A stretch of DNA of 64,000 bases from Centroscyllium fabricii. Its lineage: Eukaryota. Shown one piece after another: positions 1-64,000 of the stretch. Position numbers and translations under genes: made by a program. Positions within the stretch are counted from its first letter, which is position 1; each line of letters begins with the position of its first letter. The notes under the pieces are model-generated. The model did not search any database. It worked only from the letters and a program-made list of their open reading frames with translations, and was not told the origin of the DNA. Location: positions 396,552,001-396,616,000 of the forward strand of contig JBNRSN020000002.1 of the NCBI GenBank assembly GCA_051313645.2. Direction: 5' to 3'.

Positions 1-1195
1 CCCCAATTCACTTCAACCCTATGGTCAACCATCGCTCACGACCTTGGGGTAACCCTGCACCGAACCACTGCCTACCACCCGCAAGCCAACGGCCTCTGCG
101 AACGGTTCCACCGAACTTTTAAAACATCCCTGCGGGCCAGCCTCCAGGACGCAACCTGGACGGACCGCCTGCCCTAGGTAATGCTCGGCCTCCGCTCAGC
201 GGCCAAAGAAGATCTACACGCCTCGGCAGCCGAACTCGTTTACGGCCAACCACTAACCGTACCAGGCGAGTTCGTCGCAGAAACAACCGAACCCTGGTCG
301 GCCGAGCGCTGCCTCAGGGAATTCAACAACCAGGCAGCAGAATTCAAACCACTTCCGGTGGCCCGCCACGGTCAACCGGCGACACGAGTCCCCAACAACA
401 TTCAGGACGCCAAGTACATGTTTGTCCGCCATGACTCTCACAAAGCACCGCTGCAGGCACCGTACGACGGGCCATTCAGAGTGCTTCGGGCGGGACCCAA
501 GACTTTTGACATTCAAATGGGCAACAGAACTGAGACCGTATCCATTGACCGGCTCAAACCAGCACACGTAATGGCGGGCGAGACAACAGTCCCCGCACAA
601 CCACCTAAACGCGGCCGCCCTACCGCACCAAAACCCTCCCACACAGACCAACAAGCAACACATCACACGTGCCGGCCGTACCATCAGGCCACCTAAGCGC
701 CTCGCCTGAGGCGACACGGGCAGAGCATTGACGGCCCGCCACAACACCATCTTTCGAACCACGGAACAGCACACAACACCTGCCGGCCACAACACCAGGC
801 CATTGCGGCAAACTGTCGGACATTCTGTGTGTAATCGAAATGTGTGTCTGCTCTTTTTTTTGTCTCCCTCTCCTCTAGGAAACTACACTTCCCCTCGCGG
901 ATTCTGGGGGGGAGCTGTGTGGCGACACGCCCACCGGCAGCCACGAACCCGCGCTGGGAAGGCTGCAAAGCGGCCCCGCCCGTCGGAGGACGCACGGACT
1001 TCCCCGACGTGATGACGTCACCAGGTGGCCAGCCGGCAGTGACGTCCCCAGCGGCGGGACCTTTAAATACCTGAGCACCAGGTGGCTCAGTCTCTTTCTC
1101 CCTACCTGGCCCTAGCTGTAACAAGTAGTTAATAAAAACTCTGCTTTTAACCTCTCTGTGTCCAGCGTGGTCCTTCAGCCTTGCAGGCCTCAACA
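1..1195 (+). mobile_element. 3' part of a Ty3/gypsy (CsRn1-like) LTR retrotransposon: integrase remnant, PPT and 3' LTR (~916-1195)
   Basis: ORF 181-696 has the integrase C-terminal GPF...IDRLK motif; PPT GGGGGGGAG at 906-914; LTR TG...ACA with a TATA-like box and AATAAA at 1131; followed by a SINE tail. Confidence 0.85.
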
Positions 1196-1378
1196 TGGGC
1201 ACTAAATGCAGGCCTAACCAGCCAGCGACGCCCACATCTCATCAATGAAAAAAAAAAGATCTGAGACGGCCAGTTATGCGGTCACTGCTGATAAACATAG
1301 AAGATAGGAGTAGGCGTAGGCCATTCGGCCCCTCGAGCCTGCTCCGCCATTCAATGAGAAACGCTGGAGAAACTCAGC

Positions 1379-1702
1379 ATGTTTCCATTGGTGGGAGAGT
1401 CAAGTACTAGGGGACATAGATTCAAGATTAGGGGAGGGAGGTTTAGGGGGGAGGTAAGGAGAAATTTCTTTACCCAGAGGGTGGTGGAAGTCTGGAACTC
1501 CCTGCCTGTAAGGGTGGTGGAAACAGAAACCATCGCAACATTTAAAAAATATTTGGACCAGCACATGAAGGACCATAACATACAGGGATATGGGCCAGGT
1601 GCGGGCAAATGGGGTTAGTATAGCGAGGAGTTTCCTGGGCCGGTGCGGACTGGATGGGCCGAATGGCCCTTATCCGCACTGTAAAATTTCTATGATTCTA
1701 TG
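1379..1702 (+). mobile_element. 5'-truncated CR1 3' end, same family as the near full-length element at 14276-19752
   Basis: FPLVGESSTRGHRFKIRGGRF...RNFFTQRVVEVWNSLP; tail ttctatgattctatga nearly identical to the reverse complement of 14276-14600. Confidence 0.9.
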
Positions 1703-2140
1703 AACTCAGCAGGCCAGGCAGCATCGATGGAGAGAGAAACAGAGTTAATGTTTCAGGTCAATGGCCTTTCTTCAGAACTGGAGAAGCCAGGAGGGGCGAT
1801 AGATTTTAAAGCTAGTAGGGACGAGGGAGGGAGGGGGGCTGAAAGAACAAAGGAAAGATCAGCGACAGGCTAGAAGGTGGAGGTGGAGGATTCAGCCATG
1901 ATCTCATTGAATGGCGGAGCAGGCTCGAAGGGCCGAATGGCCTACTCCTGCTCCTATCTTCTATGTTTCTATATATTAGGAGAAATTCAAGGAACACAGG
2001 ATGGCTCTGGGTAGGTGTGAACGGCTCTAGCAGAGTAAAGAAAAAAGCCCAGACGAAAGTGTGGATTGAAAAGAGAGAGAAATTAGGTTATGATCTAAAA
2101 TTGTTGAACTCTAGGTTTAGTCCAGAGGGCTGTAGAGTAC
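1703..2140 (-). mobile_element. Penelope-derived non-autonomous element with degenerate hammerhead, interrupted by a CR1 tail
   Basis: Minus strand AGTT-CTGAAGA-AAGGCC-ATT-GACCT-GAAA-CATT-AACT at ~1742-1780; remnant resembling LQPSGLN.EFNNFRS* near 2085-2135. Confidence 0.6.
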
Positions 2141-3554
2141 TTGTTTGTTTTCTGGAGAATGATATAAACGAAGGTCAAGGTCAAATATTTTAACAAACGT
2201 TTTGTTTGTGGTCAATGCAATCAGGTTATTCCCATTTTAACTTCATGCCACTGTTCCTTTGAGTACTGCACATTCTATGCTGTTTTTAAATTCACTTTTA
2301 TCCATCCAAGTCACGGGGGTGAGATTTTCAGTTGCAAGTCAGTGTTGGCCTCATGGCAATTGTTTAATTGCCTCCCTCCCATATAGGGAACAACAATTGT
2401 TGTTTGGCTGCCTTCCTTCAAAAGCGAGGATAATCAATAATACTACTGCACAATTTGTCAATTTATTGTGAATATCTTATTCCCAATTTGCAATATAAAT
2501 ATCAACAGCATCATATTGCATGTTGGAGTCAATACAGTACAAAAGATTGTCACATTGCCAAATATTCAGTATAATTGGGGAATAAAATGCCCCCCCATAT
2601 TATACACAATTTATCAAAGTAAATGGAAGTGTAAATTGACTGCATCATTTTGTTTGCTATGTGGAGTCTTTTTTAAATTCACAGTAGGTTTTGGAAAACT
2701 GGAGATGTGATCTCTGACATTTTCTTTCCACTTCAGGACCAATAACAAAGTCTGCACTGATCCAAAAATTTAAAAAAAAAGAGACCGCAGAATCTAAAGA
2801 TTGAGAAAGCATTGGCTGCACGAGTGATGCAATAATGCCGTGTTACCAGTATTGGGGGTGTAAGGCGAGGGAAGCGAGAAGTGGAGTGGATGCCTTTGCC
2901 TGATCAGATGTGCCGGTGTGGTTTTGTGCCGGTGGCAGAGTTTAATCAGCGGGTGGATTAAATCCCCAAAGTAGAGAATGCATCTTGAACCAACCATTAC
3001 CCCCTCCCAACATACACACACACAAAGTTAGCTGTACAGAAAGATTCAGAGCTGAGGGCTGTAGGCTCCAGCAACCAGTTTACTCTTAAACTTCACCTAA
3101 ATTAATTGAAATTTAACTTGACTTAAAACAGATTTAAAAGGCAGTAGTAATGCCTCACTTATCGAAGTTTATCTACTTGCTGGCTGCTTGTTTCATTGGG
3201 GAGTGCAGCTGAACTCCTGGCACCTTTTGTGCTGCTCAGCTGCCTGCCGAATAAGTTATGGCTCCTGATTCTCCTTCAGCCCCGCTGCTTTGTCACCGAG
3301 TATTTTTCTGGGTGATCTTCAATGCTTGGACCGCATAGTGTGATCTGTGAAGGAAAATAACCTGCAGGTAGTTTCAGGTGCACACCGCTGGTGCTGCAGC
3401 CAGCCTCATTGCCACTGCTGGAAGATCAGAGGTTTCCACATTTAGCCCTATTGGACAGGGAAGTAGTTAGTACATGTACAAAATGAATCCCCCCTCTTCC
3501 CCGCCCACTCCCCTCACTGTGCAGTGGGAGAGAATACAACCTAAAAAGGGCTAA

Positions 3555-4385
3555 ATTATAAGAACAGGTTGTATAGACTAGGCCTGTATTCCCTTGAGTG
3601 TAAAAGATTGAGGGGTGATCTAATTGAGGTGTTTAAGATGATCAAAAGAGTTGATAGAGTAGAAAGAGAGAAACTATTTCCTCTGGTGGGGGGTGGGAGT
3701 CCAGAACAAGGGGGCATAATCTTAAAATTAGAGCTAGGCTGTTTAGGGGTGATGTCTGGAAGCATTTCTTCACACGAAGGGCAGTGGAAATCTGGAAAAC
3801 TCTCATCCAAAAAGCTCTTGAGGCTGGATCATTTGAAAAATTTTAAACTGAGATTAGAAACATAGAAACTAGGAGCAGGAGGAGGCCACTCGGCCCTTCG
3901 AGCCTGCTCTGCCATTCAATGAGATCATGGCTGATCATCCAAACCCAGCACCCTGTCCCTGCCTTCTCCCCATATCCCTCGATCCCTATCGAACCTGCAT
4001 ATCCCACCCTATCCCTGTAACCCCACATATTCAATCCCCCTAACACTAAAGGTCAATTTATCATGGTCAATCAACCTAACCCGCGCATCTTTGGACTGTG
4101 GGAGGAAACCGGAGCACCCGGAGGAAACCCACGCAGACACGGGGAGAATGTGCAAACTCCACACAGATAGTACCCGAGGCTCGATTTGAACCCGGGTCTC
4201 TAGTGCTGTGAGGCAACAGTGCGAACCACCGTGCCGCCCGCTTGATAGGTTTTTGGTAGGTAAGGGTATTGAGGGTTACGGAACCAAGGCAGATAGATGG
4301 AGTTGAGATACAGATCGGCTATGATCTAATTGAATGGCGGAGGAGACTGAGTTGAATGGCCTACTCCTGTCCCTATGTTCCTACA
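3555..4385 (+). mobile_element. CR1 3' fragment interrupted by a V-SINE
   Basis: RLGLYSLE..RLRGDLIEVFK; CR1 tail at ~4300-4385. Confidence 0.85.
3856..4239 (-). mobile_element. V-SINE (HE1-like), long-tail form
   Basis: tRNA-like head, V-domain GTGGAGTTTGCACATTCTCCCCGTGTCTGCGTGGGTTTCCTCCGGGTGCTCCGG, CR1-derived tail. Confidence 0.9.
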
Positions 4386-4514
4386 GCCTATCTATAATAT
4401 GGGTTATTCTGCATTATGGAAACCACAATCTCCATGGAACTTGCAAGTGTTGGATTGCTGTAGAGAGGTGGCAGAGCATGAGGCCAGCATCCCAGATTGG
4501 GAGCCATCCTGATG

Positions 4515-4962
4515 TTGAACTCGAGGAACGGCGGCACCTCTTTCGATTAGGCACTCTGCAGCCCTCGGGACTCGACATCGAGTTCAACAATTTCAGATTA
4601 TAACCTCGGCCCCTATTATATATAATATATATAATTTTCTTCTTCCCTCTTACATGGCAGCTGTCCTTCATTCTGCCAGGGCCATTCACACTTCATCTAG
4701 AGCCATCCTTCGTTCCTTGATTATCTCGTAATGTCTCTTAATCTCTCCTGCTTTCTATCCTATCACTGACCTTCCCTGTTTTCCCAGCCCCCACTTGCTT
4801 TAAAATCCATCCCTTTTCCTGCTTTTCTTCCCAGTTCTGACGCAGCGTCTTCGACCTGAAACGTTAACTCTGTTTCTCTCTCCACGGATGCTGCCCTGGC
4901 CTGCTGAGTTTTTCCAGTGTTTTCTGTTGTTTCAGATTTCCAGCATCCGCAGTATTTTGCTA
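4515..4962 (+). mobile_element. Penelope-derived non-autonomous element (GIY-YIG C-terminal remnant plus degenerate hammerhead)
   Basis: LEERRHLFRLGTLQPSGLDIEFNNFRL*; AGTT-CTGACGC-AGCGTC-TTC-GACCT-GAAA-CGTT-AACT at ~4833-4869. Confidence 0.7.
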
Positions 4963-5329
4963 TCGTGCTGATGTTGAAGCTGTTGGCACCAAGCAGCAGC
5001 CAGTTGGAGAACAATTTTATTTTATATAACCTAAAGCATGGAAAATGTGGCCATCATTGTTGGTACTCTTTTCCACATACCTATATCCTGGTGAAGACTA
5101 CCTGGGGTGACTTTAAAACATTAAAAAAAAATGCTGTCCATGAAAGTGCCTTATTGCTCACTGTCTCCTTGTGGGGTGAAGACAGACACAATTCAGGATC
5201 CTCACACACTTTGGCAGGTCACACTATTTGTTCTAGTGTATTATACTTGTATGTTAGCGCTGCAGATGTTCCCTTACCCTTTATCCCTCCCCTCATTAAA
5301 AGGTTAACTGTGGAAGTAGGGTATAGTTC

Positions 5330-5935
5330 CATAGATACCAGTGATCCTCTGGTCATTTCTGTGTGAGGCTATGTTTTGGGTATTATGCTATTTGACTGTG
5401 GAAGTTGTCATGGTTGAGTCCAATCCTGTCCACACCCAACATCACGTGCACTTCCAGAGGGGGGTACTGGACAGCAGACAGGAACAGGAACCTCGGCCAG
5501 TTTATCTCCATTCAGTCTAGCACAGCGCCCCTGAGGTCAACTTGTTGTTTTGGTTGAGATTAGCTAACTCAGCACAGATCTGGCTTTCATGGGCTGTGAA
5601 GCTCCGTGTCATAACATGTTCTGCATTCACCTGCTAATCCATGATGGCAGGAGGCATTCTTCGCATTTTGTGAAATGCACCAGTGATGGATTTGCCAAAA
5701 TCATTTTCGAACTTGATTTGCCAAGTGGCCTGTTTCTGTGCTGTAAAAACAAAGTAACTTTTGCACAGGGTTAGAAGGGGAAAAATCAGGGAATTCCTGC
5801 TTCTGATGACCCCTGATGGGAAGACCCCTGATGGGAAGAGATGAAAGGATCCAGTGTGTCTGTGATGTTCTCTTGCTGGGATAGCCTGACATTCTGAGCT
5901 CAAACATGAGGAATAGGCACTTGGACAAGGTACAG
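5330..5935. mobile_element. Two old, divergently oriented AmnSINE2-like SINE remnants
   Basis: Motifs gagattagctaactcagcacaga (minus copy) and ggggaaaaatcagg...tgacccctg...atagcctg...cacttggacaaggtac (plus copy) recalled from the AmnSINE2 consensus. Confidence 0.5.
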
Positions 5936-7390
5936 AGAAACATAGAAGATGGGAGCAGGAGTAGGCCATTCAGCTGCTCAAGCCTGTTCCGCCATGCAAT
6001 GCAATCATGGCTGATCATCCAAACTCAGTACCCTGTCCCTGCCTTCTCCCCATATCCCTTGATTCCTTTAGCCTTGAAATATATCAAACTCCTTCTTGAA
6101 TATGAATTGGCCTCAACTGCCTTCTGTGGTAGAGAATTCCACAGGTTCACCACTCTCTGGATGAAGATATTCCTCCTCATCTCTGTCCTAAATGGCTTAC
6201 CCCTTATCCTTAGACTGTGACCCCCTGGTTCTGGACTCCTGCCATCGGGAACATCCTTTCTGCATCTAGTCATGTTAGAATTTTGTAAGTTTCAATGAGA
6301 TCCCCTCTCATTCTTCTAAACTCCAGCGAATATAAGCCCAATCTCTCCTCATACGTCATTCCTGCCATCCCAGGTATCAGTCTGGTGAATCTTTACTGCA
6401 CCCTCCATGGCAAGAACATCTTTCCTCAGATAAGGCGACCAACACTGCACACAATACTCAAGATGTGGTCTCACCAAGGCCCTGTACAACTGCAGCAAGA
6501 CATCTTTGTTCCTGTACTCTAATCCTCTCGCTACGAAGGCGGTGGCGTAGTGGTTATGTCACTAGACTAGTAAGCCAGAGGCTCAGTCAAATGCTCTGAG
6601 GATATGGGTTCAAATCGCACCATGGCAGCTGGTGGAATTTAAATTCAATTCAATTTACTTCTGGAATTAAATGTTAGTCTTAAGTAATGGCGACCATGAT
6701 ACCATTGTCGATTGTTGCAAAAACCCATCTGGTTCACTAATGTCCTTTTTTAGGGAAGGAAATCTGCTGTCCTTACCTGGTCTGGCCTACATGTGACTCC
6801 AGACCCACAGCAATGTGGTTGACTCTTAATGCCCTCTGAAATGGCCTAGCAAACCACTCAGTTGTAAACAACCGCTAATGCCCTCTGAAATGGCCTAGCA
6901 AACCACTCTGTTTTTCGTAGCGGTTGTTTACAACTATCAGACTGCGGCAGTTCAAGAAGGCGGCTCACCACCATCTTCTCAAGGGCAATTAGGGATGGGC
7001 ACTAAATGCAGGCCTAGCCAGCCAGCCATGCCCACATCCCATTAATGAATAATTTTTTTTTAAAAACATACCTTTTGCCTTCTTAACCGCCTGCTGCACC
7101 TGCAATCTTGCCTTCAGCGACTAGTGCACAAGGACACCCAGGTCTCGTTGCACTTCCCCTTCTTCCAATCTATTGCCGTTCAGATAATAATCTGCCTTCC
7201 TGTTTTTGCCATCAAAGTGGATAACCTCGCATTTATCCACATATGGCAGATGCAGTATAATTACCCAATCTGTCCAAATCATACTGGAGCTTCTCGGCAT
7301 TCTCCTCACAGCACATGCCCACCCAGCTTTGTGTCGTCTGTAAACTTGGAGATATTACATCTAGTTCCATCGTCTAGATCATTAATATAT
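5936..7390 (-). mobile_element. Degenerate CR1 3' half, interrupted by a SINE
   Basis: GHSLRIRGKPFRTEMRRNIFIQRVVNLWNSLP; KCEVIHF...QRDLGVLVH. Confidence 0.85.
6538..7062 (+). mobile_element. tRNA-derived SINE, second family, sharing its 3' tail with the LINE at 29382-34025
   Basis: A box GGCGTAGTGG, B box GGTTCAAATC; tail gggatgggcactaaatgcaggcc...gcccacatccc also at 1196-1250 and reverse-complemented at 29385-29450. Confidence 0.8.
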
Positions 7391-7391
7391 A

Positions 7392-8555
7392 CAGGCAGAG
7401 TAGTAGCAGTAGGTGCAGGCAGGGGTCCCTTGTGGCCATCCCACTCTCAAACAGATATACCGCTTTGGATATTGTTGAGGCAGCAGCAGCCAACTTCCTG
7501 GCACCGTTTGTGGTTCTGCTGCACGAGGGGAGGTAAATGAGTGGGAGAGCTATAGTAATCAGGGATTCTATTGTAAGGCAAATAGATAGAAACATAGAAG
7601 AAACATAGAAACATAGAAGATAGGAGCAGGAGTAGGCCATTCGGCCCTTCGAGCCTGCTCCGCCATTCAATGAGATCATGGCTGATCATCCAAACCCAAC
7701 ACCCCGCCCCTGCCTTCTCCCCATATCACTCGATCCCTATCGAGCCTGCACTGACACACATCCCACCCTATCCCCATAACCCCACATATTCAATCCCCAT
7801 AACCCCACATATTCAATCCCCCTAACACTAAGGGTCAATTTATCATGGCCAATCAACCTAACCCGCACATCTTTGGACTGTGGGAGGAAACCGGAGCACC
7901 TGGAGGAAACCCACGCAGACACGGGGAGAATGTGCAAACTCCACACATAGTACCCGAGGCTGGATTTGAACCCGGGTCTCCAGTGCTGTGAGGCAACAGT
8001 GCTAACCACTGTGCCACCGTGCCGCCAGATAGGAGTTTCTGTGGCTGCAAACGAGACTCCAGGATGGTATGTTGCCTCCTTGGTGCAAGGGTCAAGGATG
8101 TCTCGGAGAGGTTGCATAGCATTCTGGAGAGGGAGGGTGAACAGCCAATTGACTTGGTGCATATAGGTACCAACAATAAAGGTAAAAACTGGGATGAGGT
8201 CCTAAAAGCTGAATATAGGGAGTTAGGATGTAATTTTTTTTTTAAATAGGACCTCAAAAGTAGTAATCTCAGGATTGCTACCAGTGCCATGAACTAGTCA
8301 GTAGAAATAGAAGGATATTTCAGATGAATATATGGATAGAGGAATATTGCAAGGGAGAGGGTTTCAAATTCCTGGGACATTGGAACCGGTTCTGTGGGAG
8401 GTGGGACCAGTACAAATGGGACGGTTTGCACCTGGGCAGGACCAGGACCGATGTCCTTGATGGAGTGTTTGCTAGTGCTGTTGGGGAGGGTTTAAACTAA
8501 AATGGCAGTGGGTAGGGAACCTGTGCAGAGAGACCGAGGAAAGGAAAGCAAGGAT
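7392..8555 (+). mobile_element. CR1 ORF1 (SGNH esterase) fragment
   Basis: GDSIVR...RDSRMVCCLLGARVKDV...VHIGTN...DGLHL, homologous to ORF1 at 17274-18227. Confidence 0.8.
7590..8026 (-). mobile_element. V-SINE, long-tail form
   Basis: V-domain and CR1 tail; flanked by an AGATAG duplication. Confidence 0.9.
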
Positions 8556-8781
8556 AGAAGTGTAGCCCTGTGAATAATTGGGCTGTTAAGGGGGTGGACT
8601 TTAGGACCTGGGAGACAGACACAAACAGCCCAGAGCCAGCAGCTGTTGATAATTAAAACAGGAGTGCAAAAAGGAGTCACATGACCCCAGGAGAGGAGTA
8701 TAAAACAGGCAGTTTAAGTTGGAGTCTGCCAGAGGAGGAGGTTGGAGTCTGGACAGGAGAGAAGAAGGAGTTTTGGGAGGA

Positions 8782-8915
8782 GAAGGAGCTTTTTGGAGCA
8801 TAGGCTGAAGGAGAGAAGGAGCTTTTTGGAGCGTGGGCTGAAGGAGAGAAGGAGCTTTTTGGAGCGTGGGCTGAGGGAAACAAGGAGCTTTTTGGAGCGT
8901 GGGCTGAAGAAAGGA
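8782..8915. repeat. 33-bp tandem repeat, ~4 copies
   Basis: GGAGCTTTTTGGAGC recurs at 8785, 8818, 8851, 8884. Confidence 0.9.
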
Positions 8916-8953
8916 GGAGTTGGAGTCTGGGTAAGGGAGCAGAGCTGGAAGCT

Positions 8954-9117
8954 GTGAGTAGCAGTCCTCGGATAGAGGGCTGTGTAATGCTCAGCAGTCT
9001 TCCTAAGCCGTGAGTAGCAGTCGTCGGATAGAGGGCTGTGTAATGCTCAGCAGTTTTCCTAAGCCGTGAGTAGCAGTCGTCGGATAGAAGGCTGTGTAAT
9101 GCTCAGCAGCCTTCCTG
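8954..9117. repeat. 56-bp tandem repeat, 3 copies
   Basis: GTGAGTAGCAGTC recurs at 8954, 9010, 9066. Confidence 0.9.
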
Positions 9118-9722
9118 GAGCCACTGGGCTACCTCTGAGTAGCACAGAGCGAACCCCAGAGCGGCAGAAGCCCGGAGAGGCAGTATACCATTGAGAGAGA
9201 AGGGGGAAGGAGTTGGAGAGCAGTGGACTCCTTTAAGCCATAACTGGTCTTGGGAATATGCTTTAACGAGATTATAGAGGGCTTTGAACCAAAGTTTAAT
9301 ACCGATAACTCATGAGAAGATGTTCGACTAGTTAACAGGTTAATGTTTAGTCTTGAAAGTATGAGACTGAAGAGTGTTTGCTCATTGTATTCAAATTTAC
9401 TGGAATTGTAGTTATAAAGGATCCAAGATTCACTAACGAAAGATGGAGTTAAAGAACTCGGGGCCCCCTCAATTCACGGAACGGATTGACTGGGCTACAG
9501 AAGCAAAAGACAGGAAAGAGAAAAGCAAGAGTGGCAGTCGGAGTAATCAAGGGTTTAAATCAAACCTGGCCACAGTAAATAATAATTCTAAATTTAAGTT
9601 TAAAAAAGTGCTCATCAGTTTGACCACCAGGCACTTGAAGACTCCAGGACAGATCAAGTTGTGTTCTTATTAAATCTATGTATTATTGCTTAAATAAAAG
9701 ATCTCCGAGAGAGAGATGGTAT

Positions 9723-11384
9723 TGTAGGGGTTCTCCAACCTCCTCCTCGAATTTCCAGCAAAAAGACGCAGTGCACGGGAGCACAGGGACAACAGGTCTT
9801 TATTTCAGAAGCTCAACAAACGACTGTTGGCAAAGAGCGCAAAAGCACAAAGCATCATGGAACGAGGAGTGGACGGTTCCCTAGGCCACTCAGGAACCAG
9901 GACAGGGTTGTCGGCTGCCCAATGGCAAAATATGGGCGGGGCCAACTGAGAGATGGTGATTGTGGCTTAAAGGGAAGACCTAGGTTTGCCCGGGTAGCAA
10001 CGCTACATACGCCCCCTCACAATCCCCATGAACATGGTAGGTCAGCCTCCGGGGAGGTCTGACCAAACGGTCGGAACGTGTGGGACAGCCCGCGGGCGTG
10101 AGTGAAACCGGGACGGGCGTGCCTTGGGCGGGGTTGAGGTCCCGCGGGGGCGAGGCAGTGGCGGGCGAGACCGGCGTGGCCACCGGGGGCGGTGAGGGAG
10201 ACGGGGCTCGGTAGGCAGGCTCGACCGGGGCTTGGTCGGGTGTGGCCACACTGGTGGAGGGGAAAAACTCCACGCAGGGGGCCGAAGGCCATTGCTCAGA
10301 ACAAGTGGGATCTAAGTGCGCCGCTTTGAGTCTGTCAATGGACACGAGGTCCCTTCTGCCACCGACCGCGAGGAGGAAAGCTTTATCCCCCGCCTCAAGG
10401 ACACGGAAGGGGCCTATGTATGGCGCCTGTAACGGTGTCTTGTGGGCGTCCTGGCGCACAAACACGAACTGGGCCTGGCAGAGCTCGGCAGACATGTGGG
10501 ACGACCGGGCCCCGTGTGAAGTGGGCACCGGGAGGATGCGAAGGGCCGGGTCGTTGTGGCGATCCAGCTGCTCGCCTGCCGACCAACCCGCGGTGACGGA
10601 AGGGAGGAACTCCCCGGGGATGCGGAGGGGTTGGCCCAGGACGAGTTCAGCCGAAGAGGCGCCAGGGTCGTCCTTGGGCGCCGATCGCAGCCCAAGCAGG
10701 ACCCAGGGGAGTCTGTCGAGCCAGTCGGCGTCGGCCAAGCTGGCACGGAGTGAGGCCTTGAGGGCGCGGTGGAACCATTCGCACAAACCGTTGGCCTGGG
10801 GGTGGTAGGCCATTGTGCGGTGTAACGTGGTCGCTAGGCCGGCGGCGATGGCGCCCCAGAGTTGGGAGGTGAACTCCGGGCCCCTGTCGGAGGTTATGTC
10901 GGACGGGACCCCGAACCGGGCTACCCAGGCGGCGATGAAGGCGCGTGCCACATCGGCCGTGGTAGTGGAGGACAAGGGGACGACCTCCGGCCACCTGGTA
11001 GTGCGGTCGACGACGGTGAGGAGGTGCAGGGCCATTCGGCGGCCGTGACCTGCGCGTTTGAGTCTGGCAATTCGCTGACTGACATCGGGGTCACCAATTG
11101 TAGTGGTTCTCTAACCTCCTATTTGAATTTTTCAGCAAAAAGACGCAGTGCACGGGAGCACAGGGACAACACGTCTTTATTTCGGAAGCTCAACAAACGA
11201 CTGTTGGAAAAGAGCGCGAAAGCGCAAAGCATCATGGAACGAGTGATGGATGGTTCCCTAGGCCACTCAGGAACCAGGACAGGGTTGTCGGCTGCCCAAT
11301 GGCAAAATATGGGCAGGGCCGACAGAGATGGGGGTTGTGGCTTAAAGGGAAGACCCAGGGATTTGCCCGGGTAGCAACGCTACA
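9723..11384 (-). mobile_element. Internally deleted CsRn1-like gypsy element: two LTRs, tRNA-Trp PBS, integrase only
   Basis: LTRs 9723-10007 and 11099-11384 (TG...CA); 4-bp TSD GTAT; PBS TGGTGACCCCGA; PPT GAGGGGG; ORF 9980-11035 VVDRTTRWPE...SDRG...HPQANG...GPF. Confidence 0.92.
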
Positions 11385-11428
11385 GTATCTGTGTTTATGT
11401 TAAGGTGGCTTCAGGTCCACAAACCCCA

Positions 11429-11652
11429 CTTGAAGAAAGACTGGACAGGCTGGGTTTGTTTTCCTTGGAGCAGAGAAGGCTGAGGGGGGACCTGATGGAG
11501 GTGTACAAAATTATGAGGGGTATAGATAGGGTAAATAGAAAGGATTTTTTTCCCTTGGTAGAGGGGTCAATAACCAGGGGCATAGTTTCAAGGTAAGGGG
11601 CAGGAGGTTTAGAGGGGATTAGGGCCTCTTTCTGTGCTGTATAACTCTTATG
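11429..11652 (+). mobile_element. CR1 3' fragment
   Basis: EERLDRLGLFSLEQRRLRGDLMEVYKIMRG. Confidence 0.8.
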
Positions 11653-12299
11653 ACTAACATCCAATGTGGGAGGTGAGAAAGTCATAAATAATTCCTAGAC
11701 TGGTAAAATACCCAACTCTGGTGCTCGGGTGGGGGAGAAAATTGCATTATTCCTGGTTTTGCAGATTTGCCATTGCTATGTGTTATAAACCACAGTATAT
11801 ATTCATAGAAAAATCCTGCCTCTTGTGTTCTGATTTATCTGCAAATAAGACAGCCAAATTAAGAAAATTATAAGTGTTGAGAGGGTTAGAGGTCAGATAA
11901 ACCATGCTGTATCTCCACATTCAATTTGTTGTCCCAGTCACTCCTATTTGACTGCAAACCTGATCCAGTGTGCAAGTAGAACTGAAACACCTGCTTAATT
12001 AGGTTTAATCTGTGTCACTTCCTAATACAGGGTAATTAATTTTTGCTTTTTGTTGGTATGTATGCCTGCTCACTGGTTTCTAGTTTGGATCTGAGTTAAT
12101 GTTTAATTGGTTGCAGCCAGCTTTGTAAAAACATAAGCGCAAGGGCAGCCAGACCAGTCCGTATTTCAGGCATGGTGTGAACACCATCAAAATTACTCCT
12201 AACCAAGATGAATATTTGATGGGAATCCTCAATTGATCTTGTAGTCTAAACCAGTGTCTTTTAAAATGTGTGACATAATATACCCCTTTTATTATTTAG

Positions 12300-12501
12300 C
12301 ACACTGGAAGGGAACTGCGTTGATGATGCTTTACAAGGACAAGCTGTGTACACCTACGAGGACGGAAGTACCCTCCATGGTACCTACATTGACGGAGAAT
12401 TGAATGGCTTAGCTCGGGAATATGATTCGGAGGGACAATTGACCTTCAGGGGTCAATACAGAGACGATGTTCGATGGGGTGTTTGCTGGATGTATTTTCC
12501 G
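12300..12501 (+). CDS. SETD7: SETD7 coding exon 3 (MORN-repeat region)
   Basis: tttag|C...CCG|gtaag; translates (S)TLEGNCVDDALQGQAVYTYEDGSTLHGTYIDGELNGLAREYDSEGQLTFRGQYRDDVRWGVCWMYFP, matching vertebrate SETD7; 202 bp. Confidence 0.96.
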
Positions 12502-12504
12502 GTA

Positions 12505-12712
12505 AGCTTCAGTTAAATGGCCAAAGGCAAGGCTACCTAACACACAGAATGGAAGGGCCCACATTTGATCCCCGGTCTCTGCGGAATTATCTGACCTCCG
12601 CCAGGGGCAGCAGTTTGGTTGCTTTAATTGGGCTCAACACACCTAGGTTAGGGAAGAAGAAAAATTAACTGGGGTTCCCACTCCTAATTGCTGTAGAGTA
12701 ACACCAACTAGG
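12505..12712 (+). mobile_element. AmnSINE2-like remnant immediately after the exon 3 donor
   Basis: ttgatccccggtctctgcggaattatctgacc...ctaggttagggaaga...ggttcccactcct resembles recalled AmnSINE2. Confidence 0.5.
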
Positions 12713-12840
12713 AGGTTTAAGAACCTAAATAGGAGCAGGAGTCGGCCATTTGGCCCTTCGAGCCTGCTCAACCATTCAATAAGATCATGGCTGATCTTCT
12801 ATCCCCATATCCCTTGATTCACTTAATATTCCCTTAATAA

Positions 12841-13240
12841 GGGCGGCACGGTGGCACAGTGGTTAGCATTGTTGCCTCACAGCTCTGGAGACCCGGGTTC
12901 AAATCCAGCCTTGGGTACTATCTGTGTGGAGTTTGCACATTCTCCCCGTGTCTGCGTGGGTTTCCTCCGGGTGCTCCGGTTTCCTCCCACAGTCCAAAGA
13001 TGTGCGGGTTAGGTTGATTGGCCATGATAAATTGACCCTTAGTGTTAGGGTGATTAAATATGTGGGATTATGGGGATAGCGTGGGATGTGTCAGTGCAGC
13101 CTCGATAGGGATCGAGGGATATGGGGACAAGGCAGGGACGGGGTGCTGGGTTTGGATGATCAGCCATGATCTCATTGAATGGCGGAGCAGGCTCGAAGGG
13201 CCGAATGGCCTACTCCTGCTCCTATCTTCTATGTTTCTAT
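12841..13240 (+). mobile_element. V-SINE, long-tail form
   Basis: tRNA head, V-domain, CR1 tail ending ttctatgtttctat. Confidence 0.92.
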
Positions 13241-13823
13241 TCAAAAATCTATCGATCTCTGTCTTGAATATACTCGACGACTGAGCCACCACAGCCCTCT
13301 GGGGTATAAAATTCCAAAGATTCAACACCCTCTGAGTGAAGAAATTTCTCCTCATCGCAGTCCTAAATGGCCGACCCCTTATTCTGAGTCTGTGACCCCG
13401 GTTCTAGACTCCACAGCCAGGCGAAACATCCTCCCTGCATTTACCCTGTCAAGCTCTAAGAATTTTGTATATTTCCATGGGATTACGTCTCATTCTTCTA
13501 AATGCTAGAGAATATAGGCCTAGTCTACTCGGGCCTAGTCTACTCAATCTGATCATAGGACAATTCCCCCCCATCCCAGGAACCAGTCTGGTGAACCTTT
13601 AGAAACATAGAAACATAGAAAATAGGTGCAGGAGTAGACCATTCGGTCCCTCGAGCCTGCACCGCCATTCAATGCGTTCATGGCTGAACATAAGAACACA
13701 AGAAATAGGAGCAGGAGTAGGCCAATCGGCCCCCCGAGCCCGCCCCGCCACCCAACAAGATCATGGCTGATCCTACCCTAACCTTCATACCACTATCACC
13801 CTTCCTCCCACCCAAAGAACCAT

Positions 13824-13941
13824 GTGATCTCCTGGGAGAGGCGAAAAACCGGATAAAAACCCAGGTCCAATTTGGGGAAAAAATCCGGGAAATTCCTCTC
13901 CGACCCCAATCTAGGTGATCGAAACTTGTCCAGGAGATCAC
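13824..13941 (-). ncRNA. Structured cis-RNA element in the CR1 3' UTR, double-ENE-like fold
   Basis: 12-bp closing stem GUGAUCUCCUGG/CCAGGAGAUCAC; arm GAGAGG-AAUUUC-CCGGAU-UUUUU-CCC...GGG-UUUUU-AUCCGG-UUUUUCG-CCUCUC; function inferred. Confidence 0.6.
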
Positions 13942-14359
13942 TCAGGTCTTACTATACTAACAATAGCTCAGGTCCACTTCCCTGCCCGCTCCCCATAACC
14001 CTTAATTCCCTTGTCTGCTAAAAAACAGTCTATTTCCGTTTTAAATTTATTTAATGTTCCCGCTTCCACAGCTCCCTGAGGCAGCGAATTCCATAGATTA
14101 ACCACCCTCTGAGTGAAGAAGTTTCTCCTCATCTCAGTTTTAAAAGAGCCCCTCCTTATTCTAAGACTATGCCCCCTAGTTCTGGTCTCCCCGATCATTG
14201 GAAACATCTTTAGCGCATCCACCCGATCAAGGCCCCTCACGATCTTATACGTTTCAATAAGATCGCCTCTCATTCATAGAATCATAGAAACTTTACAGTG
14301 CGGATAAAGGCCATTCGGCCCATCCAGTCCGCACCGGCCCAGGAAACTCCTCACTATAC

Positions 14360-17238
14360 TAACCCCATTTGCCCGCACCTGGCCCATAACCCTGTATGTT
14401 ACGGTCCTTCATGTGCTGGTCCAAATATTTTTTAAATGTTGCGATGGTTTCTGCCTCCACCACCCTTACAGGCAGGGAGTTCCACACTTCCACCACCCTC
14501 TGAGTAAAGAAATTTCTCCTTACCTCCCCCCCTAAACCTCCCCCCCCTAATCTTGAATCTATGTCCCCTAGTACTTGACTCTCCCACCAAGGGAAACAAT
14601 GCCCCTTTATCCACCCTATCGTGTCCTCTCATGATCCTGTACACCTCAATCATGTCACCCCTCAATCTTCTCTTCTCCAAGGCAAACAACCCCAGCCTGT
14701 CCAGCCTTTCCTCGTAGCATAAGTCCCCCAGACCAGGTATCATCCTGGTAAACCTTCTCTGCACCCTCTCCAGGGCAACCACATCCTTCCTGAAGTGCGG
14801 TGACCAGAACTGCACACAGTACTCCAGCTGAGGTCTCACCAGCGTGTTATACAAGTTTAACATTACCTCCCTACTTTTGTATACTATGCCCTGGTTAATA
14901 AAGGCCAGAATTCCGTATGCCTTCTTAACCACCTTGTTTACGTGTCCAGCAACCTTCAGGGAGCTGTGCACCTGTACCCCAAGGTCCCTCTGTTCCTCGG
15001 TCCTACCTAACGTTTTTTTGTTCATGGTATATTCCCTTACCCCATTTGGTCTGCCGAATTGTATGAACTCGCATTTCTCTGGGTTGAACTCCATTTGCCA
15101 TTTTTCTGCCCAACTAACCATTACATTTATATCTTCCTGGAGCCTTTTACTATCTTCATCGTTATTTACCACCCTTCCAATTTTCGTATCATCAGCAAAT
15201 TTGCTGATCGTACCCCCTACTCCCATGTCCAAATCATTGATGTATACTAGAAACAGTAAGGGTCCCAAAACCGATCCTTCGGGGACACCGCTGGTTACTG
15301 GTTTCCAGTCCCAGAAGCAGCCCTCTACCATTACCCTTTGTCTCCTATCCCCCAGCCAATTTTGAATCCACTGTACCAAGTTGCCCTGTATCCCATGTGC
15401 TTTAACCTTTGTTATTAGTCTCCTATGTGGGACTTTATCAAAAGCCTTGCTGAAGTCCATATACACCACGTCAACCGTACTCCCTTCATCCACCCTCTTT
15501 GTTACCTCTTCAAAAAATTCCAAGAGATTAGTTAGGCACGACTTACCTTTGACGAAGCCATGTTGACTATCCCTTATCAGACCCTGCTTTTCCAAATGCA
15601 GACTGATTTTGTCCCTCAGAATTTTTTCCATTACTTTCCCCACTACAGATGTAAGACTGATTGGCCTATAGTTACCCGGTTTGTCCCTACTACCCTTTTT
15701 AAACAGGGGTACTACATTAGCCGTTCTCCAGTCCTCGGGTACATCCCCTGACGCGAGAGAGGACCTGAAAATTTGAGACAGGGGGCCCGCAAGCTCTTCC
15801 CTGGCCTCGAACAGCAGCCTGGGGAACATCGCGTCCGGCCCTGGTGATTTGTCTACCTTTAAGCTTCCCAAGATTTCTAGTACTTCTTCCCTTGTAATGG
15901 TAATATCCTCAATTACCCCCCCTACACTCTGTCCGATTACGATGTCGGTTCCGTCCCTCTCTCTTGTGAATACTGAAGAGAAAAATTCGTTTAGTACCTC
16001 CCCCACCGCCTCGGGCTCAACGCACAGCTTTCCGCTATGGTCCTTAATGGGCCCCACTCTTTCCCTCGTGATCCTTTTGTTTTTTATATAACTGTAAAAT
16101 GCCTTAGGGTTATCCTTGATTTTGCCGGCCATTGCAATCTCATGACCCCTCTTGGCTTTTCTTATCTCCTTCTTTAATTCCCCCCTATACTTCTTATACT
16201 CCCCTAGCGCCTCCTCGGTTTTTAGCCGTTTATATTCATTGAAGGCCCCCCTTTTTTTCTTCATTAATTTACATATATCCCTAGACATCCAAGATTCCCT
16301 TTGTTTACCTCCCCCGCCCTTGATTTTAGCAGGAACATGTTCCTCCTGTATCTTCCCGACCTTCCCTCTGAAGGCCTCCCACTGCTCTGATGCAGATCTT
16401 CCTCTGAGAAGATGGCCCCAGTCTACTGCGGCTACATCGCGCCTAATTTTAATGAAATCCGCCTTCCCCCAGTTTAGTACTTTTACCCCTGGTCCATTTT
16501 TATCCTTCTCCATTACAATCTTGAAACTAACTGAATTGTGGTCGCTATCCCCGAAGTGCTCCCCCACTGTTACCTCCTCTATCTGCCCGTCTTCGTTCCC
16601 AAGTATTAGGTCTAGTACCGCCCCCCCCCTTGTAGGTGACCCAACATATTGCTTCAAAAAACTCTCTTGGCTGCATTTTAAGAATGCTGAACCTTCCGTG
16701 CCCCTCACACTCTGACAATCCCAGTTGATGTTGGGGAAATTAAAGTCCCCTAATATTATTACTTTGTTATTTTCGCTTATCTTCGTGATTTGCTCACATA
16801 TCATTCCCTCCATCTCCCCTTTACTGTTTGGTGGTCTATAATATACTCCCAGTAAGGTGCCCCCCCCCCCTTTTTATTTTTTACCTCCACCCATAGTGCC
16901 TCGTTTGAGGAATCATCCATTAGGTCGACCCGCCTGATGGCTGTGATTGAATCCTTAATCAGTATCGCTACCCCCCCTCCCCTTTTTCCCTCGTCTCTGT
17001 CCCGCCTGAAAATTCTATACCCCGGAATGTTTAGCTGCCATTCCTGCCCCTCCTTCAGCCACGTCTCCGTGATAGCTACTATATCATAATCCCATGCGTC
17101 AACCAATACCTTTAACTCATCCACCTTGTTAGTCAGACTCCTTGCGTTAAAATATATACCTTTCATTCTCTGACCTAATACTACCTTGTTTTGCTGTGTA
17201 GTCTGCTTACCTTTATTAGGTTGTATTCCCCTACCCAT
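14360..17238 (-). pseudogene. CR1 ORF2 (APE endonuclease plus RT), frameshifted at two G runs
   Basis: YFNARSL, AITETWL, GDFN, SDH, DFSKAFDKVPH, GVPEGSVLGP, KFADD; frame breaks near 16860-16870 and ~14525. Confidence 0.88.
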
Positions 17239-17273
17239 TATGCCTTCACTCTGGGTCCCCTCCCCCTGCCAAT

Positions 17274-18227
17274 TTAGTTTAAACCCACCCCAACCCGACT
17301 ATCAAACCTTCCCGCAAGGATATTGGTCCCGTTCAGGTGCAACCCGTCCGGCATGTACAGGTTCCACTTACCCCAGAAGCAAGACCAATTGTCCAAAAAG
17401 CTGAAACCCTCCTTCCTACACCAACTTCTTAGCCACGAATTAAGCTGCTCTATCTTACGGTTCCTATACTCACTAGCTCGTGGCACTGGGAGTAATCCAG
17501 AGATTACAACCTTTGGGGTCCTGCTTTTTAGCTTTTTACCCAGCTCCCTAAATTCTCTTTGCAGGACCTCGTCCCCCTTTTTTCCTATGTCGTTGGTGCC
17601 AATGTGGACCACAACTTCTACCTGGTTCCCCTCCCCCCTCAAGATGTCCTGCAGCCGATCCGTGACATCCCGGACCCTGGCACCAGGGAGGCAAGTAACC
17701 ATCCTGGTGTCACGTCTGCGGCCGCAGAACCGCCTCTCTGTGCCCCTTACGATTGAATCCCCTATTACTACTGCTGGCACACTGGTTTCCCTCCCATTCT
17801 GGGCAGCCCCAGCACCCCTAGTGCCAGGAAGTAGGCTGCTGCTGCCCTCCCCTGGTAGGTCCTCCCCCTCCGCAGTATCCAAAACGGTATAACTGCTGGA
17901 CAGGGGGACGGCCACAGGGGTTCCCTGCACTTCCTTCCTCACTCTGGCACTCCTCTTGGTGGTCACCCCATTTCCTTCTATCTGGTCTACTCTAGTCTTT
18001 GGTGTGACCACCCTCTCAAACGTGCTGTCCACGACCTGCTCATCGTTGTCTACGCCCCATAATGCTTCCATCCGCAGTTCCAGCGCCGTCATGCGGCCGG
18101 CTAAGATCTGTAGATGGATGCATTTCCTGCATACGTGTACCTCAGGGGCCCCATCCGGGCCCCTGAATTCCCACATATTACAGGTGGAGCATATGACTGC
18201 GATGGCCTGCACTGCCATTTCTCCCAT
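17274..18227 (-). CDS. CR1 ORF1 protein: zinc finger, coiled coil, SGNH esterase domain
   Basis: CSTC...CRKC; VVIGDSIVRG, PGA, HIGTND, DGLHL blocks; intact 317 aa. Confidence 0.9.
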   Translation of the reverse strand: MGEMAVQAIAVICSTCNMWEFRGPDGAPEVHVCRKCIHLQILAGRMTALELRMEALWGVDNDEQVVDSTFERVVTPKTRVDQIEGNGVTTKRSARVRKEVQGTPVAVPLSSSYTVLDTAEGEDLPGEGSSSLLPGTRGAGAAQNGRETSVPAVVIGDSIVRGTERRFCGRRRDTRMVTCLPGARVRDVTDRLQDILRGEGNQVEVVVHIGTNDIGKKGDEVLQREFRELGKKLKSRTPKVVISGLLPVPRASEYRNRKIEQLNSWLRSWCRKEGFSFLDNWSCFWGKWNLYMPDGLHLNGTNILAGRFDSRVGVGLN

Positions 18228-18575
18228 TTTATATCTTAAATCCCTTGTTCTAGTAGCCTTAATCTACTCTGACTTTAGACCGGTCTATAAAGTACCCTTC
18301 GTTTCCTTTTTAGATTTACTGAATCCCACTACTTTTAGTAGTTTTGGAAAAGTTTGAGGAAAGTACTCACCAGTCCCTTGCCTCCTGTTGTGAAGGTTTT
18401 TCTCTGTCCTGGAACCCTTTCCACCTAGGTTGGGCTCCTGAAAATAAAATACTTTGAACTTACCTTTTTTTTTAAATCGCTCTAACCCCCTAAGGTTAGA
18501 GGAGGATGGAAGGGTGGGAAACACTACCACGTAGTGTTTCGGGTTTAGCACACAGCTCCCCTTTTATACTGCAAA

Positions 18576-19752
18576 GAAAGTCCCACGAGACTTGCAGAGA
18601 CTTGTCCCGCCCCCCGCTCCTCTGCTGACGGCTTTTTAAAAAAGCCCGCGCTGGCTCAGCCCTCCTGGCTCCGTTTCCCTGAAAGCAACGCAGCTCCCCT
18701 GGAAGGAAAGGAAAGGAATTTACCTGTCCTTCTCTCCTGGCTCAGCTCCCCTGAAGCAGCGTTAGCTCAGCTCCCCTGGAAGGAAAGTTTCTTTGAACTT
18801 ACCGTTTCTCAGCACACAGAAAGTCCCACGAGACTTGCAGAGACTTGTCCCGCCCCCCGCTCCTCTGCTGACGGCTTTTTAAAAAAGCCCGCGCTGGCTC
18901 AGCCCTCCTGGCTCCGTTTCCCTGAAAGCAACGCAGCTCCCCTGGAAGGAAAGGAAAGGAATTTACCTGTCCTTCTCTCCTGGCTCAGCTCCCCTGAAGC
19001 AGCGTTAGCTCAGCTCCCCTGGAAGGAAAGTTTCTTTGAACTTACCGTTTCTCAGCACACAGAAAGTCCCACGAGACTTGCAGAGACTTGTCCCGCCCCC
19101 CGCTCCTCTGCTGACGGCTTTTTAAAAAAGCCCGCGCTGGCTCAGCCCTCCTGGCTCCGTTTCCCTGAAAGCAACGCAGCTCCCCTGGAAGGAAAGGAAA
19201 GGAATTTACCTGTCCTTCTCTCCTGGCTCAGCTCCCCTGAAGCAGCGTTAGCTCAGCTCCCCTGGAAGGAAAGTTTCTTTGAACTTACCGTTTCTCAGCA
19301 CACAGAAAGTCCCACGAGACTTGCAGAGACTTGTCCCGCCCCCCGCTCCTCTGCTGACGGCTTTTTAAAAAAGCCCGCGCTGGCTCAGCCCTCCTGGCTC
19401 CGTTTCCCTGAAAGCAACGCAGCTCCCCTGGAAGGAAAGGAAAGGAATTTACCTGTCCTTCTCTCCTGGCTCAGCTCCCCTGAAGCAGCGTTAGCTCAGC
19501 TCCCCTGGAAGGAAAGTTTCTTTGAACTTACCGTTTCTCAGCACACAGAAAGTCCCACGAGACTTGCAGAGACTTGTCCCGCCCCCCGCTCCTCTGCTGA
19601 CGGCTTTTTAAAAAATCCCGCGCTGGCTCAGCCCTCCTGGCTCCGTTTCCCTGAAAGCAACGCAGCTCCCCTGGAAGGAAAGGAAAGGAATTTACCTGTC
19701 CTTCTCTCCTGGCTCAGCTCCCCTGAAGCAGCGTTAGCTCAGCTCCCCTGGA
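18576..19752 (-). repeat. 243-bp tandem monomer array, 4 full copies plus 1 partial, near identical
   Basis: TCCCACGAGAC at 18581, 18824, 19067, 19310, 19553. Confidence 0.97.
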
Positions 19753-22700
19753 CTCTAATGTTCTTCTGAACTCTAATGAGTAAAGTCCCAGCCTATTTAA
19801 CCTTTCCTCATATGTCAACCCCCTCATCCCTGGAATTAACCGTGTAAACCTTCTCTGCACTGCCTCCAGAGCAAGTACATCCTTTCTTAAGTATGGACAC
19901 CAAAACTGCACACAGTATTCCAAATGCGGTCTCACCAATACTGTGTACAGCTGCAGCAAAACCTCCCTGCTTTTATACTCTATCCCCCTAGCAATAAAGG
20001 CTAAGACTCCATTGGCCTTCCTAATCACTTGCTGCACCTGCATACTAACTTTTTGTGATTCATGCACTAATACCCCCAGGTCCCTTTGCGTTGTATTACC
20101 ACGCAGCTCCTCCCCATTTAGAAAATAACTTGCTCTATGATTTTTTTTCCCAAAATGTATAACTTCACATTTACCAGTATTAAATTTCATCTGCCAAATC
20201 GCTGCCCACTCACCTAGCTTATCTATGTCCTTTTGCAGGCTTTTTCTGTCCTCCTCACTCCCTGCTTTTCCTCCCATTTTTGTGTCATCTGCAAACTTTG
20301 ATATATTACACTTGGTCCCCTCCTCCAAATCATTTATATAGATTGTAAACAGCTGGGGTCCCAGCACCGACCCCTGCGGAACACCACTAGTCACCGATTG
20401 CCATCCCGAGTATGAACCATTTATCCCAACTCTCTGCTTCCTGTTTGAAAGCCAATCCTCTACCCATGCTAATATATTACCCCCAATCCCGTAATTTTTT
20501 ATTTTAAGCAATAGTCTCTTATGTGGCACCTTGTCAAAAGCCTTTTGGAAGTCCAAGTATACCACATCCACCAGTTCCCCTTTATCCACCCGAGATGTTA
20601 CATCCTCAAAGAATTCGAGCAAATTAGTCAAACATGACTTCCCCTTCGTAAAACCATGCTGACTCTGTCCGATTAAGTTATGTTTATCCAAATGCCCCGT
20701 CAGTGTTTCTTTAATAATGGTCTCCAACATTTTACCCACCACGGATGTTAGACTAACCGGTCTGTAGTTACCAGCCTTCTGTCTACTTCCCTTTTTAAAT
20801 ATAGGTGTTACATTAGCCATTTTCCAATCCACCGGGACCCTTCCTGACTCCAGGGAGTTTTGGAAAATTATCACCAATGCATCTACAATCCCCACCGCTA
20901 TTTCTCTCAAGACCCTAGGATGTAATCCATCAGGCCCAGGGGATTTATCCGCCTTAAGTCCCATTAATTTACCTAATACCATCTCCTTAGTGATCTTAAT
21001 AGTGCTTAGCTCCTCCATTCCTATAGCCCCCTGTTTATCCAGCGTTGGAATATTTTTAATGTCTTCTACAGTAAAGACTGATACAAAATATTCGTTTAAT
21101 GCTTTTGCCATCTCCATGTTCCCCACCAACAAATTCCCAGTCTCACCCTCCAATGGACCAACATTCGCCTTAGCCACCCTTTTTCTTTTTATATAACTAT
21201 AAAAACTCTTGCTATTAGTTTTTATATTTTTCGCTAATTTACTTTCATAATCTATTTTCCCCTTCTTAATTAACCTCTTTGTTATTTTTTGCTGACTTTT
21301 AAATGCTTCCCAATCTTCTGTCTTCCCACTGTATCTGGCTACCTTATATGCCCTTGCCTTTAGCCGAATACTATCCTTTATTACTTTACTTAGCCATGGT
21401 TGGCTGTCCTTTCCTTTACCCCTCTTTTTCTTCAGTGGAATGTATTTTTCTTGAAAGTTGTACACTAACTCCTTAAAAGTACACCACTGCTCATGTACCG
21501 TCTTATTCTTTAGTCTGTTATCCCAATCTACTTTAATCAATTCTGTTCTCATACCTTCATAATCTCCCTTGTTTAGACTAAGTACCCTGGTTTGAGTTTC
21601 AATTTGCTCCCCTTCTAATTGAATATGGAATTCAACCATATTATGGTCACTCATTCCAAGAGGGTCCCTAACTATGACATTTTTAATTAATCCTGCTTCA
21701 TTACACAGGACCAGATCCAAGATTGCCTCCCCCCTAGTCGGTTCAGTTACATACTGTTCTAAGAACCCATCCCTGATACACTCTATAAACTCTTCCTCTA
21801 GTCTACCCTGCCCAGTTTGATTTGCCCAGTTAATATGAAAGTTAAAGTCCCCCATGATTACAGCCGTTCCCTTATTACATGCTTCAACTATTTGCTGATT
21901 TATGTTCTGACCAACAGAGTCACAACTAACTCCCAGTCCTGATCACCCTCTGTGGCAAGTATATCCTTCCTTAGGTAAGGAGATCAAAATATACAATACT
22001 CCGGGTGTGGTCTCACCAGGCCCCATATATTGCAGTAAGACATCTTTACTCTTATAATCAAATCCTCTTGTAATAAAGGCCAACATACCATTTGCTTTCC
22101 TAATTGCTTGCTGTACCTGCATGTTAACTTTGTGATTTGTGTACAAGGACACCCAGGTCCCTCTGAATTCCAACATTTCCCAATCTCTTGCCATTTAAAA
22201 ATTACTCTGCTTTTCTATTTTTCCTACCAAAGTGGATAACTTCACATTCCTCCACATTATATTCCACTTGCCATGTTCTTGCCCACTCACCTTAGCCTGT
22301 CTGTATCCACTTGAAGCCTCCTTGCATCCTCCTCACAACTTACAATCTCACCCAGCTTTGTATCATCAGCAAACTTGGATATATTTGGTCCCCTCATCCA
22401 AACCATTGATATAGATTGTGAATAACTGAGGCCCAAGCACTGATCCTTGCGGTACCCCACTGGTTACAGCCTGACAACCCGAAAATGAGCCGTTTATTCC
22501 TACTCTCTGATTTCTGTCCGTTAACCAATCCTCAATCCATGCTAGTATATTACTCCCAATCCTATGAGCACTAATTTTGTTTAATAAGCTCTTGTGTGGC
22601 ACCTTATCGAATGTCTTCTGAAAATCCAAATCCAAATACACCACATCCACTGGTTCCCCCTTATCTATTCTGCTAGTTACAGCCTCAAAAAATTCAAACA

Positions 22701-23154
22701 GACTTGTCAAACCTGATTTTCCTTTCTTAATCTGTGTTGACTCTGCCCAATCCTATTATTATTTTCTAAGTGCCCTGTTACCACGTCCTTAATAATAGAT
22801 TCTAGCATTTTCCCTACTACTGATGTCCGGCTAACTAGTCTGTTGTTCCCTGTTTTCTTTCTCCTTTTTTAAATAGTGGGGTTGCATTTGCTACCTTCCA
22901 ATCTGTGGGAACCATTCTAGAATCTCTGGAATTTTGGAAGATGACAACCAATGCAGCCACTATCTCTATAGCCACCTCTTTCAAAACCCTAGCATGCAGG
23001 TCCAGGGGATTTGTCAGCTTTCAGTCCCATTAATTTCTCCAGTACTATTTTTTAACTAATACTAATTTCTTTCAGTTCCTCATTCTCGCTAGAGCCTTCG
23101 TTCTCCACTATTTCCAGAAGTTTTTTTACGTCGTCGTCCGTGAAGACAGACACA

Positions 23155-23812
23155 CAGGGCAGGATTTTCATTGGGCCGTGGAGGCAGGATTGGAGGTGTG
23201 TGGGGAGTTAAAATCCCGAAATCGGGGGGCACAAACCCATCCCGCCTCCATGCCAGTTTCAAAGGAGGCGGGTACCCGACCCGCACTGGGACCCACCTCC
23301 ACGAGGTGGGAAGGGGATTAGTGCCAATTAACTGCCTGTTAACAGGTAGTTTTTAGCCTAATCCCTATTTTCATTGGTGAAATGTGGGATTCCCGATGGC
23401 TCCAAACTACGCCAAGTTAGCGAGGCGGGCTGTCGGGATGAAGGACTTGGAGGGATCGAGATATCCGGTGTTCAGGTGTGATGGGAGCGTGAGTGCAGAG
23501 GTAAGTGTGTTTGGTGTGTGCAAAGTGTTTGAAGAAGTTCTACTAACCTTTACTTACCTTTACAGCCTTCCTTCCTTCAGGTCTCGGGAGTCCCTCATCT
23601 CACTGGCACAGAAAGCAGAATGGCCGCCAGCTGTCAAAAGTTCCAGCATTCAGCTTTCTGTTCTGGGGAGATCTCTAAATCATCCTGAGAGGAAGGAATT
23701 AACCTGGAGTACAGATTGTCAGTGTTTGACAGCTTCTGTCAAAAGGTCTTGACAGATGAAATATCAATCTATGATGTCACCTGTTGCCAGGTGGCCCTTA
23801 ATTAACCTGCTG
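23155..23812. mobile_element. GC-rich insertion in the old CR1, probably a non-autonomous DNA transposon fragment
   Basis: Abrupt loss of CR1 homology; begins GGGCAGGATTTTC; no matching right TIR seen. Confidence 0.4.
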
Positions 23813-24695
23813 GGCACAATTTGTTGTAAATTATGTATTAATTCTTTAAATGCTAGCCATTGCTTGTCTACCGTCATACTTTTTAATGTAGATTCCCAAT
23901 CTACCTTAACCAACTCGCCCCTCATACCTACGTAATTGGTTTTGTTCAGATTTAAGACCCTAGTTTTGGATTTAACTAAATCACTCTCAAACTCAATGTA
24001 AACTTCTATCATATTCTGGTCACTCTTCCCTAAAGGCCCCTTTACTACAAGGTTATTAATTAACCCTTTCTCATTGCACAATATTAGATCTATAATAGCC
24101 TGTTCCCTAGTTGGTTCCTTAACATACTGATCTAGAAAACTATCTTGCATACATTCCATTAATTTGTCTTCCACACTTACTGCAAATTTGGTTTTCCCAG
24201 TCTATATGTAGATTCAAGTCCCCCATGATTATTGTATTACCCGTGTTGCATGCACCTCTAATTTCCTGATTTATACTCTGCCCTACATTATAACTACTCT
24301 TTGGGGGCCTATAAACAACCCCCACCAATGTTTTCTGCCCCTTGCTGTTTCTTAGCTCCACCCAAACTGATTTTACTTCTTGATTTTCGGAGCTAAGATC
24401 CTTTCTCTCTACTATCTTTCTCCCATCCTTTATTTTCAGGGCTACCCTTCCTCCTTTTCCATTTTGCCTATCTCTTCTAAAAGTTAAGTATCCTGGAAAA
24501 TTTAGTTCCAAACCATGGCCACTTTGTAACCATATCTCTGTTATGGCTATTAGATCAAACCTGTTCATTTCTATCTGCGCTATTAATTTATCTATTTTGT
24601 TGCAAATGCTTCGCGCATTCAGATATAGTGCCTTTATCATTGACTTATTTCTATTTTTCCCTGATGTCACCTTAGTCAATGATGCCTTATTACCT

Positions 24696-24700
<5 letters not shown>

Positions 24701-24732
<32 letters not shown>
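24701..24732. repeat. (CT)n microsatellite
   Basis: ~15 CT units. Confidence 0.95.
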
Positions 24733-24735
<3 letters not shown>

Positions 24736-25864
24736 GACCCACTTTGCTTATTTTTACCCAAATCTCTACTCTGCTTTAGAGCCTTGACATTTCTCTTGCT
24801 GCTATTAAATATACTCCTTCCAGAATCATCCCCCCCCCCCCCCCCCCCCCCATTCGTTTAAAGCTCTGTCTAGTGCCCTAGTTATTTGGTTCACCAGGAC
24901 ACTGGTCCCAGCCTGGTTTCAGTGAAGCCCGTCCCAACAGAACAGCTGCCTCTTTCCCCAGTACTGGTGCCAGTGCCCCATGAACTGAAACCCCTTTCCC
25001 CCACACCACTCTTTGAACCATGCATTTAAACTTCTAACCTTTTTGTCCCTATGCCAATTTGCACATGGCTCAGGTAACAATCCAGAGATGATTACCTTTT
25101 GAGGTTCTGCTTTTTAATTTGGATCCAAGCTCATCAAACTCCCTCAGCAGAACCTCATTCCTAGGTTGTTGGTTCCTACATGGACCACAACAAATGGATC
25201 CGCCCCCTCCCACTCCAAGTTCTTCTCCAGCCCCGAGGAGATGTCTTTAAAGTCCCCCTGGCAACCTTTGGAACTCTTGGTCATGCCTGCAGAGAACAAT
25301 ATCTACCTTCCTGACTATACTGTCCCTTACCACAACTACATTCCCTTTCACCCCCCCCCCCCCCCCCACTTGAATGGCCTCCTGTGCCATGGTCAGTTTG
25401 CTCATCCATCCTACAGGCTTTTCCCTCATCCACACAGGCAGCAAGAACCTCATACCTGTTGGACAAGGGCAAAGGCTGAGGCTCCTCTAGCACCGCACCT
25501 GGGGCCCCCCTTATCTGCCTGAGTTGCAGTCACACCCTTCTGTCCCTGACCACTAACCAGACATGTACCACTACCAAACCTAAGGGGTGTGACTGCCTCC
25601 TGGATCAAAGTGTCTAGGTAACTCTCTCCATCCCTGATGCCCCACAATGTCTGCACCTCAGACTCCAGCTCAAACTCTGAGCTGAAGTGCCTCCAAGATG
25701 CAGGCACTTACTTCAAACATGGTTGTCCGGAATATCAATGCTCTCCACAAATTCTCACGTGCTGCAGTTGCGGCACACCACCTGCACTGCCATCCCTATA
25801 TGACCTTGCTTTATTTAATTAAATGTAATTAAATTTGTAATTAGGTAACTTAGTTTTCAGTGTA

Positions 25865-26184
25865 CAGGAAACCTTTTTTATCCAGGACCGGCGTGGTGCC
25901 AGTTTATCAAAAAGTCCGGATTACAGAGAGGTATAGTAAAAGGTGCGAGAGCCCCTGTACACAGCAACAAATCCAGACTTCCCTGTTGCTTACCAACAGG
26001 TGCAAGAACCACATCCACAAATCCAGGCTTCCCTGTTGCTTAGCAACAGGTGCAGGAACCCCGATTACACCGGCGCACATGCAGGAATGACCACTAATAT
26101 GAAGTAAAACCGGAACCTACTCCTGAATTTTGCCGGTTAACAGATTTCCGGTTATTTAGGTGTTGATAAATCTCAAGTTTCCTG
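25865..26184. mobile_element. Tc1/mariner-pogo-type MITE
   Basis: TA|CAGGAAAC...GTTTCCTG|TA; internal duplication of caaatccag.cttccctgttgctta.caacaggtgca. Confidence 0.7.
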
Positions 26185-26483
26185 TAGTTTTTTGACTACT
26201 TGATCTAGATTAAGATTAAATATGGACCACAACTATAACTTTGTGTTAACAATAACACAAAGTACTACAAGTAGTGTAAACAAAAAGCAGCAACTCCTTC
26301 CCCCTCTTACCAGAAATTCCAACTCTTCCCAAATAAAACACACTGTTTAAGTCCATTCCATTTAATCCTGCTCTGTGCAGACCGTTTGAATAGGCTTGGT
26401 TGTAATACCCCACGTGGTAAATAGCCTGCCAATGCTTGCTGTATATGCTCACACATGTAGAAGGACCACTTGGACAAGGAACT

Positions 26484-27235
26484 TCAATTCAATTCAAGTT
26501 TTATTGTCATTGCAGAGTACTAGTACAATACAACGAGACGAAGACTCGACTCTCCCGAGAGTAGTGCAAATAAATAAATTACTTGCAAATTGCATACAGT
26601 AAAGTACATTATCAGGCGTGCAGGTACCGGAGTTTCTTTTTAGAGTTCAGGAGGCTGACAGCCCTGGGGAAGAAGCTGTTCTGAAATCTAGTCGTGCGGG
26701 TGCAAATTGCTCTGTAGCGTCTCCCGGAGGGCAGGGGGGCGAATAGACTGTGGCTGGGGTGTGTGGGGTCTTTAATAATGTTCAGAGACCTCCGTAAGCA
26801 GCGTTTGAGGTAGATGCTTTCCATTGACGGTAGCTGTGTACCGGTAATTCGTTGGGCAGTTTTGACTACCCGCTGCAGGGTTTTCCGGTCCAAGATAGTG
26901 CAATTACCATACCAGACAGTGATGCAGCTTGTCAGTATGCTTTCTATTGTGCAGCGGTAGAAGTTGGAGAGGATGCCGGATGACAGCCTGGCTTTCTTCA
27001 GCTTCCTTAGGAAGTACAGGCGCTGTTGGGCCTTCTTAACCAGAGAGGAGGTGTTTAGTGACCAGGAGAGATCTTCCGAGATGTGGACACCGAGGAACTT
27101 GAAGCTGGACACCCTTTCCACCTCAGCCCCTTGGATGAAGATGGGGGTGTGTCTTCTGCTTCCAGTCCTCCGGAAGTCCACTATGATCTCCTTGGTTTTC
27201 TTGGTGTTCAGTGCCAGGTTGTTGTCGGCACCAAC
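26484..27235 (-). mobile_element. Rex1/Babar LINE 3' fragment
   Basis: [19 protein letters not shown]...[14 protein letters not shown]...[10 protein letters not shown]; (TTGAA)n tail. Confidence 0.92.
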
Positions 27236-27567
27236 CCACAACTGGATGATTGCTAGTGTACATAGAACTGTGCACCAGCAAGAGTTTGGTGTCATCCAGA
27301 GAAGATGGGGAAAACTGGCAAAAAAAAGTTGTCTTGTATTAGTGTTTTCATGGCCATAAATGTTTTCCACTATGGCTAGGAATTTCCTCAAACCTGGATC
27401 CGTTCTGCTGCTATAACTTTACCAGAAGTGTGACGGAAACAGGGTTGTGGCTGCACTTCCAGCCAATTGCAGCTCTGAGGCAATTCTCGGCCTATTCCCA
27501 AGATTTATTTGGGAAAAAGTGAACATTGTGTATTATGAATCAAGTGACATGTTATCTTGTGTGACAG

Positions 27568-27757
27568 GATGGAGGCTGCCTTGTAGGAGAGGTGAATGAA
27601 GATGGGGAGATGACTGGTGATAAAATAGCTTATGTGTATCCTGTGAGCAGGATTGCACTGCTCGGAAAATTTGTTGATGGGGAGATTATCGAAGGGCACC
27701 TGGCAATTCTTAAAAGTGTAATTGAGGGGAGACCCCAGTTCGAGCTGGTACCGGATG
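27568..27757 (+). CDS. SETD7: SETD7 coding exon 4
   Basis: gacag|GAT...ATG|gtaag; [63 protein letters not shown](G); 190 bp; phase fits exons 3 and 5. Confidence 0.96.
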
Positions 27758-27990
27758 GTAAGATGTATTGATTTATCATTGCATTGTTTCATGCGATCTA
27801 GTAATGCCACCTATGCTTTCAACAATCTTTACATTTTTAAGAAATTCTGAGTGTTTGTTTATGCTTTGGTTACAAGGGAGGAGTGGTGTGCCAAGTCAAG
27901 AATGTGGCATTTCCTAAATTTGAATTTTTAAAAAATTCTATATTTGCAAATTTTGGTGGATGTAAAAATGTGTTATGACTTAAATATAAT

Positions 27991-28835
27991 GGGCCCTGTT
28001 TTCCTGTGGTCCGTTTGCCGCGGGTGCGCGCTCCCGTGCACCCGCGGCGCACGCGCACGTAATTTTAAAATATTTTTTTTTAAGTTAATTTCCTGTAAAA
28101 AAAAAACCCGTCTTCGGGTGCTGCGTAGGGGTCTGGCTTTTGTTGGTGCGTGACCAGCCACGCCCCCACAGATCCCAAATTTAAATAAAAAACGCCCCCC
28201 AGATCCCTAATCTAAATGAACAGATCCCGAGTCGGACCTTTGTGAGAGCAGGGAAGTGCGGTGCTGCACAACAGACTCGCGGGGAGCAGCGCGGGGGCAC
28301 AGCAGCTTCTCAGGAAGAAACGGAAGGTAAGTCAGCCATTTTTTCCTCTTAGATTTTTTAATTTTTTTAATTAGCTAGAGAGTTAAAAATTTCAGAAATT
28401 TAACTTTAAAAATTAGCGATTTGAAACAGGTAAATTAACTTAAAATCGGATTTGTTAAATTTTTTAAAAAACTTTAACTTAAAAATTTAACGCTACCGAT
28501 CTGGCCACACTACTCCCAAAAACTGTAAAAAATAAATAAAATTAAAGTTAAAAAATTAACTTACCTGCTTCAAAAACTAAATCTTCTCCCTCTTACACTG
28601 GTTTTTTCGTGGGCAGCTTGTGAGCCAGTTGCACACGGAATCACTCTCTAAAAATCACCCGTTCTGACAGGAAATCGTCAGTGCAAGGTCTTCCTGCGTT
28701 GGGAGCTGACTGGCCTTGCCCATCAGCACAGGAAATTCCCGTTCGTGGGCATCTCCCGTGCTGCACACCCACGAGGCATTTCTGAACCCCCTTCGTGGGT
28801 GTGCAGCTCCTCTGGAGCACAGGAAAACAGGGCCC
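27991..28835. mobile_element. MITE with 18-bp TIRs (PIF/Harbinger-like ends)
   Basis: GGGCCCTGTTTTCCTGTG ... CACAGGAAAACAGGGCCC; flanks aat/agt give no perfect TSD. Confidence 0.75.
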
Positions 28836-29014
28836 AGTGTTTTATTTCCTTCCCCTCCCACCCTCCATCTCTTAGTATAAGCACTTTAAACAGGCTGGTA
28901 AGAATTCATAGAAGAGGGAGGGAAATAAGCTAAATCTAGGGGAAGGATGAGGAGGAGGGTTTGTCCCTTGTCAGTGATCGCAGCCTATGATTTTTCTCAT
29001 CTCCAATTAATGCA

Positions 29015-29380
29015 AGGAAATTAGGAAGGCAAAGAGAAACTTCGAAATTGAATTGTCAAGCAATATAAAAAGAAATAGTAAATTATTCTACAGGCACATA
29101 AATAACACAAGAAAAATCAGGATACGGCCACACACGATAAACTCGCAGGTAATGGCAAACATGTTAAATAATTACTTTACCTCTGTATTTACCAGAGAAA
29201 CTAATATGGTGGACATGACATTAGAAGAAATCAAAAAGGATATAAAGACATTTAAGCTAGAAAGGGGGGAGATCAACTCACTTCCCTAGGCTTGTTATAT
29301 ATAGGAATTATCAACCAATTAGATTTGGTAGGATTGATGATGGAATCTTTAATCAAAGATGTAATAGAAAAACATCTAAA
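29015..29380 (+). mobile_element. Old CR1 ORF2 middle fragment
   Basis: NIKRNSKLFYRHIN...MANMLNNYFTSVFTRE. Confidence 0.6.
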
Positions 29381-29451
29381 CTTTTTTTATTCGTTCATGG
29401 GATGTGGGCATTGCTAGTAAGGCCAGCATTTATTGCCCATCCCTGATTGCC

Positions 29452-30447
29452 GCTGATCATCCAAACTCAGTACCCCGTACCTGCCTTCTCCCCATATCCC
29501 TTGATACCTTTAGCTCTAAGAAATATATCTAACTCCTTCTTGAATATATTTAATGACTTGGCCTCAACTACATTCTGTAGCAGAGAATTCCACAGGTTCA
29601 CCACTCTCTGGGTGAAGAAATTCTTCCTCTTCTCTGTCCTGAATGGCCTACCCCTTATCCTTAGACTGTGCCCCCTGGTTCTGGACTCGCCGACCATCGG
29701 GAACATTCTTCCTGCGTCTAGTTTGTCCAGACCTGTCAGAATTTTATTATGTTTCGATGAGATCCCCTCTCGTTCTTCTAAACTCCAGCGGGTATAAGCC
29801 TAATCGACCCAATCTCTCCTCATACGTTATTACTGCCATCCCAGGTATCAGCCTTGTGAACCTTCGCTGAACTCCCTCCATGGCAAGAACATCCTTCCTC
29901 AGATAAGGCGACCAAAACTGCACACAGTACTCAAGGTGCGGTCTCAGCAAGGCCCTGGACAACTGCAGCAGGACATCCTTGTTCCTGTACTCAAACCCTT
30001 TCGCTATGAAGGCCAACATACCATTTGCTGCCTTCACCGCCTGCTGCACCTGCATGCTTACCTTCAACGACTGGTGCACAAGAACGCCCAGGTCTCGTTG
30101 CACTTCCCCTTCTCCCAATCTATTTCCATTCAGATAATAGTCTGCCTTTCTGTTTTTGACACCAAAGTGGATAACCTCACATTTATCCACGTTATATTGC
30201 TTCTGCCCAGCTTCTGCCCAATCACCAACCTGTCCAAATCATCCTGGAGTTTCTTGGTATCCTCCTCGCAGCACACACGCCCACCCAGCTTTGTGTCGTC
30301 TGCAAACTTGGAGATATTACATCTAGTTCTCTTATCTAGATCATTAATGTATATTGTGAATAGCTGGGGTCCAAGGACCAATCCCTGCGGTACCCCACTA
30401 ATCACTGCCTGCCACTCGGAAAAAGACCCGTTAATTCCTACTCTCTG
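29452..30447 (-). mobile_element. CR1 RT 3' fragment
   Basis: GVPQGLVLGP, KFADD, RPHLEYCVQFWSP, FFTQRVVNLWNSL. Confidence 0.9.
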
Positions 30448-31384
30448 CTAGTATTTATGTGGCTGGTCCAGTTCAGTTCCTGGTAAATGGTGACTCCCAG
30501 GAGGTTGATGGTGGGGGATTTGGCGATGCTAATGTCATTGAATATCAAGGGGCAGTGGTTAGACTCTCTTGTTGGAGATAGTCATTGCCTTGCAATTGTG
30601 TGGCATGAATGATACTTGCCATTATTAGCCCAAGCCTGAATGTCATCCAGGTCTTGTTGCAAGTGGGCATGAACTGCTTCATTATCTGAGGAGTTGTGAA
30701 TGGAACTGAACACTGTGCAATCATCAGTGAACATCCCCATTTCTGACCTTTTATGATGGAGGGAAAGTCATTGATGAAGCAGCTGAAGATGGTTGGGCCT
30801 AGGACACTCTCTTGGAACTCCTGTAGCGATGTCCTGGGGCTGAGATGATTGACCTCCAACAACCACCTTCCTTTGTGCTAGGTATGACTCCAGCCAGTGG
30901 AGAGTTTTCCCCCCTGATTCCCATTGACTTCAGTTTTACTAGGGCTCCTTGATGCCACACTTGGTCAAATGCTGCCTTGATGTCCAGGGCAGTCACTCTC
31001 ACCTCACCTCTGGACTTCAGCTCCTTTGTCCATGTTTGGGCCAAGGCTAAATGAGGTCGGGAGCCGAGTGGTCCTGGCGAACCTAAATTGGGCATCAGTG
31101 AGCAGGTTACTGGTGAGTAAGTGCCGCTTGATAGCAGTGTCGGTGACACCTTCCATCACTTTGCTGATGATTGAGAGTAAACTGATGGGGCTATAATTGG
31201 CTTTGGATTTGATTTGTCCTGCTTTTTGTGAACAGGACATACCTGGACAATTTTCCACATTGTCGGATAGCTGTACTGGAACAGCTTGGCTAGTTCTGGA
31301 GCACAAGTGTTCAGCACGACAGCCGGGATGTTGTTGGGGCCCATAGCCTTTGCATTATCCGGTGCGCTCAGCCGTTTCTTGATA

Positions 31385-32441
31385 CAGGTTGTGCACCGTT
31401 AATCCGTTACGCCGGCAACTTCAGTCTTCTGGAACAAATTCCCCCGACTGCCATGCGCATGTGCAAAATGGCTGCCGCGATCGATGCTTCAGTGAATGAT
31501 GTGCGCATGTGCCGCCGAACGGCGAGTGCATGCACAGATCATTCACAATGGCCACCGCGAAGTTTTTAGACATAGACATAGAACATAGACATAGAAACTA
31601 GGAGCAGGAGTAGGCCATTCGGCCCTTCGAGCCTGCTCCGCCATTCAATGAGATCATGGCTGATCATCCAAACCCAGTATCCCGCCCCTGCCCTCTACCC
31701 ATATCCCTTGATCCCTATCGAGCCTGCATCAACACATATCCCACCCTATCCCCGTAACCCCACATATTCAATCCCCCTAACACTAAGGGTCAATTTATCC
31801 TGGCCAATCAACCTAACATCTTTGGACTGTGGGAGGAAACCGGAGCACCCGGAGGAAACCCACGCAGACACAGGGAGAATGTGCAAACTCCACACAGATA
31901 GTACCCAAGGCTGGATTTGAACCCGGGTCTCCAGTGCTGTGAGGCAACAGTGCTAACCACTGTGCCACCGTGATCTGCGCTTGCGGTGCCGAATGATCCC
32001 GGGTCTTCCCGAGCTGGGCCTCCTTACCAAGTCTTCCTGAGTCGGGCCTCTCCTCGCCTTACGGAGCCTTGCCGGGCCTCTCCTCACCTTACCAAGCCTA
32101 GTCTCGCTTTACCGAGCCTTCCCAGGCCTCGCCTCACCGAGCCTTCCTGAGCCGGGCCACATTCATTCACAATGGCCACCGCAAAGTTTTTAATGATCTG
32201 CGTATGCGCTGCCGAACGATCCCGGGACTTGCCGGGCCGGCGAGCCCGGCCTTACCGAGCCTCCCCGAGCTAAGCCTTACCGAACGATGTGCGCAGACCA
32301 CTCAAAATGGCTGTCGGTCTTTCGCGGTGGCCATTTTGAATGGTCTGCGCATGCGCTCGCCGAAGCTTCAATCGTTCGGGATTTTCACTTTCCTGGCTCG
32401 GGCCTGGTCCCACCCATGCCGGATTAATGGTGCTCAACCTG
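31385..32441. mobile_element. Tc1/mariner-pogo-type MITE containing a V-SINE
   Basis: TA TSD; 22-bp TIRs CAGGTTG(T/A)GCACC(G/A)TTAATCCG. Confidence 0.85.
31568..31971 (-). mobile_element. V-SINE, long-tail form
   Basis: V-domain plus CR1 tail. Confidence 0.9.
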
Positions 32442-33570
32442 TATCATGTGGAGTGAATCGAATTGGCTGTAAACTGGCTTCTGTGATGGTGGGAACCTCG
32501 GGAATAGGCCGAGATGGATCCTCCACTCGGCACTTCTGAATGAAGATGGTTGCAAATGCTTCAGCCTTATCTTTTGCACTCGAGTGCTGGGCTGCACCAT
32601 CATTGAGAATGGGGATATTCATGGAGCCTCCTTCTCCTGTTAGTTGTTTAATGGTCCACCACCTTCACGACTGGATGTAGCAAGACTGCAGAGTTTTGAT
32701 CTGATCTGTTGATTATGGGATCACTTAGCCCTGTCTATAACATGCTGCTTCTGCTTTTTAGCATGCATGTCATCCTTAGCAAGCATGTAGTCCTGTTTTG
32801 CAGCTTCCCCAGGTTGGCACTGCATTTTTAGGTACGCCTGGTGCTGCTCCCAGCATGCTCTTCTACACTCCTGGCTTGGTGGTAATGGTAGTGTGAGGAA
32901 TATGCCAGGCCATGAGGTTACAGATTGTGATGGAATACAATTCTGCTGTTGCTGCTGATGGCCCACAGCACCTCATGGATGCCCAGTTTTGACTGCTAGA
33001 TCTGTTCTGAATCTATCCCATTTAGCACGGTGGTAGTGCCACACAACACAATGGGGGGATGCCCTCGGTGTAAAGACGGAACTTCGTCTCCGCATGGTAG
33101 CAGTAACCATCGCACAGTCCAAGACTATCATGGACAGATGCATGTGCGGCAAGTAGATTGGTGAGGACGAGGTCCATTAGGTTTTTCCCTTGTGCTGGCG
33201 CTCTTACCACCTGTCGCAAGCCCAGTCTGGCGGCTGTGTCCTTCAGGACTTGGCTAGTTCGGTCAGTAGTGGTGCTACCGAGCCACCCTTGGTGATGGAC
33301 ATTGAAGTCTCCCATCCAGAGTACATGCTGTGCCCTTGCTACCCTTAGTGCTTCTTCCAAGTGGTGTTCAACATGGAGAGTGCTGATTTATCAGCTGAGG
33401 GAGGGTGGTAGGTGGTCATCAGCAGGAGGTTTCCTTGCCCATGCTTGACCTGAAGCTATGAGACTTCATGGGATCCGGAGTCAATATTGAGGACTCCCAG
33501 GGCCACTCCCTCTTGCCTATCTACCACTGTGCCGCCACCTGTGGTGAGTCTGTCCTGCCGGTGGGACAGC

Positions 33571-33961
33571 ACATAGAAACATAGAAGATAGGAGCAGGGA
33601 TAGGCCATTCGGCCCTTCGAGCCTGCTCCGCCATTCAATGAGATCATGGCTGATCATCCAAACCCAGTACCCTGTCCCTGCCTTCTCCCAATATCCCTCG
33701 ATCCCTATCAAGCCTGCACCGACACATATCCCCGCCTATTCCCGTAACCCCACATATTCAATCCCCCTAACACTAAGGGTCAATTTATCATGGCCATGGC
33801 TAATCAACCTAACCCACACATCTTTGGACTGTGGTCGGAAACCCACGCAGACACTGGGAGAATGTGCAAACTCCACACAGATTGTACCCGAGGCTGGATT
33901 TGAACCCGGGTCTCTAGTGCTGTAAGGCAACAGTGCTAACCACTATGCCACCGTGCCGCCC
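33571..33961 (-). mobile_element. V-SINE, long-tail form
   Basis: V-domain with a small deletion, plus CR1 tail. Confidence 0.9.
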
Positions 33962-34028
33962 TCATACCCAGGGATGGTGATGGACGAGTCTGCGACATTG
34001 GCTGAAATGTATGATTCTGTGAGTGGGT

Positions 34029-34333
34029 GGGCATGGTGGCATAGTGGTTAGCACTGTTGCGTCACAGCACTAGAGACCCGGGTTCAAATCCAGCCTTGGG
34101 TACTATCTGTGTGGAGTTTGCACATGCTCCCCGTGTCTGCGCGGGTTCCCTCCGGGTGCTCCGGTTTCCTCCCACAGTCCAAAGATGTGCGGGTTAGGTT
34201 GATTGGCCAGGATAAATTGACCCTTAGTGTTAGGGGGATTAAATATGTGGGGTTACGGGGATGGGTGGAATATGTGTCGGTGCAGGCTCGATGGGCTGAA
34301 ATGGCCTCAATCTGCACTGTAGCGATTCTATGA
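34029..34333 (+). mobile_element. V-SINE, short-tail form
   Basis: V-domain; ends gcaggctcgatgggctgaaatggcctcaatctgcactgtagcgattctatga. Confidence 0.9.
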
Positions 34334-35099
34334 AATACTAGAAGGGGAAACAATTTACAGAGCTTTGGGGAAAGAGCAGGGGACTAATTGGATAGCGCTT
34401 TTCAAAAAGCTGCAGGCACGATGGGCTGACTGGCCCCTTTCTGTGCTGTATGATTCTATGATCACAGGAAAACATTCAACAGGAGGCCAAGTGTAATACA
34501 AGTCCCTGGGCAGTCTCACCGCCCTCGCTTAATCTTGATTTCTCATAACCGGATTGTGGGGAGTTTTTTTTTGTACAAACCGCACTGGTGCGTGGAACCA
34601 TTGAAATTTATGTTCCTTTCTTTTCTGAACAATTTTTAAATCTTTTTACATTCCACTTGCTCTCGCATGAATGAATTATTTTGAGTATAATCCCTCTACA
34701 TATAATTTTGAATAAAAACATATTAAGCTGTTAATGGAACATAAATGTATTACACCATTTTCAGTGTAACAATGGTAAGCTATTGAATATAGAATTTACC
34801 CAGTATGGCAGATTGTTCACAACTGCAGCACCTTGAATAGATCAATTTCATTTCCACGTACAGTTTGCTACATATTTTTCATTGGTGCAGGAAGCAGAAT
34901 ATATAGAGGCTTGCAGGAGTCGCTGGAAAATAAACAGACTGCGAGACTTCCGTGGCAGCAAAGAAAAACGCGTGTTAGCTTTATTAACTCTCCGCATGGA
35001 CTGAGGGACTTGGCCTCGTCACAGGGCTATGACGTCCTCACACAATCGACGACTCTTAAAAGGGGCCCTGCCCCGATAACCCAACCAAGCTCCGCATAA

Positions 35100-35493
35100 G
35101 GGCGGCATGGTGGCATAGTGGTTAGCACTGTTGCCTCACAGCACTAGAGACCCGGGTTCAAATCCGGCCTCGGGTACTATCTATGTGGAGTTTGCACATT
35201 CTCCCCGTGTCTGCGTGGGTTTCCTCCGGGTGCTCCGGTTTCCTCCCACAGTCCAAAGATGTGCGGGTTAGGTTGATTGGCCATGATAAATTGACCCTTA
35301 GTGTTAGGGGGATTAAAGATGTGGGGGTTACAGGGATAGGGTGGGATATGTGTCGGTGCAGGCTCGAGAGGGATATGGGGACAAGGTAGGGACAGGGTAC
35401 TGAGTTTCGATGATCAGCCATGAGCTCATTGAATGGCGGAGCAGGCTCGAAGGGCCGAATGGCCTACTCCTGCTCCTATCTTCTATGTTTCTA
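35100..35493 (+). mobile_element. V-SINE, long-tail form
   Basis: V-domain plus CR1 tail. Confidence 0.9.
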
Positions 35494-35596
35494 TATAACG
35501 TGGAGCGATACGACCTTGGCTATACATAGTGAATTGTGTTACTGACCCTATGTGGACTCCGCCACAGGCTCCTAAATTGGAGTCGTTTTGATATCC

Positions 35597-36130
35597 ACAA
35601 CAACAACTTGCATTTATATAGCACCTTTTAACATAGTAAAATCAAATAAAATTGACACCAAGCCACATGTGGCTACAGATGACCAAAAGCTTGGTCAAAT
35701 GGGTAGGTTTTAAGGGGTGTCTTAAAGGAAGGTAGTCAGGTTAAGGAGGGAATTCCAGAGCTTAGGGCCCAGGCAGCTGAAGGGACGGCCGCCAATGGCG
35801 GAGAGATTAAAATCGGGGCTGTGCAAGAGGCCGGAATTGGAGGAGTGCAGAGATCACTGAGGGTTGTCGGGCTGGAAGAGGTCAGCGATGGGGAGGGGCG
35901 AGGCCATAGAGGGATTTGAAAACTGCAATGAGAATTTTTAAATTTGAGGCACTGCTGAACTAGGGGCCAATGTAGGTCAGCGAGCTACAAGTAGCATAGG
36001 GGTGATTGGATGAACGGGACTTGGTGTAAGTTAGGGTATGGGCTCAGGTTTACGGAGGGTGCAAGGTGGGAGGCTGGCCATGAGAACATTGGAATAGTCG
36101 ATTCTAGAGATAGGTAACAAAGGCATGGTA
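35597..36130 (-). mobile_element. L2-like LINE 3' fragment
   Basis: (TTG)n tail with ...gctatataaatgcaag; degenerate RT C-terminus; recognised from recall only. Confidence 0.6.
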
Positions 36131-36253
36131 TTTAATAAAGATGTCCATAAAAGCTGATAATTGTTTTAAATGATTTGTATGTAGAATTTAAGAAATGTTG
36201 CCTGCAAATCTGATCAACTGTTAAAATGTAATATCCTTCTTTCTCTGCAACAG

Positions 36254-36335
36254 GTCCAGTTTACAGCTTGGACAAGTCCACCTCTTTTTGCATTTCTACA
36301 AATTGCCTCCTTCCTGACCCTTATGAAAATGAGAG
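36254..36335 (+). CDS. SETD7: SETD7 coding exon 5
   Basis: aacag|GT...AG|gttaat; (G)PVYSLDKSTSFCISTNCLLPDPYENE(R); 82 bp. Confidence 0.95.
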
Positions 36336-39092
36336 GTTAATCCAATTTCTTCCCTTTCATAAACCAACTTTTATTTTTAAATGTTGAAATTATTTATCAT
36401 TGAAGAAAATATAATTTTGCCATCTTGTGCGTGACATTCCTGTCAGCCTGAAATAACTGCTAATATCGTGAAAATAGCAGTATAATGTATTCATAATATT
36501 AAAAACAGCAAGGGGAGGAAATTCCTTTAGACCCATTTTCGGGCTTGAAATGGAACACGCAGGGCGAGAAGGCCTGAGATTGGGCCTCATCAGCAGCTCA
36601 CCCAAATAAAGTTAAAGCTAATGACTGGTGCGCCATTCTATAAAGATCAATGTTGGGCCACTTGCCTCTTGGGCAGTGGTCCAAAGGTAAGTCCTGGGGG
36701 AAGAGGAGAATGGAAAGTGGGCCGAGTCCCTCAGGAGTACTTTGGAGCACTCCTGCTCCTCCTGGTTCCACAACAAACCTCAAATAAAACTTACCATTTT
36801 GGTGCTGGCCGCTTACTAGACTGCGTCCACGCCTGGAAAACCTGAGCAGAGCAGGCCCGATGTCTCCTGTGCTCCGGGCAGCCCAGGTTCCCTGAGGGAT
36901 CCTAAAACTGGGATTGATCCCTTCATTAGCACATGCAAAGGGCCTAGCACCTGTTTTAGGTGGACGCCCCAGATGCCTGGAAAAAAGGCCAGCCCCAATT
37001 TTGGCGTGGCCGTCTTCCTCTGAGCACAGGACGTTAGTCCCCGAAATTGGCCCTCATTCTGTGCGTTTCAAACATAAAATCGACTCAATAAGAACCAATA
37101 TCTACCCCCAAATGTTAGAAATACACAGTGTGTACATCAGCATCTGAAAAGAGAAAGGCAGGTCTTATCCCAAAACATTAACTAGTCTTTTTTAAATTTT
37201 CAAATGTACATGGATGTTCTGTGTATTTCCAGCATTTTCTGGGTTTTTCCAGAATTCCAGCATTGTTTTTTCTGAATTTATTCATGTTTTTGGGACTCTA
37301 CCTTTTGGGTCTCTTTCATTCCCTCTGGTCAGTCTTGGGTTTTCCCAAACTATTGACAAAGTCACCCCTTTTCTTCAAACCTTCAGGCTTCTTTTGTGCA
37401 TTGTTTCCCAAATTTCTTTCTGTGGCTTTCTATGAGGCATAATTCTTTTAATGTCCATTCTTCTGCCGCAAGTAATGAGTGAACTTTACTCCTCTTTACT
37501 GTATCGGTTCAGCTCTACTTTGAGCTCACAATCAGCTTCTTACTAAATATATTGAAATTCCTAGCTGAAGTTTTATGACAAACCAGATTGAATGACAAGA
37601 ATCCTACTCTAACATTTCAATTAATGATTTTGAGTAATATCCACTTTCTTGTTATATTAAAGGTGGCTAATTGTGCTTTACTAATTAATAGGTAATGCAC
37701 ATTTAAATTAATGTTTTTAATATGTTTGCAAATTATGACAATTGGTTGTGTACTAGTATCCTTTGACAAAATTGCCTTGCTTGAAGCAGGAATGATTGAA
37801 AAGGGGCAGTAAATTCCTGTGTATTCTTCAAAGGAGAGTTTCCAGTGCTTTATTTGATCAGTCTCCAGAAGCTGTCTATTGCCTTGTAAAGTGATTGAGG
37901 TAGATCGTTGTCTTCACCACCTGGATGTTGAGTATTGCCTGGGAAGAACGCAAAAAGGAACAGCGGGCAGGGAGGATTGCACACCCCTTCTAGAACCCAT
38001 CGGACTATCCTTCTATTCATTTCAGTGGAAGGAAAATTGGACAGATTCTGTTAGACATGCAATGCTCCTAGTCCAATTTTCCTTTCTGTGCTTAAGTGAT
38101 GTTTAACGGCCAAGTGGTAAAGACGAAAATCCACGCCACCGATTCCCCAATTAACACTGAACCCATGTGCTGAATAAATGAACATGACATTGCTAGCTCA
38201 TCACCTTGTTACTAAAAGGACATTCCTAAATTCATATGTCATATGATTTCATAGATTAATTGCTATTCTATGGGATTGAGATTTCAATGAATAAGCTAGT
38301 TTGGGAGAAACATGCATTCAAATTTCTATTAGTTGGCAAAGATACAAGGCTTGAAGTGTAAGACACTACCTAGATTGAAAGAGTAAGAGCAGATGCGGTA
38401 AAATGAGAAATAATTGGATACCATCAAATTACTGTAGGAACTATGGGGGTAATTAACTTTTGGTGATTGTGTTAAAAGGGTGATATCGGATCGGTTGGCC
38501 ATTATACACCCTACCTGCAGTGAAACCAATATCACCCATTTTATGTGATTATGTGATTGTTGAATATTAAAATTACCTCTTGGGTATGTGACAGCACCTA
38601 TAATCATTTCAACAATTTTGACATTTGTTAAATGATATACAGTAATTATAATCATGGTGTAATATATCAAAGCAGTAAGCTCCCATACAGAATAGTTTGT
38701 GTTTACATATCACAGAAGTTGTGTAGCTGCCACAGTTCACATTTAGGGACAGGAGTGGTTATGTGGCTCTCAATAGAATAAAAGACTTCAGTTATGAGTG
38801 CATGAGATTGAATTTGTCCAGATGGATGTTCAAATTGCTCGTCTTGGATGTATTTCTACAGTTTATGATCACACCAAGAAATGCCGCACTTTACGGGAGT
38901 GTAATTTTTCAACCTTGGGTAGGGGTTAGAAGGGAGGAAAAACTTGTAGGCTGGCCCTATAATGTGTACCTGGTTCTAGGGAACAGGATTGACAACAGGC
39001 TATGGTGAAGTCCCTGCTGCAGATCATCCTGTCTTTTCAGGTATAAGATGTAGTGTGGCACTGGTGGGCAACAAGGTGGATTTAAAAGAGAG

Positions 39093-39445
39093 AAGGTACA
39101 CAATCCCTTATCCGCAACTCTGAAAACTGAAAAGCTACAAAAACAACGTTTTTTCAGAGCGTCACATGACCCGAGCTGCACCAAACATGACCCGTTTTGA
39201 AAGCTAATTCGGGACCTGAGGCCTACACCGGGTGTTTATGAAGCTTTCCAGCCCACCCGCGGGTCCAATTCCTCCCCGAGCCCACAATCTCCTACCATCA
39301 GACAGCATCTGCGTTCTGTGTCTGCGCACTGGGCCGCCAACACGGCAATGCGCATGCACTCTGCGCACCATCCCGAAAACCGAAAAATTCTGAAAACCAA
39401 AACCCATCTGGTCCCAAGGGTTTCAGATCAAGGGTTGTGTACCTG
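39093..39445. mobile_element. pogo/Tigger-like MITE
   Basis: AGGTACACAATCCCTT ... AAGGGTTGTGTACCTG|TA imperfect TIRs. Confidence 0.65.
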
Positions 39446-39794
39446 TAGTAAATTTTTTTTGGGGGGGTGGGGTGTATGGTGAGTCATTTAATTTGAGTTG
39501 TAAATCCTTGACCATTAGCAATTTAACCACAATAACAAATAAGGACGTTCAGTTCAGAATGTTATTTAAAAAATCAATTTTTGCTTAATTTTGCATGTTT
39601 TCCAATGCTGACACTTAACTTTTGATGATCCTTGTACCAGAAATAGACATAATATTCAGAACCTGATCTCACTAATGTGTGGAAAGTTAATATTTCCATG
39701 GATTAAACTCCATCTTTCCCCGGGCTTAACTGGTAAAGGCAACAATTAGCTGAGCCATAGAAACCAGAAGCTTCAACTGCTGATCTGTGAATAA

Positions 39795-40050
39795 GTGGTT
39801 GGTTGAGGGATAAATATTGGCCAGGATACCAGGGAAAACTCCCCATTTCTTCAAAATAGTACCATGGGATATTTTACGCCCACCTGAGTGGGCAGATGGG
39901 GCCTCGGTTTAAGGTCTCCTCTTGAGTGCAGCACTCCCTCGTGCTGCACTAGAGTGTCCGCTTGGATTATGTGCTCCAGTCTCTAGAGTGGGACTTGAAC
40001 CCACAACCTTCTGACTCAAGCGAGAGTGCTACCTATTGAGCCACAGCTAA
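39795..40050 (-). mobile_element. Deu-SINE (SacSINE1-like)
   Basis: Minus strand tRNA head GCTGTGGCTCAATAGGTAGC...GGGTTCAAGTCCC; Deu-like core TAAACCGAGGCCCC...CCTGGCCAATATTTATCCCTCAACCAA. Confidence 0.75.
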
Positions 40051-40059
40051 CCATTAGAA

Positions 40060-42076
40060 CTAAACAACTTCTATGCTCGCTTCGACAGGGACAACAGGGA
40101 GCCAGCCACCAAGGTCTTGCAATCTCCGGAAGACCAGCCACTAACACTGTCCTCCTCCGACGTAAGAGGTGTTCTACGTGGAGTGAACGCACAGAAGGCC
40201 GCGGGCCCTGACGGCATCCCTGGCCGGGCACTCAAAGACATAGATACATAGATACATAGAAGAAAGGAGCAGGAGTAGGCCATTCGGCCCTTCGAGCCTG
40301 CTCCGCCATTCAATGAGATCATGGCTGATCATCCAAACCCAGCACCCCGTCCCTGCCCTCTCCCCCTATCCCTATTGAGCCTGCACCGACACGTATCCCA
40401 CCCTATCCCCGTAACCCCACATATTCAATCCCCCTAACACTAAGGGTCAATTTATCATGGTCAATCAACCTAACCCGCACTTCTTTGGACTGTGGGAGGA
40501 AACCGGAGCACCCGGAGGAAACCCACGCAGACACTGGGAGAATGTGCAAACTCCACACAGATAGTACCCGAGGCTGGATTTGAACCTGGGTCTCCAGAGC
40601 TGTGAGGCAACAGTGCTAACCACCGTGCCGCCCAGACTGTGCTGACCAACTGGCTGAGGTCTTCACCGACATCTTCAACCTGTCACTGGCGAAGGCAGCT
40701 GTCCCTACCTGCTTCAAGACCGCCACCATCATCCCTGTGCCCAAGAAAATGGCCCTGACGTGCCTGAACGACTACCGCCCTGTCGCACTCACATCCATAA
40801 TCATGAAGTGTTTCGAGCGGCTGATCCTGGCCCACATCAAAGCCAGCGTCCCCGCTGCCCTGGACCAATACCAGTTGGCCTATCGAGGAAACAGATCAAC
40901 GGAAGATGCAATCACTACGGCTCTTCACTCTGCACTAAACCACCTGGATAGCAACGATACATATATCCGAATGCTGTTTATTGACTACAGCTTAGCATTC
41001 AACACTATCGTCCCCAGCAAGTTGTCTACCAAACTCCTCTCCCTCGGCCTGAACACCTCCCTCTGCAACTGGACCCTGGACTTCCTAACCAACAGACCAC
41101 AGTCTGTGAAGTTAGGCAACCTCACCTCTCTTCCCCACCCCCCCCTTACCCGGAAGACGGGGGCCCCACAAGGCTGTGTGCTGAGCCCCCCCGCTCTACT
41201 CCCTCTTCACCACGACTGTGCGGCTGTCCACGGCTCCAACACGATCATCAAGTTTGCAGACGACACCACGGTGGTTGGCCAGATCACCAACAATGATGAG
41301 TCAGCCTACAGGAATGAGATTCAGTGCCTTGTGGGATGGTGTGCCAATAACAACCTGGCACTGAACACCAAGAAAACCAAGGAGATCATAGTGGACTTCC
41401 GGAAGACTAAAAGCAGAAGACACCCCCCCATCTTCTTCCAAGGGGCTGAGGTGGAAAGGGTGTCCAGCTTCAAGTTCCTCGCGGTCCACATCTCGGAAGA
41501 CCTCTCTTGGTCACTAAACACCTCTCTGATTAAGAAGGCCCAACAGCGCCTGTACTTCCTAAGGAAGCTGAAAAAATCCAAGCTGTCATCCGGCATCCTC
41601 TCCAACTTCTACCGCTGCACAATCGAAAGCATACTGACAAGCTGCATCACAGTCTGGTATGGAAACTGCAACATCTCGGACTGGATGGCCTTGCAGCGGG
41701 TAGTCAAAACTGCCCAACGAATCACCGGCACCCAGCTACCATCAATCGAATGCACCTACCTCAAACGTTGCCTACGGAGGTCTCTGAACATTATTAAAGA
41801 CCCCACACACCCCAGCCACAGTCTTTTCGCCCCCTGCCCTCCGGGAGACGCTACAGATCAATCCGCACTCGCACGACTAGATTCAAGAACAGCTTCTTCC
41901 CCAGGGCTGTCAGCCTCCTGAACTCTAACAAAAAACTTCAGTATCTGCACACCTGAAATGTACTTTACTGTGTGAAATTGTATGTAACTTATTTGCACTA
42001 CTCTCGGGAGCGGCGAGTCTTCGTTTCGTTGTATTGTACTTGTACTCTGCAATGACAATAAAACTTGAATTGAATT
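40060..42076 (+). mobile_element. 5'-truncated Rex1/Babar LINE (RT), with a V-SINE inside
   Basis: ORF 40737-41921: [35 protein letters not shown]; (TTGAA) tail. Confidence 0.92.
40238..40633 (-). mobile_element. V-SINE, long-tail form
   Basis: V-domain plus CR1 tail; AGAC duplication at the flanks. Confidence 0.9.
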
Positions 42077-42095
42077 CTCGTGCAAGCGAAGGATT

Positions 42096-45000
42096 AATTC
42101 AATTCAATTCAATTCAAGTTTTATTGTCATTGCAGAGTACTAGTACAATACAACGAGACGAAGACTCGCTGCTCCCAAAGGTAGTGCAAATAAATTACAT
42201 GCAATTGCATACAGTAAAGTACATTTTCAGGTGTATAGGTACCGGAGTTTTTTTTTTAAATTAAGAGTTCAGGAGGCTGACAGCCCTGGGGAAGAAGCTG
42301 TTCTTAAATCTAGTCGTGTGGGTGCGAATTGATCTGTAGCGTCTCCCGGAGGGCAGGGGGGCGAACAGACTGTGGCTGGGGTGTGTGGGGTCTTTAATAA
42401 TGTTCAGAGACCTCCGTAGGCAACGTTTGAGGTAGGTGCATTCGATTGATGGTAGCTGGGTACCGGTGATTCGTTGGGCAGTTTTGACCACCCGCTGCAG
42501 GGCCTTATGGTCCGAGATGGTGCAATTTCCATACCAGACTGTGATGCAGCTTGTCGGTATGCTTTCGATTGTGCAGCGGTAGAAGTTGGAGAGGATGCCG
42601 GATGACAGCCTGGCTTTCTTCAGCTTCCTTAGGAAGCACAGGCGCTGTTGGGCCTTCTTAACCAGAGAGGAGGTGTTTAATGACCAGGAGAGGTCTTCCG
42701 AGATATGAAACCCAAGGAACTTGAAGCTGGACACCCTTTCCACCTCAGCCCCTTGGATGAAGATGGGGGTGTATCCTCTGCTTTCAGTCCTCCGGAAGTC
42801 CACTATGATCTCCTTAGTTTTCTTGGTGTTCAGTGCCAGGTTGTTGTCGGCACACCATCCCACAAGGCGCTGGATCTCATCCCTGTAGGCTGCCTCATCG
42901 TTGTTGGTGATCTGGCCAACCACCGTGGTGTTGTCCGCAAACTTCATGATCGTGTTGGAGCCATGGACAGCCGCTCAGTCGTGAGTGAAGAGGGAGTAGA
43001 GGAGGGGGCTCAGCACACAGCCTTGTGGGGCCGCAGTGTTCAGGGTAAGGGGGGGGGAGAGGTGTGGTTGTCTAACTTCACAGACTGTGGTCTGTTGGTT
43101 AGGAAGTCCAGGGTCCAGTTGCAGAGGGAGGTGTTCAGGTCGAGGGTGAGGAGTTTGGTAGACAACTTGCTGGGGACGATGGTGTTGAATGCTGAGCTGT
43201 AGTCAATAAACAGCATTCTGATATACGTATCTTTGCTATCCAGGTGGTTTAGTGAAGAGCCGTAGTGATAGCCTCTTCCGTTGATCTGTTTCCTCGGTAG
43301 GCGAACTGGTATTGGTCCAGGGTGGCGGGGACGCTGGCTTTGATGTGGGCCAGGATCAGCCGCTCGAAACACTTCATGATTATGGGTGTAAGTGCGACAG
43401 GGCGGTAGTCGTTCAGGCACGTCACGGCCGTTTTCTTGGGCACAGGGATGATGGTGGCGGTCTTGAAGCAGGTAGGGACAGCTGCCTTCGCCAGTGACAG
43501 GTTGAAGATGTTGGTGAAGACTTCAGCCAGTTGGTCGGCACATTCTTTGAGTGCCCGGCCGGGGATGCCATCAGGACCCGCGGCCTTCCGTGCGTTCACT
43601 CCACGTAGAGCACCTCTTACGTCGGAGGAGGACAGTGTCAGTGGCTGGTCTTGCGATTGCAGGACTTTGGTGGCTGGCTCCCTGTTGTCCCTGTCGAAGC
43701 GAGCGTAGAAGTTGTTGAGTTCCTCCGGTAGGGAGGCATCGCTGGTCGGGGGGCTGATGTTTTTGCACTTGTAGTCCATGATGGACTGCATGTCTTGCCA
43801 CATACGTCGAGGGTCTGAGTTGTTGTGAAAGTGTTCCTCTATCTTCAATGTCTGATTTTGTTTGGCAGACCTGATACCCCTCTTTAGGTTGGCCTTGGCT
43901 GTGCTGTAAGCCGCCACATCCCCAGATTTGAAAGCTGCGTCACGTGCCTTCAGCAGCGAGCGGACCTCCCCGTTCATCCAGAGTTTCTGGTTGGGGCATG
44001 TCTTGATAGTTTTTTGGGTAGTGACCACCTCGACATAGCTGTTGATGTAAAAAAGCACTGTGGATGCGTATTCCTCGATGTCCGTGTGAACGAACATGCT
44101 CCATTCAGTGCGTTTGAAGCAGTCTTGTAGCTCTGAGACTGCCCCTTCTGGCCATACCCTGACTTATTTGGCTGAAGCTTTCACCCTTTTGATGAGTGGT
44201 TTGTATGCTGGGGCGAGGAACATTGAAAGGTAGTTGGACTTCCCGAGGTGGGGGCACGGGATGGCTTTGTAAGCCTCTGCGATGTTGGTGTAGACCTGGT
44301 CCAGCATGTTCTCGCCCCTCGTGGGGCAGGAGACATTTTTGTGAAATTTCGGTAGTACAGATTTGAGGTTAGCGTGGTTGAAGTCCCCCGCCACGATAAA
44401 GGCTCCCTCCGGATGCGCGGTCTGCTACTCGCTGATGGCCCTGTGGAGATCCTTAAGTGCCAGTTTGGCATTGGCATGTGGAGGGATGTAGACCGCAGTG
44501 AAGATGACGGCCGTGAATTCCCGAGGCAGGTAAAAGGCTCTGCACTTTACAGTGAGGAATTCCAGATCGGCGGAGCAGGAACTTTCGATCAGTTCCGCAT
44601 TCGTGCCCCAGGCGTTGTTCGTGTAGATGCACAGGCCGCCTCCCTTGCTCTTCCCGGAGTCAGCTGTTCTGTCGGCGCGGAAGACCGTGTGACCCACCAG
44701 CTGGATGGCGGAGTCAGGAATGCCGTCGTTCAGCCAGATCTCTGAAGATCATGGCGCAGCATTCCTTGATCCTGGTCTGTGTGGCGAGGCCAAGTTTAAT
44801 TTCACCAATTTTACTCCCTAGGGACCGAACATTGGCCAGGTAGATGCTGGGCCGAGAGGGTTTGAGGGGGGCTCTCTTCAGCCTGCTGAGGGTCCCTGCT
44901 CTCTTACCCCTCTTCTGCTTGCGTTCTCTTCTGGGCCTCCGACGACCCCCCGCTGGGCTCCACGCTGCCGCATTTCAGCTGGGAGATCGAGATCGCGATC

Positions 45001-45195
45001 TCGCAGTGAAAGTGCTCTACAGCTGGCCCCGATGTTGAGAAGGGCTTGCCTGCTGCAGCGGAGGTCTGCTCTCGTTTTCCTAGAGAGCAGACCTAGGATG
45101 ATGAGGATAATTGTCGGCTGGATGTTTGACTGTGGAGGGGACATCACAATCGAGCCTGATCCTGTCTTCACAATGCACTTTCTAGTCCAGGCCAC
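42096..45195 (-). mobile_element. Near full-length Rex1/Babar LINE (APE plus RT), degenerate
   Basis: Leader SRQALLNIG; APE GGGLCIY, AVYIPP, AGDFNH; [23 protein letters not shown]; (TTGAA)n tail. Confidence 0.92.
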
Positions 45196-45291
45196 TGTAT
45201 AACAATTAGGAAGTGCCGGTGTTGGACTAGGGTAGACAATTGCAAGAAGTCACACAACACCAGGTTATAGTCCAACAGTTTTATTTTAAAT

Positions 45292-45327
45292 CACAAGCTT
45301 TCGGAGCTTCTGCCCCTTCGTCAGGTG
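45292..45327 (-). ncRNA. Minimal type I hammerhead ribozyme
   Basis: CAC-CUGACGA-AGGGGC-AGAA-GCUCC-GAAA-GCUU-GUG. Confidence 0.8.
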
Positions 45328-48291
45328 AAAGAGAGACTGACTTAAAGAACGCACATATGGGAGGAAGGGAGAAATCCGATCTCTCCCACATCTCCCCTTA
45401 GCAGAGATAGATAGAGCACACAAAGGCGTATTAACATATTTTAACACCTCAGTCTGAGAGCAATGAGGCACAGTCGCAAGGGGTCAAATGCTGCAAAATA
45501 CACAATGATTTTTTAAAAAGGAATTTCCTTACAAGACCAAGATGTAGCGTGACATGAAGCCAATATCATGGTTGAGACCATCCTCATGGGTGCGGAATTT
45601 GGCTATCCGCCTCTGCTCGACAATTTTGCATTGTGTGTCTCGCAGGCCGCCTTGGAGAATGCTTACCCGAAGATCGGAGGCTGAATGTCCTTCACTGCTG
45701 AAATGTTCCCCGACTGGGAGGGAACATTCCTGCCTGGCAATTGTTGTGAGGTGTCCATTCATCTGTTGTCGAAGTGTCTGCATGGTCTCACCGATGTACC
45801 ATGCCCCGGGGCATCGTTTCCTGCAATGTATGAGGTTAGCAACATTGGTCCAGTTACATGAGTATGTACCATGTACCTGGTGTGTGGTGTCCTCACGTGT
45901 GATGGTATCTGTGCTGATGATTTGGCACGTTTTGCAGAGGTTGCTGTGGCAGGGTTGTGTGGTGTCGTGGTTGCTGTTCTCCTGAAGGCTGAGTAATTTG
46001 CTGCGAACGATAGTCTGTTTGAGGTTAGGTGGCTGTTTGAAGGCAAGTAGTGGAGGCGTGGGGATGGCCTTAGCGAGGTGTTCGTCGTCATCAATGACAT
46101 GTTGAAGGCTGCGAAGAACACGGCGCAGTTTCTCCGCTCCGGGCAAGTACTGGACGACAAAGGGTACTCTGTTGGTTGTGTCCCGTGGTCGTCTTCTGAG
46201 GAGGTCTATACGATTTTTCGTTGTGGCCCGTCGGAACTGTCGATCGATGAGTCGAGTGTCATACCCCATTCTTACGAGGGCGTCTTTCAGTGTCTGTAGG
46301 TGTCCGTTGTGTTCCTCCTCATCTGAGCAGATCCTGTGTATTCGCAGGGCTTGTCCATAGGGGATGGCTTCTTTAACGTGGTTTGGGTGGAAGCTGGAGT
46401 AGTGGAGCATCCTGAGGTTGTCCGTGGGTTTGCGGTAGAGGGACGTGCTGAGGTGTCCATTTTTGATGGAGATTCGTGTGTCCAAGAATGAAACCGATTC
46501 TGAGGAGTAGTCCATGGTGAGTTTGATGGTGGGATGGAACTTGTTTGTTATCATGTAGTCTTTTCAGTGATTCTTCACCGTGGGTCCACAGGAGGAAAAT
46601 GTCGTCAATGTATCTGGTGTATAGCGTTGGTTGGAGGTACTGTGTAGCGAAGAGATCTTGCTCGAACTTGTGCATGAAGATGTTGGCGTATTGGGGTGCG
46701 AATTTGGTCCCCATGGCTGTTCCGTGTGTTTGGGTAAAAAAATTGTTGTCGAATGTGAAAACATTGTGGTCAAGGATGAAGCGGATGAGTTGTAGGATGA
46801 TGTCTGGAGATTCGCTGTTGTTGGTGTTGAGTACTGAAGCTGTCGCAGCGATGCCGTCATTGTGGGGGATACTGGTGTAGAGTGCCGAGACGTCCATCGT
46901 GGCAAGGAGTGTTCCTGGTTCGACTGGTCCGTGGGTGCTGAGCTTTTGTAAGAAGTCTGTAGTGTCGCGACAAAAGCTGGGGGTTCTCTGTACGATGGGT
47001 TTCACGATGCCCTCGATGTATCCAGAGAGGTTCTCACATAGGGTTCCACTGCCTGATACAATAGGGCGTCCAGGTGTGTTGGCTTTGTGTATCTTTGGGA
47101 GGCTGTCGAAATCTCCCATGCGGGGATTACGTGGGATGAGGGCGCGTAGGGTGCTCAAAGTCTGGATCGAAGGTCTTGATCAGTCTGTTGAGTTGGCGGG
47201 TGTGTTCCTTGGTCAGATCTGCAGGTAGCTGTCTGTAGTGTTCTTGGTTGTCCAGTTGTCGGTATGCTTCTTTGCAGTAGTCTGTTCTGTTCTGTATGAC
47301 AATGGCTCCTCCTTTGTCTGCCGGTTTGATGACGATGTTGCGGTTTTTCTTGAGAGCGCGGATGGTGTCGCGTTGTGCTCGGGTGACATTCTGGACTGTC
47401 TTGTGAGTGCGGCTGATGAATTTGGCATTGATGCATCTCCTGACAGCTTGAGCATACATGTCCAGCTTAGGGCAGCGGCCCTCCGGAGGGGTCCAATTTG
47501 ATTCTTTCTTCTTTGGTTGCTGCACTGCGGATTCCTCTCTTAGCTGTTCCGGATCATTGATGGTCTCATTGGGTTCGCTGACAACTTGGGATCTGTGGAA
47601 GTATTCCCGAAGCCTTATTCTCCTTATGAATTCCTCTGTGTCTGCCACAAGACCGATGGGGTCCATTTTGCTGGTGGGGCAGAAATTGAGCCCTCGGCTG
47701 AGAACTTCGATTTCATCTGGTTGAAGGGTGTGGTCGGACAAGTTGATGATGGATTTCCCTGTGGTCTCAACCGTGGTACCGGTGGAGGCTTGGTTGCTGC
47801 TGGTGGTGTTGCTGAGTTTCTCAAGCTTCCTGTTCTTTATGTGCATGTAGGCAGTGTAGTTCCATTGCCTTGTCTGTTTGGCGGTGTCTCATAGCTGGTC
47901 TGCTGTGTCCTGGGCACAGGCTGAGAACATGGACTCCATCCTGGTTTCGAGGTTGCGGCATCTGCTGTAGAGCTGGTGTACGACGAGATGGTTGAGTAGT
48001 TTGTAAGAAGTACGGCGGCAGAGTCTCTCAGCGTAGTCTGTGTTGTAGGTCGACTTGAGTGGGTTCGTGATCTGTAGTCCTTTTGGGATCTTGTCTGCTT
48101 TCCTGCATCTCTGTAGAAACTTGATGTCTGTGTCTATATGTGCAATCTTCTTGGAGAACCTCTCCACTTGGAGCCGGCAGTTTGTGGTGTCGATAGTAGC
48201 CATGATGTGGAGGTGCCGGTGTTGGACTGGGGTGGACAATTGCAAGAAGTCACACAACACCAGGTTATAGTCCAACAGTTTTATTTTAAAT

Positions 48292-48327
48292 CACAAGCTT
48301 TCGGAGCTTCTGCCCCTTCATCAGGTG
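48292..48327 (-). ncRNA. Minimal type I hammerhead ribozyme
   Basis: CAC-CUGAUGA-AGGGGC-AGAA-GCUCC-GAAA-GCUU-GUG. Confidence 0.8.
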
Positions 48328-49084
48328 AAAGAGAGACTGACTTAAAGAACGCACATATGGGAGGAAGGGAGAAATCCGATCTCAGCAAATTACCCAGCCT
48401 TCAGGAGAACAGCAACCACGACACCACACAACCCTGCCACAGCAACCTCTGCAAAACGTGCCAAATCATCAGCACAGATACCATCACACGTGAGGACACC
48501 ACACACCAGGTACATGGTACATACTCATGTAACTGGACCAATGTTGTCTACCTCATACGTTGCAGGAAAGGATGCCCCGGGGCATGGTACATTGGCGAGA
48601 CCATGCAGACACTTCGACAACGGATGAACGGACACCGCACAACAATTGCCAGGCAGGAATGTTACCTCCCAGTCGGGGAACATTTCAGCAGTGAAGGACA
48701 TTCAGCCTCCGATCTTTGGGTAAGCATTCTCCAAGGCGGCCTTCGAGAGACACGACAACGCAAAATCGTCGAGCAGAGGCTGATAGCCAAATTCCGCACC
48801 CATGAGGACGGTCTCAACCGTGATATTGGCTTCATGTCACGCTACATGTGACCCTGCCTGACGTAGAGTCATCCAGACTAGGGACATCTTTGTCTTGTAA
48901 GGAAATTACTTTTTTTTGCAGCATTTGACCCCTTGCGACTGTGCCTCATTGCTCTCAGACTGATGTGTTAAAATATGTTAATATGCCTTTGTGTGCTCTG
49001 TCTATCTCTGCTAAGGTGAGATGTGGGAGAGATCGGATTTCTCCCTTCCTCCCATATGTGCATTCTTTAAGTCAGTCTCTCTTT

Positions 49085-49120
49085 CACCTGACGAAGGGGC
49101 AGAAGCTCCGAAAGCTTGTG
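49085..49120 (+). ncRNA. Minimal type I hammerhead ribozyme, sense to SETD7 pre-mRNA
   Basis: cac-ctgacga-aggggc-agaa-gctcc-gaaa-gctt-gtg. Confidence 0.8.
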
Positions 49121-49218
49121 ATTTGAAATAAAACTTTTGGACTATAACCTGGTGTTGTGTGACTTCTTGCAATTAACAATTAGGAGTAGAGCCCTGGCTG
49201 AAGCAGTTTTTCTACTTG

Positions 49219-49802
49219 ACGATAACAAAATACTGCAGATGCTGGAAATCCAAAATAACAGCAGAAATGCTGGAAAAACAGTTCTGGCAAGAGAAATTGG
49301 AGTCAACGTTTCGGGTCGGGATCCTTTATCGAGACTGAAATGAAACAGACAGGAAGGATAGAAGAGGGCTGTGAGAGAACAAAGGGACGAGAAGAGTTAT
49401 TCAAAACGATTCGGCACTTTACAGCCTTCCGGACTCGATATTGAGTTCAACAATTTCAGATCATAACCCTTTATATTTTTACCTTTTTTACATTAGCCAC
49501 ACCTTTGCCTCGGCCCTCCCCCACGCCCCCCCCCCTTTTTTCTCTTTCCCACATGGCAGCCGTCTCCTATTCAGCCAGCGCAGTTCACACCTAATCTTGA
49601 GCTGTCTTCTGTCCTATTACCACCTCGTCTCCTTTTGAATAACTCTCATTGTCTCTTCTCGTCCCTTTGTTCTCTCTCAGCCCTCTCCTATCGTCTGTTT
49701 CATTTCAGTCTCGAATAAGGGTCCCGACCCGAAACGTTGACTTCTTTTTTCTCTCTTGCGGATGTTGCCGGAAGTGCTGAGTTTTTCCAGCATTTTCTGT
49801 TT
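49219..49802. mobile_element. Palindromic non-autonomous Penelope-derived element
   Basis: 15-bp TSD CAGTTTTTCTACTTG (49204, 49803); inverted arms; GTLQPSGLDIEFNNFRS* remnant; two degenerate hammerheads. Confidence 0.8.
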
Positions 49803-50569
49803 CAGTTTTTCTACTTGTTAGCCGAGGAAAAGTGAGACTAGATGTTGGGCCCCAATGCTGCCTTGGCTGAGATCAGCTAATAGTACAGTATAGGAATCAA
49901 ACCTGGGCCCTTTCTGGTCAGTTTGACTCTGTACCAGACTGCTTGGTGCATTCATGTATACTTTTTTAATTATTGTAATTTCAGTGATTGCTCGATCTGT
50001 GTTAAAATATGAGAGATGGGCTCAAGATATTGTCTGGGAGAGAGCTTCACAGGCAAGAGACGTCCATTTGATGACTGTACCTATCTCTTTGTGAACTGTG
50101 GTATAGAAAAGATCATTTTCATCAGGTCCACTGGTCAGCAGAACTTTAGACTACTGAATTCAGGAGAGTTGGATTTTCTCTGCACCTTGCTGAACTATAT
50201 TTCATCAAAGGATGTGTGTAGAATATTGAAGTAAAATGAGTAACAAGGCTGAGCTTTGGTCAGCGTTCTCCCTCTTCTACCAACTTTTCAAATGACCTTT
50301 GTAACTCATTTGTCGTAGTGCAGTTCAGATGTGGTTACAAAGGCAATTTGTGTAACTAAACAAAGTTACAGCCTTTTGGCTCCCTCCCTCATATATATAT
50401 AATTATAGCCTCTCCTTTGTAAAAGCAAGCTGGTCGAGATCAACCAGATAATTGCTATCAGTTGTACAAAGCAAATACTTAATTATAATTTGAATATATT
50501 GAAGCGATTGCATAATCCTGTATTTTATCAAAGGACGTATGTAAATGTTTTTTATTTCTCCTGAATTAG

Positions 50570-50687
50570 GGTGTTTGTTGCTGAATCTCTTATTCCTAAT
50601 GCTGGGGAAGGTTTGTTTGCTAAAGTAGCAGCCAAGCCTGAGACAGTCATGGCTTTCTACAATGGAGTGCGGATAACACATGAAGAG
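50570..50687 (+). CDS. SETD7: SETD7 coding exon 6 (SET domain start)
   Basis: attag|G...GAG|gtgag; (R)VFVAESLIPNAGEGLFAKVAAKPETVMAFYNGVRITHEE; 118 bp. Confidence 0.96.
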
Positions 50688-50783
50688 GTGAGCGGCACAT
50701 TCTCAAAGTTTCTAATAAAGGTAGAAGTTACAAGTCCATTTGTTTAAAAGAAAATCGCAAATATATTTTATATATTTTGCCAG

Positions 50784-50941
50784 GTGGACTCCAGAGATTG
50801 GTCTCTGAATGGGAACACTATATCATTGGATGGTGATACTGTGTTAGATGTCCCTGCGCCTTATACCAGTACAAAACAGTACCTTGCATCATTGGGGCAC
50901 AAAGCAAATCACTCCTTTACTCCCAATTGCATTTATGCCAC
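50784..50941 (+). CDS. SETD7: SETD7 coding exon 7 (SET domain, KANHSF motif)
   Basis: gccag|GTG...AC|gtaag; VDSRDWSLNGNTISLDGDTVLDVPAPYTSTKQYLASLGHKANHSFTPNCIYA(T); 158 bp. Confidence 0.97.
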
Positions 50942-51058
50942 GTAAGTAGTTGTTGTATGTTATGGGTCAACTGCAACTGTGAGTTTTACAAGTGTAAGTA
51001 TTACTGGCGGAGGGAGCGGAAAGGTTGTTAACGCCCCATGTACATTTTTTAATAATCT

Positions 51059-52200
51059 GTTCGACAAGGTCCCGCACGGTCGACTCATGAAGAAAGTAAG
51101 GAGTTGCGGGGTAAACAAAGAAGTAGTGGGATGGATTGAGAACTGGCTGGCTCAGAGAAAGCAGAGGGTAGTGGTAGAGGGCCAATACTCGGGTTGGAGA
51201 CCGGTCACCAGTGGGGTGCCACAGGGGTCGGTGTTGGGGCCACTACTATTTGTAATCTTTATCAATGACTTGGAGGAGGGGACTGAGGGGTGGGTCAGCA
51301 AGTTTGCAGATGACACAAAGATTGGGGGAGTAGTGGACGAGGAGGAAGGAAGTAGAAGGCTTCAGAGGGATATAGATAGGATGCAGAGCTGGGCTGAAGA
51401 ATGGCAAATGGAGTTCAACACGGGGAAATGCGAGGTGATACACTTCGGTAGGGCAAATAGGAATAGGGAATATAGGGTCAATGGCAGTGTCCTGAGCAAA
51501 GCAGAGGAGCAAAGGGATCTGGGAGTATATGTACACAGATCATTGAAGGCTGCCAGCCAGGTGGATAAGGCAGTAAAAAAGGCCTATGGTGTATTGGCCT
51601 TCATCAACAGGGGAATAGAGTTTAAGAACCGGGAGGTCATGCTACAGCTGTACAGGTCACTGGTGAGACCACACTTGGAGTACTGTGTGCAGTTCTGGGC
51701 ACTGTACTACAGGAGGGATGTGGAGGCGTTGGAGAGGGTACAGAGGAGATTCACCAGGATGCTGCCGGGAACGGGGGGAAAGTCGTACGAGGAGAGGTTG
51801 AGGGAGCTGGGACTCTTCTCCCTGGAGCAGAGAAGGAAGAGGGGGGACTTAATAGAGATGTTTAAGATGATGAAGGGGATCGATAGAGTAAACGTGCAGA
51901 GACTGTTTCCACGGGTGGGAAGAACGACAACAAGAGGGCACGAGCACAAGATTCAAGGAGGAAGATTCAGAAGGGATGGCAGGGGCAAGTTCTTTACACA
52001 GAGAGTGGTCGGAGAATGGAATAGGCTACCATCTGAAATAGTGGATGCGGACAGTCTGGGAGCTTTTAAAAGGATGATAGATAGGTACATGGAGGGGAAG
52101 GAAGAGTAGGGGGGACAGGAAAAGAGACGGACTAAGCGCGGCACTACATTGAGGGCCCAAGGGCCTGTACAGTGCTGTATGTTCTATGTTCTATGTTCTC
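51059..52200 (+). mobile_element. Young 5'-truncated CR1 with an uninterrupted RT C-terminal half
   Basis: FDKVPH...[10 protein letters not shown]...KFADD...FFTQRVVGEWNRLP, stop at 52109; (TATGTTC)n tail. Confidence 0.93.
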
Positions 52201-52334
52201 ATTTTGAGGAGTGAAGGTAATAATTAAGTGATCTTGTACTTTTAGTCCTAAAATATAATCATTCTAGATTTGTTTTAATGAACTACATAATCTCTGGATT
52301 GGGGTAGATTTTGGTCTGGGCCTGTTTTTGTAAA

Positions 52335-52600
52335 AGATTTTGGAAAGGGTTCCCACAATGACCGTGTCCAAGGCTACAGAAAGGGCAAGGAGGGATAATG
52401 CACCATGGCCACAGTCCAAGAGAATGTCATTTTTAACTTTGGTTAAGGCCGTTTCAATGCTGTGGGAGACTCGGCAGTGGTAGATCTGTTGAAGGGGGAG
52501 GTGGTTGGACTTTGTCTTGTTGGAGATGGTCAATGCTGGCACTTTTATATGGTACAAATGTTATCTACCACTTGTCAGCCCAAGTTCTCTGCCTGGTGCA
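52335..52600 (-). mobile_element. Old L2-like and other LINE fragments
   Basis: HSIETALTKVKNDIL...LSVALDTV. Confidence 0.55.
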
Positions 52601-52956
52601 TTCTGCCAAATAGCACAGCCAAGATTTTAAACTCTTGGAGAAATTCATCCTTGTTTAGCCTGTTTTTTGAGTGAAAAATTAAGATTGGAGTGAAGAGTTT
52701 CGGATCCTGATCCCTCGTGCCTGATCGCCCCTGAAAGGGCAGCGGTTGCCAAATTGGAAGCCGCCAACGTCCAGCTGTGCAGGGCACCCGCCTGAAACAG
52801 TGTTGGGTGTCCTGCATATGCAAATAGGGGTCCTAATGGCAGTTGTCGGATATCAATTGAAATTGGTCATCAACTGGGGCCATGCATTCTTTCCAGTTTA
52901 ATTTCTGGAGGAGCAGGAGTTCTCCTCCTGGCTCCGCAAAAGTGCTGCAGGCCAAT

Positions 52957-53341
52957 GGGCGGCACGGTGGCACAGTGGTTAGCACTGTTGTCTCACAGCA
53001 CTGGAGACCCGGGTTCAAATCCAGCCTCGGGTACTATCTGTGTGGAGTTTGCACATTCTCCCCGTGTCTGCGTGGGTTTCCTCCGGGTGCTCCGGTTTCC
53101 TCCCACAGTCCAAAGATGTGCGGGTTAGGTTGATTGGCCAGGATAAATTGACCCTTAGTGTTAGGGGGATTGAATATGTGGGGTTACGGGGATAGGGTGG
53201 GATATGTGTTGATGCAGGCTCGATGGGGAGAGGGCAGGGGTGGGGTGCTGAGTTTGGATGATCAGCCATGATCTCATTGAATGGCGGAGCAGGCTCGAAG
53301 GGCCGAATGGCCTACTCCTGCTCCTAGTTTCTATGTTTCTA
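52957..53341 (+). mobile_element. V-SINE, long-tail form
   Basis: V-domain plus CR1 tail. Confidence 0.9.
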
Positions 53342-53958
53342 ATGCTGAACCAGGCTCGTGCCTCTCCGGAATCTTTCTGCAGGCCAGCTCGGTGTCTGAA
53401 ATTTCTACAGCCCCGACCGGCAAGCTGCATTGGCTGTTTCATCCAGCTGAGGCCCAATTTTTGATCAGTCCTGGCGCCGACATCAAGTCCGCGTTGCAAT
53501 TGCACTGCCTATTTCAGGCCGGAAACCAGCACGACTCAAATTTTTCCTTCTCTGTAAGAACGTAAAGCATGCTGTTCTGATTCTCCCTAATCACCTTCAA
53601 ACGGTGAATCATCGTTCACTGAGATATGGGCATACTAAGCTCTAGAAGTTGTAGAAGCTCAAACATTTAACAGCAGGTTTTGATATCTGAATAATGAAAC
53701 TGTTGCGCTTTATGTTTTAAAATAGGACCTGGTAATGAATAATAAATACATGGTGCTAGTAAGAAAAATTGAATACTCGTAATTCAGAATTTTAAAAATC
53801 TCAACAAATATACTTAAACCTCTTAATTCTCACTTACATAATGGTCATTTTTGCTGATGTCTGTTGTAGATCTTCCTGACAATTGGTGGTGATGCTGCAT
53901 TTCTGATACTGTGAAACACACAAATGATTCTCATTATCCTTTTCAATGGAATTGGCCC

Positions 53959-53984
53959 AGAGAGAGAGAGAGAGAGAGAGAGAG
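53959..53984. repeat. (AG)n microsatellite
   Basis: ~13 AG units. Confidence 0.95.
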
Positions 53985-54095
53985 GCTGTTGCTTTAACGT
54001 GCAGCATACTTAAATTAAAACACTTAAAAAAAATTTAAAAAACATTTAAAAAAAACATAACTTTTGGTACATCATTGTAAACTTTTCTGTCAAAG

Positions 54096-54276
54096 GTTTA
54101 TTCATCCTCGGTTTGGGCCTGTTAAAAGCATCCGCACCATCCAGCCAGTACAGAGGGACGAAGAGCTGACAGTAGCTTATGGATACGATCACTATTCTGC
54201 AGGCAAGGGTGCCCCAGAAGCTCCTGACTGGTACAAGCGTGAACTGCAGGCCTTCCAACATGTTCAGCAGAAATGA
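54096..54276 (+). CDS. SETD7: SETD7 last coding exon 8 (end of SET domain, post-SET, stop)
   Basis: caaag|G; FIHPRFGPVKSIRTIQPVQRDEELTVAYGYDHYSAGKGAPEAPDWYKRELQAFQHVQQK*; 181 bp to TGA. Confidence 0.97.
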
Positions 54277-54431
54277 AATTTATGCCGCTTTCTCTTTAAG
54301 CAAGAAGCAAAAGCAGAAGAAGCTATGCACTAAAGCAACATGGAACTGCCAGACTAGAATCTTTAAAATCCCCTGTTCTATGAAGTATCATACAACTTGT
54401 ATTTAAATTATTCAAGGCTTAAATGTTTGCA

Positions 54432-54820
54432 TGATGTGGAGGTGCCGGTGTTGGACTGGGGTGGACAAATGTAAGAAGTCACACAACACCAGGTTATAGT
54501 CCAACAGCTTTATTTGAAATCACAAGTTTTTGGAGCGCTGCTCCTTCGTCAGGTGAAGTGTAGAGATGCACATAGGCACAGCATATATAGTCAGAGAACA
54601 ATGCCAGATTACAGGTAATCGTTCCAACTGCCCTTTAGCACACCTCGGCAGAGAGATAATCACAGCAATCAAAGGTGTGAATGGTGTCCAAACAATGTTT
54701 CCCTGACTGACCGATTGGCCTACTCCTGTTCCTATTTCCTATTTCTTATGAGCAGCGCTCCCAAAGCTTGTGATTTCAAATAAAACTGTTGGACTATAAC
54801 CTGGTGTTGTGTGACTTCTT
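54432..54820. mobile_element. Penelope pLTR-derived fold-back insertion downstream of the SETD7 stop
   Basis: Matches the pLTR at 48200-48330; ~70-bp inverted arms; near-TSD CTTAAAT(G/T)TTTGCA; mutated hammerheads. Confidence 0.8.
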
Positions 54821-55309
54821 AAATTTTTGCAATATGCAATATACAGGATAAGGCACTTGAGCAAGCAGATATGCATTTGTCATTAGCACATGAAAGTTTG
54901 CTATGTAGCAGTAAACCCCATTATTAACCTAATAGTTGTACAGTGTAGCTTGTCATACTGGGCAGTCTTATGAGCAGCAAGTACTTTTCTAAATTGGTTA
55001 ATGGACAGCTATTTGTTCTTTGGCCATTTTTACTGTTTCAAATTAATGTGGTCTGTTCTACTCCTCTACACGTACTGCTTATGGGTTTATAGTGTTCATC
55101 TCTTAAACTTTCTCCAAATACTATCCAATTACAGCTGTTAAATCTTTAGCTAATCTGATTGTGACTCTTGGTCACTAAATCAGCATCATTCAGTGTTGTC
55201 ACTGGGGTTTCAGTGAAGTCGAACACAGGCCTGTATAATTTTTGTACCCTGTCCTCTTTAATTGTGAAATACACTTGACACAATTCAATCAACTTTGGCC
55301 TCAGTTATT

Positions 55310-55600
55310 TTGTGTGTGGAGAAGCATTTTGGGTTGCCTATCATTAGGATGAAGCACTGGTATTTATCAGCCTTTTACTGGTGGAGGGAAGTGATGAGTT
55401 AAGAATTTTTTTGAATAATGTTAACATAAGAAATAGGAGCAGGCTGAAGGGGCCGATTGGCCTACTCCTGCTCCTATTTCTTGTGTTAACATTATTCAAA
55501 GAAATTCTTAACTCATCACTTCCCTCCACCAGTAAAAGACTGATGAATACCAGTGCTTCATCCTGTTGATAGGCAACCCAAAATGCTTCTCCACACACAA
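55310..55600. repeat. Long inverted repeat (~134-bp arms) centred on a CR1 tail fragment
   Basis: 55310-55443 is the near-perfect reverse complement of ~55466-55600. Confidence 0.95.
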
Positions 55601-55675
55601 TATAAATATATATATATACACGATTGGTGTGACATAGTTGATAAGGTGTGAGATGTCAACTTTCCATTTTCTGTT

Positions 55676-55825
55676 CGATAGCAAAATACTGCAGATGCTG
55701 GAAATCCGAAATAACAACAGAAAATGCTGGAAAAACTCAGCAAAGGGTCCTAACCCGAAACGTCAACTCTATTTCTCTCCACGGATGTTGCCTGGCCTGC
55801 TGAGTTTTTCCAGCATTTTCTGTTA
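55676..55825. mobile_element. Miniature palindromic Penelope-derived element
   Basis: 15-bp TSD TTTCCATTTTCTGTT (55661, 55826); same arms as 49219-49802; partial hammerhead GGGTCCTAACCCGAAACGTCAACT. Confidence 0.75.
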
Positions 55826-56783
55826 TTTCCATTTTCTGTTGTTTACTTCACTACACAAAACAAAGCCAGCAACTGAAGGCATTATCCAAATAGAGAATTA
55901 TGGCAATATCACCAAGTAACATTTAATCTTGCTTTAGGTGTAAAGCTATAATCTCAGCCACAGGCAAGCATTTTTTCTCTAAAGAACAGTAGCACAAGCT
56001 AAACTTTTGTGTTTTAGTACAATGCCATTTCCTGAAAGCTTGACTAGCTGAGCTATTGTGTTTGTAACTGCCGTTTGCAGCCTTACTAGAATTACATGGT
56101 TTTGCTAATGAAACTGAAAAAACTTAACTGGTGAGAGTACGAGAGAATGGAGTTCTACCAAAGGTTTACAGATTCACCTTGAATATTTTGATGTGTGTAT
56201 CATTTCAGTGTAGTAAATGAAAATGTGTGCATTTTATAAGAGAGTCTGGGTAAGCATGAGAATTGTTTAGGTTGTTGGGGGTGGGAAAGCATTTTTTGGT
56301 TCAGACAAACTGAATTATGCTGTATTCAGTCTATAAAGTTAATAACTATGGGGGAAGAAGAATTGTTTTCTAATCCTTTAAACACAAAAGTGGTAAATTG
56401 TGAATAAATTGATTTTTACCATAAAGATTGTAATGTGCAGAAGAACAAATCGAGGATCTAATTGATTAAAATGTTGAGATATATTACATTTTTTTAATTA
56501 TCGACTGTTTTCAAATATGAATTGCCTGTTCATTTTAAGCCCAACCTTTTGTAAATGATTCTTCTGCTTCAGATCACTCTAATTTGATTTTGAAATGAAA
56601 ATGAGGGATGGGTTACAGTATTTCAGAATAAGTGTAATGTACATTTTGATCTTTCTACAGCATTGTACTGTATACATCACTAATGGCCTTTGTGGACTTG
56701 TCAACATATTGAACATCAAAACCTGGTGCAGAAGTTCTGCATTACTGAGTGACTTCATATTATAGCAGTAGGTTGTCAGTGGC

Positions 56784-56789
56784 AATAAA
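56784..56789 (+). terminator. Candidate SETD7 polyadenylation signal
   Basis: AATAAA followed ~60 nt later by a GT/T-rich tract (ctgtgttctgttttgtttt); another AATAAA near 56403; position inferred only. Confidence 0.4.
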
Positions 56790-56934
56790 TGCTCAAAGCT
56801 AACAACCGACTGGACTATTCACTATTTTCACCGCCTAAGACGTTATTGATCCTGTGTTCTGTTTTGTTTTAATTTAAGTTACAAGGTGGATTTATCAGCT
56901 ATTAATTGTATAGTTTGGGGATATTTTAATTGTT

Positions 56935-57100
56935 CAATGGATAAATGAACCGTGTGGTGTGGTACTGAGCAATACAGGCCAAGAAGGACCAAAGTTCAAC
57001 CCCCGTTCTGTGCGGAGTTAGCTGGTCGTCGAGCGAGCAGAAGTGGGTGCAACACAGTTGGCTTTAACATCCCAGGCCTGAGGAGGAGGGTTAAAAGCTA
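56935..57100 (+). mobile_element. AmnSINE2-like SINE 5' part; the 3' part appears to resume at ~62790-62960
   Basis: gtgtggtactgagcaatacaggccaagaagg...ctgtgcggagttagctg; later ggtcaaatagcctgc...gtgcccatggaac...ccttcag. Confidence 0.6.
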
Positions 57101-57361
57101 CAGTACCCAATCTCCTAATATGCACCATAATGTAGATAAATGTGAGGTTATCCACTTTGGTGGCAAAAACGGAGGCAGATTATTATTTGAATGGCAATAG
57201 ATTGGGAGAAGGGGGAAGTGCAATGAGACCTGGGCGTCCTTGTGCACCAGTTGCTGAAGGTAAGCATGCAGGTGCAGCAGGCAGTTAAGAAGGCAAATGG
57301 TATGTTGGCCTTCGTAGCGAGAGGGTTTGAGTACAGGAACAAGGAAAACTTGCTGCAGTTG

Positions 57362-60300
57362 TGACGTAACGTCAATTGGTCTTAATAAAAGACTGGACGA
57401 GTAGTTACCGTAACTAAAGGCTTTTATTAACTTACTATGGAGCTACCCTCCGAACGAACATCAGAACAGAATGAGGGAGCCTCGGTCAGTCCTCACCTAT
57501 AAAGCCCTCACCTGGGGGAGGAGTTAGTGTGGCTGACCTGGCTCCACGGCAGTATTACAGGGCTGTGTATCACACACAGCCAATTGTTGGCAACAATAAT
57601 ACAGTGGTAAATATATACAATATGGGTTACCACATTCACCCCTTCTTGAAAATTTTAAGTCCGGTAGGGTGAATGGACAGAGCAGTTCAATATGAGCCTG
57701 TCCGGCGGTCGTGTCAGCCTGGAGGACCGCCGGGGCTCCGACAAAAGTTCCTCGTGTTCCGTCCTGCTCGAGTCCGGTGGTGGTGACCGCGGCTCTGGTG
57801 CCGTGATTTCGGATGTTGTTGGTCTCAAATGGTCCGAGCCATCGGAATGGTGGTCTTGGGCTGGCCACGGCTGGGGCTCTGGAAACCTCGGAGGCCATCG
57901 TAGGTGTAGGGGGTGTTCTGGATACTGTGGCTGGGCGGGCTGCTGCCCGACCAGGGGCTCTGCTGCGGTGCTTCCTGCGGGCGCCAGGTCCCTGATGGAT
58001 ACGGTGTCCTCACGCCCGTCTGGGAACTGTACATATGCGTATTGCGGGTTCGCATGCAGGAGCTGCACATTGTCCACAAGGGGGTCGGTCTTGTGGCCAC
58101 GGACGTGTCTCCTAAGGAAGACCGGCCCCGGTGTCGTGAGCCATGGAGGAAGAGCTGTCCCCGAAGTCGACTTCCTGGGGAAGGAAAAAAATCAAGTCAT
58201 GAGGGGTGGCGTTAGTGGCCGTACACAGAAGAGAGCGTATAGAATGCAGCGCATCTGGGAGGACTGCCTGCCAATGGGCCACTGGAAGGCCTCTGGACTT
58301 CAGAGCCAGGGTGACCGCCTTCCAGATGATCCCATTCTCCCTTTCTACCTGGCCGTTCCCCCGGGGGTTATAACTGGTCGTTCTGCTCGTGGCAACCCCT
58401 TTCTGGAGCAGAAACTGACGCAGTTCATCGCTCATGAACGATGACCCCCGGTCGCTATGGATGTAGCTGGGGAGACCGAAGATGGCGAACAGCGTGGTGA
58501 AGTGTTTTATCACCGTTGCGCTCGTCATATCTGCGCAGGGGAAGGCGAAGGGGAAGCGGGAGAACTCATCTACGACTGTGAGGAAGTATGAGTTGCGGTC
58601 GGTGGTGGGGAGGGGGCCTTTGAAGTCCACGCTTAGACGTTCAAAGGGGCGGGTGGCCTTGATGAGGTGCACCGTGTCTGGCTGGAAAAATTGGGGTTTG
58701 CACTCGGCGCAAACAGGGCACTCTCGGGTCATAGCCTTGATCTCCGTGATGGAGTAGGGGAGGCTACGGGATCTAACGAAGTGGGCGAGTCTGGTGACAC
58801 CCGGGTGGCAAAGGCGGTCGTGGAGGTCCTTCAGCCGGTCTAGCTGGGCACTGGCGCACGTTCCCCTGGACAGTGCGTCCGGGGGTTCATTGAGTTTACC
58901 TGGTCGGTAAAGAATGTCGTACTCGTAAGTCGAGAGTTCGATCCGCCACCGCAGGATCTTATCATTCTTGATCTTACCCTTTTGTTTATTATTAAACATA
59001 AACGCCACCGACCGCTGATCGGTGAGAAGGGTAAAACGCTTACCGGCCAGGTAATGACGCCAGTAGCGCACGGCCTCCACGATGGCCTGGGCCTCCTTTT
59101 CCACTGCAGAGTGGCGAGTTTCGGGTCCCTGTAGGGTGCGGGAGAAAAACGCTACGGGCCTGCCTGCCTGATTCAGGGTGGCAGCAAGGGCAAAGTCCGA
59201 AGCGTCGCTCTCCACCTGGAAGGGAATGGATTCATCAACAGCGAGCATGGTCGCCTTGATGATGTCTTCCTTTATCCGGGCGAATGCCGTTTGGGCTTCT
59301 ACCGAAAGGGGGAAGACGGCAGCCTTGAGGAGTGGTCTAGCCTTGTCCGCGAACTCTGGGACCCATTGTGCGTAATAGGAGAAAAATCCTAGGCATCTCC
59401 TCAAGGCTTTGGGGTTGTGAGGTAGGGGCAGTTCTTGAAGGGGGCGCATACGCTGTGGGTCGGGGCCGAGGGCCCCGTTCTCCACCACGTATCCGAGGAT
59501 GGCGAGCCGGTCTATATTAAAGACACATTTGTCTTTGTTATACGTGAGGTCCAGCTTATCCGCCGTGTCAAGGAATTTGGCCAGATTGGCATCGTGGTCC
59601 TGCTGGTCGTGGCCGCAGATGGTCATGTTGTCCAGGTAAGGGAAAGTGGCCCGCAACTCGTTCTGGTCAACCATGCAGTCCATCTCCCGTTGGAACACTG
59701 ACACTCCGTTGGTCACGCCGAAGGGGACCCGGAGGAAGTGGTAGAGCCGACCGTTCGCCTCGAAGGCGGTGTACGGGCGGTCGGCTTTCCGGATCGGGAG
59801 TTGGTGATACGCCGACTTAAGGTCGATCGTGGAGAACACCTTATATTGGCCGATCTGATTGACCATTTCCGAGATGCGGGGGAGGGGGGAGGCGTTGAGC
59901 CCGGTGTAGCGGTTGATAGTCTGGCTGTAATCGATAACCAGCCGCTGTTTCTCGCCAGACTTCACCACTACTACCTGGGCCCGCCAGGGGCTGGTGCTGG
60001 CTTCAATTATCCCCTCCTTCAGCATACGCCCGACCTCCGACCTGATAAACGTGCGATCCCCCACACTGTACCGCCGACTCTTGGTAGCAATAGGTTTGCA
60101 CTTGGGGTCGAGGTTGGCGAACAGTGAGGGGGGGTCGATTTTCAGGGTGGAGAGGCCGCAGGCCGGGCTCCGCTTTGGGAAGGGACTGTCCCGGCTACTG
60201 ATGGTAAGGGGGGGGCAAGGTCCCGCCGAACTCCATTGTCACGCTCTTGAGGTGGCACTGGAAATCCAGACCTAGTAAGGCTGGGGCACACAACTGCTTG

Positions 60301-62186
60301 AGGGTGTACAATTAAAAATTACGGTACACACAACCCTTGACTGTGAGCATGACGGAGCAGTAGCCGGTGACGTCCGCGGTGTGGGACTGTGAAGCAAGGG
60401 AGACTTGGTAGTTCGTGGGCAGGATCTGCAGTCCGCAGCGCTGCACTGTATCGGGGTGCACAAAACTCTCCGTGCTTCCAGTGTCAAATAGGCAATCGAT
60501 AATATGGCCGTTTATTTTAATTGGCATTATCGAATTCGACAGTGTGTGGCCTATCCTGGTCCACTCTGGGTATGGCTGAGGCCGACGTGTACTTTTGTGT
60601 GTGGGGGCCCCCTGCTGGTTGGGGCTGTACACAAAATGGCGGCGCTCCTGGCTCGCACATGGTGGGGCCCTGGAGACAAAATGGCGGCGCCCCTGGCTCG
60701 CACATGGCGGGCCGCTGGGGACAAGATGGCGGCGCCGGGGGGTCGCACATGGTGGGCCGCTGGAGTCGAGATGGCAGCGCCCGTGGTTCGCACGCGGCTG
60801 ACCGCTGTGAGCGCGCTGGTGGCGCCCGTGGTTCGCACGCAGCGGGCCGCGGTGACTGGGTTGGCGGTGCCCGTGGTTCGCACGCAGCGAGCCGCGGTGG
60901 TTGGGTTGGCAGTGCCCGTGATTCGCACGCAGCCGGCCGCGTTGGGTCTGCTGCTGGCGTTGGGGGGTTGCGCTTGGCCGGCCTTTGCTGCATCGGGGTG
61001 GGAGATGGGGGCGCTTTCCTTCTACCCCCGGACCGTCGCTGGATCGCGCTGCTATTGCAGCTTACCTGAGGTCTGTCGGAGCTTTCACAGGCTGCGCTGT
61101 TGTACCTGGAGTTGGGCGCTGCTGGTGCTGATCTGCAGGCCATTGCATAGTCTCCCTTTTTGGAGCACCTCTCACAGGTCGCGGTCCTTGCTGGGCATCT
61201 CGCTCGCGGGTGCAGTCCCTGGCCGCAGAAATAGCACCGTTTGTCCTTTGCGGCTGTCGCAGCCATCGTGGGGGTCTCGACCCGTTGTGGTGCTGCCCAG
61301 GCCTGGGCCCGTTGTGGCGCGGCCCACATGTCGTAGGCCTGCGGGTTTGTGCCGCTGTACGCCTGCAGTTTATTGCGTGCTCCTTCAACGGAGTTAGCTA
61401 TGGCGATCGCCTCTTCAAGAGTCAGAGTCTTTTTCGAGCAGCCGCTGGCGGGCTTCCACGCACCTCAGGCCAGTTACATACGCGTCTCGGACGAGGAGGT
61501 TCGCCTCCTCTTCTGCTGTCCGGGCTTGGCAGCCACAGACCCGTACCAGGGCCTGGAGCGCTTGCTCAAACTGTTCATTGGTCTCACCCGGTAGTTGTGG
61601 TCTGGTCGCGAGCACATGTTTGGCGTAGACCGAATGGACCGGGCGCTCGTAGCATTTCCTCAGCTTTTCCACTGCCCCTGGGTAGGTTTTGGCATCTCGG
61701 ATGAGGGAGAATACTCGGCTGGAGATCCTAGACCGGAGAACCTGTAACTTGTTCCCGTCGGTTGTAGCCTTGGCGGCGTCCATGTAGGCCTCCAGGAGAC
61801 CGAACCAGTGTTCGAACGTGGTGGCGGCGGCTGGGTCCTGTGGACTGATATCCAGCTTTTCTGGCTTTACCGCACCGCTCTCCATCTTAAAATTTCTAAG
61901 TTAATAAAATTGACGTAACGTCAATTGGTCTTAATAAAAGACTGGACGAATAGTTACCGTAACTAAAGGCTTTTATTAACTTACTATAGAGCTACCCTCC
62001 GAACGAACATCAGAACAGAATGAGGGAGCCTCGGTCAGTCCTCACCTATAAAGGCCTCACCTGGGGGAGGAGTTAGAGGTGTGGCTGACCTGGCTCCACG
62101 GCAGTATTACAGGGCTGTGTATCACACACAGCCAATTGTTGGCAACAATAATACAGTGGTAAATATATACAATATGGGTTACCACA
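57362..62186 (-). mobile_element. Full-length Ty3/gypsy LTR retrotransposon (gag-PR-RT-RH-IN), frameshifted
   Basis: LTRs 57362-57634 and 61911-62186 (3 substitutions and one 3-bp indel by eye); 5-bp TSD AGTTG; PPT AAGAAGGGGTGAA; gag ATG at 61885; zinc knuckles; LFDTGS protease; pol ORF 60064-58112. Confidence 0.96.
60625..60940 (-). repeat. 45-bp (15-aa) coding tandem repeat, 7 copies, between the gag knuckles and protease
   Basis: TCGCAC recurs every 45 nt from 60653 to 60923; translation AACEPRAPPTQSPRP-like. Confidence 0.9.
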
Positions 62187-63169
62187 AGTTGTACAGGGCC
62201 TTGGTGAGACCGCACCACGAGTATTGTGTACAATTTTGGTCGCCTTATCTGAGGAAGGATGTTCTTGCCATGGAAGGAATGCAGCAAAGATTCACCAGAC
62301 TGATAGCTGGGATGGCAGGAATGACGTGCAAGAAGAGATTGGGTCGATTGGGCTTATACTCACTGGAGTTTAGAAGATTGAGAAAGGATCTCATCGAAAC
62401 CTATAAAATCCTGTCTGGTCTGGACAGACTAGATGCAGGAAGGATGTTCCCAATGGCCAGGGAGTCCAGAACCAGGGGTCACAGTCTAAGGATAAAGGGT
62501 AAGCCATTTAGGACAGAGATGAGGAGGAATTTCTTCACCCAGAGAGTGTTGAACCTGTGGAATTCTCTACCACAGAGGGCGGTGGAGGCTAGTTCATTGA
62601 ATATATTCAAGAAGGAGTTGAATATATTCAAGAAGGAGTTGGATATATTCCTTAAGGCTAAAGGGATTTGGGGAGAAAGCAGGGACAGGGTACTGAGTTT
62701 GGATGATCAGCCATGATCTCATTGAATGGCAGAGCAGGCTCGAGGGGCAAATGGCCTACTCCTGCTCCTATCGCCTATGCTACTATTAGGCAAGGGCATG
62801 ACTAATGTTTACTCTCTGATGGTCAAATAGCCTGCTAGCATTTGCTGTCTGGCTCACAAAAGAAGAATAACCATTTGGGTGAGCTACAAGATGGCTGCCG
62901 GTGCCCATGGAACACTACCAAAGGTAAATCAATACCTTCAGTAGAGAAAGGAGAGGGGGTGGATTTAAGAGGATGCCACAGACATGTCGACATAGGATTG
63001 TATCTTTGATTTCCTCACAGTGACATTTTCAAACTCCATTGTGCCATTACAGGGAGAGACCAAGTGGAACCTGGGTGCTTCATCAACGGCAAGATCAGAT
63101 GGTCTGTCAGTGAAGAAACTAACGTTGTCCATTTCATTTTCCAGTACTGCTAACTGAAATATTGACTCT

Positions 63170-64000
63170 TGTATGGTTAGGCCTCAGCTGGAGTATTGTG
63201 GAGAATTCTTAGCACTACACTTAAGCAAGACACAAGGGCTTGGAAAGCATACAGAGGAGGTTTACCAGGGATGAGGGACTTCAGTTATGTGGAGCGATTG
63301 GAGAAACTAGTATTGTTCTCCTTGGAGGAGAGAAGGTTAAGGGGAAACCTAATAAAGGTTGAGCACCAGTAATCCGGCACTCTCGGGACCAGGCTGGTGC
63401 CGGACCATTGAAAATTCGGAACCACTGAAGGTTTGGGGGTAGAACACTCCCCGGGGCCCGGAGCGCGCGGGTAGAACACTCCCCGGGAGGGAGCCCGGGG
63501 ATAGAACACTAAAAAGCAGAAACCCAAACGCCCGACGCCTTCAGCGCTCACCCACCCTTCGCGGGAAACGGTGGCGCCGCCGAGCAGCTGCTCCGCAAAC
63601 TGAAGACCGCCGGTTTCGATTCGTGCCGAACCACTGAAGGACCATCGGGTGCCGGATTACCGGTGCTCAACCTGGAGTGTATTCAAAATTATGAGGGGTT
63701 TTGACAGAGCAACTAGGGAGAAACTGGTTCCTTTGGCAAGTGGGTCGGTAACCAGAGGTCATAGATTTAAAATAATTGGCAAAAGAACTTGAGGGGAAAT
63801 GAGAAATTATTTCACATACAGGGTTGATGATGATCTGGAACGCACTACCTGAAAGGGTGATGGAATTGGATTCGATGGGAAATTTCAAAAGGCAATTGGA
63901 TATTTATTTGAAGAGAAATAATTTGCAGGGTTCTGAGGGAAAAGCTGGGTTTGTGAGACAAAATTGGACAGTTTTTTCAAAGAGTTAGCACAGGTATGAC
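63170..64000 (+). mobile_element. Old CR1 3' fragment
   Basis: RPQLEYC...ERLEKL.LFSLEERRLRG...WNALP remnants. Confidence 0.75.
63355..63674. mobile_element. Tc1/mariner-pogo-type MITE with TIRs related to 31385-32441
   Basis: AGGTTGAGCACCAGTAATCCGGCAC ... GTGCCGGATTACCGGTGCTCAACCTG. Confidence 0.8.

Follow-up and report, generated by a model that had tools for sequence, protein, structure and literature searches.

Why should a young CR1 element carry, just past its ORF2 stop codon, a segment of 118 nt that the other CR1 copies around it lack? The first-pass annotation of this locus, which lies in a 64,000-nt stretch of Centroscyllium fabricii DNA (the window, by which we mean the whole stretch), had read the segment as a double-ENE-like RNA element, that is, one that captures poly(A) in a triple helix. 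The sequence that it quoted does lie at 13824-13941 on the minus strand, and the module begins 26 nt past the ORF2 stop codon of a young CR1 copy. This copy spans 21928 to about 13600 and is interrupted by a nested 5.5-kb CR1; its parts, in the order of transcription, are the following.

19761..21928, minus strand: 5′ portion of this family A copy (ORF2, truncated at its 5′ end), 99.4% identical to L062 over 2168 nt
14276..19760, minus strand: CR1 of a different family that lacks the module, nested within ORF2
13968..14275, minus strand: 3′ end of the CR1 ORF2, including the stop codon at 13968-13970, 99.4% identical to intact L062
13824..13941, minus strand: the whole module, a three-way junction of 118 nt (fold, covariance model, shuffles)
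13687..13775, minus strand: first CR1 tail, a stem-loop region and short repeat (5′ edge approximate)
13600..13686, minus strand: second, appended CR1 tail, ending in TTTCTATG repeats, the true 3′ end of the subfamily

L062 is a genomic copy with an unbroken ORF2, and its Pfam domains are PF03372, PF14529, PF00078 and PF13472. The element has the traits of the CR1 clade (an ORF2 with endonuclease and reverse transcriptase, an esterase-like ORF1, and a tail of hairpin and short repeat), and its closest named relatives, at 67-68% identity, are from cartilaginous fishes, for which reason the host is referred to below as shark-like. Older copies terminate at the first tail. The second tail was present in 30 of 30 loci, although partly replaced in one of them (L008), and it looks like the product of the same kind of 3′ end exchange that we describe below for the module. 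Because this tail is appended, the true end of the element is about 225 nt from the module and not about 135 nt, as had been annotated. The statement that other CR1 tails of the window lack the module held for those that were read, and a covariance-model search of the window turned up no further copy; a candidate decayed copy at about 5760-5830 found no support and was dropped.

Several neighbouring features deserve mention in their own right. The appended second tail, which is of another type, occurs in the youngest subfamilies, and in some of them the repeat that separates the tails has grown and decayed. The nested CR1 has ORF1 and ORF2, shows a 3-nt overlap at its junction and contains a tandem repeat in its 5′ region (about 18550-19750). 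Elsewhere in the window, at 9980-11110 on the minus strand, there is a 376-codon frame that by eye is integrase-like and belongs to an LTR retrotransposon. Finally, a relative of the CR1 ORF2 (protein P0084, 58% identical) appears in the record of a bacterial assembly, on a contig of 3 kb; this record probably contains host DNA.

The module is a real structure, as first described. Folding reproduced the 12-bp closing stem, the side hairpin and the arm with two U-rich loops, with the following layout (RNA 5′ to 3′ on the minus strand, with partner strands given alongside).

13930..13941, minus strand: P1, closing stem of 12 bp, 5′ strand, partner 13824-13835 (fold and covariation)
13902..13920, minus strand: P2, side hairpin carrying a single bulged base; in family D2, C-G has become U-A
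13895..13901, minus strand: P3, 5′ strand, partner 13835-13841; three double changes in the metagenomic sequence L144, one in group E
13889..13894, minus strand: lower U-rich loop, 5′ strand AAUUUC, 6 nt in 9 of 9 groups
13883..13888, minus strand: P4, spacer stem of 6 bp, partner 13849-13854; double changes at 13886/13851 and 13883/13854
13877..13882, minus strand: upper U-rich loop, 5′ strand UUUUUC, interrupted by A in 3,072 copies and absent from L144
13860..13876, minus strand: P5, top stem with its apical loop, in which AAUUGG is invariant; two double changes, families A/B/C against D/E
13855..13859, minus strand: upper U-rich loop, 3′ strand UUUUU (group alignment, shuffles)
13842..13848, minus strand: lower U-rich loop, 3′ strand UUUUUCG (group-level alignment)

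Base 13835 could pair in either P1 or P3, and the bulged base of P2, a G in the majority of every group, is an A (13916) in the window copy. The minus-strand fold has an energy of -56.7 kcal/mol (z -4.17), equalled in stability by none of 200 shuffles, and its helix pair probabilities are at least 0.92 throughout except in the top stem (0.66-0.74). The plus strand folds almost equally well (z -4.24), so that energy alone cannot fix the strand. Loops of this kind are rarely produced by chance: two U3/U3 loops appeared in 2 of 2000 dinucleotide shuffles and one U4/U4 loop in 22 of 2000, while among 2166 tiles of the window a U4/U4 loop occurred once and two loops never, and no tile had the module in register.

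The details of the two loops differ. In the upper loop, the A just after the 3′ U tract has a partner, namely the U that opens the 5′ tract; the pair is U-A in families A, B, C and F, and G-C in D and E. This A is thus not an unpaired PAN-like feature, which corrects the likeness to the PAN ENE core that had been annotated. Next to its loop, an ENE would have G-C pairs as A-minor receptors. Directly under the upper loop, families A, B and C have U-A and A-U, while D and E have G-C. Below the lower loop there are two invariant G-C pairs, which follow an A-G and an A-Y pair; the A-G and A-C/A-U pairs between the lower U tract and P3 are our own reading. The lower loop has two invariant A residues, not three, and its 5′ strand holds only three U, together with a C, in the shark-like groups.

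A tight pattern retrieved 11,078 copies from this genome and none from the reversed control. Looser patterns and DNA searches yielded further groups, namely B (677 pattern matches, a few of which are A-type or chance), C, the older D1, D2 and F, and E; the module is thus also present in older CR1 families that are unrelated to that of the window copy. Many copies of family B (L074-L103) have an A-rich stretch with AATAAA about 25 nt after the module, a feature absent from A and C. Group E (L242-L244, L251, L256, L265) comprises 7 copies in duplicated DNA; it is an unusually well-kept old D-type module with a compensated P3 pair, and an AATAAA lies about 190 nt downstream. We considered group E as the exapted 3′ end of a gene and rejected the idea, as the surroundings are repeat-rich duplicated DNA in which no host gene was seen within 30 kb.

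The module also occurs outside this genome. Contigs covered it in 4 of 4 sequencing runs from four other organisms, most of the listed contig pieces beginning and ending near the module edges, and all four runs showed both changes of one P4 pair. These runs consist of contigs whose RNA origin is a guess, and they carry no information on expression or on 3′ ends. More distant is L144, a one-loop form on a non-shark metagenome contig and the one true match among at least 105 metagenome matches, the other 104 being chance by eye. It scored 32.7 bits (E 2.5e-5) with a model built without it, against 20.3 bits for the best chance match among the 80 of these matches that were scored. L144 comprises P1, P2 (including the bulged G), P3, a lower loop of U4 against U6 and the AUUGG loop, and has no upper loop; the pattern used in the search did not cover its 5′ half. 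Next to this module we detected no CR1 ORF2. At 800-1240 on the minus strand, the module is followed by two decayed tandem copies and stands downstream of an open frame of 163 codons, for which we found no Pfam family above cut-off and no longer homologue. L144 is possibly an exapted 3′ end in DNA that looks amniote-like by eye. The motif that the first-pass annotation mentioned for amphibian and reptile CR1 tails was found once, in this metagenomic sequence, and the CR1 3′ UTR setting that it had given was not. Other searches were negative: nothing in the window reached the Rfam gathering score, and 13590-14000 gave a single chance match (raiA, E 0.67); viral contigs gave 0 matches and then 6 pattern matches, the best at 16 bits, which we take as chance; and prokaryote genomes gave 1 match, which looked like chance by eye and which the covariance model did not list.

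With these groups in hand, stem covariation and U-tract conservation could be checked, as had been proposed: the stems covary and both U tracts are kept, in sequences that are related and partly selected by pattern, so that the scores below do not amount to formal probabilities. One alignment held 33 natural copies, namely the window copy and 32 others from among the 40 that lie closest to the majority of their family. In it, 85.8% of cells were paired and 13 of 32 pairs showed a double change, while slid partners gave only 28-52% of cells paired. The covariation score was 0.195 against 0.156 in shuffles, with 0 of 500 as high, in a control that ignores the relatedness of the sequences. For 99 model-fitted matches the score was 0.214 against 0.156, in an alignment that leans towards the structure. 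At the level of groups, both sides had changed in 13 of 32 pairs and 26 of 288 cells were unpaired, several of them because L144 has no P5 and because of register errors. The clearest double changes are in P2 (C-G to U-A), P3 (the three in L144), P4 and P5, and a further one, U-A to G-C at the top of P4, falls outside the model. Family B breaks two pairs. Throughout, U tracts on both strands persist while P4 and P5 change, and the upper-loop strands are 63-90% U in all 8 shark-like groups. The search patterns used for families A and B and for some of D2 fix parts of the module; no such pattern was used for C, which has the same cores. RNAalifold, given a gappy alignment, did not recover the fold and returned a weak alternative (-2.6 kcal/mol).

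By our count, G-U cells outnumber A-C cells at group level (23 to 6), which favours the sense RNA strand, and selection would thus appear to act on the RNA. As an RNA structure within the 3′ UTR of an intronless LINE, the module is both conserved and covarying, and its U tracts face each other.

How did the lineage come by it? That it had acquired the module is likely, as the annotation proposed, and the evidence is of two kinds. First, in the ORF2 tree the A and B ends group with module-less CR1s of the window (support 98/96 and 99/100), apart from C, D and F; the ORF2 ends of C and A are only about 40-50% identical. Second, there are chimeric copies: four have a B-type ORF2 and a complete short tail followed by about 170 nt of C-type ORF2 end and the module, two are without the middle of this captured C-type stretch, and B and A are without nearly all of it. 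From the chimeras to B and A, the stop-to-module distances are 278, 110, 21 and 26 nt. This graded spacing suggests that a module-less lineage captured a foreign 3′ end and then lost, step by step, all but the module, although the tree leaves the chimeras unordered.

Conservation between families is concentrated in the module. Measured on column majorities against a background of 0.51, identity in module and flanks was 0.92 versus 0.45-0.58 for A-C, 0.82 versus 0.52-0.69 for C-D1 and 0.86 versus 0.57-0.62 for D1-D2; overall, modules of different families are 71-92% identical while their flanks are near background. When an old 551-nt copy was used as the query, 37 of its 39 other matches were confined to the module. 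The module has likely moved between CR1 families by template switching.

With regard to function, the role that fits best, by analogy with known systems, is that of an ENE-like clamp on the poly(A) tail that slows decay, a reading to which we would give roughly an even chance of being right. ENEs are described as stem-loops with a U-rich internal loop beside G-C pairs, in single- or double-domain form (Brown 2020, PMC7583470, in the part available to us). The module has an internal loop that is U-rich on both strands within a stem-loop. Its place is close to the 3′ end of an intronless transcript: in A, B and C, 103-132 nt separate it from the first terminal repeat downstream. Its facing U tracts, which cannot pair with each other and are kept amid changing stems, are the kind of signature by which ENEs are identified in the same source (PMC7583470, in part). 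In our working model, the facing U tracts would clamp the transcript's poly(A) tail in U-A-U triples and so slow deadenylation of the intronless LINE RNA, with stabilisation as the presumed benefit. The lower loop would be the old core, with 3-4 triples over the A-G, the A-Y and the two G-C pairs, and the upper loop a second domain of 4-5 triples, so far seen only in shark-like forms.

The third strand would be the poly(A) tail itself, as no A-tract is encoded or conserved: comparison of the families found no conserved A-rich tract downstream of the module, and a run of eight A within 420 nt downstream occurred in only 2 of 123 copies. An A12 within 30 nt of a slightly shortened tail was found at only 6 places, against 45,287 exact tails, and no poly(A) loose end was present among the listed contig pieces of the four sequencing runs. 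A missing A-tract is what one would expect if reverse transcription starts in short repeats, as is described for stringent-type LINEs (PMC3747384, in the text available). The C on the lower 5′ strand would give a triple of a type tolerated in MALAT1, where C-A-U triples retain at least 30% of stability and a purine at that position destabilises the triples (PMC4836648, in part). There is also precedent for benefit to a retroelement, in that an ENE raised the retrotransposition of Evade (PMC12501189, in the portion seen).

Several observations speak against an ENE: (i) in a subfamily of 3,072 copies the upper 5′ U tract is interrupted by an A, and a purine there destabilises triples, although four U remain; (ii) directly under the upper loop, families A, B and C have U-A and A-U rather than G-C; (iii) the invariant apical AAUUGG and the hairpin with its bulged G are left unaccounted for; (iv) the lack of an encoded or conserved A-tract and the rarity of A12 near the tail, described above; (v) the lower 5′ strand offers only three U in the shark-like groups; and (vi) the bulge of 3-4 nt typical of plant double ENEs is missing from the lower domain. 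In computed folds, oligo(A) did not invade the structure as a plain duplex, a result that is neutral to the ENE reading.

The third of these observations is the natural starting point for the strongest alternative, which we consider unlikely while taking it seriously: that the module is a protein platform just past the stop codon, bound by a pyrimidine-tract or other host factor or by ORF1p or ORF2p, and serving either to shield read-through CR1 transcripts, with their long 3′ ends, against NMD, for which the Rous sarcoma virus stability element provides an analogy, or in RNP assembly. The invariant single-stranded AAUUGG and the bulged G do resemble recognition sites, and no nearby poly(A) would be necessary. 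Such a role would also make sense of the tight distance from stop codon to module, 21-32 nt in families A, B, C and D1, on which the chimeras converge; towards the 3′ end the spacing is looser, ranging between about 100 and 225 nt. Against this, the copies with spacings of 278 and 110 nt also transposed, and U tracts that face each other in register, twice, exceed what a single-strand binder needs. CR1s without the module transpose as well, with the same tail type, so that the module is not required for reverse transcription.

The same invariant elements could instead be parts of a compact tertiary fold, a hypothetical arrangement in which the apical loop would dock on the lower loop, P4 or the side hairpin, the whole acting as a switch or a 3′-end processing element and the U tracts being hinges or U-U stacks. 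The shark-like groups and L144 have the three-way junction, the bulged G and the AUUGG loop in common, the apical AAAUU is complementary to the AAUUU of the lower loop, and RNAalifold pairs the apical UUGG with the 5′ strand of P4. However, none of these contacts covary, L144 has CAUUGG and a P4 that precludes them, and no Rfam ribozyme matched; we regard this fold as improbable, and more so than a protein platform.

It is very improbable that the module works as DNA, as an enhancer or antisense promoter made of transcription factor sites. On the plus strand, GGGAAATTCC (13887-13896) matches the NF-kB consensus and CCAAT (13867-13871) that of NF-Y, and these are the least variable positions of the module. 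The kB-like match occurs in 56 of 60 copies of family A, 26 of 29 of B, 17 of 30 of C and 21 of 26 of D2; but B and much of D2 were found with a pattern that included the site, the match is present in 0 of 4 F and 2 of 7 D1 copies, and covariation in five stems and the 3′ U tracts would be left unaccounted for. Just as little credence is due to the module being a passenger, once functional or never so, carried along in 3′ end swaps: recent recombination alone would explain the high A-C identity, two pairs are broken in family B and the tree leaves the order of the chimeras open, but the shorter forms are without the captured flanks and yet have the module whole, double changes arose after capture (A has G-C where B and C have A-U), and the module is conserved among C, D1 and D2 while the flanks are near background.

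We now return to the poly(A) clamp. A broader picture, which we put forward as a possibility somewhat short of even, is that vertebrate CR1 LINEs possess an ancient and portable clamp with a new architecture, an ENE set in a three-way junction, with one loop outside sharks and doubled within them, which would be traded under selection by 3′ capture and trimming. If the clamp is real, the mechanism extends to animal non-LTR elements, and LINEs with short repeats at their ends would nonetheless rely on a poly(A) tail without copying it. Whatever the mechanism, natural copies record what appears to be the capture and trimming of a covarying RNA structure, and one genome holds both intact young copies with the module and close relatives without it, which makes direct testing possible.

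The module is apparently undescribed so far, and it is absent from Rfam. We found no ENE or comparable element in a LINE in the literature that our searches covered, mostly at the level of listings and abstract openings, and the primary ENE tables may list further animal cases; the transposon ENEs listed in the available part of one review are from plants, fungi, slime mould and stickleback retroviruses only (PMC7583470), and the motif was absent from the one supplement of PMC11303007 that we searched. Accounts of CR1-clade LINEs, including the shark element HER1 (PMC4316615 and PMC3747384, both in part), describe features common to our element: an esterase-like ORF1, an ORF2 with endonuclease and reverse transcriptase, a 3′ hairpin, an 8-nt repeat tail and frequent 5′ truncation. 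At the 3′ end, what was available of these accounts covers the terminal hairpin and repeat only, whereas the module is a separate entity 100-225 nt upstream.

Among known ENEs, the single-domain element of KSHV PAN shares the U5/U5 loop between helices, in which five U-A-U triples would be possible in principle; it differs in that the module has a second loop and, in A-C, U-A and A-U rather than G-C pairs under the upper one (PMC7583470, in part). The ENE of Arabidopsis Evade/Copia93 likewise places U-rich loops downstream of the ORF and ahead of the 3′ end in a retroelement that is active, but Evade is an LTR element in which triplex formation was tested, while the module sits in a LINE and its triplex is a prediction (PMC12501189, in the portion seen).

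The closest comparison is with the TWIFB1-type double ENEs of plant and fungal transposons, which share with the module two U-rich loops on one arm with a short duplex between them (PMC7583470, PMC13541005), a small internal loop interrupting the lower stem, and a position near the 3′ end of an intronless transposon RNA, as far as the available text of these sources goes. Two U-rich loops with a short duplex are present in 8 of 8 shark-like groups, while L144 has one loop. Of the original label "double ENE", the two facing U-loops thus stand. The bulge of 3-4 nt that the available part of PMC7583470 gives for the lower domain is found in no group, and the deeply conserved loop of the module is the lower one, whereas in TWIFB1, according to the same sources, the upper domain does most of the work; of the adenosine triad and 3′-end pocket, known to us through the wording of a review, the triad is not clear in the module. 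With one defining feature of TWIFB1 failing, the module should not be filed under that type. It is further set apart by a spacer of 6 bp, a three-way junction, a hairpin with a bulged G and an invariant apical loop, and its host, unlike those of the TWIFB1 type, is a vertebrate non-LTR element.
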